From Alphaproteobacteria bacterium (lineage in GTDB: Bacteria; Pseudomonadota; Alphaproteobacteria; GCA-2746255), in the NCBI GenBank assembly GCA_965249135.1, contig OZ252220.1:960001-1024000 (forward strand): a stretch of 64,000 nucleotides of DNA. Direction: 5' to 3'. The position numbers and the translations under genes are program-made. The notes under the pieces are model-generated. The model was not told where the DNA came from. It ran no database searches and saw nothing but the letters and a program-made list of their open reading frames with translations. Shown in pieces: positions 1 through 64,000 of this stretch (its first letter is position 1; every line of letters starts with the position of its first letter).

Positions 1-1275
1 GCCTCCACGGAAGAGACGGCCAAGCTGGTGCGCATCTGTGCCGCGCACCGCATCGGGATCGTGCCCCAGGGCGGCAACACCGGCCTCGTCGGCGGGGCGA
101 CGCCGGAAGGGCCGGGCGATGAGGTCCTCCTGCAGATGGGCCGGATGAACCGCATTCGCGAGACCGATCTTGGCAACGACACGATGACCGTCGAGGCGGG
201 CGCCATCCTCGCCGACGTCCAGGCGGCAGCCTTTGGCGTCGATCGCCTTTTTCCTTTGAGCCTCGCCTCCGAAGGCTCCGCCCAGATCGGCGGCGTGCTT
301 TCCACGAATGCCGGCGGCAACGCCGTGTTGCGTTACGGAAACGCCCGCGAGCTCGTGCTTGGGCTGGAGGTCGTGCTGGGCGATGGCAGTGTGTGGGACG
401 GCCTTAAGGGTCTTCGTAAGGACAACACCGGCTACGACCTGAAACAGGTCTTCATCGGTGCGGAAGGCACGCTCGGCATCCTCACGGCCGCCGTGTTGAA
501 ACTTTTTCCCAGTCCCAAGGAATGGGCGGCGGCCTTCGTCGCCGTGCCGGGGCCTGAGGCTGCGATCAAATTGCTAAGCCTTGCCAAGCACGAAGCGGGT
601 GAGGCCTTGAGCGCGTTTGAGTTGATGCCCCGCATCGGGCTCGACTTCGTGCTCGCCCATATCGCGGGCACGCGCGATCCCCTTGCTGCGCGTCACGACT
701 GGTACGTCCTGGTCGAGCTCACCGCGTCCGGCGCCGGCGATCGCTTGAAGCCGCTTCTCGTCCAACTCCTGGAGAAGGGAATGGCCGAAGGGCTCCTTCG
801 CGATGCCGCCGTCGCCGAGACGCTCGAACAGAAAGACGCGTTCTGGCGGCTTCGCGATTCGTTGCCGGAGGCCCAGAAGCACGAAGGCGGCAGCATTAAG
901 CACGACGTCTCCGTACCGGTCTCGAAGATTCCGGAATTCATGGCGCGCGCGGCGGCCCTCGTCCAGGATCGGCTTGCCGGCGTGCGCATCTGCGCCTTCG
1001 GCCATGTCGGCGACGGCAACCTTCACTTCAATCTGAGCCAGCCGGAAGGTGCGGACAAGGACGCCTTTCTTGCGCAGTGGGAAGACGTGAACGCCCGCGT
1101 CCATGACCTTGCCACCGAAATGGGCGGCTCGTTTGCCGCCGAGCACGGCGTCGGCCAGATGAAGCGCGCCGCCCTCAAGCGCTACAAATCCGAGGTCGAG
1201 ATCGAACTGATGCGGCGCCTGAAATCGGCCTTCGACCCGCAAGGCATCCTGAACCGGGGCAAGATTCTCTTTTGA
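1..1275 (+). CDS. FAD-binding oxidoreductase (D-2-hydroxyacid dehydrogenase/GlcD-like), 5' end outside window
   Basis: PQGGNTGLVGG, GGVLSTNAGG, LRKDNTGYDL, GAEGTLG, GHVGDGNLH and AEHGVG motifs; frame is open from base 1. Confidence 0.9.
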   Translation, partial: ASTEETAKLVRICAAHRIGIVPQGGNTGLVGGATPEGPGDEVLLQMGRMNRIRETDLGNDTMTVEAGAILADVQAAAFGVDRLFPLSLASEGSAQIGGVLSTNAGGNAVLRYGNARELVLGLEVVLGDGSVWDGLKGLRKDNTGYDLKQVFIGAEGTLGILTAAVLKLFPSPKEWAAAFVAVPGPEAAIKLLSLAKHEAGEALSAFELMPRIGLDFVLAHIAGTRDPLAARHDWYVLVELTASGAGDRLKPLLVQLLEKGMAEGLLRDAAVAETLEQKDAFWRLRDSLPEAQKHEGGSIKHDVSVPVSKIPEFMARAAALVQDRLAGVRICAFGHVGDGNLHFNLSQPEGADKDAFLAQWEDVNARVHDLATEMGGSFAAEHGVGQMKRAALKRYKSEVEIELMRRLKSAFDPQGILNRGKILF

Positions 1276-1279
1276 TCCT

Positions 1280-2551
1280 TCAGACGAGCAGATCGTCCAC
1301 GGTCACGAAGAGACCGCCCAGCTCAATGCCGGAAAAGCTGCCGGGATCGGCGCTGTAGCCATCGACGCGAAACAGCGGCTGGAAAAGCACGAAGGGGGCA
1401 GCCGGATCCTGGGTGAAGACGACGAGATCGCCGTTCGCATCAAGGCCGGCGGTCGCCTCGGTGGTCGGCGAAAAATCCTCGAGCGTGGCCGAATTCACGC
1501 CTTGCCCGTCCTGGATGACGTCGAACCCGGTCTCGTCCCCGTAGAACAGGTAAACGTCGTCGCCCCCGCCGCCAGCGAGGAAATCATCGCCTTCGCCGCC
1601 GGCAAGACTGTCGCCGCCGCCCATGCCGGAAAGAAAGTCATCGCCCGCACCTCCCCAGAAGGCATTCGCGCCCGCGTTCCCCGTGATCGTGTTTGCATCT
1701 ACGTTGCCGACGGCGTTCGCCGCCACCGCCTCGAGCAGGTGAAGCGTCTCCACGAAGTCGCCGAGAAAGAAGAGATGATCGGCATCGACGGCCATCCGCG
1801 CATCGATCGCGGCACCCGAAAAGGCGAAGCTCGCCGGCGCCGTGCCGGCGCCGATCGCCGCGATCAGTGGATCGCCCGCCTCGATCGTATCGAAACCGCC
1901 ACCGTCACCACTCGGCAGTTCGATGACGGTATCGTTCGGATCGTTCAGCCGAAAGACGTCGTCGCCGGCACCCCCGGTCAACTTGTCCGTGCCGGCGCCG
2001 CCATCGAGGAAATCATTGCCGCCGCCGAAGCCGAACAGGGAATCGGCGTTGGGGCCGCCGGTGAGCGTGTCGGCACCCGCCCCACCGAAAAGGGTCTCGC
2101 CGAGCGGCACCGGCGCGGCGGCGCTCGCCACGAACGGCGTGAAGAAGAACTCGATTGGTGTGAAGGGACCGGGCTCGCCGCTCAACACCTGTTCGGCAAA
2201 GAATTCGGCTTCCGGCGGCGTCTCGAAGGTCGAAGGAAAGCCGGGATCGCCGGTTGGCTCCTCAAGGATCGTAAAGCCGGGCCCGCCAGGCTCAAAGCCG
2301 GGCCCATCGAAAGCCGCCGCCGCGTTTGCCTCACCACCCGCGTCCGCCTCGCCGTCTGCGTCTGCCGCCGGTTCCAGCAAGGCCACGTCCCTGCCGTGTT
2401 CCCCCTCACGCCCGCCGGCGCCCCCACCGGTGCCGAACAGCGGATCCAGGAAATCCGCACCGGCCAACGGCGCGCCCGTCCCCAAACCCGGCACCTCCTC
2501 GGGGAGCACCGGGGCTGGTTTCGCGGGATCGGGGACCGCCATGACCGCCAC
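1280..2551 (-). CDS. Hemolysin-type (RTX) Ca-binding repeat protein, probable type I secretion substrate
   Basis: Multiple GGxGxDxL nonapeptides (GGAGADTL, GGAGTDKL, GGAGDDFL, GGEGDDFL); very acidic; start uncertain. Confidence 0.75.
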   Translation of the reverse strand: MAVMAVPDPAKPAPVLPEEVPGLGTGAPLAGADFLDPLFGTGGGAGGREGEHGRDVALLEPAADADGEADAGGEANAAAAFDGPGFEPGGPGFTILEEPTGDPGFPSTFETPPEAEFFAEQVLSGEPGPFTPIEFFFTPFVASAAAPVPLGETLFGGAGADTLTGGPNADSLFGFGGGNDFLDGGAGTDKLTGGAGDDVFRLNDPNDTVIELPSGDGGGFDTIEAGDPLIAAIGAGTAPASFAFSGAAIDARMAVDADHLFFLGDFVETLHLLEAVAANAVGNVDANTITGNAGANAFWGGAGDDFLSGMGGGDSLAGGEGDDFLAGGGGDDVYLFYGDETGFDVIQDGQGVNSATLEDFSPTTEATAGLDANGDLVVFTQDPAAPFVLFQPLFRVDGYSADPGSFSGIELGGLFVTVDDLLV

Positions 2552-2919
2552 CCTTTGCCAGCAAGAGAAGAATCGCCCGAAGGGGCCTTCTACTTAAAGT
2601 TAAAAAAGTAATAGCAAATAAAACTTATCGGCTATCTTCTCTATATACTTACGACTTAAAGTGTTTTCTCTTACCCTTAACGGACTACACTGTTCGGATT
2701 AACCATACATCCGTCAAGGCCTTTGTCTTTCTTCTTCCTCTTCTCTTACTCTCTTCTTGAGGATGCGCCGCGGCGCAGGCCCGGCCGCCGGTCGCAAACG
2801 CCGAGCCCCGCGCCAGCAGTTCCCCTTGCATGCGCCCCGACAAGCGGGCAGATTTTTGTCTTGCGTTGCGCCCGGCGATAAGCGAAACAACGCGGCCGAT
2901 CTTGAGATTTGATGTGGAG

Positions 2920-3393
2920 ATGCTGGCGATGGCACGGAGAGCATCCGTTGCAAACACGGTGATTTCCCGTGGCGAGGAGCGCGCCGACGCGACGCCGTCC
3001 TTGAAGGCCGCGACGCTTTCGACGGATTACTTCGTCGAGAAGGACGGCCTTACCTTCGCCGGTCTGCACGTGCTGCTCGACTTCTGGGGCTGCAGGAAAC
3101 TGGACGAAATGAAGGCGGTAGAACGCGCCCTTCGCGCAGCCGTCGTGGCGGCCGGTGCGACCCTTCTTGACCTCAGCCTCCATCGCTTCACGTCGAGCGG
3201 CGGCATTTCCGGCGTCGCCGTTCTTGCCGAATCCCACATCAGCATCCATACTTGGCCGGAACGCGGTTACGCGGCGCTCGACATCTTCATGTGCGGCGGC
3301 TGCGACCCTTACAAGGCGGTCCCCGTACTTCGCGAGGCCTTCCAGCCGGACAATGTGCAGCTGCACGAACAGCGGCGGGGACTCACGGTTTGA
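2920..3393 (+). CDS. speD: S-adenosylmethionine decarboxylase proenzyme
   Basis: GGISGVAVLAESHISIHTWPE self-cleavage motif and ALDIFMCG; start approximate. Confidence 0.92.
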   Translation: MLAMARRASVANTVISRGEERADATPSLKAATLSTDYFVEKDGLTFAGLHVLLDFWGCRKLDEMKAVERALRAAVVAAGATLLDLSLHRFTSSGGISGVAVLAESHISIHTWPERGYAALDIFMCGGCDPYKAVPVLREAFQPDNVQLHEQRRGLTV

Positions 3394-4238
3394 CGGGCAA
3401 GTGGTTCGAAGAAACGCTCCATCCGGACTTCCACCAGCGGCTGAAGATCTCCGACGTTCTCCACCACGAAAAGACGGATTACCAGGGCCTCCTCATCTTC
3501 GAGAACTCCGCACTCGGCCGGGTGCTGGCGCTGGACGGCGTCGTCCAGACGACGGAGGCCGACGAGTTCTTCTACCACGAGATGCTGACCCATCCCGCCA
3601 TCCTGGCCCATGGCGAGGCGAAGCGCGTCCTCATCATCGGCGGCGGCGACGGCGGCGCGCTCGAAGAAGCGCTGAAGCACCCGATCGAGAAGGCGACGGT
3701 CATCGAGATCGACCCCGCCGTCGTCGAACTTTCGAAGAAATACCTGCCGTCGATTTCCGCCGGCGCCTTCGACGATCCGCGCACCGAACTGATCATCTGG
3801 GACGGCACGAAGTTCGTCGCCACGACGGAAGAACGCTTCGATGTCATCCTCGTCGATTCGACGGATCCTGTCGGCCCGGCGATGGTCCTCTTCCAGGAAG
3901 AGTTCTATGCGAACTGCAAGCGCTGCCTCACCGAGCGGGGAATCCTGATCACCCAAAGCGGCGTTCCCTTCCTCCAGGCCGCCGAAGCGCGCAGCACCAA
4001 CCGCCATTTCCGGGCGCTGTTTGCGGACCACAGCTTCTACCTGGTGCCGGTGCCAAGCTATGTCGGCGGCTTCATGACGCTCGGCTGGGCAAGCCTCTCG
4101 GAGGCAAACCGTGCCGTCTCCCGGGATGAGATCGAGCGCCGTTACGCGGCCGCCCAGATCGCGACCCGCTACTACAATCCGGACATCCACCTTGCCGCCT
4201 TCGCGCTCCCCAACTATATCCGTGAGTTGATGGGCTAA
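3390..4238 (+). CDS. speE: Polyamine aminopropyltransferase (spermidine synthase)
   Basis: LDGVVQTTEADEFFYHEML, VLIIGGGDGG, DSTDPVGP; TTG start overlaps the speD stop. Confidence 0.93.
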   Translation: MTGKWFEETLHPDFHQRLKISDVLHHEKTDYQGLLIFENSALGRVLALDGVVQTTEADEFFYHEMLTHPAILAHGEAKRVLIIGGGDGGALEEALKHPIEKATVIEIDPAVVELSKKYLPSISAGAFDDPRTELIIWDGTKFVATTEERFDVILVDSTDPVGPAMVLFQEEFYANCKRCLTERGILITQSGVPFLQAAEARSTNRHFRALFADHSFYLVPVPSYVGGFMTLGWASLSEANRAVSRDEIERRYAAAQIATRYYNPDIHLAAFALPNYIRELMG

Positions 4239-4264
4239 GCCCGCCTCTTTCCCTTAAAGCAAAA

Positions 4265-5116
4265 ATGGCCCGCAAAACGAACATGGCAGCAACCACCGAA
4301 CGGCAAGACCCTCTCCCCGGCATCCGCGCCGTCCTTGCGGTCGCCTCCGCCAAGGGCGGCGTCGGCAAATCGACGACCGCCGTCAATCTGGCGGTCGGCC
4401 TGAGCGGACGGGGCAAACGGGTGGCGCTGCTGGATGCCGACGTCTATGGGCCCTCGGTGCCCCGGCTGCTCGGCCTCCGGGGCCAGCCCACCACCCTTGC
4501 GGACGGGCGGCTCAAGCCGATGGTGAACCACGGCGTCAGCTGCATGTCGATCGGTTTCCTGGTCGAGGAGGCGACGCCGATGATCTGGCGCGGCGCCATG
4601 GTGATGGGGGCCATCGAGAACCTGATCAAGGACGTCGCCTGGGGCGAGCTCGACGTGCTGGTGCTTGATCTGCCGCCCGGCACTGGCGATGCCCAACTCA
4701 GCATCACCCAGCGCATCCCCTTGACCGGTGCCATCATCGTGTCTACGCCCCAGGACATCGCCCTTATCGATTCGCGAAAGGGGATCGCCATGTTCGAAAA
4801 AGTGAACGTGCCGATCTTCGGCCTCGTCGAGAACATGAGCACTTTCGTTTGTCCAGGCTGCGGGGAGCGTTCCGACATCTTCGGTCACGGCGGCGTGCGC
4901 GAAGTGGCCATCGAGCTTGGCATCGGGTTCCTCGGCGAAATTCCCCTTGAGGTTTCGATTCGCGAGGCCTCGGACGCCGGCACCCCGATCGTGGCCCACG
5001 CGCCGGAAAGCGCAGCGGCCGCCTGCTATGGGCGCATCCTCGATTCGCTCATCGAGAAGATCGATGCAAGCTTAGGCGATGGCGAGCGCTTGGCCCCGCG
5101 CATCGTCGTAGAGTAA
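4265..5116 (+). CDS. apbC: Mrp/ApbC (NBP35) Fe-S cluster carrier ATPase
   Basis: AKGGVGKST Walker A, DADVYGPS, DLPPGTGD, ENMS-x-F-x-CPGC. Confidence 0.92.
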   Translation: MARKTNMAATTERQDPLPGIRAVLAVASAKGGVGKSTTAVNLAVGLSGRGKRVALLDADVYGPSVPRLLGLRGQPTTLADGRLKPMVNHGVSCMSIGFLVEEATPMIWRGAMVMGAIENLIKDVAWGELDVLVLDLPPGTGDAQLSITQRIPLTGAIIVSTPQDIALIDSRKGIAMFEKVNVPIFGLVENMSTFVCPGCGERSDIFGHGGVREVAIELGIGFLGEIPLEVSIREASDAGTPIVAHAPESAAAACYGRILDSLIEKIDASLGDGERLAPRIVVE

Positions 5117-5127
5117 AAGAGCCCCGC

Positions 5128-5487
5128 TCAAGGTTCGCGGCTCAACCCTTCCTTCTCCAGACGATCGAGGTAGTGCCGCCACAGCTCGTCCTGGCGGCTT
5201 CCCAGTTCGTACAAATAGTCCCACGAATAGATGCCCGTGTCGTGCAGGTCGTCAAACGCGATCTGGACCGCGTAATTGCCGACCGGCTCCACCTTTAGAA
5301 TGCCGACATGCCGGCGCCCGCCGATCAGTTTCCCCGGCCCCGACCCATGGCCGCGCATTTCGGCGGACGGGCTCTGGATACGCAGGAACTCGGCCGGCAG
5401 GCTGAAAGTCTGGCCGTCATCGAAGTCGATTTCAAGAACCTTCTCCTTCGATTTCAGCCGCACCTCGCTCGGCCACGGCCGCCCCAT
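5128..5487 (-). CDS. DUF971 family protein
   Basis: LPAEFLRIQSPSAE, PVGNYAVQIAFDDLHDTGIYSW; ATG overlaps upstream stop (TGATG). Confidence 0.88.
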   Translation of the reverse strand: MGRPWPSEVRLKSKEKVLEIDFDDGQTFSLPAEFLRIQSPSAEMRGHGSGPGKLIGGRRHVGILKVEPVGNYAVQIAFDDLHDTGIYSWDYLYELGSRQDELWRHYLDRLEKEGLSREP

Positions 5488-6218
5488 CAGGACGCCCAAC
5501 CGCCGCAGAACGGGATGAGCTGACTGGTGACGAAGTTCGACTCGTCTGCGGCGAGAAAGGCAACCAGCGCGGTCAACTCCTCCGGTTTTGCGTAACGCTT
5601 GATCGGGCATTCCTCTTCGATGAGCTTCCGCATGAATGCCTCGCCCAGAATATGCTTCGGAAAGTAGGTCGGATTTTCCGCATAGTTCGGCCCGATCGCG
5701 TTCACCTGGATGTTGGACTCGCCAACCTCGAGCGCCAGCGCCTTCATCAACGCCGTCGCCCCGCCCCTTGCCGCACAATAGGTGGAAAGGTTCGGCAAGC
5801 CCTTCATCGGCCCGGCCGACGTCATGAAGACGATCTTGCCGGCCTTTTGCTTCTTCATGTACGGGATGGCGGCCCGCGCCAGCCGGAAGGGCTCGATCGT
5901 CAACCCCTCCAGATAGTCCCGGTAGACCTCAACGCTGGCCGTCTCCACCGCCGATGGGAAAAGCGGCACGAAATTGTTGGAAAAAAGAAGATCGATCCGC
6001 CCGCACCGCTTGACGACGGCTTCGACCGCACCTTCCGGTTCCAACTCGTCGATGATCTCGACATCCGGGTTCGCGGACCTGAACGCCTTGCGGCTTTCCG
6101 CATCGGCAAAGCTGCGATCGTTGCAAAGCACCTTCCAGCCGCCGTCCAGCAACGCCTTCATGGCAGCAGGCCCGCCATAGCCGGTGACGAGGGTAATCAG
6201 TGCGACTTTATCCTTCAT
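5487..6218 (-). CDS. Halohydrin dehalogenase (SDR-related)
   Basis: Both HHDH signatures: T-X4-(F/Y)-X-G (TLVTGYGG) and S-X12-Y-X3-R (SAGPMKGLPNLSTYCAAR); also GPNY-ENPTYFP and C-terminal GGW. Confidence 0.85.
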   Translation of the reverse strand: MKDKVALITLVTGYGGPAAMKALLDGGWKVLCNDRSFADAESRKAFRSANPDVEIIDELEPEGAVEAVVKRCGRIDLLFSNNFVPLFPSAVETASVEVYRDYLEGLTIEPFRLARAAIPYMKKQKAGKIVFMTSAGPMKGLPNLSTYCAARGGATALMKALALEVGESNIQVNAIGPNYAENPTYFPKHILGEAFMRKLIEEECPIKRYAKPEELTALVAFLAADESNFVTSQLIPFCGGWAS

Positions 6219-6253
6219 CGTCGTTCCTCCCTTAAGACCCCCTTGCCTGCGCA

Positions 6254-6982
6254 TCACGTCCAGCCGCCGGCGAAGGGAACGACCTCGCCGATGATGAAAT
6301 CCGATCCTGCGCCTGCGAGGAAGGCGACAAGCGCGCCGGCCGCTTCCGGCGCAGCTTTTCGCATGCCCGAGCCCGGACCCACGATCACCTTCTCGGCGTC
6401 CGTCTCGCCCATCATCTCCTTCGGGAAATAGGTGGGCGCAACTGAAGCGCCCGGTCCGATCGCGTTCACCTGGACGTTCGCGTCTGCAAGTTCCTGAGCC
6501 AGCGTGCCCATCAGCGCGTTCGCAGTTCCTTGCGCCGTGCAATAGACCGTGTGGCTGGCAAGCCCATAGCGCGACGCATCCGAGGTGACAAAGATGATCT
6601 TGCCGGATTTCTGCTTCTTCATGTGCCGGCTTGCCGCCTTCGCCAGCCGGAAGGGCTCGATGGCAAGCACGTCCAGCGCGTGGCGGAGGTCTTCGACCTT
6701 CGTCTTCTCGATCTGGGCAGGCTTCGCCGGCAACCAGGCATTCGAGACCAGCACGTCCACCCTGCCGTGCCGTGCCACCACCTCCTCGACCAGCCGTTCC
6801 GGATCGAGCGTGGCGGTGACCTCGAGCTTCGGATGCGCCTTGGCGTAAGACTTAACCTCAGAATCGTCCGCGAAGCTCGCGTCGTTGACGATGACCTTGG
6901 CCCCCTCGACCGCCAGGGCATCCGCACCGGCTTGCCCGATCGAGGCGGCCACATGGGTGACGATGCAAACCTTGCCTTGCAT
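6254..6982 (-). CDS. Halohydrin-dehalogenase-like paralog with non-canonical motifs
   Basis: Aligns with neighbour (IEPFRLA, MKKQK-GKI-F-TS, QVNAIGP, PTYFPK, PF-GGW) but has THVAASIG and S-X12-Y-X3-Q. Confidence 0.75.
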   Translation of the reverse strand: MQGKVCIVTHVAASIGQAGADALAVEGAKVIVNDASFADDSEVKSYAKAHPKLEVTATLDPERLVEEVVARHGRVDVLVSNAWLPAKPAQIEKTKVEDLRHALDVLAIEPFRLAKAASRHMKKQKSGKIIFVTSDASRYGLASHTVYCTAQGTANALMGTLAQELADANVQVNAIGPGASVAPTYFPKEMMGETDAEKVIVGPGSGMRKAAPEAAGALVAFLAGAGSDFIIGEVVPFAGGWT

Positions 6983-7061
6983 GACCCCTCCCTCCCCTTA
7001 TGCCTTGCCGTTTGGCTTCGATAAATTCTGCAGAGCGATCAACGAAATAGCAAGGGCCCAA

Positions 7062-7940
7062 TCAGGCCCGGCGCGGCCAGTGGGCAAGGGCGGTGAGCGC
7101 GACGCCGATGAGGATGGCGCATAAACCCCCAACCAGGCTCGCCGTCAATGCCTCGCCAAGCCAAAGCGCCGACGCGCCGACCCCGACGACGGGGATGACA
7201 AGGGAACCAAGCGCCATCGTCATCGCCGGCAGGTGGCGGTTTACTTCGATGAACGCCCAGAAGCAAAACGCGGTGCCAAGGGTGCCGTTATAGGCAAGAA
7301 TCAGCAGGGTCTTCGTATCCTCAGGCCAACGCGGCGCCCCCTCCGCGCCCCACGCCCAGGCCGTGAGCAGCAGAAAGGCGAGTACAAACTGCCAGAAGAC
7401 GGTGACGAGCGGCGGGCCGTGCCAGCCATGGGCGCGGACATGGGTCATGGCGACCGCCCAGCAAAGGGCGGCGAGCAGCAAAAGCCCGTTGCCGAGGCGG
7501 GCTTCGGCGTCCTGCCAGTCGAAGGCGAGCGGGTTGAACAGAAGACCGAGCCCGACCAGCCCGAAAAGCACCCCAAAGAAGCGGTAAGCGCCGAGGCGCT
7601 CGCCGATCCACAGCCAGGCGATCGGCGCGATCCAAAGCGGCATCGTGTAGGAAAGCACCGCCGAGCGGCCCGCCTCGACGACGTCGAGCCCGAGATAGAC
7701 GAGCCCCATGCCGACGCCCATCTGCAGGATGCCGACGCCTGCGATGATCGGCATGTCGCGTCTGCTGGGCCGGACGGAATGCCCCTGGATCAGCACGAAG
7801 GGCGCCAGGCAAAGGACACCGATCCCCATTCGGAACGCCGCGAACCAGAGCGGCGTCAAATCCTCGAGGCCGAGCTTCATGATCGGCCAGTTGAAACCCC
7901 AGACGAGGACGACGCCGGCGAACAGGTAGAAGAAACGCAT
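7062..7940 (-). CDS. EamA/DMT family transporter
   Basis: WGFNWPIMK, about 10 hydrophobic segments, duplicated EamA pattern. Confidence 0.88.
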   Translation of the reverse strand: MRFFYLFAGVVLVWGFNWPIMKLGLEDLTPLWFAAFRMGIGVLCLAPFVLIQGHSVRPSRRDMPIIAGVGILQMGVGMGLVYLGLDVVEAGRSAVLSYTMPLWIAPIAWLWIGERLGAYRFFGVLFGLVGLGLLFNPLAFDWQDAEARLGNGLLLLAALCWAVAMTHVRAHGWHGPPLVTVFWQFVLAFLLLTAWAWGAEGAPRWPEDTKTLLILAYNGTLGTAFCFWAFIEVNRHLPAMTMALGSLVIPVVGVGASALWLGEALTASLVGGLCAILIGVALTALAHWPRRA

Positions 7941-8004
7941 GCGCGCCCGCCTTTCCCGCCTGGCTTAGGCCAAGGCAAGCGGGCCGGCCAACGGCGAAGG
8001 CTGC

Positions 8005-9697
<1,693 letters not shown>

Positions 9698-10566
9698 GTG
9701 TTTTCCCCCTGGCGTTGGTTCGCTGGTCCCGGCCTTAACGGCTCTGCCAGCGTCACCCAATGCGTCTTTGGCGCATTCGCCGAGCACCCTACACCAGGAA
9801 GGAAAGCCTCGAAAGCGCCAAGATAGGCCCCCGCCCGGGTCGCTTTCTTTGACGGGAACGCGCTAGTATTACTCAACTTAAAGTTGAAATACAGGACCCA
9901 TTCGTTAACGGGAAATTAGCCGTCTTTCTTCCAATCTCTTCCGATCCGGCGCCTCGACCCTTGCCGCCCATCGCCATCGGAAACCAATCGTTGAAAATCC
10001 GCTCCAAGGATCTCCAGAAGAACAACCACCGCCGCCGCAAGGGCGATCGCCGGCGCGACGAAAGCGAGCGCCGCCTGCGCGCCATCGTCGACGCGGCCCC
10101 GGTGCCGCTCTTCATCACCCGTGCCGAGGACGGCGAGATCCTCTACGCAAACGATAAGTCCGATCAGATCTTCGGCCTGCCGCCCGAAAAGGTCCTCGGC
10201 CGCAAGGCGACGGATTTCTATGTCGAGCCGGAGCAGCGAAAGCAGCTCGTCGCCACGCTTGAGCGGGAAGGCGTCGTCAAGGACTTTCCGCTTGCGGGGC
10301 GCTCATTCCCGGGCGAGGAAATCTCCGTTCTTCTTTCCGCCCATCCGATCATCTACGACGACGACTTGGCCCTGCTTTCGACCGTCACCAATCTGACGGA
10401 ACAGATGCGCGCCGAGAAAGCGCTCCGCGAAAGCGAGGAACGCTTCCGCAGCGTCTTCGAGGCGGCTCCGCATGGCTTCGCCCTCGTCGACCTCGACGGG
10501 AAATTGCTGAAGGTGAACCGCGCGCTCTGCGAGATCATCGGCTACAGCGAAGCGGAACTGCTGGCA

Positions 10567-12490
10567 GTAGAGTCGAGGAAGGGCGCGGTGGTTTGTACCG
10601 CATTGGCATCACTCCGTTTCCCTTCCCCGCTCATCAAGCCGGACGTGCGAATTTCCCGCATCCGGCTTTCCGACTGGCTTCATCCCGGGGCACACGGCGG
10701 GGGGCCAAGATGAACCCGGCGCAGCCGAAGCACGCCGAGATCCCCGAACACGGTCCCAGCAGAGAACCGCGTGGTGCCGCGCGACGGCACCTTGTGACGC
10801 CTGACCAGAGAATGCCGCACGCGCTCATAGACGTAATTGTCGACCGCTCGATAGGCCGGCAGGCGCGTCCCGTAGCCGAAGTAGTGCGGCCAGCCGCGCA
10901 GCACGCTGTTCAGCTGGTCGCGCCTCGGGCCAGGGTGCCTGGTTGCCGGGCCGCAGGAGCCCTCGGACCTTCAGCTTGAGCCGAGCCACGCTCTTCCTGG
11001 ACGGGCTCGCCCCCAGATACCAGTGGCCATCCTTGCGAAAGCGCTGCGGGCCGAAGCTATAGCCCAGGAAGTCGAAGCTCTCCTTGCGGCCATCGCGGAC
11101 GCTGGTCTTGGCCTCGTTCAGGGTCAGTCCCAGCCGGGTCATCACCTGCCGCGTCCAGACCAAGGCCTCCCTCGCGTGTCCGCGACTGAGGATGACAAGG
11201 TCATCGGCATAGTTCACCACCTCGGCGCGGAACCTTGTGCCCTGCCCGGTGATCCGCCAGTACTTCAGAAAGCGGTTCATGTAGAGCGCGGCGAGCAGCG
11301 GCGAAACAATCCCGCCTTGCGGGGTTCCCCGTGTGCTCCCCCGGCCGCCCGTCATGCGCCGCTTGCCATCCCCGTCGGTCTCCTCGACCGGTGTCTTGAG
11401 CCACAATTTGATCAGGCGCAGGACGTTGCGATCGACGATCCGGCGCGCAACCGATTGCATCAGTTCCGCATGGGGAATCGTATCGAAGTACTTGGACAAA
11501 TCCGCGTCAACCACGTCCGTGTAGCCGCGACAGAGAAGCTTGTGGACCGCCTGGACGGCATCGCCCGCAGAGCGTTTCGGTCGGTAGCCATAGGCACTGG
11601 GCTCGAGATCGGCCTCGAAGATCGGTTCGATCACGAGCTTGACGGCGCCTTGCACCACCCGGTCCCGGATCGTCGGGATGCCGAGCGGTCGTTCGCCGCC
11701 GCCGGGCTTTGGGACCATCGCCCGCCGCACCGGCTCAGGTCTGTACGTCTTGGCGCGAAGGTCGTCCCTGATCCCGGACAGCCACCCCTCCAGCCCCATC
11801 GCCTCGATCTCCTCGAAGCTCTGTCCATCCACCCCCGGCGCGCCCTTGTTGGACCGCGCCAGTCGGTAGGCATGGAACAGGATGTCTTCGCGATAGACCT
11901 TGTCGTAGAGCAGGTAGAAGCGGAAGTCCGGTTCCGCCTTCGCCTTGAGATAGAGCTTCCTCTGGAGAGTCCGGATCTTTTCAGGTGTTTGCAGGCGCAT
12001 CGCCAATCACCCCGCCTCCTCTCCGTCAAAAGCGCACCAGAAGTAAGGGTGCTTCCCTCCGCCGGCATTACCCGGCATCAACGGTACTATCACCCTTTCC
12101 GATTCCCGCCCGCGCCGCCACCCGAGGTGACGTTGAGGCCGCTACCCTCGCCCGCGACGGGCCTCCCCCGATTACCCGTATCACCTTCCTTGCGTGCCGT
12201 GCCCACTACCCCGGCGGACCGGAACGGGTGCATTCGTCGGTTACTCCCCCGTTCCACGCGGCCTTCCCCTAATCTCAGGAGGGTCGGCGTCCATATCTTC
12301 ACTTTCGAGGCCTGCTCAGGCTTCACTCGCGTTCGGCCCGCAAGGTCGCTCAACCGCCCAAGGCGGCCTTTGTCACAGGACTTCGGTCCCGCCGGTTACC
12401 CGACAAGACCGCCTGTCAGCTACCAGATCAAACCGACAACTGTCTGGGTGGATCCTTCCTCCACTGGTGTTACGCGCCGTCGGGGCGCAC
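10567..12490 (-). mobile_element. Group II intron (1924 nt)
   Basis: Minus strand starts GTGCG at 12490; domain V GAAAGCCGGATGCGGGAAATTCGCACGTCCGGCTT; ends ...CGACTCTAC at 10567; internal RT ORF; flanks rejoin in frame. Confidence 0.93.
10680..12006 (-). pseudogene. ltrA: Group II intron reverse transcriptase/maturase, frameshifted near 10925, no endonuclease domain seen
   Basis: GAPGVDG, RPLGIPTIRDRVVQ, DADLSKYFD, GTPQGG, YADD, FDFLGY; maturase LRGW-HYF continues in another frame (10680-10904). Confidence 0.88.
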
Positions 12491-15400
12491 AGAGACTTTC
12501 GGGCGATCACCCATCCGGACGACCTCGAGGAAGACCTCGCCTACTTCGAAAAGGCGCTGGCCGGTGAGATTACCACCTACCAGATGGAGAAGCGCTATCT
12601 CCACAAGGCGGGCCACGCGGTCTGGGGCCTTCTAAGCGTCAGCCTGGTCAGGGATTCGGAAGGCAAGCCCCTTTACTTCGTCGGCCAGGTCTACGACCTC
12701 ACGCAACGTAAACAAACGGAAGCCGCCCTCGAGGAAAGCACCCGCCGGCTTCAGGGCATCCTCGACTACAGTCCGCTGCTGATCTCGATCAAGGACGTCG
12801 AGGGTCACTACAAGCTGTTCAGCCACCGCTACGAAGAGCTTCTGGGCAAGACCGGCGCGGAACTCGTCGGCCAGACGATCAAGGAGCGCTACCCGGACGA
12901 CCGCGAGATCGTCGCCCAGACGAAGCGCGAGGACCGCGAGCTCCTCAAGACCGGCCGGCCCCTTGAAAAATACATGACGACGCGGCGCTTCCAGGGCATG
13001 GAGCGGACGACGCTGGTCACAAAATTCCTGCTGCGTGGGCCAGATGGCGAACCGAACGAGATCTGCGGCATCGGCATCGACGTCACGGAACGCCGCGAGG
13101 CCGAAAAGGCGCTCGAGGAAAGCACCCGCCGGCTCCAGGGCATCCTCGACTACGCGCCGATCTACATCACGATCAAGGAGGCCGACGGCCGCTACAAGAT
13201 CTTCAATCGCCAATACGAAGTGAGCTCGGGCATCAAAAGCGAAGACATCGTCGGCAAGACGATCAATGAGCGTTTCCAGGACACCCCGGAGCTTCTCGCA
13301 GAGATCGAACGGCAAGACAAGGAACTGCTCCGGACCGGCAAGGCGAAGCAGGGTTACGAGTCCACCCGCGTCTTCAAGGGCGAGGAACGGATCCTGCTCA
13401 CGACGAAGTTTCCGCTTGAAGGCGCGTACGGAGCGCCCGGCGAGATCGTCTCCATGGCGATGGACATCACCGAACGCAAGCGGGCCGAGGAGGCCTTCAA
13501 GGAACGCCACCGGCAATTGCAGGGCATCCTCGACTACGCGCCGATCGGCATCTCGCTCAAGGACACAGCAGGAAACTACAAGTGGGTGAACCGGCATTAC
13601 GAACAACTGACCGGCAAGACCAACGACGAGATGGTCGGAAAAAAGTGGACGAAGCCTATCGGAAAACCCCCGACAGCGCCACGTTCTCCGGAGATAGCGC
13701 GCGTACGGACCAGGAGGTGATTCGAACCGGCGAGCCCCTTCGCCAAGAGAACTTCCTATTCCTTAACCGCACCCTCCAGCGCACGAAGTTCCTGATCCTG
13801 GATGAGGACGGCACGCCGAACGAGGTCTGTTCCATCGTCCACGACGTCACCGACCGTGTGACGATCGAGGAAGCGCTGCGTGAAAACGAGGAACAGCTGC
13901 GCCTGATCCTGGAGGCGGTCGGCGAAGGGATCTACGGGCTCGACCTCGAGGGAAGGGGCACCTTCGTCAATCCCGCCGTCGCCGAAATGACCGGGTTTCG
14001 GGTCGACGAGCTGATCGGCCAGATGCTCCACCCGCTCATCCACCACGGCTACCCGGACGGTACCCCCTACCCCGTCGACACGTGCCCGATGTACGCGGCC
14101 TTCACGGACGGCACCCCCCACCAGATGAAGGACGAGGTACTGTGGCGGAAGGACGGGACGAGCTTTCCCGTCGAATACACCAGCACGCCGCTTCGCAAGG
14201 AGGGGAAACTGGTCGGCGCCGTCGTCACCTTCAACGACGTCACGGAACGCCGCGCCGCCGAGCAGGCGTTGGAGGAAAGCCTGCGCCGGCTCCAGGGCAT
14301 CCTCGATAACAGCCCGATGCTGATCTCGGTCAAGGGCCGCGACGGCCGCTACAAGATCGCCAACCGCTATTACGAGGTGCTTTCCGGGATCAAGGGCGCC
14401 GACATGATCGGCAAGACGGCTTCCAAGCGATTCCCCGACAACCCCGATCTCGCCACGCGGACCGAGGCGGAAGACGCCGAGATATTCCGGACCGGCGAGG
14501 CGAAGCAGGATTACGAGACGACCCGCATCTTTCATGGCGAGGAGCGGTACTTCCTGACGACGAAGTCGCCGCTGATGGGCCCGGACGGAAAGCCCAACGA
14601 GATCGTCGCCATCGGGATGGACATCACCGAACGCAAGCGGGCCGAAGGCGCCCTTCGCGAGAGCCACCTGCAACTGCAGGGCATCCTCAATTTCGCACCG
14701 CTCTGCGTCTCGCTCAAGGACCTCGAAGGCCGCTACAAATGGGTCAACCGTTATTACGAAGAGATGTTCGGCGTGCGCTCCGAGGACCTGATCGGGAAAA
14801 CGGCACTCGAGGCTTACGCGGAGGGCCCCTTAAGCCCGGAGGTACTGAAGAAGACCCATGAGGCGGATCAGCAGGTCATCCATTCCTCCGAGCCGATCTA
14901 CGAGCAGAGCTTCGCGCAAACGCTGCCGGACGGAAAGACCCACTACTTCCAAAGAACGAAGTTCACGCTCAAGGACAGCGACGGCAACCCGACCGAGATT
15001 TGCGCGATCACCGCCGACGTCACCCAGAACGAGGAGATGGAGCGGGCCCTTCGGGAAAGCGAGGCGCGGTTCCGGAACATCGCCGAGCGGGCGCCGGTCC
15101 CCATTGCCATCACCCGGATCTCGGACGGCAAGATCCTCTATGCGAACCCGGCGGTGGCCGCCTTTTACGGCGTCGGCGAATTGACCGGCCGACGGTCACA
15201 GGACTTCTATCGGGACCCGGCGGACCGCGTCGGCATCATGGAGCGCCTCCTCGAGGAAGGCTATCTCCACGACGTCGAGGTGAATCTGAAGAAGGCGGAT
15301 GGTTCGCCGATCGCGGCGATCGCTTCCCTTGCCCGGATCACCTTCGACGACGAGGACGCGGCGATGAGCGTCGTTCACGACGTGACCCAGATTAAAGAGG

Positions 15401-17070
15401 CCGAGGTAGCGCTTCGCGAAAGCGAGGCGCGGTTCCGCGCCGTCGTCGAAGGCTCGCCCCTGCCGCTGATCATCGCGCGGCTTTCCGACGGGCGCATCAC
15501 CTTCGCCAACTCCCATGCCGGCCCGGCCTTCGGCTTAGGCCCGGACGAGATCGTCGGCCGGCACACCCAGGAATTCTATCAGCACCCCGAGGACCGGGAC
15601 GCCATCAAGACCCTCCTCCAGGAGAAGGGCGACGCGCACGGCTTCGAACTCAAGATGAAGAAGGCGGACGGCACGCCGATGATTGCCCTCGTCTCCACCC
15701 ACGTCGTCACCTACGACGGCGAGCAAGCCCTGCTCTCCGGCTTCCAGGACATCACCGCCTTCAAGGAGGCCGAGGAACAGCTTCGCCAGGCGACGAAGAT
15801 GGAGGCCATCGGCCAGCTGACCGGCGGCATCGCCCATGACTTCAACAACCTTCTCGGCATCATCATCGGCAATCTGGAACTGCTGGACGAGCGCAACTCC
15901 GATGAGGCGACCCATAACTTCGCGCGGCGCGCACTGGGGGCGGCGGATCGCGGGGCGACGCTTACCCAACGCCTGCTTGCCTTCTCGCGCAAACAGGCCC
16001 TGGAACCGCTCTCTACCGACTTGAACCGGCTCGTCTCCGGCATGATGGAACTGTTCGAATACAGCCTCAACAAGACCATCGAGATCGAAACCCATCTCAC
16101 CGACGACCTCTGGCCCGCCATGATCGACCCGAACCAGTTGGAAAGCGTGATCCTGAACCTTGCCCTGAACGCCCAGGACGCGATGCCGAGCGGCGGCCAT
16201 CTGACATTCGCGACCGAGAACGTCGACGCCGATGCCCTCGACCTTGCCGACGAAGAACTTCGTTCCGACTGCTATGTCCTGCTCACCGTCCGCGACACCG
16301 GCATCGGCATCCCGAAGGAGGACCTGGCCCGCGTCTTCGACCCGTTCTTCACGACGAGGGGCATCGGCAAGGGAAGCGGGCTTGGCCTAAGCGTGGTCTA
16401 CGGGTTCATCCGGCAATCCGGCGGCGTGATCCGGATCGAAAGCAAGCTCAGCCAAGGAACGGCCATCCAGGTCTACCTGCCGGTGGCAGACGAAAGCGCC
16501 GAGGCGGCCGAAACTGCGTTGCCCGAGTTGAAAGAGCTCGAAGGTAACGGCGAGACGATCCTGATCGTCGAGGACGACGTCGAAATGCGCAGCATGGCGA
16601 AACGGATGCTGACCGGCCTCAACTATCGGGTGATCGAGGCCGGGGATGCGTTCGCGGCACTCGAACTCCTCGAATCGACGCGCGGCATCGACCTCCTGTT
16701 CACGGACGTCATCCTGCCGAAGGGCCTGAACGGCGTCGAGCTTGCGAAGAAGGCGCGGAGGCGCCATGAGGATCTGAGGGTACTGCTGACGTCCGGCTAT
16801 CTGGGTGAATTTCCCGAAGCCGTCGACCCGGGCGATCTAGGCGTCGACCTCGTCGAGAAGCCCTACCGCAAGCGGGTGCTCGCCAAGAAAATCCGCGAAG
16901 CTTTGGCCAGCGCCGCTTGAGACCCTTATCGTCTGAGGCGGCCCGCCTGGGGACAATTCTCATAACTTCCTGAAATTCACGGCTTTTTGGCACGCTCATC
17001 GTTTGCCTTTGAGGGGCGTTTATGGTTAATTTTCGTTAACTATAAGCATCCTCAAGGCACGAGGCATGCG

Positions 17071-18544
17071 ATGAAGGCCTATGAGGAGCTGGTTGGGGAG
17101 GAAGGCCACCGGGTCAACTACCGGGCCGACCGTTACAAGGTCGGGGATCTGTTTCGCCGGGTGTTGCCCGATGTTGAAATCGACCATCTTCCCTACGCGC
17201 TCCATGACGTAAGCATGAGCGGCATCGCCGTCTTCGCGAACCGTCAGACGAACTGGTCCGGCGAGCGCGGCGATGAGGTGCCGATTCATCTCCGCCTCGG
17301 GGACACCGTCCTGCACGAGGGGCGTGGGCGCATCTGCCGCATCGAGCCGACGCCGTTTGGCACGAAGATCGCCATGCAATTGACGAGCGGCTACCTCAAT
17401 ATCCCGGAACTTATTGCCAAGCACGAGGAGATCTGCCTCCACCGCGAGCTTGAAGATGGTCTCAACGCTACGAACGCGCATATTCCTGCCGCCTACCGTG
17501 AGTTGGTTTCCGACGTGCTGCATCTGCTGCACCGCTACCGCGTGGCGCTCGAGAAATTCGAGGCGGACCAAGACCCCCACACGCCGGCGGACGACGCCCG
17601 GCTGGCCAATGTGCTTTCGATCTGTGAAGAACGCATCCTGCCTGAGTACCGCGCCCTTTGGTACCAGGCGAACGCGCTCGTGCAACCCGTCATGGAGGAT
17701 CCGGAAGCGCTGAAGGAGACGAAGCGCTTCACCGAGTTGGTGCTGATGCCGGAATTCATGGAGGGTCCGATCTGGAGACGCAGCTACGAGAAGCCGCTTG
17801 GCTATCCGGGCGACTTCGAGGTCATGAACTACGTCTACGCCTGGCGTCGGCAAGGGGCGAGCGCGTTTGGAAAACTCCTTCACCGTATCGGCCTCGACGG
17901 GGGGGTACATCGCAAACCGCATGGTCATGATGCAACAGACGATTGCCGAAGTCGTCGCCGGGAAGACCGGCCCCGTCCAGATCACGAATCTGGCCTGCGG
18001 CCCCGCCCGGGAGATCGTCAACTATTTGCGTCTCGGAGCACTTCCCGAGGCCGTCTGCGTCACGCTGATCGACCAGGATCATCGGGCGCTTGCCCAAACC
18101 TATGAACGAACCTATCCGGAAACCCTGCGACTGGCAGGGCAAGCCACCGTGAACTGCCTGCATGTCTCCTTCGGACAGCTCCTGAAGGGTGAGAATTTCC
18201 TGAAGAAGATCCCGGCCCAGGACCTGATCTATACGATCGGCCTCGTGGATTATCTAAGCGAGGCGAAGGCCCGTTCCCTCATCGATGGGCTCTACCGGCA
18301 GTTGGCGCCGGGCGGTTCCCTGGTCATCGGCAACGTCAAGCAAGGCCCTTCCTCACTGTTGTGGCCGGCCGAGTTCCTCTGCGACTGGAGCCTCGTCTAT
18401 CGGACGGAGGCCGACATGTTCGACCTCGCGCGCGACCTTCCCTCGGCCGCGGTCACGGTGAAGGCCGACACGACGGATCGCATCCAGCTTCTCTATCTGC
18501 GAAAACCCGACGTAAGCCTGCGAAAACCCGATTTAAGCGCTTAA
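17071..18544 (+). CDS. Class I SAM methyltransferase, PhcB-like, with PilZ-like N-terminus; frameshift at G7 run 17899-17905
   Basis: RSYEKPLGYPGDFEVMNY, then NLACGPAREI, LIDQD, DLIYTIGLVDYL, LAPGGSLVIGN, CDWSLVYRT; N-terminal HDVSMSG resembles the PilZ DxSxxG motif. Confidence 0.65.
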
Positions 18545-19980
18545 GCGGCATCCCCCGAGAGCTTAGGCGGCCCCGCCCCCCTGGGGAGCACCCGCCTGGC
18601 GGGCAGCCGTGCGGTGACGGTCGTGCCGACCCTGATCTCGCTTTCGACCGCGAGCGAGCCGTCATGCAGCTCCATGACTTTCTTGGCCAGCGGCAGGCCA
18701 AGCCCGCTGCCTTCATGGCCGCGGCTAAAGGCGCTTTCCACCTGAACGAAGGGCTCGACGATCTTGACTAGATCCTCCCTCGCGATGCCGATGCCGCTGT
18801 CCTCGATCCGCACATGGACGCTCTCGTCCTCGGCGTGGCCGATGGAAAGGATGACGGAGCCCCCCTTCTGGGTAAATTTCACCGCGTTCGAGATGAGGTT
18901 GATGAAGCTTTGCCGTAACAGGCGCGGATCCGCCCGCACCTGGGTGGCCACGCGCGGCATGTCGAACTGAAGCCGGACCCCGCTTTCCGCGGCGCGTTCG
19001 CGGAACATGCGCATGCACCCATCCAGCACCTCCGTCAGATCGACGACCTCTTCCCGAAGCGCGAGCCGGCCGGCTTCCGCCTTCGAAAGGTCGAGGATAT
19101 CCGTAATCAGGCTTAAGAGGTGCGTGCCGCTGTTGTAGATGTCCTCGATATAGGTCAGATATTTCTTCGATCCGATCGGACCGAACATCTGCTGCTTGAT
19201 CACTTCGGAAAAGCCGAGAATGGCGTTCAAGGGCGTGCGCAGCTCATGGCTCATGAGGGCAAGGAATTCCGTCTTCGCCCGGCTGCTGGCGCGTGCCTCT
19301 TCCAGAAGCTGATCGGTCCGGTCTTTTTCCTTCAGGAGAAGCTGCGTATTGATGAAGTTCTGCCGGATATAGAGTTCCTGCGTGTAGCTCGTGAAAACGC
19401 CGATGGCCAAGGAAACGGTCAGGAAAAAATCATTGTTGATAAGCGTCTCAGTGGGAATCGGATTCACGACCAACGCAACGACCTGGTAAATCGCCAGCAA
19501 CGTCAGGGAAATAGCCGCCGCATACACGTAGCGAAAGACGCTTAAGGACGAGCAATAGATGATGACGATAATGAGGCCGGCGTAATAAAAGTGACTGCCC
19601 GGCGCGTTTGCGACGGCCACCATGCCAAGGATGCCTAACCCGGGGACGAGCATTGCGAGTGCCAGGACAGGCTGCGAGATGCGCAGGAAAAGCTTCGTAC
19701 GCGTGACGAAAAAGATCCCGATCAGAATCGGGCAGACGATCCCGTAACGGATGATCCAGATCTCCGTTAGCTTGTCCGGGACGATGTAGAGATCGAGAAC
19801 GCCGAAGATGACATAGAGGAATAGGCCGGCAAGGGTGAAAACCCAGATGATGGGAAGCGATTGGCGGATATGCATGATCCGGTAGCGCCGCTCCGTCTCA
19901 TCACTCGTGAAACGCAAGTTGAGCTTGCCAAGCTTAAGCGCCTGGGCGTCCCATGCATCTTCCAGACTGTTCCTTGCCAT
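18541..19980 (-). CDS. Membrane sensor histidine kinase (PleC/DivJ-type H-box, about 6 TM N-terminus)
   Basis: FLALMSHELRTPLNAILGFSE, NLISNAVKFT, DSGIG, GSGLGL. Confidence 0.92.
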   Translation of the reverse strand: MARNSLEDAWDAQALKLGKLNLRFTSDETERRYRIMHIRQSLPIIWVFTLAGLFLYVIFGVLDLYIVPDKLTEIWIIRYGIVCPILIGIFFVTRTKLFLRISQPVLALAMLVPGLGILGMVAVANAPGSHFYYAGLIIVIIYCSSLSVFRYVYAAAISLTLLAIYQVVALVVNPIPTETLINNDFFLTVSLAIGVFTSYTQELYIRQNFINTQLLLKEKDRTDQLLEEARASSRAKTEFLALMSHELRTPLNAILGFSEVIKQQMFGPIGSKKYLTYIEDIYNSGTHLLSLITDILDLSKAEAGRLALREEVVDLTEVLDGCMRMFRERAAESGVRLQFDMPRVATQVRADPRLLRQSFINLISNAVKFTQKGGSVILSIGHAEDESVHVRIEDSGIGIAREDLVKIVEPFVQVESAFSRGHEGSGLGLPLAKKVMELHDGSLAVESEIRVGTTVTARLPARRVLPRGAGPPKLSGDAA

Positions 19981-20051
19981 GCGTCCTCTGCTTCACCGGG
20001 CGAGCCTGTGCCCCCGCCGAAGCGCCTTTCGCCATACGGGCGCCACACGGG

Positions 20052-20098
20052 TTAATGGTCCGTTAAGAGCCTAAGACGAAAGTTTAAAAATTCCTTAA
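20052..20098 (-). promoter_or_regulatory. Two CtrA-type boxes (TTAA-N7-TTAA)
   Basis: ttaa-tggtccg-ttaa 20052-20066 and ttaa-aaattcc-ttaa 20084-20098 upstream of the kinase. Confidence 0.6.
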
Positions 20099-20137
20099 AC
20101 ATGCCCGGAGATGGGCGGTAGACGCGGCGTTCGGCCC

Positions 20138-21361
20138 CTAGAAGAAGCGGCTCAGGCGAAGCGTCAGGAAATCGTCCTCGCTTATCCCGGAAAGCAGGAC
20201 GTCGTCCTTCTCGTTGAAGCTGAAGCGGCCTTCGAGTGCGATCTTGTAGCGATCGCCGATCCGGCGCTCCGCCTCGACGAAGAGGAAGACGGCCTCGGAC
20301 GACCGGTCGATGGTGGCGCCGGCCAGTACCTCCGTGCTCTGAACGTCGTTCAGTGCCAGGCGCGTTCCCAGAAAAAGGTCGCCGTCTGCGGCGGTGAACG
20401 GGGCGCCCGCCTTGTCGCGGCCGTCATATTGGTATTCGGCGAGAAGGCCCAGATCGTAGACCATCTCGAAGATCTGATAGAGCGTGTATTCGAAACCGGC
20501 GACGGTCGCAAAGAACCGTTTCCCATGGCCGCTTCGGGTCATCGCCTCCAATTTCCAGAGCCACGCCTCCATCGTCAACTGGACGTCGAGGCCGGTCTGG
20601 TCGATCTGATCGTAATGGGGAACGAAGACGATTTGCCCGCTTGTTCGCGGCGTGAGGATCAGCCGTGGCTCGCGACTCGTTCCATGAAAATGGGAAATGC
20701 CTAAGTCCCAGTCCTCGATCGTGTGGGACCAGCGAAACGCGAAGTCGACATGGGCCTCCTTGGCGGCCGAGTCGTAGGTCGCATCGTCGTCGTCGATCGG
20801 AAGCGGGCCGCGCAGGCGCGCATCGTCGTCCGGAAAGGTGCGCTCGCGAAAACCGGGCAGCACGAAGGCGGAAATCGTCCCCCAATCCTCCTGCAGCTGG
20901 ACGTTCACCATCGGCTGGCCAAGCTTGTCCTCGTTGTCGACGTCCTCGACCCCGTCGAACTGGTTGATGATGTCGACCAAGTGGCGCGATTCGGTGACCC
21001 CCCAGAAGACGCGGTCGAAGCCTATGACCAGGTCCCAGCCCTTGCCCACATGCAGCCAGTTCGCCTCGCGGATATCGGCGTGGGTGCGGCGGTCGTCGTC
21101 GGCGTCGAACCGCGCGAAGGGAACGAAGGTCAGGCGGTCCTTGCGCCGGCTCCACTCATAGACGACTTCCGGCTCCGCAACCACGGAGGGAGAGATTTCC
21201 GCATTGCCCTGTTCGGGAAAGAGCGCCCGGTTCGGAAAGTACCGCGTCTCGAATGCGACGAAGCCGGAAAGTTCAAACTCACCGGCAGCCGCGCCGTTCG
21301 CAGCGACGGGAAGCTGCGCGAAAACAAGAAGGACGAAAAAAAGAGTGCGCGCTTTCGTCAA
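20138..21361 (-). CDS. Putative outer-membrane beta-barrel protein of the MMPL cluster
   Basis: Signal peptide, DIREANW, VFWGVTESRHLVDIINQ, alternating beta pattern, C-terminal Phe. Confidence 0.7.
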   Translation of the reverse strand: MTKARTLFFVLLVFAQLPVAANGAAAGEFELSGFVAFETRYFPNRALFPEQGNAEISPSVVAEPEVVYEWSRRKDRLTFVPFARFDADDDRRTHADIREANWLHVGKGWDLVIGFDRVFWGVTESRHLVDIINQFDGVEDVDNEDKLGQPMVNVQLQEDWGTISAFVLPGFRERTFPDDDARLRGPLPIDDDDATYDSAAKEAHVDFAFRWSHTIEDWDLGISHFHGTSREPRLILTPRTSGQIVFVPHYDQIDQTGLDVQLTMEAWLWKLEAMTRSGHGKRFFATVAGFEYTLYQIFEMVYDLGLLAEYQYDGRDKAGAPFTAADGDLFLGTRLALNDVQSTEVLAGATIDRSSEAVFLFVEAERRIGDRYKIALEGRFSFNEKDDVLLSGISEDDFLTLRLSRFF

Positions 21362-22197
21362 CGGGCCCGTTTCAAACGACTGGGCGTGAAATCACTTTCA
21401 TCCACGCCGAGGCGGAAATTGTAGTTCTTAAACTTAAGCGTTGTCGCCTTCCCGGTCTGCACGTTGTCCATGTGCATGCGATGGGGTCGCCAGTATTGAT
21501 CCAGATAGTGGTGGTACTCCGTTTGAACGAGCACTTTCAACAGCTCGTTCTTGCGATCATAATATTCGACCTTCATCACGCGGTACTCGTCCTGATCAAC
21601 CCAGACCGTTTGGCTCGTATAGCCGGAATATTCATAGACCGGATGGCGTTCGACGACGAAGCACTGAAGTTCGCCGCAGGCCTCGTCCCGAAGCCGTTTG
21701 TATGTGTATTTTGCGACCTCCTGAGACGAGATGTCCTCGTAGGCGAACTCGCTGCCGACGAAGGGACCGGATTTGTTGACGGACGAGATGCGCTTCACGC
21801 GCTTGATGGCCGGCAGATAGAGCCATTGATCGTCTGGATCGAGAATCTTCGTATGGGACAGGAACGCCGTGCCTTCGATGTCGCGGGGTTTATCGAACAC
21901 GGTCAGGCTCTTGTCGCCGAGGCCGGTATCCGAAACCTCAAGCGTCTGGATTCGCAAATCGCGGGTGCTGGATTCCCCATTGCGGTTGGTAAGAACCATG
22001 TTCAATTCGACCTCGCTGTCGTTCCAGCCGAGATCGCGGCGATCGATCTCCTCGGCGATGGCGAGACCTTTTTCCTCCGGCGTTTCGGCCAACGCCGTTC
22101 CCACCCAAAGGACAAGCCCGGCAGCGAAGCCAACGGCGGCGAATCCCCGCCCGGCAGCTTTCCTAATTCGCTGGCTTCGTGACGACGTCCTGGACAT
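21358..22197 (-). CDS. Outer-membrane lipoprotein-sorting (LolA-like) protein
   Basis: [33 protein letters not shown] motif; N-terminal signal segment. Confidence 0.85.
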   Translation of the reverse strand: [279 protein letters not shown]

Positions 22198-24427
22198 GGT
22201 CCGTCTCCTCCGGCGGTTTTCCTCGTGAAAGAACGACAAGCAATGCCGGCAACAAGGTGAAATCCGCAAACAGGGCGGCCGCGATCGACATGGCCGTCAA
22301 GAGGCCTAAGCTTTGATTGAGCTCGAAGGCGGAAAACGCCAGCACACCGAAGCCGGCAACCAGAATGATCGAGGTGATCACAAGCGCCGTTCCGACCGTC
22401 GCAAAAGCATAGCGAACGGCGTCCGCCGAATCCAACCCCTGCTCGCGCCTGGCGCGGAGGTATTTCGAAAGGAAATGCACGGTATCGTCGACGATGATGC
22501 CAAGGCTCGTCGCCACCACGACGGAAGCAGCTAAGCCCATCTCACCCACCACAAGCGCCCAGATCCCGAAGGTGATCACCGCGGGGATCAGGTTTGGAAT
22601 CAGACTTAATAGACCGAGCCGAATGTGGCGAAGCGCGATGATCAGCGACAGCGAAATCAACACGAAGGCCAGCGTCGTTCCCGTCAACATAGCTTTGATG
22701 TTGCGCTCGGAGATGTAGGCGAACATGACGAAGGGACCGCTTCCCTCGATATCGGCGGCTGTCGACATGTTCTTCTCAAGCCAGTCTTCCGAATTGGCCT
22801 TCAAGATGCGCGATTCCCGTGTCGTGATGTTTTTCAGCGTCGCAATCACACGCACGGAAGACTTGTCGACATTGATCTGGTTGTTGATATCCAGCCCGTA
22901 AGGAAGCGACATTTCGAACAGCAATAAATATTGCGCCGCAAGCTCGCGGATATCCGGCAGTTTGTACCAGGCCGGATCGTCGCCATGCATGTTCATGTTC
23001 AGCCGGCGCACGATGTCGGTATAGCTTTGCACATGCACGACTTCCGGCCGGGATCGAAGCCAGTTCGCAAAATTGTCCATCTCTTGAAGGTAGGCCGGCT
23101 CGTTGATGCCGCCGCTTTCTCCGGCGGGAAGCGAATATTGGACTTGATAAATGCCGGAGAGATTCTCCATCGCGAAATCGGTGTCGGCGCGGAACGGAAT
23201 GACCGGATCGAAGTAGTTGACGAACTGATCGTTCAGTTCGATCCGCGGGATCAGGGCGCCCATCGCAAGCACGAAGGCGCTCACTCCCCACAGGAACGGA
23301 TAGCGCCTGCGGATGACAAAATTCGCGAGCTTCTCCATCAAATCCGCGCTGGTGGCCCGGCGCCTGATCAGTTGGGGCGGCAGGACGGACATCAGCGCCG
23401 ACAGGAACAGGACCGAATAGACCCAGGCGGCGATGACGCCAAACGCGGTGATGTTGCCGAGGTCGCGGAAAGGGGGCGCGTCGGAGAAGTTCAGGCTGAA
23501 GAAGCCGATGGCCGTCGTCAGGCTGGTCAGGAACACCGGGTGGAAATTGATCCGCATGCTCTCCAGGATCGCTTCGCGCTTCGTCGCCCCCTTCGCCATT
23601 TGCTGGCCCATCGTGACCAGGACATGAACGCTGTCGGCGATCGCCAAGGTTAGGATAATCGTCGGTGCCGAAACGGAAGGCGGGGTTAATTGGATTCCCA
23701 ACCAGCCGGCAATCCCCATGGCGGTCGAAGCGGATAGGCCGATCACGAGAAGCGTCGCGAAGGTGCCGCTCACGGAACGCAGCAGCACCAACATGCCAAG
23801 CAGCAAATACGCCATACATCAGCGGCACCAGCTTGGTCAGGTCGTTCAGGCTGGCCTCCGTGAAGGCGTTGTTGAGCGCCGAGGGCCCGGTGATGGCGAT
23901 CTTGATGTCCGGGTGTTCGGCCCGCACGCGATCGGCCAGCGCATGGGCGGCGGCCATCGCCTTTGGCACTTCCTCGGCATTTTTTTGCGGCAACGTCAGA
24001 TTGACGTTGACGGCCGTCGTGCGCGCATCCGGCGCGATCAGCCGGTTAATCAGCAGCAGCTCGGCGAGCGCAACATCGCGCACGCGCTCCAAATCCGCCG
24101 CCGAGAGCGCGTCTGGGTGGCGTACCAGGTCCTCGACGGTAAGGTCGTCGCCTTCGGCGTAGCTGTGCTGGAAATTCGCGAGCGAATCGACGCGGGTCGC
24201 GTAAGGGATCTTCCATCCTTCGTATAGACATCCTGAAGCTCTTCGAAAGCCACGAGCTGGGGATTTTCCTTGCTGAAGAACACCCGGTAGTCGGTCGAGA
24301 AGCCAAGGTGGCGGGCACCGCTTGCGATGCCGACCGCCGCCAGCAGGGTGAGCGCCATGACCGCCCAGCGCCAGCGCAGCACCCACTCCGTGTAGCCGGT
24401 GACCGTGATGCCAAGCCTTGCGAACAT
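22163..24427 (-). pseudogene. MMPL/RND family transporter, disrupted
   Basis: LAIADSVH, TSLTTAIGF, GIIVDDTVHF; frame breaks near 23815 and 24215 (VYTKD fused out of frame to WKIPYATRVDS, an apparent deletion). Confidence 0.85.
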
Positions 24428-24522
24428 GTCGTTGCGCCCCTCCCGGTTTCGGATCTTCTTGACCATCCCGCCGGCCCGGCAAGGCCTGGACCAAGGCCTG
24501 GACAAGGGCCGCTGGTCGGGTG

Positions 24523-24591
24523 TAAACTAGACGGTGTAGTTTAGTCCGGTCAAACCCCCTGTCAAGGGTAAACTACACGGTGTAGTGTTTA
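24523..24591. promoter_or_regulatory. Two palindromic TetR-type operators
   Basis: taaactagacggtgtagttta (24523-24543) and taaactacacggtgtagtgttta (24569-24591) between divergent MMPL and tetR genes. Confidence 0.7.
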
Positions 24592-24637
24592 TTCCTTCCT
24601 TGGGAATTTTTGGCCCTGGGGACTTTTGGAGCACAGA

Positions 24638-25282
24638 ATGGCGGAACCCGTCCACCCCCTCGATCCCCTCGATCCGGACGACGCCCCCAGCCCGAAGCGG
24701 GAGGCGATCCTCAACGCCGGCTGCCGGCTGTTCTTGGAATATGGCTACGGCGCCGTGACGATGGACGCCATCGCGCGGGACGCGAACGTCTCGAAGCGCA
24801 CCGTCTACAGCCACTTCGCCAACAAGGAGTCGCTGTTCGCCGGCGTCATGACGGCGATGTGCGACCTGCTCGGCGACCGCGCGCTGCCGACCGAGACCCC
24901 GGAGGGCTCGCCCGAACAGGTCCTCGGGATGTTCGGGGACAAGTTCGTGAACCTGGTGACGTCGCCCAACGGCGTCGCACTTTTCCGGATCGTCGTCGGC
25001 GAGAGCGCCCGCTTCCCGGAACTGGGTGCGAGCTTCTACGCGACGGGCCCGAAACGGCTCGTCGGCGTCATCGCCGCTTACCTGAAGGAGCAGCACCGCA
25101 AAGGCACGCTCACCGTGCCCGATGCGGAGCGCGCCGCCATACAGTTCCTCGACCTCGCGAAATCGGGCGTGCATCTGCGCCTTATCCTCGGCATCGGCGA
25201 GGAGGCGACGGAGGCGGAAAAGAAGGACGCCGTCGATCAGGCGGTCGCCTTTTTCCTCCGGGCCTATGAGTTAAGGCATTAA
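24638..25282 (+). CDS. TetR/AcrR family regulator
   Basis: KREAIL...FLEYGYGAVTMDAIARDANVSKRTVYSHFANKESLF HTH. Confidence 0.93.
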   Translation: MAEPVHPLDPLDPDDAPSPKREAILNAGCRLFLEYGYGAVTMDAIARDANVSKRTVYSHFANKESLFAGVMTAMCDLLGDRALPTETPEGSPEQVLGMFGDKFVNLVTSPNGVALFRIVVGESARFPELGASFYATGPKRLVGVIAAYLKEQHRKGTLTVPDAERAAIQFLDLAKSGVHLRLILGIGEEATEAEKKDAVDQAVAFFLRAYELRH

Positions 25283-25444
25283 TTTAAAAGAAGAACTTTT
25301 TTTGATTTTTTTATGGACTAATTGGTCCGATATACCTATGCTCGTCAAGAATTCAGGTCGCAGCGCAGCGGCGTGTTTTTTGGATAAATCGGACCGATCG
25401 GTCCAGACTACGAAAGACCAGATTACGAAAGAAAGGAACGACCC

Positions 25445-26080
25445 ATGGAAGCGCAACGGAGCCCAATCGAAAGCCCGACCCAAGCGGCGACGGGGCCGAG
25501 GCTGGTCTGCGTCGAGACGGAGATGGATGCGCACGAAGTGGAGGCGGCGATTGCACCCAAAGGGCGGTGGCATCGTCTTGTGAAGCGGCCCTTCGCCTGG
25601 CTCGCCATCGCCTTCGTCGTCGTCGCCGCCGGCGTCACGGTTGCGAGTCTTCTGTCCTCGCCCGGTTACCAGGTAAACGCGCGTTTCGAAAACGTCGATG
25701 GTTTGAGCGCCGGCGACGAGGTGCGCATCGGCGGCGTCAAGATCGGCAAGGTAACGAGCACGAAGCTGGATACGGAACGCTTCGATGTGCTGGTTCGTCT
25801 CAAGATCGCCCAGGACGTGAGGCTGCCTCTCGATACGGTGGCCGAGGTCAGGAGCGCCGGGATCCTGGGCACGAAATACGTGGGGCTCATCCCGGGCGCG
25901 GAGCCGGAAGCGATCGCGGCCGGTGGCGAAATCGAATTCACGGAAACGCCGCTCACCATCGAGAGCCTGATCGGCCAGGCGGTGTTCGGCAAAAGCCCGC
26001 GCCCAGCCCCTGCCTTCGAGGCGCCCTCCTTCGAAGCAGAGGTGCCGACGGGCGGTTTCAAACTTTCGGTCAAGGAGTGA
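25445..26080 (+). CDS. MlaD/MCE family protein
   Basis: TM anchor then F-NVDGL-G-EVRIGGVKIGKV and GILG-KYV-L-PG. Confidence 0.85.
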   Translation: MEAQRSPIESPTQAATGPRLVCVETEMDAHEVEAAIAPKGRWHRLVKRPFAWLAIAFVVVAAGVTVASLLSSPGYQVNARFENVDGLSAGDEVRIGGVKIGKVTSTKLDTERFDVLVRLKIAQDVRLPLDTVAEVRSAGILGTKYVGLIPGAEPEAIAAGGEIEFTETPLTIESLIGQAVFGKSPRPAPAFEAPSFEAEVPTGGFKLSVKE

Positions 26081-26138
26081 GATTTTTTCGACCTAATTGG
26101 ACCGATCGGTTCATATGAAGCGAGAACAGGCAAGACCC

Positions 26139-26288
26139 ATGCAAACCACAATCACCCAACGCCTGCCTTTGAACCCCGGCAAATTGCAGCGCGTCTTTCG
26201 CATCACCCTTGGCGTCGTGGTGGTTTTCCCCTGGTCCCTTTTGTTGTTCGTGGCGTCAAGCGCGAGCGGCCTTTGGGGCCTTTTTTAA
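26139..26288 (+). CDS. Small hydrophobic hypothetical protein
   Basis: 49-aa ORF with one TM-like stretch between mlaD and the DUF1329 fragment. Confidence 0.3.
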   Translation: MQTTITQRLPLNPGKLQRVFRITLGVVVVFPWSLLLFVASSASGLWGLF

Positions 26289-26301
26289 AAAGGAACGCGT
26301 G

Positions 26302-26961
26302 ATGAAAGCGAATTCAACAGACGAGAAGCAGAAAGCACGAAGCGAGCATGACGAGCTCCTCTTCCTCTTGAACGCTTACGACATCTGGAGCCATACGCCG
26401 AGCGAGGTGGACGAGGAAGCGGCGGAAGACGACGAAGCGGAAGACGACGAAGCGCCCGCGAGGCTGAAGAAGAAGGGCCGCGTTCGTCAATCCATCGCCG
26501 CCGCGTTCCTGGCCTTTGCGCTTTTGCTCATCGCGCCTTCGGCAGTTGAAGCCGGTGCGATCCCGGAAGGGACGACGATCACGGCGGCGAATGTGGAGAA
26601 GCACCTTGATGCGAGCTTCGAGGGCGCGCCCCTTCGCGAGCTTCTTCCCGACGTCCTTCACTGGCAGATCCGCGAGAAGGGGCTTCAACTCACCTTGGCC
26701 CACGCGACGCCGCACGCCAAGGATCCGAAATGGGTCGCAGCCACCAACGCCAACCGGGGCACGGTCCGCCTCGATGCGGCGACGAAGCGGGTCACCGGCT
26801 GGCAGGCCGGCGCGCCTTTTCCCGAGGTCAAGCTCGACGATCCGCAAGCCGGCTGGAAGGTCGCCTGGAATCTCTTCTACGGCCGGCCGCACGGCGATTC
26901 GATCGGCAAGGCCGGCGGCCTGCTTCTGATTGCCTGGGGCGACGCCACGCTCCTCGTCTGA
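26302..26961 (+). pseudogene. DUF1329-like protein, N-terminal fragment
   Basis: GTTITAANV...ATNAN-G-V-L...AG-PFP...DPQAG-K-AWN pattern, ends abruptly. Confidence 0.6.
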
Positions 26962-26976
26962 TCCTAGTAAGGGCTC

Positions 26977-28926
26977 TTATTCTGGTAGGCCGATCCGTTT
27001 GAGGAGTGATTCGAACCTGGGATCCGCACGCAGCGAGTCGCACTCCTCGGTTACCTTGAGCCATGCCATGGACCGGGAGCGCTCCTCGTAGGCTTGCTCG
27101 AGCCATGCAAATGCCTCGTCTTTTTCCCCCAAGCCCGCATGAATCGTCGCCATGTTAAAAGGTGAAACGTAGCCTTTCTTGGCAAGCACCTTCAGCTCAG
27201 CGAGCGCCTTGCGCGCCGCCTCCGCCTTTCCTGAGATGGCATAGGTGTAACCGAGGTGGGTCAAGGGCAACGCATGGCCGCCTCCTACTTCCACCGCTTT
27301 TTGAAACGCTGCGATGGCCTCATCATAGGCGCCTTTTCTCCGGTAATAGTGACCGAACCCCCAATGAACACCCCAGAAATTTGGGTCCAACTCGGCAACG
27401 TTCTCGTACAATTTCCGGGCGCGCTCGAGCTGGCCCCCTCGCATATATTGCTAACCCAGATTCACGTTCGCCGCCAGAGACAGGGGATCGATGTTCTTGG
27501 CCAGCTCGGCCTCACGGATTGCCTCTTCCTGGCGCCCCATCGCTTCCAGAAAAAAGCTGTAGAACAGCCGGGCCTGTGCATAACTGGGATTGAGTTGAAT
27601 CGCGCGCTTAAAAGCCTTCTCCGCGCCGGGCCAATCCTACTCATACTTGAGGCGGATAATGCCAAGGAAGGCATGGGGCTCGGCAAGAGAAGCACCCAAT
27701 TTTATTGCTTCGAGCACCGCTTTTTTTGCCGCCGGCAATGCCTTGCTGGGTTTAATCAGCTCGAAGCCGTGACCACCAAGAAGACAATGGCATGCGACCA
27801 TGCCCGAATAGGCCGGCGCATATTCCGGATCCTGCTTGATGGCTTGCTTAAAATAATCGATGCCTTTTCTATATCCCTCTTCGGTCAGCTTGTTGCGAAA
27901 GTAGAGTCCCTTTAGAAACGCTTCCTACGCCGCTGAATTCGCCAACAAAGCACTTTTTTGGCCAACGCCTGGCTCTGTGGCGGCTTTTCCTGAAAGCTTG
28001 GCCACGATGTGCCGGACAACGTCGTCTTGGATCGTGAGCACCTCGGCCTTATCCCGGACATAATTCTCGGCCCAGATATGCCGGCTCGTTGCCGTCTCGA
28101 TGAGTTGCAAAGAGATTCGAATGCGCTCGCCGACTTGAAACATCGCACCCTCAACGACATGCTCCACGTTCAGCTCACGGGCGATGGTTGCGATCGGTCT
28201 ATTCACATTTTTGTAGGCCATCGCAGAGGTGAGCAAAATGACGCGGACCTTCCGTTGCGTCGCCAAGCTAGTGATCAGCACACTGGTCATGCTGTCGCTA
28301 AAATAATCCAATTCCGGTTTGCCCAAGAGATTACGAAGCGGCAACACGGCAACGGAGTACTCTTGTGCCGTTTGAGCCGTTGTCGAAGAACGATCTTTAC
28401 GTGGGTCAAGCGAGCGACCATCGAACAGGAAGAAAGCCGAAGCGCCAATCAATAGAACAAGCCCAACCGCGATCATGGCGATTCGCGCCGGGGCAATGCT
28501 TGTTCTTCCCCGGGTCGTTAATGGATCGCTCTTCGACGCGCCATCCGGCTCGGGTCTACTGAAAATCGGCACGTAATTGCCGGTTGGAAGAACGATATGG
28601 ACAGGGTCGTCGCGGCCTGCATCCGCATAATATTGCTTAAGCTTTGCCCGCAACCGGCTCGCCTCGACCGGCACCACCGAACTCAACTGCGGATCAAACG
28701 AAGAGTCGCGCTCGAACACCTCTAAAGCGATCGTGTATTCCTTAAGCCCGTCCATTTGGCCGGCAAGCGTCTCCTCGACGACAAATTGTAAGAATTTCTG
28801 CAGCTGGTGCGATTGAGCGAACTCAGGTGCCGACAAAATTCGGCGCATCTGCGCCCTGATTTCGCCCGCCGGGGGATCACGCGATGGCGTTCCATCCCCG
28901 ATTGGATCGCGTTTTGGGTCGCTCAT
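26977..28926 (-). pseudogene. TolB-N/TPR-containing membrane regulator with three in-frame TAG stops
   Basis: One frame: LKEYTIALEVF-R---FDP, SVAVLPL-NL, TPR repeats; TAG at 27925-27, 27637-39, 27451-53. Confidence 0.82.
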
Positions 28927-29141
28927 TCGGGTTATCCCCCCCCCGATTGACCGCTTTCGGTTGCTTTTTGGGGTGATTATACGCCATATCCAGATGTAAC
29001 CGTTACATCGCCATAACTAATTAATTTCATTCATTTTTTCTTCTTATGGGCGAGGGTAGACAGATCGTTCTAGCTACGTTACTTGCCGTGAGAAACTCCC
29101 CTGCATCGGTGGAGCGCGCCAAGTTGCCGTCACGTTTGATT

Positions 29142-29214
29142 CATTTTCTCGATCCATTTTCTCGATCCATTTACTCGGCCATTTACTCGGCCATTTACTC
29201 GGCCATTTACTCGG
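29142..29214 (+). repeat. Tandem repeat: 2 x cattttctcgatc then 4 x ccatttactcgg
   Basis: Read directly; 12-bp units start at 29167, 29179, 29191, 29203. Confidence 0.9.
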
Positions 29215-29227
29215 AAGGAAAATTGAC

Positions 29228-29719
29228 ATGACGATCGTTCGCAAGCTCACCGCCACCTTGACATTAATTGTCGGTCTTTTTGTTGCAACCGCTGCCATGG
29301 CCGGTCCCGATACGAACATCTCCAACGGCTTGACCTTAAAGGGCCCTGGCCTGGCGATTCACGGTTACGATGTGGTCGCCTACTTCACGCAAGGCCAGCC
29401 CACGGTCGGCGACGCACAATATTCCGTCGCCCATAACGACGCCACCTACCGTTTCTCGAGCCAGGCGCACCTGGATACGTTCAAGGGCAACCCTGAAAAA
29501 TATGCCCCCCTCTACGGCGGCTACTGCGCCTATGGCGTGTCGGTTGGCGCCAAGTTCGATGGCGATCCACATCTTTGGAAGATTGTTGACGGCGCACTCT
29601 ATCTAAACCTCAACAAGCAGATCCAACAGACTTGAAAAAAGGACATCCCCGGTAACATCGAAAAGGCCGATGAGAATTGGCGCGAGATTTCCCATAAGAC
29701 TCCCCAAGAACTGAGCTAA
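29228..29719 (+). pseudogene. Secreted YHS-domain protein with internal TGA at 29633
   Basis: GYDVVAYF, F--NPEKYAP-YGGYCAYG, WKIVDGALYLN; frame continues past TGA (KKDIPGNIEKADENW). Confidence 0.8.
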
Positions 29720-29951
29720 CGTCTCTAGCTAAACGGCAGGGTTTATCCCTGCCGTTTTTTTTGGAAGATGCCACCCCGTGTAAGAAGCGAGATAAGCGGC
29801 AAACTCCCTTCTGCTAAATTCCCTGTTAACGGGGAATTTTTGGCGCTGACAGGTGGCTCGTCGCCGAATTTCTAACAGAATCGTGAAACATCGTGGATTT
29901 ACAGAACGCCGTCGCGTCCCCAATTATTCCGGGGAATAAGGAGACGCAACG

Positions 29952-31324
29952 ATGGTTCGGATCCTCCCGGCGGCGCTTGGACTCTTCCTTCTGTTCCTCC
30001 CCGTCTTCCTCCTTGCCCAGGACAGGACGCAGCCAAGCGAGCCGCCTGAGGCGGTTCAAGAACTGCTAGGCCAGTTGTTTACAGCCACCCCACGCCTTCG
30101 TAATGAGGCGCTCGAGGCGCTCAAGCAACGGGGCAAGACGGACGTGGTGCCCGCCTTGATCCAGGCCCTGCGTTTCGTTCCCGACGAAGAGGCCATCAAC
30201 GCAACCCTGGAAGCACTGGTCGGCGAACGGTCCGGCACGAAGTGGCCCGACTGGATGTTGTGGCAGGAGGCCCATCCCGAGATCGAGCCCTTCGCCGGCT
30301 TCGATGCGTTCAAGGCCGAGGTCATGGCCACCATCGATGAGAACTTCCGCCTCTTTCTCAGACCCGGCATCAAGCACGACATACGTCTCGAAGAAATCGT
30401 CTGGAGCGGTGTCCGCAAGGATGGGATCCCGACCTTGATCAACCTCACCCATACCGGCGCGGCGGAGGCCGGATACTTAGACGACGACGAGTTGGTCTTC
30501 GGTGTCGAGATCAACGGCGACGCCCGTGCCTATCCCTTGCGTATCCTCGACTGGCACGAAATGTTCAACGACGTGGTTGGCGCGTGCCCGTGGCGCGTGC
30601 CTATTGCACGCTCTGTGGCTCCGGCATCCTCTACGAGACCCTTCTTCCTACCCGGGCGGAACCCTTCATCTTCGGATCGTCGGGCTTCCTCTACCGGTCG
30701 AACAAGTTGATGTACGACGACCAGACCCATTCGCTCTGGAACCAGTTCACGGGCCGTCCGGTCGTCGGCCCCCTCACCGGCTCCGGGATCGAGCTCAAGG
30801 TGCGGCCGGTGGCGATCACCAACTGGAAGGACTGGTGGCGACGCCACCCAAAGACCAAGGTCCTGTCGCTGGACACCGGATACGACCGCGACTACACGCC
30901 CGGACGCCCCTACGGCGCGTACTTCGACAGCCCCGATCCGATGTTCCCTGCCCTCGTCCCGGACAAGCGGTTGCAGCCCAAAGACTATGTCTTCGCCCTG
31001 CGTGCCGGCGGCCACGAAAAAGCATGGCCGTTGACCGCCTTCGAAGATGCCACGGTGATCAACGATTCCGTGGGCCCGCTCGACGTCGTGTTGATCGGCG
31101 ACGCCGCCACCCGGACCGTCCGCGCTTACGGCGCCGACGACCGCGACTTTGCGGCAGTCGCGGACCAGCCGGACCGCGTCATCGCCGACGGCGAAACCTG
31201 GAAGGTGGAGGAGGATGCGTTGGTCGGGCCTCGGGGACAACGGCTTGAGCGCCTGGCGGGTCACATTGCTTATTGGTTCGCATGGCGGGGATTTAAGCCC
31301 GAGGCACCGCTCTACGGCGACTGA
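29952..31324 (+). pseudogene. DUF3179 family protein with HEAT-like N-terminus, frameshift near 30580
   Basis: KDGIP, ARAYPLRILDWHEMFND, then YCTLCGSG, SGFLYRSNKLMYD-QT-SLW-Q, YWFAW in the next frame. Confidence 0.82.
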
Positions 31325-31648
31325 GGTGTGCCGGTCCCTTCGCCAAGTTAAAACCAGGGGTCAAGATCCCCTTGGGGTGGGATCCGCGCTTCGGTCAAAG
31401 GCCGCAGACGATGGTCGTCAGCCGTTGGGCAGAGTCCCTTTCAAAGTTCCGGTCTGGTTAACAATTCATTAATGAATGCAACCTACCGTTGTGAGTAGGC
31501 CCCACAAAACAACTCGCAGGCACGGAGAGGGCTTGTGAGCTTGTCGTGGGCGGATCGGGGCGCTTGTCCATTCGGTTTGGCAAACTCCGCACACACGGCG
31601 TCGCCTTCAAGTACGGGGACACGTTCTTAAACTCCCTCTCCAGGGACC

Positions 31649-31741
31649 ATGGAAATGTCAGCCAGCAGCAATCCACAGCAACAGCAGCAACGGCAACTCC
31701 AGCAGCCCCAGCAGCAGCAGCCCCAGCAGCAGCAGGAATAG
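31649..31741 (+). CDS. Gln-rich 30-aa peptide MEMSASSNPQQQQQRQLQQPQQQQPQQQQE (candidate leader peptide)
   Basis: AGGGA RBS-like site, ATG, 16 Gln codons (CAG and CAA), TAG; too short for the ORF track. Confidence 0.6.
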   Translation: MEMSASSNPQQQQQRQLQQPQQQQPQQQQE

Positions 31742-31875
31742 GCTTCGCGGCGGAAACCAGAGCGGCAGGGGCCGACCTTAGGATAAGCGGCGACGCTTTC
31801 CCGCGACCGAGAACAGAAACGTCTGGATGAAGACTTAAGCGGATGCCTTTTCCCTAAGGGGCATTCACGCGTTCG

Positions 31876-31901
31876 CGCCGCTGCACCGGCGGCGTTTTTT
31901 T
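31876..31901 (+). terminator. Intrinsic terminator upstream of Anbu gene
   Basis: cgccgct-gcacc-ggcggcg stem followed by T7. Confidence 0.75.
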
Positions 31902-31955
31902 GCTTTCCTGGCGCGTCCGGATGCCCCTTTACTCTGCCGCGGGTGTGAGCCTTCG

Positions 31956-32696
31956 ATGACCTATTGTTTGGGAATTGCGACGTGCGAGGGCCTCATCTGT
32001 CTGGCCGATGGCCGCGTGACGTCGGGCGACGAAGTCTCCATCGCGCGCAAGGCGTCCCTCCACGGGCCCGCCGGCCGGCAGGTCTGCGTCATGACGTCCG
32101 GTTTGCGTTCGCTGCGCGACAAGACGATTGCCTATTTCGAGCAGGCATTCTGCGACGAGACCGCCGCCGACATGCACGCGGTGCTCGCGATCTATGCGCA
32201 GGGCTTAAGACGCGCGGCGGAAGAAGACGGCGACGCGCTCAAGGCATCGGCGCTTTCCTTCGATCTTCATACGATCATCGCCGGGCAGATGACGGACGAT
32301 GCGCAACCAACCCTGTTTCTGGTTTACCCGGAGGGCAACTGGATCGAGGTGACGAAGCGCACGCCCTACATCGCGATCGGCGCCACGGCTTACGGCAAGG
32401 CGATCCTCGACCGCACGCTTAGCTTCGACACGCCGCTCATGCTGGCACTACAAATCGCTTACCTTTCCTTCGATTCCACCCGGGTCAGCACGGCCGCGGT
32501 GGGCTTTCCCCTCGACATGCTGACCTTCGCCCATGACCGGCAATGGCGGGCGATGACGCTGGAGCAGGACGACGTCGGCGGCATGCGGCAATGGTGGAAC
32601 GATCACATCAAGGAATTGACGATCCGGATGTCGGCCGGGCCATGGGCGGAGCATCTGCTGGCGGACCCATATAAAAAAGGTGCACCCGCCCCTTAA
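31956..32696 (+). CDS. Anbu proteasome-type Ntn peptidase
   Basis: MTYC-G N-terminus (Thr1), Asp17, Lys31, LVYPEGNWIE, PY--IG---YGK-ILDR, SFDST--S---VG-P-D. Confidence 0.85.
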   Translation: MTYCLGIATCEGLICLADGRVTSGDEVSIARKASLHGPAGRQVCVMTSGLRSLRDKTIAYFEQAFCDETAADMHAVLAIYAQGLRRAAEEDGDALKASALSFDLHTIIAGQMTDDAQPTLFLVYPEGNWIEVTKRTPYIAIGATAYGKAILDRTLSFDTPLMLALQIAYLSFDSTRVSTAAVGFPLDMLTFAHDRQWRAMTLEQDDVGGMRQWWNDHIKELTIRMSAGPWAEHLLADPYKKGAPAP

Positions 32697-32771
32697 AGCC
32701 CGACGCCGCCGGCCAGGTGCAGGGAAGGGCGCCATCGGCTATAGTGCCCAAGACGAAGGGGTCGAGGGGTG

Positions 32772-33230
32772 ATGGCGAAGGCGATCTTTGCGGCGGGCTG
32801 CTTCTGGGGCGTCGAGGCGACGTTTCGAAAGCTCGAAGGGGTGACGGCGAGCGCCGTCGGCTATACGGGCGGGGTGACCCGAGATCCGACCTACCGCGAG
32901 GTCTGCAAGGGTGATACCGGCCACGCCGAGGCGGTGGTGGTGACCTTCGAGCCTGAAAAGATTGCTTACGAGAAACTCCTCGACGTCTTCTGGAAGGCCC
33001 ACGATCCGACCAGCCTGAACCGCCAGGGTTCCGATCGGGGCGTCCAGTACCGCTCGGCGATTTTTTACACAACCCCGGAACAGGAGGCGGCGGCCAAGGC
33101 CTCGAAGGCAAGGCTCGAAAGGTCAGGCCGCTACGAGCGTGCGATCGTCACCGAGCTTACGCCCGCTTCGACCTTCTGGCTGGCCGAAGACTATCACCAG
33201 CAATATTTCGAGAAACAGGGCCGCGTGTAG
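32772..33230 (+). CDS. msrA: Peptide methionine sulfoxide reductase
   Basis: [38 protein letters not shown]. Confidence 0.95.
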
Positions 33231-33250
33231 GTTTAGGCCAGGCTTCGCGG

Positions 33251-33958
33251 CTACTCGCCGTATTTGTCGTGGAGCCGAAGCCACGCCATTGTGTAATCGA
33301 GGCTTTCCTCATCGCGTCCCATGGGCACGATATCGAGATAGTGGTAGGCGGTGATGAACATGTCGAGGCCCCGCCCAAACGATGAGTAGGCGTGAAGGAC
33401 GTCTCCATTCTCGCCTTTGCAAAAAACGCTGACGCCCGGCGCCTCGGTGCTGGGGAAAGTTTGCTTCTTATAATTGTAGGTGGTCTCGCCTTGCTCCAAC
33501 TCGTCTTCGGTGAACGACACGTTGTAATCTTGATTGAAATCGTTGCCCATCGATGAGACCCACTTGAACGTCCATCCCATCCGTTTCTTGAAGGCTTCGA
33601 GCTTTTCCAGCGGCGCCCTGGAAACGGCGATCATCGTCACGTCGCGCTGATTCAGATGGGGGATCGCCGGGTTGAAGTGGTCCGCCAGATACGAGCAGCT
33701 CGGGCACCCCTCGTCCCAGTCGGGGCCGAACATGAAGTGGTAGACGATGAGCTGGTGGCGTTCCTCGAACAGATCGGAAAGCGTCTCCTTGCCGTTCGGC
33801 CCGTCGAAAACATAATCTTTTTCGACCCGTTCCCAAGGAAGCGCCTGACGCGCCTTGCTTAGCGCATCGCGTACCTTCGTAAATTCCTTCTCCTTTACGA
33901 GGAACGCCTTTCGGGCCTCGATCCACGCCGCAGGGGATACGATTTTGGGCTTTTCCAT
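33251..33958 (-). CDS. DUF899 thioredoxin-like protein
   Basis: L-KEKEFT, QLIVYHFMFGP-WDEGCPSCS, RMGW-F-W-SS, WLR-HD-Y. Confidence 0.9.
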   Translation of the reverse strand: MEKPKIVSPAAWIEARKAFLVKEKEFTKVRDALSKARQALPWERVEKDYVFDGPNGKETLSDLFEERHQLIVYHFMFGPDWDEGCPSCSYLADHFNPAIPHLNQRDVTMIAVSRAPLEKLEAFKKRMGWTFKWVSSMGNDFNQDYNVSFTEDELEQGETTYNYKKQTFPSTEAPGVSVFCKGENGDVLHAYSSFGRGLDMFITAYHYLDIVPMGRDEESLDYTMAWLRLHDKYGE

Positions 33959-33960
33959 GT

Positions 33961-34580
33961 TCACCTCCCGTGTTCCTGGAGGTCGGGGTATCCGTTTATA
34001 TAGATCCAGTCGGTCGCCTCGGCCGGAAGGTGGCAGCCGATGCATTCGGCCTTGTAGTCCTTGGTGACCGTGGTGGACGGGTCATCGGCCTTGAACAAGG
34101 CCCAGCCCCAACCGTCTCCCCAAAGACCATGGTCCGGGAACCGGCCTTTCGCGTCCTTGATCATCACGAACCAGCCCTCGACCGCGTGCGCATGACTGAC
34201 TCGGCCGGCCGTCATGTCCTCAGTGGCGGTTCCAAACAGCTCCTTAACGATCACCGTGCCATCTGGAAACGCTCCGGTCTCGCGGTAGGCGTCCACTGCC
34301 TTCGGCTGGGTTAGACATTGTGGAAGCCGGACGCGCGCCCTTGGGGATCGTCGCCGGCCACCGACCAGGTACCCAGATAGCGCCAAGACCGAAAATCGTC
34401 GGGCAGCGAGATCAAGCCGTCGGCCCGGACGTAGGGCGAAAAGTCGGAGAGATCCCCGGCCGAAGCGGGTGCGATCGCGAGCCATCCCACGGCTGCTACG
34501 GCCATCGTCATTGCAAGGAAGTGATTCGTCGCCTGCCTCCAATGCCACAAGCCAGAAGCATGCCTCGTATATTGCACCAC
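33961..34580 (-). pseudogene. Cytochrome P460/c'-beta family protein, frameshift near 34311
   Basis: W-YLG, HNV(Y), FPDGTVIVKE, VMIKD, GWGWALF, C-terminal CIGCH; start uncertain. Confidence 0.75.
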
Positions 34581-34745
34581 ACCCTAGGCGAGGCAACCTT
34601 ACGCTTCGGCACAAACCCATCTCCCAAGAAGCGGGCGCTCAAGCGCAGGCCGGGCAAAACCGTACAAAAGCTATGGTTTTCTTTCCATCTGGCGGGTGGA
34701 ACAATCGATCGTGAAACGTAAAGAAGAGTAAGAGGGGGGACAAAG

Positions 34746-35366
34746 GTGAAATTCACGCAACGGTCTCTTACCACCGGTCTTGCCGGGATCGGGATTGCCG
34801 CGGCAATCGCGCTCTTCGGCCATGCCCCGCTTCACGCGGGCGAGATCGCCTACACACCCAAATTCAACGCGGCCGGAGAATTGTAGTTGCCCGAAGGCCC
34901 GGTTTGGTGAAACTGGGTGTTCATCGGCACGCCGGTTACTCCGAACGGGCTCAACGACGGAGCGGCGCCGTTCCCGGAGTTCCATATCGTCTACATCGAT
35001 CCGGAGAGTTACGCGCATTACAAGAAGACCGGCGAGTTTCGCGAAGGCACGGTCATCGCCAAGGAACTCACCTTCGTGAGAGCGACGGAAGACGCCAACG
35101 AGAATGGCTCGACGAACGAGGTCAGCGGCACCGGCTGTTTCATGGGCGAGTATTCGGGCTTGGAGATCACCATAAAGAGCAAGGCGCTCTACCCGGACGA
35201 GCCCGGTAATTGGGCCTATTACACGTTCGGCCACCAGCCCCAGCCCTATAACGCGACAGCCAAGCGGCAACCGGCCGATGCGTGCAACGCCTGCCACGAG
35301 GCAAGTGCCGCCGAAGACTTCGTATTTACGCAGTTCTACCCGGTTCTCCGCGCCGCGAAACCCTAA
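34746..35366 (+). pseudogene. Cytochrome P460 (CytL-like) with two in-frame stops
   Basis: WVFIGTPVTPN-LNDG-APFPEFH-VYIDP, GTVIAKEL, EPGNWAYY-F, CNACH, FTQFYPVLR; TAG 34884 and TGA 34908. Confidence 0.82.
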
Positions 35367-35400
35367 TCAGGGATCGCACGCTTAGAAGGTCAAACCACGC

Positions 35401-35757
35401 TTGGGGAAGATTCGCGTTAAACGAATTTTTGATCCACCGGAGCCGGCGGATGGGTACCGGTTGCTCGTCGACCGGCTGTGGCCGCGCGACGTTTCCAAGG
35501 AGCGTGCCGCACTCGATGCGTGGATGAAGGAGATCGGCCCGAGTGCGAAGCTTCGAGGTTGGTTCGGTCACGACGCCGCGCGCTGGCAGGCGTTCAAGCG
35601 GCGCTATGCCGCCGAACTGGACAAGCGCCAGGACCTGGTGGCCGAGATCCGCACGCTTAGCCACAAGCGCACGGTCACGCTTCTGTATTCGGCGCGCGAT
35701 GCCGACCACAACCAGGCGGTGGCGCTGGCGGAATACCTCGCCGCCAAGGCCGATTAA
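35401..35757 (+). CDS. DUF488/YeaO family protein
   Basis: KRI-D---DGYR-LVDRLWPR, PS--LR-WFGH, HNQA--L. Confidence 0.88.
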   Translation: MGKIRVKRIFDPPEPADGYRLLVDRLWPRDVSKERAALDAWMKEIGPSAKLRGWFGHDAARWQAFKRRYAAELDKRQDLVAEIRTLSHKRTVTLLYSARDADHNQAVALAEYLAAKAD

Positions 35758-36029
35758 TCGTAAAGGCTTAAGAAGCCCGGAATTACCCGCCGAGCAACGG
35801 TTAACGGCTTTTTGGCGTCCCACTGGGCTTTACGAATCATTGACTTTTGTGTGCTATTCTCCACATACTTCCAAATACGTGTTGCATTTGTTTAGTGAGA
35901 TCTAAATAACCGGTACGCCGATTAGCTTAGTTATCCCCTGACAATGTAAGCGTTAAATCGACCGCGTCGCCACATGGTGTGGGGCGCGGAATCAGGACAC
36001 ATGTAAGACACTTGTTAGAGGAAATAACT

Positions 36030-36239
36030 ATGGCTACTGGTACTGTAAAATGGTTCAACCCGGCCAAGGGTTTTGGATTCATCGAGCCGGATGACGGTTC
36101 AAAAGACGCTTTCGTTCACATTTCGGCCGTCGAACGCGCCGGACTGACGTCGCTCAGCGAAGGGCAGAAGGTCTCCTACGAGCTTCAGCCCGGACAGAAC
36201 GGCAAATCTTCCGCCGAGAACCTGTCCGTCGTCGAATAA
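36030..36239 (+). CDS. cspA: Cold-shock protein
   Basis: GTVKWFN--KGFGFI-P, D-FVHISA. Confidence 0.95.
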
Positions 36240-36521
36240 CCGGGCATGGCGCCGCCTCCGACTCCGGTTGGGGGCGGCCGCCGCTTAGCCTTGGTGATGC
36301 GATCCTTGAGCGATCGCCTCGCAGACGGAAGGAGATGAGCGGACCGATCCGCACGGCCTTCCTTCGACAACACGACCTACGACGCACAAATACGTTAAAC
36401 GGCGCGCCGCGCCGTGCCATCGCAGAGTTTACGCATAAGCCTAGCGGGCGGTCCCGCCCGCGTCCCGGCCCGCGCTTGGCGACGAAAATTTCCGACCGCG
36501 CGCCTCAAGCTGAAGCAGAGG

Positions 36522-36821
36522 ATGTCCGAAATGTTGAAGTCAGCAAAATCGAGGGCCGAGGAACAATTCGCCGCAACCCAGAAGAAGGGCAAGCAGGCCC
36601 TGAAGGAAAAGGAAAAAGCGCGGGCTGAGATGGCGGAACGCGTGGCGAAGCAGCGGGCGGCTCGCTTGGCCAAGGAGGCGGTCGACAAGAAGGCCGCCGA
36701 GAAGGCCGAGGCCGAGAAGGCGGCCGCCAAGAAAACGGCCGCCAAGAAAACGGCCGCCAAGAAAACGGCCGCCAAGAAAGCCGCCGCCAAGAAAGCCGCC
36801 GCCAAGAAGAAAAAATCCTAA
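36522..36821 (+). CDS. Small basic coiled-coil protein with (AAKKT/A)n tail
   Basis: RAEEQF...RAARLAKEA then 15-bp tandem repeats encoding AAKKT. Confidence 0.65.
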   Translation: MSEMLKSAKSRAEEQFAATQKKGKQALKEKEKARAEMAERVAKQRAARLAKEAVDKKAAEKAEAEKAAAKKTAAKKTAAKKTAAKKAAAKKAAAKKKKS

Positions 36822-36864
36822 CGACGCCAGCTTGGCGCTTTGATTGACCCGGCGCTGTGATTGA

Positions 36865-36895
36865 AAAAACTGGTGCCCAGGGGCGGAATTGAACC
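36865..36895 (-). repeat. Copy 1 of tRNA-Phe 3' end (31 bp, att-like)
   Basis: aaaaactggtgcccaggggcggaattgaacc identical to 38106-38136. Confidence 0.93.
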
Positions 36896-36899
36896 GCTA

Positions 36900-37379
36900 A
36901 TGGCTAGCGAACTGATCAGCGTAGTCGCCGTTTCGACGGCGTTGGGTGCCGCCTTGGTTGCCGGTATCTTCTTCGCCTTCTCAACCTTCATCATGAAAGC
37001 TCTCAGCCGCCTACACCCCGAACAAGGGATCGCGGCAATGCAGTCCATTAACGTGACGGTACTCAACCCCTGGTTCTTTGCCGTGTTTTTCGGAACGGCG
37101 CTGGGCTCGATAGTGCTTGCCCTATTTGGAATCCTTGACTGGGGTGCGGCTGGGTCGACCTATCTGGTCGCCGGCAGCCTGCTTTACGTGATCGGCTGTA
37201 TCCTGGTGACCATCGTGTTCAACGTCCCGCTCAACCATGCACTGGCCGCTGTGGAACCGGACAGTAAAGAGGGTGCCGAAACGTGGACCCGGTATCTCTC
37301 CACGTGGACGACATGGAATCACCTTCGAACGGTCGCCTCGCTTGCCGCCGCAGCGGCGTTCATCCTGGCAATTCGATAA
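36900..37379 (+). CDS. DUF1772 (anthrone oxygenase-like) membrane protein
   Basis: AGIFFAFSTFIM-AL, AMQSIN, NVPLN--LA, W--WNHLRT. Confidence 0.88.
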   Translation: MASELISVVAVSTALGAALVAGIFFAFSTFIMKALSRLHPEQGIAAMQSINVTVLNPWFFAVFFGTALGSIVLALFGILDWGAAGSTYLVAGSLLYVIGCILVTIVFNVPLNHALAAVEPDSKEGAETWTRYLSTWTTWNHLRTVASLAAAAAFILAIR

Positions 37380-37435
37380 TCCCACCCCGCCCAGAGTGCA
37401 TACTCCATTTCTTAGATTCCCATACGATAGCAGTC

Positions 37436-37476
37436 AAAAACTGGTGCCCAGGGGCGGAATTGAACCGCCGATACGC
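37436..37476 (-). repeat. Copy 2 of tRNA-Phe 3' end
   Basis: Same 31 bp, plus 10 bp more with two mismatches to the tRNA. Confidence 0.93.
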
Positions 37477-37571
37477 CGGGGCGGCCCTTGCACACTTGAA
37501 CGTCCGAAAGCAGGGGTTTTATACTTTCCATCTGCCTATCCGCATCCGTTAGCGTTACTTGGAGACCAGCC

Positions 37572-37994
37572 ATGAAGCCGAAGCATTTCGTCTATGCGTT
37601 GCTTATCGCATCGGTTCCGTTCTTCGCTGGAAGCGCCTCGGCGGAACCAACTTTGTGGGGTATCTACGGCGCGCACAATTTGCACGACTGCCCAGTCAAC
37701 AATCGCGAGACGGCGAAGGCGGTGATCGCGCTCAACGCGATGGACCTCAAACCGTTGATGGAGAAGTATGGAGTCACGCGTTTCTTGGACCGATACCATT
37801 CGGGTCTCGAACACACTTTCCTCTGGGCCGTCGAGACCAACGAGCCACATAATCTGGAAGAGTTTGCCATCGAGCTCGGCGTCGCCAGTTGGAACGACTT
37901 GAAATTCGTGCCCCTGCGCACGTTTGAAGAGGGTGTCGTGCCGGTCGTTCGTGTGCTGCACGGCCTGGAAGACTGGAAACCACCAGCCGAGTAA
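37572..37994 (+). CDS. Exported hypothetical protein (H-x4-CP motif)
   Basis: GGAG RBS, signal peptide ending ASA, HNLHDCP. Confidence 0.65.
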   Translation: MKPKHFVYALLIASVPFFAGSASAEPTLWGIYGAHNLHDCPVNNRETAKAVIALNAMDLKPLMEKYGVTRFLDRYHSGLEHTFLWAVETNEPHNLEEFAIELGVASWNDLKFVPLRTFEEGVVPVVRVLHGLEDWKPPAE

Positions 37995-38111
37995 GCGAGC
38001 CACAATCGATTTGCGAGCCCGATGGCCGGTGCCGAGATCGCACCGAGCGCGTGGCCGGCGCTACCCCGAACAACGGGGGCTAAGGCAATTCCATCGAGCG
38101 CATTAAAAAAC

Positions 38112-38187
<76 letters not shown>

Positions 38188-38249
38188 AGATCGCGCGTTT
38201 CCGGCGGTTTTCATAGGCAAAAAGGACGGCCCTGTCCAGCCACCCACCC

Positions 38250-38447
38250 TTAACCCCCTTCATCTGCATCCTTATCTTCCGGGCCCGGCATCGTATCGGA
38301 GCGTTCCTCGGTCGGGATCCGGTAGTCCCCGTTCAACCATTTGCCAAGATCGCGGTCGGCGCAACGCTTCGAGCAAAACGGGCGGGTGGCCGTGCTTTGA
38401 GGCTTGCCGCAGATCGGACAAGCAGATTTTGCTTTACGCGCCGCCAT
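38250..38447 (-). CDS. yacG: DNA gyrase inhibitor
   Basis: CPICGK...PFCSKRC---DLG-W--G-Y-IP. Confidence 0.92.
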   Translation of the reverse strand: MAARKAKSACPICGKPQSTATRPFCSKRCADRDLGKWLNGDYRIPTEERSDTMPGPEDKDADEGG

Positions 38448-39042
38448 AACCGCCCCCATAGCCTAAACCTTCCAGCAGCAGCGCCGTCTCGCAGATGGAA
38501 AGCCCGATGACGTTCGTGTAGGAGCCTTGCAAGCTGCGCACGAAGCGTCCGGCATGGCCTTGAATGGCATAGCCGCCGGCCTTGCCTTCCCATTCGCGCG
38601 TTTCGAGATAGGCCTTGATCTCAGGACCGGTGAGCCGCTTGAAGGTGACCCGCGTCGTCACCAGACGGCTCGCGATCCCGCCACCTGGGCCGCCACCCGG
38701 CGCGATCACGCAAATGCCGCCATGGACCCGGTGGCTTCGTCCGGAAAGAAGGCGTAAACCGCGTTCCGCCTCGCCTTCGTCCCGCGCTTTAAGCAACACG
38801 CGGCGGCCAAGGGCGACGACGGTGTCCGCCGCCAGCACGAAGGCATCCTTGTTGCGGGCGGCGACGGCGGCCGCCTTTGCTTCGGCAAGCCGTTTGGCAA
38901 GCTGGTGCGGTTTCTCACCCGCGCCTCTCGTTTCATCGATTTTGGGCGGATCGACCGTGTCGGGGGCAAGGCCCGCCGCGACAAGAAGTTCAAGTCGTCT
39001 TGGTGAGGCAGACGCAAGCACGAGCGGGGAACGGGCCGACAT
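38434..39042 (-). CDS. maf: Maf nucleoside-triphosphate pyrophosphatase
   Basis: LASASPRR, ADTVV, KAGGYAIQG, GSYTNVIGL. Confidence 0.93.
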   Translation of the reverse strand: MSARSPLVLASASPRRLELLVAAGLAPDTVDPPKIDETRGAGEKPHQLAKRLAEAKAAAVAARNKDAFVLAADTVVALGRRVLLKARDEGEAERGLRLLSGRSHRVHGGICVIAPGGGPGGGIASRLVTTRVTFKRLTGPEIKAYLETREWEGKAGGYAIQGHAGRFVRSLQGSYTNVIGLSICETALLLEGLGYGGGYGGA

Positions 39043-39053
39043 TTTAAAGCGGA

Positions 39054-39272
39054 CTATTTGAAGCGGAAGGTGATCCGCCCTTTCGTCAGATCGTACGGCG
39101 TCATTTCGACGATGACCTTGTCGCCGGCCAGCACGCGGATGCGGTGCTTGCGCATCTTTCCGGCCGTATGGGCCAGCACTTCGTGGTCGTTCTCCAGCTT
39201 CACGCGAAACATCGCGTTGGGGAGCAATTCCATCACCGTGCCGGTGAACTCCAGGAGTTCTTCTTTCGCCAT
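39054..39272 (-). CDS. infA: Translation initiation factor IF-1
   Basis: [21 protein letters not shown]...[14 protein letters not shown]. Confidence 0.97.
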
Positions 39273-39361
39273 GGCGCTCTTTACGTTCCGTTCAGGGTCC
39301 CCGATGAATCTGCCGCGAGACCCCACAAGTCAAGGAATTTCTTGGGCTTTTTGCTTAAGAC

Positions 39362-39805
39362 TCACGCTTGCGGCGCGACCACCGCTTCGAAGCGAAGCTT
39401 GATGCGTTGCAAGAGTTCGTCCCGCACCTCGCGATAGACTTTGATCCGCACCTCGCGATTGCCGTGCACGTAGGAGGGATCCATCGTCTTCCAGTATTCC
39501 ACCTCGGCCGCCATCGTCCGCGTCATCTCGGCCGCCTTGTGCTGCGCCTCCGGCGAAAGCGAGACGACGAGATCGAAATAGGTGTCCTCGAGCTCCTCGA
39601 AGGCCTTCGAGCGGTGCCGGCTGATGTCGATGCCGATCTCGTCCATCACGGCCACCGCGAAGGCGTCGATCTCGCCGGCGCGCACGCCGACTGAATCGAC
39701 ATAGACGCGATCCCCCAACAGATGCTTCAGGATTCCCTCCGCCATCGGAGAACGGATGGCGTTGTGCGTACATGCGAAGAGCACGCTGCCGGGGAGGTTG
39801 CCCAT
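39362..39805 (-). CDS. Low-molecular-weight phosphatase/ArsC-like protein
   Basis: VLFACTHNAIRSPMAE (CX5R), DP motif. Confidence 0.88.
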   Translation of the reverse strand: MGNLPGSVLFACTHNAIRSPMAEGILKHLLGDRVYVDSVGVRAGEIDAFAVAVMDEIGIDISRHRSKAFEELEDTYFDLVVSLSPEAQHKAAEMTRTMAAEVEYWKTMDPSYVHGNREVRIKVYREVRDELLQRIKLRFEAVVAPQA

Positions 39806-40285
39806 TTAATTCCGAATGTGCAGGACGCAGATGAGAGTGAAAAGCCGGCGTGCCGTGTTGTCATCCATGACGACCTTGCCGGCCAGGCGATCGCATAAGA
39901 ACTCGGCGCCTTCGTCGTGGAGCCCGCGCCGGCCCATGTCGATCGATTCGATCTGGGTGGGCGTCGCCGACTTCTTGATGGCGGCGAAGTAGCTGTCGCA
40001 AACGGTGAAGTAATCGCGGATGAGCTTGCGAAACGGCGACATCGAAAGCGTGATGCGCGCCAGTTCGTCTCCGCAATTCGCGCGGATATCGAAATGGAGC
40101 CGCTTCTCGACGATCGAGAGGTGCAGATCGTAAGGGCCGGGCGTGAGACCGACCGGCGCGAAATGGTTTTCCTCGAGAAGATCGAAGATGGCGACGGAGC
40201 GCTCGTGCTCGACCTCCGGCGACCAGCGCACGATGGATCGCTCGTCGAGCGTCACTTCCGAAATGTGCTGCGTATTGGCGGACAC
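39806..40285 (-). CDS. UPF0262 family protein
   Basis: [37 protein letters not shown]. Confidence 0.9.
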
Positions 40286-40298
40286 TAGCGGCCCCCGT

Positions 40299-41624
40299 TC
40301 ACGCGTCGTCTCCAGGATTTCGGCGGATGCGCAAGGAAAGGGCGTGGGCATCCAGGCCCTCCGCCCGGGCCAGGGTCTCGGCCGCCGGGCCGAGCCGGCT
40401 CAAGCCTTCCGCGTTCACGCCGATGAGCGAGCTTCGCTTCAGGAAATCCATGACGCCAAGGCCGGAGGAAAACCGCGCGCTTCCTCCGGTGGGAAGCACG
40501 TGGCTGGGCCCCGCCACGTAATCGCCAAGCGCCTCCGGCGTAAACCGGCCTAAGAAGATGGCGCCGGCGTTTCGCACGCGGCCTGCGATGGCGTCGGGAT
40601 CTTTGACGGCAAGCTCGAGATGTTCCGGCGCCAGGGCATCGATCAGCGGGAGCGCATCTTCAATCCCCGCGACAAGGATGATCGCCCCGTTCTTCTCCCA
40701 GCTTGCCCTGGCGATCTCGGCCCGATCCAGGGTCCGAAGCGTGGTTGCGACCGCGGCCTCGACGCGGGCCGCGAAGGCGGCATCGTCGGTGATCAGGATG
40801 GCGCGGGCGGCCGGATCGTGTTCGGCCTGGGCAAGCAGATCGGCGGCGATCCAGGCGGGGTCGTTCTGGCCATCGGCCAGGATGAGGATTTCGGAAGGCC
40901 CGGCCACCATGTCGATGCCGACCCGGCCGAAGACCTGGCGCTTGGCCGACGCCACATAGGCGTTGCCGGGGCCGACGATCTTGTCGACGGCGGGCACGCT
41001 TTCGGTGCCGAACGCGAAAGCCGCGATCGCCTGGGCGCCGCCCAGCCGATAGACCTCGGTCACGCCGGCGATTTCGGCGGCGGCAAGAAGCAGCGGGTTC
41101 AGAGCGCGCGCCGGCGCCGGCGCCGTCATCACGATCCGCTCGACGCCGGCGACGCGGGCGGGGATGGCGTTCATCAGTACGCTGCTTGGGTAGACGGCCG
41201 TGCCGCCGGGCACATAGATGCCGACCGTTTGAAGCGGGCGGGTGCGAAAGCCCACCCGGATGCCCGCCTCGTCCCCGAGATCTGGGTCTTCCGGCAATTG
41301 GCGGCGGTGCGTGGCCTCGATGCGGCGCGCTGCAAACGCGAGCGCTTCCAGGACTTCTCCATCGACGGCGGCTTTTGCTTTCGCGAACTCGGCCTCATCG
41401 ACACGGAAGTCCTCAGGTTTCAGCGAAACGCCATCGAAACGCTCCGTATACTCGATGAGCGCTTGATCGCCGCGTTCGCGGACTTGCTTAAGGATTTCCG
41501 CTACGGCCGCATCGACGTCTTCCTGCACCTGGCGGGAGGCATCCAGCAACGCCCGGAACGCCGATTCGAAGCCGGCATCCTTCGCATCAAGAAACCTTGG
41601 CGCATCAAGAGACCTTGGCATCAA
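40299..41624 (-). CDS. hisD: Histidinol dehydrogenase
   Basis: [50 protein letters not shown]. Confidence 0.96.
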
Positions 41625-42273
41625 CCATCTCCCGGAACCGGTCTATCCACGCCGTGACCTCGCGGGTGCGCGTCTTCAGCGCCGTTCGGTTGACGGCCAG
41701 GCGCGAGGTGATGTCGGCGATCTTCTCGACCTCGACGAGGCCGTTCTGGCGAAGCGTCTCTCCCGTTGCGACGAGATCGACGATGCGTTCGCAAAGGCCC
41801 ATCGAAGGGGCAAGCTCCATCGCCCCGTTCAGCTTGATGCATTCCGCCTGCACCCCGCGGGCGGCGAAGTGGCGCCGGGTAAGCGCGGGGTATTTCGTGG
41901 CGACGCGCACCCGGGACCAACGCGAAGGGTTGTCCTTCGTTCCCATCGCTTCCGGTTCGGCGACGACCAGCCGACAGCACCCGATGCGAAGGTCGAGCGG
42001 CGCATAGATCTCGGAATAGTCGAATTCCATCAGCACGTCGTTGCCGACGATGCCGAGCTGGGCGGCGCCGAAGGCGATGAAGGTGGCGGCATCGAAAGAG
42101 CGCACCTGGATGAGATCGAGCGCCGGGTCCGAGGTCGCGAAGCGGAGCTGGCGGGTATCGGGGTCGCGAAAAGCCGGCTCCGGCTCGACGCCAAGGCGCG
42201 CGAGCAGCGGCACCGCCTCGGCAAGCAGGCGGCCTTTCGGCAGTGCGAGCACGATTTTCTTGTCCTGCGCCAA
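41605..42273 (-). CDS. hisG: ATP phosphoribosyltransferase (short form)
   Basis: [39 protein letters not shown]. Confidence 0.95.
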
Positions 42274-42370
42274 GGTGTTCGCTCCTTTTCCCGGCCGCAC
42301 GTATAGCACAAGGGCGCGCTTTCAGCCTATGACCCGGTTTTTACCGCCAGCACCGAAGCGTTGTGCCGCC

Positions 42371-43300
42371 TCACCCCTGGTTGCCCTTGTAGTGAGCCCA
42401 GTCATAGCCCTTGCCGTAGCGCTTCACGAGAAAATCCACAAACGCCTTCACCTTGGGCGGCACGAAGCGTTGGTAGGGATGCACGGCGTAAAGCGGCGTC
42501 CGGTCCGGAACCGGTGGATGCTTGGGCATGACCTCGACAAATTCTCCGATTGCTAACGAGGGCTCGACCAGCCATTCCGGTGCAAGGACTAGCCCCATGG
42601 CATCCCGAGCAGCATTTACCAAGGCATAGCCGTTGTCGGCGCTGAAGCTTCCGAATGCGCGTACGTCAACGGTGCGACCGCCGGCCTTGAACCGCCAGAC
42701 GTTGTAGCCCGGATGTGTCCGAAAGATTAGACAGTTGTGGCCGGCCAGGTCTTCGGGGCGTTCCGGCGCGCCGACGCGATCCAGGTAACGCGGGCTGGCG
42801 CATAAATAGCGCCGCGCCTCACCGATCTTACGTGCGCGAAGCGTCGAATCTTCGAGCCGGCCGATTCGGACGGCGAGGTCGTACCCCTCGCCCACCAGGT
42901 CCACCACCCGATCGGTGAAGGTGAGCGCGAAACGCACTCCGGGCCAACGGGTCTGAAACTCACCGATGGCGGCCGTCAGGTGGTGCTCCATGCTCGCCGG
43001 AATCGTCAGACGGATGAGGCCGGAGGGATGATCCTCCAACTGCGCCGCCATGACCTTGGCCTCCTCCAGATCGAGCGGGATGCCCCGCGTGCGCTCATAG
43101 AACGAACGACCGACTTCCGTCAGGTTCAACTTGCGCGTGGTCCGGTGGAACAGAGCGGCGCCGACCCAGCCCTCGAGTTCAACGATGCGCCGCGAGACCG
43201 AAGAGGGTGCCAGCCCCGACTGCCGGCCGGCCTCGGAGAACGACCCGGTTTCCACCGCTTTCGCGAACAACGTGAGCGCGCCCAACCTGTCCATCGGCAT
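42371..43300 (-). CDS. LysR family regulator (CrgA-like)
   Basis: GSFS-A...LE--VG--LF-RTTRKL-LTE-G; DLV-EGYDLAVRIG. Confidence 0.93.
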   Translation of the reverse strand: MPMDRLGALTLFAKAVETGSFSEAGRQSGLAPSSVSRRIVELEGWVGAALFHRTTRKLNLTEVGRSFYERTRGIPLDLEEAKVMAAQLEDHPSGLIRLTIPASMEHHLTAAIGEFQTRWPGVRFALTFTDRVVDLVGEGYDLAVRIGRLEDSTLRARKIGEARRYLCASPRYLDRVGAPERPEDLAGHNCLIFRTHPGYNVWRFKAGGRTVDVRAFGSFSADNGYALVNAARDAMGLVLAPEWLVEPSLAIGEFVEVMPKHPPVPDRTPLYAVHPYQRFVPPKVKAFVDFLVKRYGKGYDWAHYKGNQG

Positions 43301-43422
43301 CTTCCTTTCCGCCAGATTTGTGCAAAAATAGCAATAATAAATTGCATATTTTTAGTCTAATCGTAAAGATAAATTTTGCCTATGTTGACGTCCAAGCGCA
43401 TCGCCAGCCGCTGGAGGACACC

Positions 43423-44133
43423 ATGATCGAGCTTTACTTCTGGACCACGCCGAACGGCTACAAGCCGCTTCTCTTCCTCGAAGAAGCCGGGATCGACTAC
43501 GAAATCCGTCCCGTCAACATCTCCAGGGGCGAGCAGTTCGAGCCGGAGTTTCTGAAGATTTCCCCCAACAACCGCATCCCGGCTATCGTCGATCGCGACC
43601 CGGAAGACGGAGGTGCGCCGCTGGCACAGTTCGAATCCGGCGCCATCCTCCAGTACCTGGCTGAGAAGACCGGCAAGTTCATGCCTAAGGATGCACGGGG
43701 CCGGGCCGAAGTCCTGCAATGGCTGAATTGGCAAATGGGGGGCATCGGCCCGATGTTCGGCCAGTATCTTCACTTTGTCGATTATGCGCCCGAAGATCTC
43801 CCTTACGCCATCGAGCACTACACGCGGGAAGCCAAACGGCTTCTGGGTGTGCTCGACAAGAGGCTCGCGGGCCGCGCATACGTGGCCGGCGTGTATTCGA
43901 TCGCCGACATGGCGATCTATCCCTGGGTGCGCCAACGCATCGAGCGCTTCGAGGGCTTCGCCAACGTCGAGCGCTGGGTGCGGACGGTCGCCGGGCGACC
44001 GGCCACCATCCGCGCCTACGAAAAGAGCGCGGCGATCAATACCGTTCCCACCATCACCGAAGAATCGAAGGCGCTGCTGCTCGGTCTGACCGGCGGCAAT
44101 GCCGGCAATACCCGAGACCACAAGGCCGCCTGA
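43423..44133 (+). CDS. Glutathione S-transferase, YfcG/Nu class
   Basis: TPNG-K, ISPNNRIPAIVD, ESGAILQYLAEK, WQMGG-GPM-GQ, YSIADMA-YPW. Confidence 0.92.
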   Translation: MIELYFWTTPNGYKPLLFLEEAGIDYEIRPVNISRGEQFEPEFLKISPNNRIPAIVDRDPEDGGAPLAQFESGAILQYLAEKTGKFMPKDARGRAEVLQWLNWQMGGIGPMFGQYLHFVDYAPEDLPYAIEHYTREAKRLLGVLDKRLAGRAYVAGVYSIADMAIYPWVRQRIERFEGFANVERWVRTVAGRPATIRAYEKSAAINTVPTITEESKALLLGLTGGNAGNTRDHKAA

Positions 44134-44171
44134 TTTCCGGCGGCCCTTAACCCCCTTTTTGGAGCACGAAC

Positions 44172-44924
44172 GTGTCAAACCAGAATGAAACCGTACTCAT
44201 CACCGGCACTTCGACCGGCATCGGATTTGCCGTCGCCCGCGCCTTCCTGGACCGGGGCTCGAACCTGGTCCTCAACTCCAGGGACCCCGGGAGGCTTGAA
44301 GCCGCTTACGAGTCCCTGGGACGGCCGGACAACGCCGTGCTCGTCGCCGGCGACGTCAGCGACAAGGCGGTCGGACAACGGATGGTCGACGCCGCGCTCG
44401 AGAAATTCGGCCGCGTCGATGTGCTGGTCAACAACGCCGGCGTTTTCGCGACCATGCCTTTTCTGGAGGTTGAGGAATCCGATCTTGACCGCTTCCTCTC
44501 GATCAACTTCAAGGGCACCTACTTCACCAGCCAGGCGGCCATTGCCGCCATGCAGGCGCAAGGCGGCGGCGCCGTCATCAACGTCGGCTCGGTGTTGGTG
44601 AACCACGCCATCGGCGGCGTCCCCGCCACGGCGCCGATTTCCGTCAAGGGCGCCATCCACGCGCTCACGGTCCAATTGGCGGCCGAGTTCGCCAAGGACA
44701 ACATCCGCGTCAACACCGTGGCGCCGGGCATCGTCCGGACGCCGATGCACCAGAGAAACGGCGTTGAGAACGCCGATGTACTGGCCGGATTGCATCTTCT
44801 TGACCGGGTCGGCGAAGCCGGGGAAGTGGCTGACGTCATTCTCCATCTCGCCGCGGCCAAATTCACCACCGGCGCCATCTACCCGCTGGATGGCGGGCAC
44901 ACTGCCGGCCACCACTTCGGCTAA
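44172..44924 (+). CDS. SDR family oxidoreductase (atypical PxxxK in place of YxxxK)
   Basis: TGTSTGIG, DVLVNNAG, APISVKG, NIRVN-VAPG, DGG. Confidence 0.9.
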   Translation: MSNQNETVLITGTSTGIGFAVARAFLDRGSNLVLNSRDPGRLEAAYESLGRPDNAVLVAGDVSDKAVGQRMVDAALEKFGRVDVLVNNAGVFATMPFLEVEESDLDRFLSINFKGTYFTSQAAIAAMQAQGGGAVINVGSVLVNHAIGGVPATAPISVKGAIHALTVQLAAEFAKDNIRVNTVAPGIVRTPMHQRNGVENADVLAGLHLLDRVGEAGEVADVILHLAAAKFTTGAIYPLDGGHTAGHHFG

Positions 44925-44953
44925 CCACAAACGCCAAATATAGGAGAACCACG

Positions 44954-45502
44954 ATGACCACATTCCCCGTACATTCGAGCGAAACCGCCCCCGAGGCCTC
45001 AAAGCCAATTCTGGCTGCGGCCCAGAAAAAATTCGGCTTCGTACCCAACCTCATCCGCGTCTTCGCCGAGGCTCCCGCCGCCGCCGAGGCCTACATGGCA
45101 ATCATGGATATTTTCGAAAGCTCTTCGCTTTCCGATGCCGAAAAACAGACGGTTTTGCTCTCTGTGAGCTTTGTCAACGCATGCGATTACTGCATGGCGG
45201 CTCACTCTACGGTCGCCAGCATGAAGAGCGTTCCGGCGGAAATCGTCGAAGCCTTACGCTCGGGCACGACGCTTCCCGATCCCAAGCTCGATGCCCTGGC
45301 GGTGTTGACACGGTCCGTCGTCGAGACCCGCGGCCGGCCCACCGAGGCGGCCAAAGAGGCCTTCTTCGCGGCCGGCTACGGCACGGCTGAGTATCTGGAG
45401 GTGATCGTCGGTGTCACCGTGAAGACCCTTTCGAACTACGTGAACCACGCGGCCGACACCCCCCTCGACACCGCGTTCGAAGCAGCCAAGTGGGCCGCGT
45501 AA
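44954..45502 (+). CDS. Carboxymuconolactone decarboxylase/AhpD family protein
   Basis: FGFVPNL, N-CDYCMAAH, KTLSNY-NH. Confidence 0.88.
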   Translation: MTTFPVHSSETAPEASKPILAAAQKKFGFVPNLIRVFAEAPAAAEAYMAIMDIFESSSLSDAEKQTVLLSVSFVNACDYCMAAHSTVASMKSVPAEIVEALRSGTTLPDPKLDALAVLTRSVVETRGRPTEAAKEAFFAAGYGTAEYLEVIVGVTVKTLSNYVNHAADTPLDTAFEAAKWAA

Positions 45503-45529
45503 CGCTCCCCCTGACCTCCCCGAACTTGG

Positions 45530-45554
45530 CCCCCGGCATCTCCGGGGGTTTTTT
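45530..45554 (+). terminator. Intrinsic terminator
   Basis: cccccgg-catct-ccggggg followed by T6. Confidence 0.75.
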
Positions 45555-45720
45555 ATTTGTTTAAAACCGGCTGAACCTCTTAAGGACTTCCAGTTGGCCG
45601 GTTGGCGCATAGGCAAAATCGTCGTTCCGCCCGATTGGGAAGATTCCGCAACGAGTCCCCTTCGGGCCAGGAGCGGAAGTGCCTATGACCCGGGCCAAGT
45701 GCGTTTAAAAGCCCGTATTC

Positions 45721-47007
45721 CTAGTGTTTGAGCCGCTCGATCTCGGCGCCGCAGGCGGCGAGCTTCTCTTCCAAGCGCTCATAGCCCCGGTCCAGGTGGT
45801 AGACCCGGTGGACGACCGTCTCGCCCGCCGCCACGAGGCCGGCCAGCACCAGCGAGACCGAGGCCCGAAGATCCGTCGCCATCACCTCGGCACCGACCAG
45901 GCCGGGAACGCCGCGCACCACGGCCTGGGCCCCGTGGACCGTGATGTCGGCCCCCATCCGGCTCAGTTCCGGAACGTGCATGAAGCGATTCTCGAAGATC
46001 GTCTCGGTGATCGTCGAGGCGCGCTTTGCCGTCGCCATGAGGGCCATCAACTGAGCCTGCATGTCGGTCGGGAAACCCGGGAAGGGTTCCGTCGTCGCAT
46101 CGACCCCGGTCAAGGCCGCGTCCTTGCGATGGACGCGCAGGCCATCCGGCATTTCTTCCAGGGTGACGCCCGCCGCCGTCAGGATTTCGGCCAACGCGCC
46201 GACCAGATCGAGGCGGGCTGCTTCCAGGACAAGATCGCCGCCGGTGATCGCCGCCGCCATCGCGTAGGTGCCGGTCTCGATGCGGTCCGGGATCACCGTG
46301 TGGTGTGCGCCATGCAGGCGCGCAACACCTTGGATGCGGATGGTGTCCGTGCCCGCGCCTTCGATCTTCGCACCCATCGCAGTCAAGCAGACGGCGAGAT
46401 CGACGACCTCGGGCTCGCGCGCCGCATTGACAAGTTCCGTCTCGCCGCGGGCAAGGGCGGCCGCCATCAAAAGGCTCTCCGTGGCACCGACGGAGACGAA
46501 GGGAAAGACGACGCGGCCGCCGCGAAGCCGCGCCTTGGCGGTGGCGTGAATGTAGCCGTTGCTGAGCTCGATCTCGGCGCCCAGCTGTTGCAGCCCCTTT
46601 AAGTGCAAGTCGATCGGCCGCGTCCCGATGGCGCAACCGCCGGGCAGCGAGACTTCCGCCTTTCCCTCGCGGGCAAGGAGCGCGCCCAGCACCAGGACCG
46701 AGGCACGCATCCGGCGGACCAGCTCGTAAGGCGCCGTCGTGTTGGTCACCTCTTTCGCCTGCAGCGACAGCACGCGGCCGACATGGCCCTCGTTCGCCTC
46801 GTCGCCGACCATGTGGATGGCCACCCCGTGCCGGCCCAGCAAGTTGGCAAGCGTCGAGATGTCCGCCAGGTGCGGCAGATTCGATAGCGTCAATTCCTCG
46901 TCCGTGAGCAGCGAGGCGGCCATCAGCGGCAGTGCCGCATTCTTCGCGCCGCCGATGGGAATCCGGCCCATAAGCCGGTTGCCGCCCCGGATTCGAATGC
47001 GATCCAT
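45721..47007 (-). CDS. murA: UDP-N-acetylglucosamine 1-carboxyvinyltransferase
   Basis: [59 protein letters not shown]. Confidence 0.97.
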
Positions 47008-47035
47008 GTCTTCCTTTGCGTCCGCAAGGACGCCT

Positions 47036-47083
47036 CTGATTGAAGCCGGGCCTGATTGAGGCCGGGCCTGATTGAAGCCGGGG
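47036..47083. repeat. 3 x 16-bp tandem repeat ctgattga(a/g)gccgggc
   Basis: Read directly in the dcd-murA spacer. Confidence 0.85.
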
Positions 47084-47130
47084 AGGAGGAATAGGCCGAA
47101 CGCGGGCGTGAGGCAAGCGAGGCTCACGCC

Positions 47131-47685
47131 TTAGAGTTTCGGCAGCGTCACGCCCTTCTGGCCCATGTACTTGCCCGCCCGGTCCTTATAAGAGGTCTCG
47201 CACGGCCCCTCGCCCTTCAGGAACAGGAACTGGCAGGCCCCTTCATTCGCATAGACCTTGGCCGGAAGCGGCGTCGTGTTCGAGAATTCGAGCGTCACGT
47301 GGCCTTCCCATTCCGGCTCGAGCGGGGTCACGTTGACGATGATGCCGCACCGCGCATAGGTCGATTTGCCAAGGCAGATCACCAGCACGTCCCGCGGAAT
47401 ACGGAAATATTCGACCGTTCGCGCCAGCACGAAACTGTTCGGCGGAATGATGCAGACGGGGCCTTGGCGATCCACGAAGCTTTGGGGAGAAAAGGCTTTC
47501 GGGTCGACGACGGCCGAATCGACGTTCGTGAAGACCTTGAATTCGTCCGAGACGCGCGCGTCGTAGCCGTAAGAGGAAAGGCCGAAGGAGATGACGCCCT
47601 CGCGCTTCTGGGATTCGACGAAGGGCTCGATCATGGTTTGGGTCTGCGCCATCTCGCGGATCCAACTGTCCGGCATGATCCCCAT
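47131..47685 (-). CDS. dcd: dCTP deaminase
   Basis: [38 protein letters not shown]. Confidence 0.96.
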
Positions 47686-47846
47686 CAACTGGGGCCCCGG
47701 CCACGGCGCACCTGGATCTGCGATTTGCGCTTGCCCAAATTCTCACGCAGCGCCGCGCCGCGCCGCGCGTCGCGGTCTTTTCCCTTGGGTCCCTTGGGCG
47801 AAAGGCGCTTTCCTTTTTTCCCTCTTTGGGCCGGCCCATCCGTCAT
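47685..47846 (-). CDS. Small basic hypothetical protein
   Basis: AALRENL-KRK-Q motif recalled from small alphaproteobacterial proteins upstream of dcd/murA. Confidence 0.5.
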
Positions 47847-48187
47847 GTTCGGTTTCCTTCCTTTAAAAGCGAAGTCGCAGAGGATGCGTCCACGCCTGCG
47901 ACCCGTCAAGGCGGCGGGTGCTTCGCCTTAACCTTATCCGCAGATTCCGTTGCCAGGGAGGCCGGTTCCTGTGTAGAGTCGCCGAAACAAGGATAAGCCA
48001 TTCTAAATAAGAATAATTTTCACTTTCAAAGGGGCAAAGGAAAGGGGCAAAGGGGAGGCGCCCGCATTGCATTTTTCCAAAAATTGCCCATCTCTTGGGA
48101 AGGGTTGGTATCCTCGCGGAGTTGAGGATTTCTTCGGGGGTTTTCGCCTGAAACGCCGCCCTCGATACGTCAAGGAGTAGAAGGAAG

Positions 48188-49693
48188 ATGGCCGAACTCG
48201 AACGGACGGATTGGTACGACATCGCGCGGACGACGACCTGGACGCCGAAATACGTCGAACAGGACGAGCTGTTCCCGCTGGAGATGAGCGATCCTTGCCA
48301 GATGCCCCAGGAGGTCTGGGACACCTATGACGAGCCCTACAAGACGACCTATCGGGACTACGTCCGGGTGCAGCGGGACAAGGACGTCGGCGTCTATTCC
48401 GTGCGCGCCGCCCTTGGCCGCTCCCACTTCATCGACAAGGCGCCGCGGGGCTGGCTTTCCATCCTCAAATCCCACTACGGCATCATCGGTTCCGTCGAGT
48501 TCACGGCGGCCATCTACAACTGCCGCGCCGCCCGTTTCGGCCGAGCCGGCGGCATGCGGAACACCGGCACCTTCGGCATCCTCGATGAGATCCGTCACGG
48601 CCAGCTCGAATTCATCTTCCCGCACGAATATTTGAAGAAGGACCGCCAGTGGGACTGGGCGGTGAAGACCTATCACACGAACAACTGGACGGCCATTGCC
48701 GGCCGTCACTTCGTCGAGGACGTGATGGTCACCCGCGACATCCTTTGCTCGACGCTCACCAACGGGTTCTGTCTGGAAACCGGTTACACGAACGTGCAGT
48801 TCATCAGCCTCGCCGCGGACGCTGCCAAGATGGGTGACTACACGTTCTCGAACGTCGTCACCAGCATCCAGACGGACGAGGCACGCCATGCACAGATCGG
48901 CGCGCCGAACCTCCGCTTCATGGTCGACAACGGCCACAAGGACACCGCCCAGCACGTGCTGGACCTTGCCTTCTGGCGCTCGTGGAAACTGTTTTTGACG
49001 CTGACCGGACCGGCGATCGACTACTACACGCCGATCGAGAAGCGCGAGAAGTCCTTCAAGGAGTTCATGGAGGAGTGGATCATCACCCAGTACGAGCGCC
49101 AGATCGCCGACATGGGAATCGATCAGCCCTGGTATTGGGACATCTTCCTGGACGAGCTGAACTATGCCCATCATGGGCTGCACATGGGTCTTTGGCGCTA
49201 TCGCCCGACGCTGTTCTGGGACCCGAAGGCGGGCGTGACGCCGCCGGAGCGCGAGTGGCTGGAGGGGAAATACCCGGGCTGGAACGACACCTTCGGCAAG
49301 TCGTGGGATGTCGTCATCGAAAATCTGCTGAACGGTCAGGTCGAAAAGACGCTGCCGGAAACGCTGCCAATGCTTTGCAACCTCTGCCAGTTGCCGCTCG
49401 TCGCGCCGCCGAACTTGAAAACCAAAACCTTCAAGCTGCACGATTATACCCATGAGCATAACGGCCGACTCTACCACTTCTGCTCGGAGCCCTGTAAGTG
49501 GATCTTCGAGACGGAGCCGGAGCGCTATCAAGACCACAAGTCGATCATCGACCGCTTCCTGGCCGGCGAGATCCAGCCGATGACGATACCGGGGGTGCTT
49601 GCCTATATGGGGGTTGCCCCGGGCGAGATGGGCGACGACGCGGACAAATACACCTGGGTTGACGCCTGCCGCGACGTGCAGGCGGCCCAATAA
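48188..49693 (+). CDS. Soluble diiron monooxygenase hydroxylase alpha subunit (TmoA/TouA-like)
   Basis: DWYD-ART--WTP-Y, WD-YDEPYK, DEIRH, ETG-TN-QF, DEARH, W-P-AGV, YHFCSE-C-W-F YHS region. Confidence 0.93.
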   Translation: MAELERTDWYDIARTTTWTPKYVEQDELFPLEMSDPCQMPQEVWDTYDEPYKTTYRDYVRVQRDKDVGVYSVRAALGRSHFIDKAPRGWLSILKSHYGIIGSVEFTAAIYNCRAARFGRAGGMRNTGTFGILDEIRHGQLEFIFPHEYLKKDRQWDWAVKTYHTNNWTAIAGRHFVEDVMVTRDILCSTLTNGFCLETGYTNVQFISLAADAAKMGDYTFSNVVTSIQTDEARHAQIGAPNLRFMVDNGHKDTAQHVLDLAFWRSWKLFLTLTGPAIDYYTPIEKREKSFKEFMEEWIITQYERQIADMGIDQPWYWDIFLDELNYAHHGLHMGLWRYRPTLFWDPKAGVTPPEREWLEGKYPGWNDTFGKSWDVVIENLLNGQVEKTLPETLPMLCNLCQLPLVAPPNLKTKTFKLHDYTHEHNGRLYHFCSEPCKWIFETEPERYQDHKSIIDRFLAGEIQPMTIPGVLAYMGVAPGEMGDDADKYTWVDACRDVQAAQ

Positions 49694-49774
49694 ACAAAGC
49701 GGCAAGGGCCGGACAGGCAACTGTCCGGTCCTTGGTCGTTAAGAAGAAGAAATATTGAGGGGGGAATTCCGATC

Positions 49775-50029
49775 ATGGCGCTGTTTCCACTTGTTTCGAG
49801 CTTCGAGGGCGAAGTGCTGATTTACCTGCTCGCCGTCGATACGGAGAACACGATGGACGAGGTGGCGGCCGCCGCCGCCGTTCATTCCGCCGGCAGGTGG
49901 GTTCCTGCTCGGGAGAAGCCGCTTCGCGTACGCGTTCAAGACGAGAAGGAGCCGCTGGCCCGCGATCTGAAGGTGAAGGATTCGGGCCTCGCGCCAATGA
50001 CCCCCGTCCAAATCTATTACGAAGACTAG
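49775..50029 (+). CDS. Hydroxylase gamma subunit (TmoB-like)
   Basis: FP--S-FE, VDTE-TMD-VA, HS--R; position in operon. Confidence 0.88.
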   Translation: MALFPLVSSFEGEVLIYLLAVDTENTMDEVAAAAAVHSAGRWVPAREKPLRVRVQDEKEPLARDLKVKDSGLAPMTPVQIYYED

Positions 50030-50051
50030 CCTTAAAGAGAAGAAGCAGCGC

Positions 50052-50429
50052 ATGGCGTTTACGAAAATCTGCTCGCTCGACGACCTCTGGGAAGGCGACA
50101 TGGAGATGCGGCCCCTGGGCAAGGTGCCGGTCCTGTTGCTCTATCCGGAAGGCGGCGAGATCCGGGCCTTTCAGGGCATCTGCCCCCATCAGCAGGTGCC
50201 GCTTTGGGAAGGGACCTTCGAAGGCGGCGTGCTCACCTGCAAGGCCCACGAATGGAGTTTCGATGGCAACACCGGCGTGGGGATCAACCCCGGCGGTTGC
50301 ACGCTTGCCCAATACAAGGTGAAGGTCGAAGGTGAGGACGTGTATGTGGACGTGGAGGGGGTCGAGCCCGTCTATGCCGCGGCGACCGGCGAAGCCGTTT
50401 CGACCGATAAAAAGGAGAACGCAGGATGA
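50052..50429 (+). CDS. Rieske ferredoxin (TmoC-like)
   Basis: CPHQ...C-AH-W-F, GINP. Confidence 0.92.
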   Translation: MAFTKICSLDDLWEGDMEMRPLGKVPVLLLYPEGGEIRAFQGICPHQQVPLWEGTFEGGVLTCKAHEWSFDGNTGVGINPGGCTLAQYKVKVEGEDVYVDVEGVEPVYAAATGEAVSTDKKENAG

Positions 50430-50719
50430 GTGCGATGAGTAACAAGGTCGGCCCGGTCCTGATGACGGGAGAGATTGCCGACGCCGCGATCGAGGCGCTC
50501 GACGAGGACAACCCCGGCAAGGAATTCAACATCCAGGACCACGAAGCCTATATCCGCGTCGAGACGGACGACGATTGCATCATCCGCCGCGAGACGATGG
50601 AGAATATCCTGGGCCGTCCCTTCATCATGCAGGAGCTCGAGATGGTCTTGAGCACCTTTGCCGGCCGCATCGATCTTTCGTCGGAGCACGCACGGTTCTA
50701 TTTCGAAAAGAAAATCTAA
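50426..50719 (+). CDS. Effector/coupling protein (TmoD-like, MmoB/DmpM family)
   Basis: VGPV, DNPGK, AY-R, LGRPF-MQELE--L--FAGRI. Confidence 0.92.
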   Translation: MSAMSNKVGPVLMTGEIADAAIEALDEDNPGKEFNIQDHEAYIRVETDDDCIIRRETMENILGRPFIMQELEMVLSTFAGRIDLSSEHARFYFEKKI

Positions 50720-50757
50720 GGCCACTTTTAAGGCCTTACGTCACGGAGGAAGCAGCG

Positions 50758-51792
50758 ATGAGCGAGGAAGCGCCGGAAGTCCTAAAGCCCTTGAAGACCT
50801 TCAGCCATCTGGCGAAGGCGCGGCGGCGGCCGAGCGAATACGAGATCACGACGACGAAGGCCTATTGGCTGATGGATTCCCTGTCGCCCGGCAACGACTT
50901 CGATGGCGAACGCCAGACCGACCAGCCCTTCGAGATCTCGTCCGAGATTCCGATGGCGAAGTGGTACCACAAGTACCGCGACGGCTCAGCCCTGCAATAC
51001 GAGAACTGGGAGGCCTTCCGCGACCCCGACGAGGTTATCTACCGCACCTATTGCCGGATGCAGGACGGCCAGGAGACCTATGTCGACGGCATCCTGGACG
51101 AGTTCAGCAAAACCGAGCACGACGCGGATCTGGACGCGAGTTGGGTGAAGGTGCTGGCGAGTTTGTACACGCCGGCCCGCTTCCCGCTGACCGCGCTGCA
51201 GATGGGGGCCGCCTACATCGCCCAGATCGCCGGTTCCAGTACCATTGCCAACTGCGCGATGTTCCAGACCGGCGATCAGTTCCGCTGGGTCTCGCGGGTT
51301 GCCTACCGGACGGCCGAGCTTGCCAAGACGCATGCAGACGCCGGCTTCAACCAGGACGAACGCAAGCACTGGGAAGAGGACGCCGCCTGGCAGGGCTTCC
51401 GCGAGCTTCTCGAGAAGGCGCTTATCGCCTACGACATGGGCGAGAGTTTCGTCGCCCTCAACCTGGTGGCGAAACCGGCCTTCGACGAGGCGTTCTTCCG
51501 CCAGTTCGGGGCCTCGGCCAGGCGCAACAACGACATGCTCGTCCACTTCCTGGCCGACGCGGCGTTACGGGATGCGGAGCGCAGCCGGCGGTGGTCGACT
51601 TCGTTTGTCGAGCTGGCGCTCAACAACAAGGCAAACCAGAAGGTGTTCGAGGATTGGATCGCGAAATGGGTGCCGCTGGCCGACCAGGCGATCGATGCCT
51701 TCTGTGCAGCACTGCCGGATCTGCCGGATGGCGCAAAAGAGGCGAAGAAGGCGACGAAGGCGTTCCGCGCCGGCCTCGGTTTCTCCGCCTGA
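50758..51792 (+). CDS. Hydroxylase beta subunit (TmoE-like)
   Basis: LKPLKT-SHLA--RRRPSEYE, W-AFRDPD---YR-Y--QD-QE-YV, WQGFREL-EK-L-A-D. Confidence 0.92.
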   Translation: MSEEAPEVLKPLKTFSHLAKARRRPSEYEITTTKAYWLMDSLSPGNDFDGERQTDQPFEISSEIPMAKWYHKYRDGSALQYENWEAFRDPDEVIYRTYCRMQDGQETYVDGILDEFSKTEHDADLDASWVKVLASLYTPARFPLTALQMGAAYIAQIAGSSTIANCAMFQTGDQFRWVSRVAYRTAELAKTHADAGFNQDERKHWEEDAAWQGFRELLEKALIAYDMGESFVALNLVAKPAFDEAFFRQFGASARRNNDMLVHFLADAALRDAERSRRWSTSFVELALNNKANQKVFEDWIAKWVPLADQAIDAFCAALPDLPDGAKEAKKATKAFRAGLGFSA

Positions 51793-51817
51793 CGGCGTTT
51801 CGATGTCCAAAAATCAG

Positions 51818-51848
51818 AAAGGCTCCCGCGACCCGGGAGCCTTTTTTT
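51818..51848 (+). terminator. Intrinsic terminator closing the monooxygenase operon
   Basis: aaaggctcccg-cgacc-cgggagccttt plus T tract. Confidence 0.82.
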
Positions 51849-51883
51849 ATTAACGTCTCTGTGGCATCTTCGCACGCCTCAAG

Positions 51884-51958
51884 GCCGCCGTAGCTCAGTG
51901 GTAGAGCGCACCCTTGGTAAGGGTGAGGTCGAGTGTTCGATCCACTCCGGCGGCACCA
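51884..51958 (+). tRNA. tRNA-Thr(GGT)
   Basis: GCCGCCGTAGCTCAGTGGTAGAGCGCACCCTTGGTAAGGGTGAGGTCGAGTGTTCGATCCACTCCGGCGGCACCA. Confidence 0.97.
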
Positions 51959-52294
51959 CGAAACCCCTTGAAAATAAAGACTTGTAAAAATGTAGCGTCA
52001 AAACTAGTTACAGTTATTGACGGAACTTTACGAGAACTAACGTGCAATTACGATAAAATACGTGCAAAATCCGCGCACGCCGTTCTTGATGTGTTCCCTA
52101 GGGAGGTTTCTTATGACAGCGAAAGACACATCATATCTGGAATTGCTGGAAGGGTTGGATCCACCGCACTAAGCGCGGCCTACTCAATGCCTGGTATCAT
52201 CATCAAGAACGGCAAGCCAATTCTGGCTTAAGGGAGTCAAGTATATAATTCCCCAAGCAAACACCAGTGGCCGTCATCGCCACATTTTATCCAT

Positions 52295-52654
52295 TTAACT
52301 GTCAGCATCATTCGATTCCTTCATTCCCGTAGTTGACGGCTGCCCCTTCTCGCCGTCCCGATAGACAAGCTCAAAGCTGTTTTCCAGAATACCGAGCCAG
52401 AGCTCGCGTTCGGACTTCGGCCATGTGTCGCCGGACTTGGGGAGCCGATTAATAATCCCCCGAATAATGAGGTCTAAACTGAGCTCATTGCCATCCCTGT
52501 CGCTCGCATCCGCACCATTGCTAACGTAGCTGGGCACATAGGAGTCGTACCCAGGTATAGTCAGTTGGCGACCTGAAGTTGTGTCACCACTTTGGATGCC
52601 CTTCGGGAATGTTTCAAGCTCTTCCACAGACGCGCCGGTTTTCCGAGCAGCCAT
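52295..52654 (-). CDS. Hypothetical protein
   Basis: GGAGGG RBS; C-terminal I-G-I-RLP--G--W---ER--W----E--F-LVY pattern; may be a fragment. Confidence 0.5.
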   Translation of the reverse strand: MAARKTGASVEELETFPKGIQSGDTTSGRQLTIPGYDSYVPSYVSNGADASDRDGNELSLDLIIRGIINRLPKSGDTWPKSERELWLGILENSFELVYRDGEKGQPSTTGMKESNDADS

Positions 52655-52755
52655 TGGTCCCTCCCTAGCTTCCGTTTCTCGTTTTCGGCGAGTGTTCCAT
52701 ATAACAAGACTTTCCTGTTAACTTTTCGTTAATTAGGGGTATGGGTAGTGCCCCC

Positions 52756-52866
52756 TGCATCTGCAACAGAAAAGGTGTCATTTAAGTCACGATTTCGCCA
52801 CATCTCTGGCAGTTTAGCGGTGGCTCTTTCCCGGCGCTTTCTTGCTCATGATCCGTCCTCTTGTAA
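52756..52866 (+). repeat. 111-bp direct repeat, copy 1 (copy 2 at 54138-54248)
   Basis: tgcatctgcaacag...tcctcttgtaa, two mismatches between copies. Confidence 0.9.
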
Positions 52867-52982
52867 TGTGACTCTGCTGTAAAGGAACGGCCCAGTAATG
52901 CCAACGCCAAAATGCGGTATTAGGTAGCAAACGCACCTAAAATCCCCTCAAATCTTCTCGTGGGATTTCATATGCTTAGGGC

Positions 52983-53417
52983 ATGGCCGAGCCGCACGTT
53001 GCCACCGCCCTGATCCGCAAGCGCGGGGAGATCGCCGGGCAAATCGAACACGCTCAAACGGTCCTCCGGCAACTCATCATCGACTTGGACAACCTAGACG
53101 CCACGTTGCGCCTATTCGTCCCTGACATCGAATTGGAGGACATCAAGCCAAGGCCCTTCCCGCCTCGTCACGCGGCCTTCAAGGGTGAGGTAACGCGGAT
53201 CGTGTTTGAAACCCTCAGGCAGGCCAATGAGCCGATGATGGCCCAGCAAATCGCTCAACGGGTCATGGCCGAGAGGGGGCTGAATGCTGCCGATAAACGG
53301 CTGGTTAGGCTGATTGGGAAGCGGGCCGGGGCCTGTCTAAGGCATTGGCGTAATAAGGGACTGCTCAAGTCGAATGCGGGCGTCGGACGGCGTATCGTTT
53401 GGGAGATTGCGGGTTAG
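52983..53417 (+). CDS. Hypothetical protein, possible winged-helix DNA-binding C-terminus
   Basis: ALIRKR-EIAG-I...LDATLRLF-PD pattern; family recalled from alphaproteobacterial mobile DNA. Confidence 0.6.
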   Translation: MAEPHVATALIRKRGEIAGQIEHAQTVLRQLIIDLDNLDATLRLFVPDIELEDIKPRPFPPRHAAFKGEVTRIVFETLRQANEPMMAQQIAQRVMAERGLNAADKRLVRLIGKRAGACLRHWRNKGLLKSNAGVGRRIVWEIAG

Positions 53418-53546
53418 TCGCTTTCCTTTTTCACCACTGACAGATTTGCCTTGTTGTCCTCTATGCGCTTCTTTCGGGCTGCCTCGTATCGCTTGCGAAC
53501 CTCCGGTTCGTCATCAAGACATCTGGCGATGTATTCTTCAACCGCC

Positions 53547-54059
53547 TCACGGATTTGTATTTATGGCCTCTTTCCAATGATCATCCAACTGGAATTGAGT
53601 CGCTGTCATTGCGGATTCATCAACCAGGTCAAGCTCTTCAAGGGTTTCAAGTATTAGGTCGCGCAGTAACTCTAACTCTTCGTCTGTTGCAAGACATGCA
53701 AAGAAAATAATTCGCAGAAGCTTTTCCGCATCACCGGGAATTTCGCACTGGCCTTTTTCCCACCGCGCAATTGATTGCGGATTGTTACCTAGACGTCCGG
53801 CCAATGCGCTTTGTGTAAGGTCTAAAGTATTCCGCAGAAATTTGACATCCTTACCTGTTAAACCTTTTCGCTTTGAAACAATGTGACGTCCAATCGCCAT
53901 ATGGAGTTCATCTACATTGCGGACAAAGACGTGGCGTTCCCCTTCATGCTTCTTAACATCATACCCATTCAGCAAATAGATGCCGTCCAGACCACACGCT
54001 TTGTAATGGTATGGCTCACTGCGGACTTCTTCCCCTATTCTGAAAAAATGATCGCTCAT
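53547..54059 (-). CDS. HTH (MqsA/HigA-like) antitoxin-type regulator
   Basis: PYHY--CGLD-IYL-NGY; L-G-DVKFLR--L-LTQ--LA--LG---QSIARWEKG. Confidence 0.75.
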   Translation of the reverse strand: MSDHFFRIGEEVRSEPYHYKACGLDGIYLLNGYDVKKHEGERHVFVRNVDELHMAIGRHIVSKRKGLTGKDVKFLRNTLDLTQSALAGRLGNNPQSIARWEKGQCEIPGDAEKLLRIIFFACLATDEELELLRDLILETLEELDLVDESAMTATQFQLDDHWKEAINTNP

Positions 54060-54137
54060 GAGTCTTCCCATTCCACTGTCTTAATATAAGGGGATTATAT
54101 ACGAAAGTCACATTTTACCGATAAAGAGGATGGCCGG

Positions 54138-54248
54138 TGCATCTGCAACAGAAAAGGTGTCATTTAAGTCACGATTTCGCCACATCTCTGGCAGTTCAGC
54201 GGTGGCTCTTTCCCGGTGCTTTCTTGCTCATGATCCGTCCTCTTGTAA
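54138..54248 (+). repeat. 111-bp direct repeat, copy 2
   Basis: Matches 52756-52866. Confidence 0.9.
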
Positions 54249-54733
54249 CGCGTTATTTGCGCACCCTTGTAGCCTTCGCTTAGGTCCGCTAGATCATTGT
54301 CGGGGGCCCTGCCTAATTCATAACGCGCAGGCGCATCGCTGTTCTTTTGCTTCGCCATAATCGCATCATAGTGCTGATGTACATCAATGTACATTGATGC
54401 GCTTGCTGCCTAATGGGGAGTTAAGTATATAATTCCCAAATCAAAGACACCCATGTTGTCAGACGCCAAAATGCGAAGACGCACTTGCGGACGGACCGCG
54501 ATGGCAGGAAAAGCAACAACCTCGATTACATGGCTGGCGGCGGCTAAAGCCAGTAGGTGAAGCGCGGCTTCATAACGCGTTCATTCCTGTAATCGTCGAG
54601 ATTCCGGTACAGGTTGGCCGTTATGGAGCCGTCTTCATCGTCCCGGAATATTTCGCTCGCGATATAAATTTTATCGTCCAAGACGACGAGATAATCATAG
54701 TTTCTCAGCATCATCGCGGTGCTTCGTTTGCGC

Positions 54734-55255
54734 TTAGGCTTTTTTTGCGGCTTCGGTGAGGGCATCGGTTTTTTGCTTCGAGCCGGCCGAAGATCCGAAA
54801 TAGTAGCCGACCACGTCCTTGACCATCCAGCCAAGCGCGCCAAGCAAGACCAAGAACGGCTTCTCTACTCCGGCAGGCAGCGGAATGAATACCAAAGTGA
54901 ACATGATCCCGAAGAAGCCGGCGATGATCATCGTCCCCATGGCGGCCGGCGTCCGGTCCTTGACTTTTATTTCACGCCTGCGGGCGCTGTCGCGGTCCTT
55001 CATGGCAATCTCTTCGAGCTTGACGCCGGCGTTCTTCATCTCGATGGCAAACTTGTGATCGGCCTCTCGGATCTTGAGCGCGATCTCCGGGCCGCCGCTC
55101 TGGATGGCTGCCGCAAGATCATCCTCGCTTGCGTTCTCATCGCCGAGGAGTTCCCTGGCCAAGGTCTTGACCGCCATACCAGCAAGCGGGCCTCCGAAGA
55201 CTGTCGCGATACCTGGCGCGATTTCGCCAACAATCGACTTCCAATCGAAATCCAT
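54734..55255 (-). CDS. Phage holin-like membrane protein
   Basis: AP-IAT--GGPLAG-A, DRDSAR-RE, two C-terminal TMs, YYFGSS-GSK-K; next to lysozyme. Confidence 0.8.
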   Translation of the reverse strand: MDFDWKSIVGEIAPGIATVFGGPLAGMAVKTLARELLGDENASEDDLAAAIQSGGPEIALKIREADHKFAIEMKNAGVKLEEIAMKDRDSARRREIKVKDRTPAAMGTMIIAGFFGIMFTLVFIPLPAGVEKPFLVLLGALGWMVKDVVGYYFGSSAGSKQKTDALTEAAKKA

Positions 55256-55258
55256 TTC

Positions 55259-55669
55259 CTAACCCTCCAGGATTAGACCGGCGGCGCGCGTGGCGCGTTC
55301 GCCGACCTGTACGGCCCAGCGGCTGTTAAGCGCCTCCGCCGCTGCGTCTTCGAAATCTCCCAGCTCCATGGCGCCAAGCATCTTCTTGAACTGAGACAAG
55401 CGGGGCCAGCCAAGGTTGAGGCACATGTTCCTGAGCGCCCGCTGCCGCGGTTCGCTCATTTTCGTCCACCAGGGGACGTTCCCGTTCAGGTTGCGCCGTA
55501 CTTCTTCGAGATCGTTCCCGAGCAAGACCAGCGCTTCTGCTTCGGTGATCCCCCTGTCGTCCAGGTTCCTGCCGATGCCGATGGTGAGCTTGCCGGCCGT
55601 GTCCCGGTAAGGATGCAGCCGAAGCCCTTCGTCACGGATGAGGTCTTTGACGATTTCTTCCATCGTCAA
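55259..55669 (-). CDS. Phage lysozyme (GH24, T4-like) endolysin
   Basis: DEGLRL-PY-DT-GKLTIGIGRNL, NM--NLG, F-KM, S-WA-QVG-RA. Confidence 0.9.
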   Translation of the reverse strand: MTMEEIVKDLIRDEGLRLHPYRDTAGKLTIGIGRNLDDRGITEAEALVLLGNDLEEVRRNLNGNVPWWTKMSEPRQRALRNMCLNLGWPRLSQFKKMLGAMELGDFEDAAAEALNSRWAVQVGERATRAAGLILEG

Positions 55670-56016
55670 AACCCCTTAAGCATCGCTGCCATGACCGGGT
55701 GGAGGAGCGGGACAAGATGGGTAGTTCCCATATCCAGCATCAAGACCACCAGGATCCCGTAGACGGCGGCTTTAAGTGATCTGTTGGATTTTGAGTTGTC
55801 CGCCAACGTGGCGAAGATCGAGCGCAGGATGAGAACCAAGGCGTTATAGCGATCCGTGCAGCGGGACGCATGCAGCGCAGGGTCGTCTATCTCGCGCGGG
55901 TCGAACTTGAGCGCCTCAAAATAATCGGCCTCACTGTGGTCATGGGGCGCCATGGGTTCACGGCCCTCCTGGGGTGCGTTGAGACCAGCGTTCCTTAAGC
56001 CTTTGGCCATAATCAC
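55666..56016 (-). CDS. Phage hypothetical protein with C-terminal TM
   Basis: Overlaps lysozyme start; hydrophobic C-terminus; start uncertain. Confidence 0.5.
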   Translation of the reverse strand: MIMAKGLRNAGLNAPQEGREPMAPHDHSEADYFEALKFDPREIDDPALHASRCTDRYNALVLILRSIFATLADNSKSNRSLKAAVYGILVVLMLDMGTTHLVPLLHPVMAAMLKGF

Positions 56017-56104
56017 GTCTCATCCTTTTCTCAGCCATTGCGCGCCTCCTTGGGGTGTGTAGTGGTTAGGCCCTGGTCCTTGTTCACGCAGGGACCGGGG
56101 CTGC

Positions 56105-58591
56105 CTAGGTGCTAAAGCCTGTGATCCCCTTAAACAGCCTGATCGTGTCTTCCCCAAGATCCTTCTGTGACTCAGTATCCGAAATTATGGTGCCCAAAGC
56201 TGCGCCCATCGCCTTGATCTTAATGAAGTCCACAGGATCCTTCCGTCCTTTGCCCAGCAGGATTTTTTGTACGCTTTGCATAGTGAACATGCGCCCTACT
56301 CCGATATTTTCAGCGACGGTAATGAGGCCTTCAAGGCCACCACCGCGTAGGGTGGCAACGGCGCTTGCTCGCTGCAGTGATGTGCCGGCATCGGCACCGA
56401 CGCGCGAGAAGTCCTGAACGATTTCTGCGCTTTTCAGGATTCGAACATCCCCGAAGTCGAGGAACTTCAGAAGCCCGCGCTCTCCGAAGTCGGTAAGCGT
56501 TGATTGAAGCTTGTTGAAGTCCAGAACTTCCACGCCTCTGTTATCCACCTTTGACCGCCGCCAGATTTCATCAATGATCGCAGCCCTGCTCGATCTCCCG
56601 AACGGGGATTTCTTGCCGCCGTTCTTGGTGACGAGATCGAAGAACGCATTTATGCGGGCCGTATCGTTGGTGTCGAAGATGTCCCGGATAAAGCCCCGCG
56701 TTTGCCTTTGCTGCCGCATCGCATTCTGAACGCCGCTCGAGAATAGCCTGTCAATCTTAACGCCAGCTTGGCGCATGGCGGCCTGCTCATTGGCAGACAT
56801 CAGGACATTCAGTGTCTTTGAATCAAATTCGGCGAGTCGCTTTGTGATATTCCCAGGATCCGAGAAGAGATCGTTCTTGAAAGCATCCGTGAACTGCCTG
56901 AATTCCTTATCTGGGATGATCTTCTTAAGAACGACGAGATCGTCGATCTTGCCAGGTTTGGCCAGTTTACGCGCCATCGCTGTCGGCGTCTCGCTTCTGA
57001 CCACATCAATGACGGCCAGCTTCTCGCGAGTTTCGAATCGCTTCGCCGCCGACGTTCGTGCCGCCTTCCAAGCATTCCGGAATTCAGGACTCGCATTGGC
57101 AGGATCGTCCAAAACACCCTTGATCAGACCCTTCACCCTTGCGGCAACCGCTTGTGCCTCACGTGGCCCTTCCGGGCCTGCAAGGGTCAAATCATGAAGG
57201 CGTTTTTCCAGAGCACGAAGCTGTTCGGTTGGACCGACGACACGACCATTTTCCAGAGTCACGGAAGGCAGGTTTGGATCCAACTTGTCAATATCGTCGA
57301 TGACGCGAAGAAGCTCCGGGTCGAGATCATTGAGCGTGATTCGACTGCCTTCCTCAGTTTGACCGACAACACCCTGCTTGATGTCGTCTAGGTTTTTCTT
57401 CAGACCGACGATCTTGAAGCGTGGTTCCTGCACACTCCTAGCCGTCGCATAAAGAGTGTCGACGTCATTTCCTGACGTCTTCCACCATGCCTGAACGCCT
57501 TTTTGAAGCGCCCGGCCGCCTTTCCGGAAGCTGGAGGCCGCCGTTCTGGTTTGCTGCACTGCAAGATCAACAATGTCGTCTTTCGCCCGATTGAAGGCTT
57601 TGACCGTATCGGTAACGAAACGACGCCTGAGCGTGTTGTTGGTGAGGCCCTTCACGGCCTTGGCGGTGCGTGCTTCCTGATCCGCGATATATCGGCTAAT
57701 TCGCGTGGATAGCGCCCTAGATTGGCTTCCAAGAGCACCAATGATAGGCACGTCGGATGCTTGATTCGGGAGAAGCGATCGTGTGCCGAGTCGTTCTGCA
57801 GAGCGCATCGCACGTTGAGCGCCAGGTAGGGTTTGGAGAACCCCAGCCTGCCGAACCACGTTTATGCCGCCGGCAACGCCTGCGCCAAGGGTGAACCCGA
57901 TGAGCGACTGGCCACTAGCACCGACGATTTCCTCGAGTTGTTCCCCACCCGTCTCCCTCTGGGTCCCCTTGATGGTCTGGGCGGTCTGCTGCAGGGCCTC
58001 CCCAGTGGCGCCGCCACCCCCCACTCGGAGGAGGTCGGACAAAAACTGCTTAGCCCCAGGCTTTCGAAATGCGAAAAGAACAGCGACTTCTCCGACGACA
58101 TTCGGGATTTCTCCAGCGACGTCGGCTACGTCGCCTAGCACTTCCTTGCCCGCGTCGGTCAGGCTAAAGCCGAAGAGTTCGGTAAAACCAGCGTCGACTT
58201 TCCTGAATTTCTCGCTCGGATTGTTCCGATAGATGACGAGTCCTGACACAGGGACTTTGATGAGCTCGCCCTTTGGATTGAAGGATTCGAAGGCCGCTTT
58301 CTGTTCTTCAAAGGTATCCCCAAACAGGCTAAGTAGGGCTCTTGTACCAACGCCAGCGCCTGGCTTACCCAAACTTTCCTGACCTACGAAGGTTGCGGCA
58401 AACTGCTCAGGCGAGATGTTTTTCTCACGCATCTCGAGCCTAGCCATCGCTTCATTGACGTCGCTGTCTTGGCCAGCGGCTTCAATGCCTTGTTTGCGCC
58501 CAAGGCGCTCCATGGCGTCATCAATTAAGGCTTCATTCGCCAACTTTTGCACCCGCCTGAATGAGAAGTTTGCGAAGTCGCCTTGCCTCAA
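56105..58591 (-). CDS. Large phage protein, probable DNA-ejection/internal virion protein
   Basis: About 820 aa, Gly/Ala-rich hydrophobic patches, third of three genes after the GNAT-like gene; true start may be TTG 58543. Confidence 0.55.
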   Translation of the reverse strand: MRQGDFANFSFRRVQKLANEALIDDAMERLGRKQGIEAAGQDSDVNEAMARLEMREKNISPEQFAATFVGQESLGKPGAGVGTRALLSLFGDTFEEQKAAFESFNPKGELIKVPVSGLVIYRNNPSEKFRKVDAGFTELFGFSLTDAGKEVLGDVADVAGEIPNVVGEVAVLFAFRKPGAKQFLSDLLRVGGGGATGEALQQTAQTIKGTQRETGGEQLEEIVGASGQSLIGFTLGAGVAGGINVVRQAGVLQTLPGAQRAMRSAERLGTRSLLPNQASDVPIIGALGSQSRALSTRISRYIADQEARTAKAVKGLTNNTLRRRFVTDTVKAFNRAKDDIVDLAVQQTRTAASSFRKGGRALQKGVQAWWKTSGNDVDTLYATARSVQEPRFKIVGLKKNLDDIKQGVVGQTEEGSRITLNDLDPELLRVIDDIDKLDPNLPSVTLENGRVVGPTEQLRALEKRLHDLTLAGPEGPREAQAVAARVKGLIKGVLDDPANASPEFRNAWKAARTSAAKRFETREKLAVIDVVRSETPTAMARKLAKPGKIDDLVVLKKIIPDKEFRQFTDAFKNDLFSDPGNITKRLAEFDSKTLNVLMSANEQAAMRQAGVKIDRLFSSGVQNAMRQQRQTRGFIRDIFDTNDTARINAFFDLVTKNGGKKSPFGRSSRAAIIDEIWRRSKVDNRGVEVLDFNKLQSTLTDFGERGLLKFLDFGDVRILKSAEIVQDFSRVGADAGTSLQRASAVATLRGGGLEGLITVAENIGVGRMFTMQSVQKILLGKGRKDPVDFIKIKAMGAALGTIISDTESQKDLGEDTIRLFKGITGFST

Positions 58592-60218
58592 ACACCGTAT
58601 CGGCAGCCTCGGCCGGGGTGAGGCCGAATCCGATCAGTTCGGATACCATCTCCCTTTGGCCATCCTGCTTATCAAGATCGAGCCTGATTGGCGCGCCTGC
58701 TTCACGCAACTCGCGTTCCTCAGCCAGCACCGCCAACTGGACGCCGACGCCAAGGGCTGCACGGATCTGCTCGAAACTCGCCTCGCCCTCAAGTAGCTGC
58801 AAGGCCTTCTCGGCAAGGGCGCGTTCCGGTTCGGAGAAGCGACCTGATTCTTCACCGCTGAATTCCGTGATGGATGACCCGATGACGGATCGTGCCTTGC
58901 TTCGGATGTTCTGAAGCTGGTCTTGATCAACGCCCGCCACAAACTGTGAAAAACCCTCACCTAGTCCTCTATTAAGCTGAGACAGAAGCCCAGCGCCGAA
59001 AGAGGCAACGCCACCACGGAAACCGGCCGCCCCAGGACCGGCACGCTGGAAGTCGTCGAGAAGATCGGCAAAGCTGCTGATGCGCGCAGCTGCCGCCCTA
59101 GCTTTCCTGCCTGCTTCTGCCCTAAATCTTCCGGTCGTCCTCGCTTCGGTTTTGTTCGCTTCCGCCTCCAGATCCTGTTCTGTCCGGCCAGTGATCGTTA
59201 TGAGCCTTGCTTTTCTGTCCTCAAATTCCTTTTCTGTGATCTTGCCAGCCTCGAAGTCATCTCTGAGTTTGGCGAAGTCGGTCTTCGGTTCGCCCTCTTT
59301 GGCAGAAATCTTGCCGGCTTCTTCGGCCTCCGCCGTCTTCGCCTTCTCCAGAATGGTCGTCGGAATGATGTTAAGTGCATCTTGCAGATCAACTTGCCGC
59401 CTGATCGTGCCGATCTCACTCTTTGAAAAACCCACATTCTCAGGTATCTGACTATTCAGACTCTCGAATTCAGCCATGGTCATCTGTGGCATTTGTTCTG
59501 GGCCGATGCTGTTGGCCTGAAGAATCTGCTGAACGCCCCTAATATTGGCGATAATTTGCGGGCGGTTGAAGTCGTCTTCGAAGGCGAACACGCTCTCTAA
59601 ATAATCCTTGTCGGCGAGCACTTCTGCAGCGCTGTCAGCACCGCCCCCTAAGAGACGAATCCTAGACATCACCATGCGCTTAGACGCATCGCTTAAATCT
59701 GCAAGATTTGGCGCCGCCTGCGCGAAATCGTCTGCGTTAAAATCCTCCCAGACGAAGACGCTGAAATCGAATCCTGGTGCCACATTCTTGAACGCCTCGG
59801 TGAATTGTGTGGCAATCACTTCTCGCTTATCAGCGGGTGTGGTCTTCAAGATGGATTGTATTTTGACGATTCCATCGAAGACAGCCGATGCCTTACGAAT
59901 TTCCAACTCTTCTGCGGCAAGCGCTTCTTGGCGCAATATATCTGTCGGCAATTGCTTCCCCCGGAAGCCGTCAGCCGCATTGCTGATGATCAGACCAAGT
60001 GCGGCTATCGGATTCTCCGAAAATTTCGGAAACGGGGATGCCGGTTCTTGGGCTGGGGGTGAGGCTTGGATCATTAAGGGCGTCGGCGCTGCCGCCGCTC
60101 CAGCGGCGCCAGGGATTGCGGATGCTGGCGATCCCACGGATTGCAGATTTCTTTGCGCCGCCCGGTTTTCGGGGAGCGACCCTTTGAGCCCCGTAAGCGC
60201 TCCGACTGGCAATACCAT
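58533..60218 (-). CDS. Probable phage ejection protein
   Basis: 561 aa helical protein; position in module. Confidence 0.5.
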   Translation of the reverse strand: MVLPVGALTGLKGSLPENRAAQRNLQSVGSPASAIPGAAGAAAAPTPLMIQASPPAQEPASPFPKFSENPIAALGLIISNAADGFRGKQLPTDILRQEALAAEELEIRKASAVFDGIVKIQSILKTTPADKREVIATQFTEAFKNVAPGFDFSVFVWEDFNADDFAQAAPNLADLSDASKRMVMSRIRLLGGGADSAAEVLADKDYLESVFAFEDDFNRPQIIANIRGVQQILQANSIGPEQMPQMTMAEFESLNSQIPENVGFSKSEIGTIRRQVDLQDALNIIPTTILEKAKTAEAEEAGKISAKEGEPKTDFAKLRDDFEAGKITEKEFEDRKARLITITGRTEQDLEAEANKTEARTTGRFRAEAGRKARAAAARISSFADLLDDFQRAGPGAAGFRGGVASFGAGLLSQLNRGLGEGFSQFVAGVDQDQLQNIRSKARSVIGSSITEFSGEESGRFSEPERALAEKALQLLEGEASFEQIRAALGVGVQLAVLAEERELREAGAPIRLDLDKQDGQREMVSELIGFGLTPAEAADTVFEARRLRKLLIQAGAKVGE

Positions 60219-60229
60219 TGGCCTTCCCC

Positions 60230-61054
60230 TTAAATGACGGCCCCGAGGCCGGTTAAGAAGCCACCGATGCCACCTGCGATCTCACCGAAGCCTGGGCTTG
60301 TGGTCGTCGTCGTCTGCCTGCCGCGCAAGCCAGCCAGCGCCGAGATTGCCTGGGATGGATTCCCAGGGATGCCAGTGGCAAGCCCAAGCCCAAGCCGACC
60401 CTGGGAATTTGTTAGGTTTAGGCGGTTGATGAATGCGGCATCGCGGAGTTGCTGGTTGAACTCCTGAACGGATTGCGACAGGCCTTGTTGAAACTGCGCC
60501 TGTGCCCCCAAGACTTGCTGTGTGGCAAGCGGGAAATCCAGTTCCGCCTGCGCCTGCGCCGTGCGAAGCCCGCTCGATAGTTGACCAAACTGACGTGTCG
60601 CCTCCGTGCCGATTAACGAGGCACGATCAAGGATCGGGCTATCACTCGGACGTAGCCCAAAGGACGTCGAAAGCTCCTCTCTAAGCCTTCTGGTGGTATC
60701 CGTAGTGAACCGCTCGATGTCCGTCTCACCACTTGCCAAAGCGCCCTCCGTCGCCTCATTGATCAACCTCTTTTGTTCTTCTGTGGCTGCCCCACCGCGC
60801 CGAATTGCTTCCAACTGCAGCTGAAGAAGCTCCTCTTCAAACGCCTCAAATTTTGCAGCCCTTTCCTGTTGCCTCACAAGCTCGGCTTCCTGCGCCTCAA
60901 CCAGCGGAGCAAACTGTTCGAATGCTTTTTGCTGAAGTGCGCTCTGCCTTTGAATCTCGGCAATCTGAAGATCCGCAAGCTTAATCTGCCTCTCTTGAAG
61001 TGCGAGTTCCTGTGACGTCGGAGGCGGTACGGATACCGATGTTTTGCCGCTCAT
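60230..61054 (-). CDS. Probable phage ejection (DNA transfer) protein
   Basis: Gln/Ala coiled coil with TTTTT-PG--IAGGIGG C-terminal tail. Confidence 0.55.
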   Translation of the reverse strand: MSGKTSVSVPPPTSQELALQERQIKLADLQIAEIQRQSALQQKAFEQFAPLVEAQEAELVRQQERAAKFEAFEEELLQLQLEAIRRGGAATEEQKRLINEATEGALASGETDIERFTTDTTRRLREELSTSFGLRPSDSPILDRASLIGTEATRQFGQLSSGLRTAQAQAELDFPLATQQVLGAQAQFQQGLSQSVQEFNQQLRDAAFINRLNLTNSQGRLGLGLATGIPGNPSQAISALAGLRGRQTTTTTSPGFGEIAGGIGGFLTGLGAVI

Positions 61055-61464
61055 GCCGCCCTCCTTCCTTGAAATACGATCATGTTTCCTGAGCCGTCTA
61101 CCTTGGCACCGCGCTTCTTCAATAATCTCTTGTAGGATTTATGTTCGAACGGCACAAATCCAGTGATAGGCCAGCACCCGCCAAGACGAAGAGTGCCGAT
61201 GCCCTGCTCGAGAAGCGCACGCATGACTCTGCCTCGAGCATGGGAATTGAGCGTGGTATCGAATATAAGCATCTCCAGGCGCCCCATCGGCTTGCTGGGA
61301 ATCACCTGAATGGCCCCGACGATCTTTTCATTTTCCTTCGCTACTAGCCACCAAGGCGCAACGTTCGACCAATCGACGTATTCTGGGTTGAACCCGTTTG
61401 GCTCGGCAAGTTTACCGATCTCAGGGCCCTCCTCATTCGTCGCCAGGTCGATAATCAGGTTCAT
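61051..61464 (-). CDS. Phage GNAT-like protein
   Basis: WLVA-E---IVG-I, ARG-V---L; usual position before ejection genes. Confidence 0.5.
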   Translation of the reverse strand: MNLIIDLATNEEGPEIGKLAEPNGFNPEYVDWSNVAPWWLVAKENEKIVGAIQVIPSKPMGRLEMLIFDTTLNSHARGRVMRALLEQGIGTLRLGGCWPITGFVPFEHKSYKRLLKKRGAKVDGSGNMIVFQGRRAA

Positions 61465-61472
61465 CTCTTCTC

Positions 61473-62039
61473 CTACGCAAGAATCGGCGTGTCGATGTTC
61501 TGGTCTGGTGTAAATCCCGGCGCTCCGTTGAGGCTTCCCGTCTTTGTGAAGAGAACGACGATATAGACTTTATCTGTCAACAGCGCTGCCACCGCAGACC
61601 CGGTTACGTTGATTGTCTTCACGCCCTCGTTACCACTATCTACGGAGACGCTGAGGCCAGTTGATGACCCAACGGTTTCCTGGCTAGAGCACGCGCTATT
61701 GAAGCGGCATACATACACCGCCGAGATTGTGCATCCCATAAACAGAGATCCGGTAGTCAGGTTCATTCTGACGGCGTAGGTACCTGCCTGCCAAGTGTTT
61801 GCACTTGGTGCGATCTCGAACATCAAACCAGCCTGCGTTGAGTTTGGGGAAATCGTTATGCCAACTTCAGTGCTACCAGCCGCCGCCCCTTTCGTTGCCA
61901 ACTTTCCTTGCGGACTCGAGGCTATAGTCCCTCCTGAGCACCCAACGGCCGTGCCGCAGACCGCATTCGTATCCGTCTGCCGCGCAATATGGCCCGTGCC
62001 GCTGCTGAATGTTGCTATCATGCGATCAGAAGATGGCAT
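61473..62039 (-). CDS. Phage hypothetical beta-rich protein
   Basis: Gly/Ser/Thr-rich; follows tail fibre. Confidence 0.5.
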   Translation of the reverse strand: MPSSDRMIATFSSGTGHIARQTDTNAVCGTAVGCSGGTIASSPQGKLATKGAAAGSTEVGITISPNSTQAGLMFEIAPSANTWQAGTYAVRMNLTTGSLFMGCTISAVYVCRFNSACSSQETVGSSTGLSVSVDSGNEGVKTINVTGSAVAALLTDKVYIVVLFTKTGSLNGAPGFTPDQNIDTPILA

Positions 62040-63337
62040 TATTTCGAATCCAATCTAAATCCACCATGCCAAATCGTTCCACCGTCCGTCGTGCTGAACA
62101 CTAGAATGTCAACACCTGAAGATGTAAGCGTTGGGGCTACACCCGCTGGCCAATCTACGCTGGCAGGCCAGTTCACCGTTTGTGATCCGCCATTTGTTAG
62201 ATAGAGTGTGAAGCTACCTGATACGCCAGAAGCCGGAGGATTTGAGAACGTGAAAGTGTTGGCCGACGTATCCACCGTCGCCGTCACGACATTTCCTAGT
62301 GTCAGATCGATGTCCTGGGTGCCACCGCCCGTCGCTCCGATCGCGTTCACCGTTTCGCCGTAATTCTCAAGCACTGGCCTGTTAAGGATTTGGTCAACCA
62401 TCGACACTTTGCCATCGAAGCGGGATTCACCGGCGCCGATCCAAAGTGCGTAGTTATTGGTGCCACCTTCCGTGGGTGCTGCTGGAATATAAAGCGTTGC
62501 TGCAGAAGTGATAGTGCCGGTTGCAGTGAAGTTTGGCTCATCCACGCGAAGACCAGCCGCAATCGCCGTCGTGCCTGCCGGAATAGTGAGCGCATTGCTT
62601 GCGGAAACCTGAAGGCGTGCGACATTCGTGTTTGCTGAAGCAGAGACCGCACGCGAATCCAGCGTGACGATGCCGGATGAATTCGTGGAATCAAGACCAA
62701 GCAAAATCTCATCCGTGCCACCAATTCGAATATCGATACGATCATCAGAATCGGCCGTAATTGACGTGTCGGCATCTGCGTCGAGAATGAGTTCGTTCCC
62801 GTTCACATCGATCTTGCCTCCGAAGAGGGAATTGCCCGCGGCGATTAAGAGCGCGTAGTTATTCGTGCCTTCCGACGGCGCCGCCTCGATGTAAAGCGCG
62901 GCTGCGTCCGTGACCGTTCCAGTGGCCGTTAGATTCGGCTCCTCGAGATAGAGAGACGCGGCCACTGCCGTCGTCCCAGCTGGCACGGTGATGGCGTTCG
63001 TATTACCGACCCGAAGACGCCCGAAGTCCGTAGAAGCCGTAACCGACTTGGCGCCAGGATCGATGTGAACGAAAGCCCCAGTGTTGCCGGAAGCGTGGCC
63101 AAAATGTATTCCGTCAGCGCCACCGATCTTAAAGTCAATACGATCGTCCGTATTGGCTGCAATGGAAGTATCCGCGTCACCGTCAAGAATCAGTTCAAAA
63201 GCGTCCATATCCTTGGCTCTGGTGGCTGGCCAGCCAATATAATCACCATTGTTCAAGATGTTGTTGAACTCGGCATTCAGATCGGAGGCGGTTAGAGCTT
63301 CGCCAGCAGACCATGTTTTGCTTCTTGAGACGGCCAT
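62039..63337 (-). CDS. Phage tail fibre-like protein
   Basis: N-terminal W-AGE-LTA-DLNAEFNNI anchor, duplicated ELILD-DADTSI-A--DDRID module, C-terminal WP-G-APTLT--GVD-L-F-T-DGG--W-G. Confidence 0.7.
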   Translation of the reverse strand: MAVSRSKTWSAGEALTASDLNAEFNNILNNGDYIGWPATRAKDMDAFELILDGDADTSIAANTDDRIDFKIGGADGIHFGHASGNTGAFVHIDPGAKSVTASTDFGRLRVGNTNAITVPAGTTAVAASLYLEEPNLTATGTVTDAAALYIEAAPSEGTNNYALLIAAGNSLFGGKIDVNGNELILDADADTSITADSDDRIDIRIGGTDEILLGLDSTNSSGIVTLDSRAVSASANTNVARLQVSASNALTIPAGTTAIAAGLRVDEPNFTATGTITSAATLYIPAAPTEGGTNNYALWIGAGESRFDGKVSMVDQILNRPVLENYGETVNAIGATGGGTQDIDLTLGNVVTATVDTSANTFTFSNPPASGVSGSFTLYLTNGGSQTVNWPASVDWPAGVAPTLTSSGVDILVFSTTDGGTIWHGGFRLDSK

Positions 63338-64000
63338 TTAATTCTCCCAACTCGCTGCGCCAAGTTTAACAGCGGAGATAAGACTGTGTATTTCGACATC
63401 TTCGTTTAGAACATTGTTTGCAAGCCGGTACTGGATGCTACGAAATTCACCACCGTCCGCTGGCTGGGTAAAACGATCGACGAATCTCGACCCGCCTAAT
63501 TTTGAAGTCCCTAGCGTAAATTGATTGGTCATGCTGGTACCTAGCACCGCCGTGCCGCCCTGGTTTATCGTTTGTGTCTGCTCGGTGTTATCGTCCCGAG
63601 TCCAGCCTAATGTAATGTTGCCGTTGTTTTTTGGCTCGATGCCAAGTGCAAAACCGCCAATCGTCTTCATAAAAGCAGGGTTCTGGTAAGTTAGAAATGG
63701 CATTGTAGCGGTGAATGAAATTGTCTTCGTCGTATCAATGCTTCGGTCCTTCTGATTTAACTTCCTGACGAAACCATCGTTGCCACCAGCCATGACAATA
63801 ATTCTGTCATTGCTTGATGAATCAACAACGGCGCCCAACGATACACATGTATCCGCGAAACTTGACCACTTCGACCACCGGACTGGATTGAATCGGTAGT
63901 CCATCATCAAGATGATATTTGGCTGCGATGAGGAATCAATCGGGAGGCATAACAAAACATGGCCTGCAAGCGTATTATTGGTGGCACAAGCATGCTTCAA
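63338..64000 (-). CDS. Phage tail stabilisation/nozzle-like protein, C-terminal part
   Basis: Beta-rich open frame to window edge; immediately upstream of tail fibre. Confidence 0.55.
   Translation of the reverse strand: MKHACATNNTLAGHVLLCLPIDSSSQPNIILMMDYRFNPVRWSKWSSFADTCVSLGAVVDSSSNDRIIVMAGGNDGFVRKLNQKDRSIDTTKTISFTATMPFLTYQNPAFMKTIGGFALGIEPKNNGNITLGWTRDDNTEQTQTINQGGTAVLGTSMTNQFTLGTSKLGGSRFVDRFTQPADGGEFRSIQYRLANNVLNEDVEIHSLISAVKLGAASWEN

What the first reader, a model, noticed from the sequence alone, without database searches (positions are those of the whole stretch)
31649..31956. Glutamine-rich leader peptide with attenuator-like structure upstream of the Anbu proteasome homolog
Seen: RBS, then a 30-codon ORF with 16 Gln codons in its last 21 (mixed CAG/CAA, so not a pure triplet slip). 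Downstream: segment 31745-31756 can pair with 31797-31806; agcggcg-acgc (31786-31796) is complementary to gcgt...cgccgct (31869-31882), the 5' arm of a GC terminator with T7 (31876-31901); the Anbu ATG follows 55 nt later. Established: leader-peptide attenuators sense the amino acid whose codons are clustered; glutamine is the cellular nitrogen signal; most Alphaproteobacteria make Gln-tRNA via GatCAB; Anbu is reported to be induced by nitrogen starvation and usually lies with a transglutaminase and ATP-grasp ligase. Inference: a ribosome-based glutamine sensor controlling Anbu, a type I do not know to be described. Alternatively the poly-Gln peptide is itself a substrate or nitrogen-store tag for the Anbu system.
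Basis: partly seen in the sequence, partly recalled or inferred. Interest (0 to 1): 0.85.

Follow-up and report, generated by a model that had tools for sequence, protein, structure and literature searches.

The report
Poly-glutamine small gene beside Anbu protease
The short glutamine-rich reading frame is real, and it is most likely the shortest member of an undescribed family of glutamine-rich small proteins whose genes sit beside one branch of the Anbu proteasome relatives, rather than a glutamine-sensing switch.

Summary
A 28-codon ORF (conserved ATG at 31655; 30 codons from 31649) carries 16 Gln codons. It is the only such stretch in the 2.12 Mb genome. A strong intrinsic terminator (31875-31901) follows it, 55 nt before an Anbu gene.

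The attenuator reading is poorly supported:
- The proposed antiterminator pairing is no better than chance (41% of shuffles match it).
- The two co-directional relatives scanned have no terminator.
- Across 148 Anbu loci with upstream sequence, a Gln-rich ORF occurs next to Anbu in 10. With the window, these 11 Anbu genes form one clade (SH-aLRT 97-98).
- In 6 of those 11 the Gln-rich gene (67-97 aa, 29-40% Gln, good SD, third-position substitution bias) lies on the opposite strand, so it cannot be a leader peptide.
- In 4 it is co-directional and 94-99 aa long where intact, about 71-75% Gln.
- Both forms share a 33-nt (11-residue) repeat.
- In sister clades a phasin gene occupies the same position (117 of 139 loci).

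Best reading: a real small-protein gene functionally tied to Anbu as partner or client. The terminator or hairpin uncouples the expression levels of the two genes. The function itself is inferred, not shown. No expression data were available.

The parts
31465..31476 (.). 12-bp perfect palindrome (TTCATTAATGAA) in an A+T-rich island upstream of the conserved leader. It may be an operator or promoter region; this was not tested.
   Evidence: Read directly. The consensus scan found no sigma-70-like site.
31515..31537 (+). Small leader hairpin (7 pairs) with a purine-rich loop (ACGGAGAGG). The loop sequence GGAGAGGG is the exact complement of the CU box at 31632-31641.
   Evidence: RNAalifold on the window, L094, L095 and L013: 7 of 7 pairs are kept in all 4, and 2 pairs show changes on both sides. 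The loop/CU-box complementarity was read. It is not predicted in the MFE folds.
31632..31646 (+). CU-rich box (CTCCCTCTCC) directly followed by the Shine-Dalgarno sequence (AGGGA), 8 nt before the ATG at 31655. The two can form a small hairpin that covers the SD.
   Evidence: A CU box, SD, 8-nt spacer and ATG are present in all six loci. Local alignment of the window against L094 gives z 4.1, p 0.004, and against L093 z 11.6. MFE folds pair the CU box with the SD in the window and in L013.
31655..31741 (+). Poly-Gln small ORF of 28 codons plus stop (MSASSNPQQQQQRQLQQPQQQQPQQQQE). An alternative in-frame start lies at 31649 (30 codons). It contains a perfect 15-nt tandem duplication at 31700-31735.
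   Evidence: It is unique in the genome. Relatives are described.
31810..31860 (+). A block of about 51 nt that is conserved 3' of the ORF: a purine-rich AGAACAGAAAC stretch followed by the CU-rich GCCTTTTCCCT. Its role is unknown.
   Evidence: Local alignment of the window against L095 downstream regions: z 5.6, p 0.002. No second copy exists in the genome.
31841..31866 (+). Hairpin (11 pairs, CCCU loop) immediately before the terminator.
   Evidence: MFE folds. The pairing is not conserved in L094 or L095.
31875..31901 (+). Intrinsic terminator: a 9-bp G+C-rich stem, a 3-nt loop and T7.
   Evidence: -15.6 kcal/mol. It has no counterpart in L094 or L095.
31956..32696 (+). Anbu (ancestral beta subunit) proteasome homolog, 246 aa. 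Thr2, Asp18 and Lys32 are present. The inferred S1 pocket is basic (Arg51, Arg54).
   Evidence: Pfam Proteasome 22.5 bits. PDB Anbu 4e-35. Invariant columns are listed. The S1 pocket was mapped against Pa-Anbu residues named in PMC5666114.

Best explanation
The ORF at 31655-31741 is a real, translated gene. It is the shortest known member of an undescribed family of glutamine-rich small repeat proteins (28 to 99 residues, 29-75% Gln, 11-residue/33-nt repeat). The genes of this family lie next to one monophyletic branch of 'solo' Anbu proteasome homologs, at the position where sister branches carry a phasin gene. The small protein is inferred to be a partner or client of Anbu (substrate, regulator or scaffold). 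The terminator in this genome, and the 16-bp hairpin in the co-directional relatives, most likely let the small gene be expressed in excess over Anbu, or separately from it. They are probably not sensing glutamine. Shown here: conservation, linkage, coding signatures and clade structure. Inferred: translation in this genome, any physical or enzymatic relation to Anbu, and the role of the terminator.
For: (1) Uniqueness. This is the only Gln-dense stretch in 2.12 Mb. The same holds in the genome of L013, where all 64 of 64 pattern hits fall at the one locus beside Anbu.
(2) Of 148 Anbu loci (L013-L172) with at least 300 nt upstream, 10 have 9 or more Gln codons in 20 within 900 nt: 4 on the Anbu strand and 6 on the opposite strand.
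(3) These 10 plus the window form one clade of exactly 11 rows. Support is SH-aLRT 98 with 157 rows under LG+G4 and 97 with 42 rows under LG+C20.
(4) The 6 divergent genes are ordinary genes. Each has a GGAG-type SD 5-9 nt before the ATG. Substitutions by codon position are 4/4/26 (L110 vs L031) and 12/10/38 (L110 vs L100). 22 columns are invariant across the family.
(5) The co-directional poly-Gln ORFs are constrained in the Gln frame. Position 3 is about 50:50 A/G, while position 1 is C in 78-84% and position 2 is A in 81-89%. L094 vs L095 differences by codon position are 18/11/40, and L095 and L096 differ by one in-frame 15-nt indel. SD, spacing and ATG are conserved in all six loci.
(6) Both forms share a repeat period of 33 nt (TRF: L095 score 208, 7.9 copies; L110 1.9 copies) and a QRQ-hydrophobic-L motif.
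(7) Position. 117 of 139 loci with at least 700 nt upstream have a divergent Phasin_2 gene there, and none of the Gln-neighbour clade does. So this Anbu subfamily habitually sits beside a gene for a small helical low-complexity protein.
(8) The usual Anbu operon partners Alpha-E and CP_ATPgrasp_2 are not found in this genome.
Against: - There is no expression or protein evidence of any kind for this organism.
- The window's version is only 28 residues, against 94-99 in the nearest poly-Gln relatives. L093 (73% Anbu identity) has a 28-residue ORF with only 2 Gln. The product is therefore dispensable or very plastic, and the window's copy could be a remnant.
- Homology between the poly-Gln form and the divergent Gln-rich form could not be shown statistically (hhalign probability 6%). 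It rests on period, motif and clade.
- The co-directional set is effectively three lineages, because L095, L096 and L013 are near-identical.
- Noncoding similarity between the window and the A+T-rich loci is weak: nothing at BLAST E<=0.01, only local alignments at p 0.002-0.004.
- In this genome a strong terminator sits 55 nt before Anbu with no recognisable promoter after it. That is what a regulated attenuator would look like.
Confidence: 0.55

Rival explanations
1. Glutamine-sensing leader-peptide attenuator. Ribosomes slow on the Gln codons when Gln-tRNA(Gln) is scarce. This changes the pairing of the RNA after the stop codon, so the terminator at 31875-31901 is read through and Anbu is made.
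For: - A short ORF with 16 clustered Gln codons ends 134 nt before a strong terminator, which lies 55 nt before Anbu.
- No promoter-like site was found after the terminator.
- Segments just after the stop codon (31747-31753) and at 31786-31796 can pair with the terminator's 5' arm (-16.7 kcal/mol against -15.6 for the terminator).
- No GlnRS scores over the family cut-off in this genome. Gln-tRNA(Gln) is then presumably made by transamidation; GatCAB was not searched.
- Anbu is reported to be induced in nitrogen-limited P. putida (PMC5666114, passage read).
- The co-directional arrangement is kept in 5 loci plus L093.
Against: - The complementarity is at chance level: 41% of 500 shuffles are as good. 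There is no excess stability.
- L094 and L095 have no + strand terminator.
- The intact co-directional relatives have 68-74 Gln codons in 94-99, which is not leader-like.
- 6 of the 11 clade members carry the Gln-rich gene on the other strand.
- L093 keeps the leader but not the Gln codons.
- Anbu is not a glutamine biosynthesis or uptake gene.
Confidence: 0.15
2. Decaying remnant. In the G+C-rich lineage (window, L093) the Gln-rich gene has been cut down to 28 codons and no longer has a function. The terminator is simply the end of that former gene, and Anbu is expressed by read-through or from an unrecognised promoter.
For: - The ORF is 28 codons here against 94-99 in L094-L096.
- L093 has the same length with the Gln run gone, and an IS-type transposase gene directly upstream.
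- None of the 5 same-genus genomes has this Anbu or this DNA, so the module is accessory.
Against: - The frame, SD, start and 16 Gln codons are intact.
- A perfect 15-nt in-frame duplication indicates recent in-frame change rather than decay.
- The N-terminal residues are shared between the window and L093.
- The leader is conserved (z 11.6).
Confidence: 0.15
3. Regulatory RNA. The transcript, or its 3' part (purine-rich stretch, hairpin with a C/U-rich loop, terminator), acts as a small RNA. The CU-rich loops would pair with Shine-Dalgarno regions in cis or in trans, and the ORF is secondary.
For: - The two-hairpin, U-tail 3' end gives weak sub-threshold Rfam hits to Hfq-type sRNAs: anti-hemB 19.7 bits, mmgR 17.7, CcsR1 12.7.
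- A 51-nt 3' block is conserved.
- In the post-stop hairpin of the relatives, 5 of 16 pairs carry one-sided changes that keep G-U pairing. That fits structure in the + strand RNA.
- Three mutually complementary elements (purine loop, CU box, SD) occur in the leader.
Against: - All Rfam scores are far below gathering thresholds.
- There is no second copy and no target-like repeat of the motifs in the genome.
- Folds are not more stable than shuffles.
- Codon-position patterns show that selection acts on the Gln reading frame.
Confidence: 0.08
4. Chance low-complexity repeat with no biological meaning.
For: CAG/CAA repeats are open in all six frames, so an ORF there proves little on its own.
Against: It is unique in two genomes, is linked to one Anbu clade, has a conserved SD and start, and shows frame-specific substitution.
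Confidence: 0.02

Closest known systems
Leader-peptide transcription attenuators of amino-acid operons (trp, his, leu, pheA type)
   Same: A short ORF with a cluster of codons for one amino acid, followed by a G+C-rich terminator just before the next gene.
   Different: The alternative pairings are not above chance. The terminator is absent in the two relatives scanned, L094 and L095. The intact co-directional relatives' ORFs are 94-99 codons. The homologous gene is divergent in 6 of 11 clade members. The downstream gene is a protease homolog, not a glutamine pathway gene. No paper in the searched library holds 'leader peptide', 'glutamine codons' and 'attenuation' together.
Pup with the actinobacterial proteasome operon (pup-prcB-prcA); this comparison is recalled, not taken from any call
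   Same: A gene for a small, low-complexity, probably disordered or helical protein lies directly upstream of, and co-directional with, a proteasome-family gene.
   Different: No Pfam family, Pup included, matches the window or L093 peptide at E<=10 or the L094/L095 proteins at E<=1. No Pup ligase or deamidase family (PF03136) is found in the genome. The peptides end in QQE, DKK or QKQK, not in the Gly-Gly-Gln/Glu end that I recall for Pup.
Phasin gene beside Anbu in the sister clades
   Same: The same Anbu subfamily and the same neighbouring position, occupied by a gene for a small helical low-complexity protein. It is divergent from Anbu in 117 of 139 loci, as are 6 of the 11 Gln-rich genes.
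   Different: No Phasin_2 match in the Gln-rich proteins (tblastn; Pfam E<=1). This genome's own phasin lies about 260 kb away. I found no paper linking phasin and Anbu.
Canonical Anbu operon (ATP-grasp, Alpha-E, transglutaminase, Anbu) as described in PMC5666114 (passages read)
   Same: The protease component is an Anbu.
   Different: Alpha-E and CP_ATPgrasp_2 are not found in this genome. This subfamily is separated from the canonical Anbu genes of the same class by a very long branch (3.98). Its inferred S1 pocket holds two Arg, like the basic pocket described for Anbu-2.
Small-ORF mRNAs whose 3' UTR yields CU-motif sRNAs (CcsR1 type, Rfam RF02791)
   Same: A small ORF followed by hairpins with C/U-rich loops and a terminator.
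   Different: The Rfam score is 12.7 bits against a gathering score of 65.3. This is a resemblance only.

Membership tests
Leader-peptide transcription attenuator | Short translated ORF with clustered codons for the sensed amino acid | tested here: met
   16 Gln in 28 codons, with an SD 8 nt before the ATG. Translation itself was not shown.
Leader-peptide transcription attenuator | Intrinsic terminator between the leader ORF and the regulated gene, conserved in orthologous loci | tested here: not met
   Present in the window. No + strand terminator in L094 or L095. L093 has only about 35 nt between the ORF and Anbu.
Leader-peptide transcription attenuator | Mutually exclusive antiterminator/terminator pairings better than chance or supported by covariation | tested here: not met
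   The best duplex with the 5' arm is -20.7 kcal/mol; the shuffle mean is -20.2 and 41% of 500 shuffles are as good. The fold z-score is +0.45.
Leader-peptide transcription attenuator | Leader ORF lies upstream of and on the same strand as the regulated gene wherever the pair occurs | tested here: not met
   5 of 11 clade members are co-directional and 6 of 11 are divergent.
Leader-peptide transcription attenuator | Read-through responds to supply of the charged tRNA | not testable with these tools
   No RNA run holds the locus.
Anbu (ancestral beta subunit) proteasome homolog | Sequence similarity to solved Anbu structures; N-terminal Thr after Met with no propeptide; Asp17/Lys33-type catalytic residues | tested here: met
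   5loy 4.1e-35 and 5lox 9.2e-30 over residues 2-230. M1, T2, D18 and K32 are invariant in 27 sequences.
Anbu (ancestral beta subunit) proteasome homolog | Operon with ATP-grasp, Alpha-E and transglutaminase (frequent, not obligatory) | tested here: not met
   PF04168 and PF14403 are not found in the 98.75%-complete genome. Neighbours are DUF3179 and MsrA. Transglutaminase was not searched.
Pup (prokaryotic ubiquitin-like protein) | Pup family match and a PafA/Dop ligase-deamidase in the genome | tested here: not met
   No Pfam family for the peptides. PF03136 is not found.
Phasin_2 | Pfam PF09361 match | tested here: not met
   No match at E<=1 for 7 Gln-rich proteins. No tblastn hit of three phasins in these loci.
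Known RNA families (glutamine riboswitches, sRNAs) in Rfam 15 | Covariance-model score at or above the gathering threshold | tested here: not met
   8 matches at E<=10 in 31000-32300, all far below gathering (best 19.7 against 49.5). No glutamine-riboswitch family is listed.
Gln-rich 11-residue-repeat small proteins beside Anbu (defined here) | Small ORF of at least 29% Gln adjacent to an Anbu of the 11-member clade | tested here: met
   The window ORF is 57% Gln. The window's Anbu lies inside the clade.
Gln-rich 11-residue-repeat small proteins beside Anbu (defined here) | 33-nt / 11-residue repeat and statistically supported sequence homology | tested here: inconclusive
   Period 33 in L095 and L110, but period 15 in the window. 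hhalign was uninformative. A shared QQRQ(I)LQQ motif was read.

The most novel reading that the evidence does not exclude
A ribosomally made glutamine-rich or poly-glutamine protein is the dedicated physiological client of an Anbu protease. It would be a nitrogen-rich, self-associating coat or reserve protein that took the place of phasin next to Anbu, and Anbu would process or clear it. That would give the first candidate substrate for Anbu, and a natural bacterial system in which a proteasome relative handles poly-Gln. Because the product needs up to 74 Gln codons, its synthesis would also report glutamine supply.
Probability: 0.2. Interest if true: 0.85.

Novelty: new variant of a known kind. 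Interest (0 to 1): 0.65.

Why it matters
The substrates and partners of Anbu are unknown. Fuchs et al. 2017 (PMC5666114, passage read) call finding them a key task. A small-protein gene that tracks one Anbu clade, occupying the slot that phasin holds in sister clades, gives concrete candidates that can be tested by co-expression, pull-down and cleavage assays. Bacterial genes encoding 94-99-residue proteins that are about 71-75% glutamine are also very unusual. They would be a simple model for how cells make and dispose of poly-Gln. If the attenuator reading proved right after all, it would be a glutamine-sensing leader peptide. My literature search found no description of one.

Tried and rejected
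- **Rfam**: nothing near threshold.
- **Promoters**: the consensus sigma-70 scan found none in the window or L095 and one minus-strand site in L094, fewer than in shuffles. My reading by eye for sigma-54, sigma-32 or ECF sites gave nothing convincing and is not reported as a finding.
- **Whole-region stability**: not above shuffles.
- **Complex prediction**, Anbu (alignment A3) with the 30-residue peptide: no verdict. It is neither for nor against binding.
- **The look-up of sequencing runs**: no RNA holder listed.
- **Read laying** on contigs of one sample (X1-X4): records in X1, X2 and X4 bridge the repeat with the same 74-letter spacing as the window, so no length variant was seen there. 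This is probably the source sample and is not independent.
- **Protein searches with poly-Gln queries**: the search for homologous proteins with the L094 poly-Gln protein scored nothing at E<=0.001; low complexity is a likely cause. The ESM Atlas gave no usable hit. hhalign of the two Gln-rich alignments was uninformative.
- **BLASTN** between window and A+T-rich noncoding regions: nothing at E<=0.01. I then used local alignment against shuffles.
- **Synteny in same-genus genomes**: MsrA was found in 2 of 5, without the window's neighbours within 1.5 kb. This was uninformative.
- **Antisense coding**: the long minus-strand ORFs across the repeat in L013, L095 and L096 have no counterpart in the window. 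They are expected, because CAG/CAA repeats have no stops in any frame. Rejected.
- **Upstream mini-ORFs in the leader**: not conserved (read). Rejected.
Full report
**What is in the window.** The + strand holds an ORF at 31649..31741 reading MEMSASSNPQQQQQRQLQQPQQQQPQQQQE. From the second ATG (31655) it has 28 codons, 16 of them Gln (13 CAG, 3 CAA). In 761 long ORFs of the same genome, Gln is 3.1% of codons and CAA is 30% of Gln codons. A six-frame scan of the whole genome (2,118,282 bases, one contig, 60% G+C) found this as the only window of 20 codons with 10 or more Gln codons. It has 16, and the next best has 9. The pattern (CAR)x10 with up to 3 mismatches hits only here. TRF reports a perfect 15-nt duplication at 31700-31735. 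Downstream lie a hairpin (31841-31866) and an intrinsic terminator at 31875-31901 with 9 pairs, 7 of them G-C, and T7. The next gene starts at 31956.

**The downstream gene.** It is a 246-residue Anbu. It has a weak Pfam Proteasome match (22.5 bits) but clear matches to solved Anbu structures (4.1e-35 to 6.8e-27). M1, T2, D18 and K32 are invariant in an alignment of 27 relatives. I mapped the S1-pocket residues that Fuchs et al. name for P. aeruginosa Anbu (T20, F30, T48, L52, S55; PMC5666114, passages read) through the phmmer alignment. This gives V, A, T, R, R. The pocket is therefore basic, as that paper describes for Anbu-2. Both Arg residues are invariant in the alignment.

**Genomic setting.**
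- The neighbours are a DUF3179 gene upstream and MsrA downstream.
- Alpha-E and CP_ATPgrasp_2, the usual operon partners, were not found anywhere in this 98.75%-complete genome.
- None of the 5 same-genus genomes has this Anbu or this DNA.
- The organism is an uncultured alphaproteobacterium, judged by the named relatives of its GluRS.
- No GlnRS scores over the family cut-off.

**The attenuator model tested on the window.** A segment just after the stop codon can also pair with the terminator's 5' arm in a truncated-transcript fold. However, 41% of 500 dinucleotide-preserving shuffles of the upstream segment pair at least as well with that arm. The whole region folds no better than shuffles (z +0.45; z -0.01 for the leader). 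Rfam gave only sub-threshold hits that reflect a generic hairpin-plus-terminator shape. No promoter-like site was found after the terminator. In this genome, Anbu expression by terminator read-through therefore remains possible.

**Relatives with the ORF on the same strand.** I fetched 80 loci from species genomes and 80 from metagenomes that encode relatives of this Anbu.

- The nearest with upstream sequence are L093 (73% identity), L094, L095 and L096 (68%), and L013 (66%).
- L094, L095 and L096 carry an intact ORF of 96, 99 and 94 codons with 68, 74 and 70 Gln, directly upstream of Anbu on the same strand.
- L013 has the same ORF, interrupted by a 10-N gap in the assembly.
- All share with the window a CU-rich box, an SD, an 8-nt spacer and the ATG that corresponds to 31655.
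- All also share a QQRQ(I)LQQ motif near the N-terminus.
- In these A+T-rich loci, codon position 3 is about half A and half G. Position 1 is C in 78-84% and position 2 is A in 81-89%.
- L094 and L095 differ at 18/11/40 sites by codon position. L095 and L096 differ by one in-frame 15-nt indel.
- So selection acts on the Gln reading frame.
- L093 keeps the leader (z 11.6 against the window), the SD and the start. Its 28-codon ORF has only 2 Gln and ends about 35 nt before Anbu, and an IS-type transposase gene lies upstream.
- L094 and L095 have no + strand terminator between the ORF and Anbu.
- Instead, a 16-pair hairpin sits about 16 nt after the stop. All pairs are kept in 4 of 4 sequences, and five pairs carry one-sided changes that preserve G-U pairing. 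That points to structure in the + strand RNA.
- A block of about 51 nt further on is similar between the window (31810-31860) and L095 (z 5.6, p 0.002). BLAST at E<=0.01 sees no similarity between the window and the A+T-rich noncoding regions.

**Relatives with a Gln-rich gene on the other strand.** I scanned all 160 loci. Among the 148 with at least 300 nt upstream, ten have a 20-codon window with 9 or more Gln codons within 900 nt: the four above on the Anbu strand, and L023, L031, L046, L100, L110 and L146 on the opposite strand.

- The latter six encode proteins of 67-97 residues with 29-40% Gln. They are transcribed divergently, 82-275 nt from Anbu.
- These are ordinary genes. Each has a GGAG-type SD 5-9 nt before its ATG. 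Differences by codon position are 4/4/26 (L110 vs L031), 12/10/38 (L110 vs L100) and 36/28/59 (L046 vs L146).
- 22 alignment columns are invariant.
- They are built from an 11-residue repeat of the type LQQAQRQEIQQ. TRF finds a 33-nt period in L110, and also as the best-scoring period in the poly-Gln ORF of L095 (score 208, 7.9 copies).
- Profile comparison of the two forms was uninformative. Common descent of the small genes is therefore inferred from period, motif, position and the Anbu tree.

**Phylogeny and the phasin slot.**
- In a tree of 157 Anbu proteins, the five with a co-directional poly-Gln ORF (window included) and the six with a divergent Gln-rich gene form one clade of exactly 11 rows (SH-aLRT 98). 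The tool warned that long branches meet within it.
- With a site-heterogeneous model on 42 rows (the 11, every fifth of the rest, and two outgroups), the clade is again recovered (97). An AU test was not obtained (one search failed).
- The first tree of 47 rows left the relation of the poly-Gln clade and three Sneathiella-type rows unresolved.
- Outside this clade, 117 of 139 loci with at least 700 nt upstream carry a divergent Phasin_2 gene 191-1090 nt from Anbu. None of the Gln-neighbour loci does, and nine others have unrelated upstream genes.
- This genome has a phasin gene elsewhere.

**Interpretation.** A gene that sits on the opposite strand in 6 of 11 members cannot be a leader peptide for Anbu. 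The co-directional relatives scanned lack a terminator. The simplest account is that the ORF is a small-protein gene that travels with this Anbu clade. The strong terminator (window) or stable hairpin (relatives) between the two genes would give the small gene higher or independent expression. This is inference.

What the protein does is also inferred. My best guess is a partner or client of Anbu, occupying the role phasin has in sister clades. The window's version is very short, and L093 has lost the Gln run. So a remnant is a serious rival, and a regulatory role acquired secondarily in the co-directional lineage cannot be excluded. No expression data exist. The complex prediction gave no verdict and is listed under Tried and rejected.

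**Literature.**
- I read passages of PMC5666114.
- Searches for leader peptide, glutamine codons and attenuation found 0 papers.
- A search for poly-glutamine or glutamine-rich small proteins in bacteria listed 18 papers, none relevant by title or abstract among the 12 shown.
- Phasin with Anbu matched only the word 'phasing'. Phasin with proteasome-type found 0.
- Glutamine-rich small protein with proteasome homolog in Alphaproteobacteria found 0.
- So nothing in that library describes this linkage. Subscription journals and supplements were not covered.

**Verdict.** The attenuator reading is not supported as the main function. The feature is best described as a new family of Gln-rich small-protein genes coupled to an Anbu clade, of which this is the shortest member.

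Noticed in passing
L014-L172 (117 of 139 loci with at least 700 nt upstream); for example L056 2044-2715 (-), L015 2147-2683 (-), L029 2120-2710 (-): In the sister clades of this Anbu subfamily (Azospirillum, Rhodovibrio, Pelagibius, Kiloniellaceae and others), a Phasin_2 gene lies divergently 191-1090 nt upstream of Anbu. This is a strong conserved pairing. I found it in no paper.
   Followed up: partly
window 29952-31324 (+): The DUF3179 gene upstream is split into two overlapping ORFs in different frames. ORF 29952-30710 holds profile positions 1-60, and ORF 30584-31324 holds positions 59-291. This is a frameshift, a pseudogene or a sequencing error.
   Followed up: no
window 31465-31476: A perfect 12-bp palindrome, TTCATTAATGAA, lies in an A+T-rich island between DUF3179 and the conserved leader. 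It may be an operator.
   Followed up: no
L095 3989-4906 (-); an ORF of the same length in L096 at 2892-3809 (-): A glutaminase gene (Pfam 2e-111, tested for L095 only) lies convergent about 900 nt downstream of the Anbu that follows a 99-codon poly-Gln ORF. It is not present at that position in L013.
   Followed up: no
L093 286-1146 (+): An IS-type transposase ORF (286 aa by length; not Pfam-tested) ends just upstream of the truncated leader of the one close relative that has lost the Gln run.
   Followed up: no
window 31956-32696; alignment A3: The inferred S1 pocket of this Anbu subfamily is V/A/T/R/R, with both Arg residues invariant in 27 sequences. It resembles the basic pocket reported for Anbu-2, although the best PDB match is an Anbu-1 consensus design.
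   Followed up: partly
L015, L029, L099, L014, L024 intergenic regions upstream of Anbu: Spurious small ORFs in the phasin-Anbu intergenic regions repeatedly read CAVQH, CAVHNK, CALQH or FVQC. This hints at a shared DNA motif there, perhaps a regulator site for the phasin promoter.
   Followed up: no
G000 C1:522850-523233 and C1:95039-95392: The genome has two GluRS-like genes and no GlnRS over the family cut-off. That fits the indirect route to Gln-tRNA(Gln). GatCAB was not searched.
   Followed up: no
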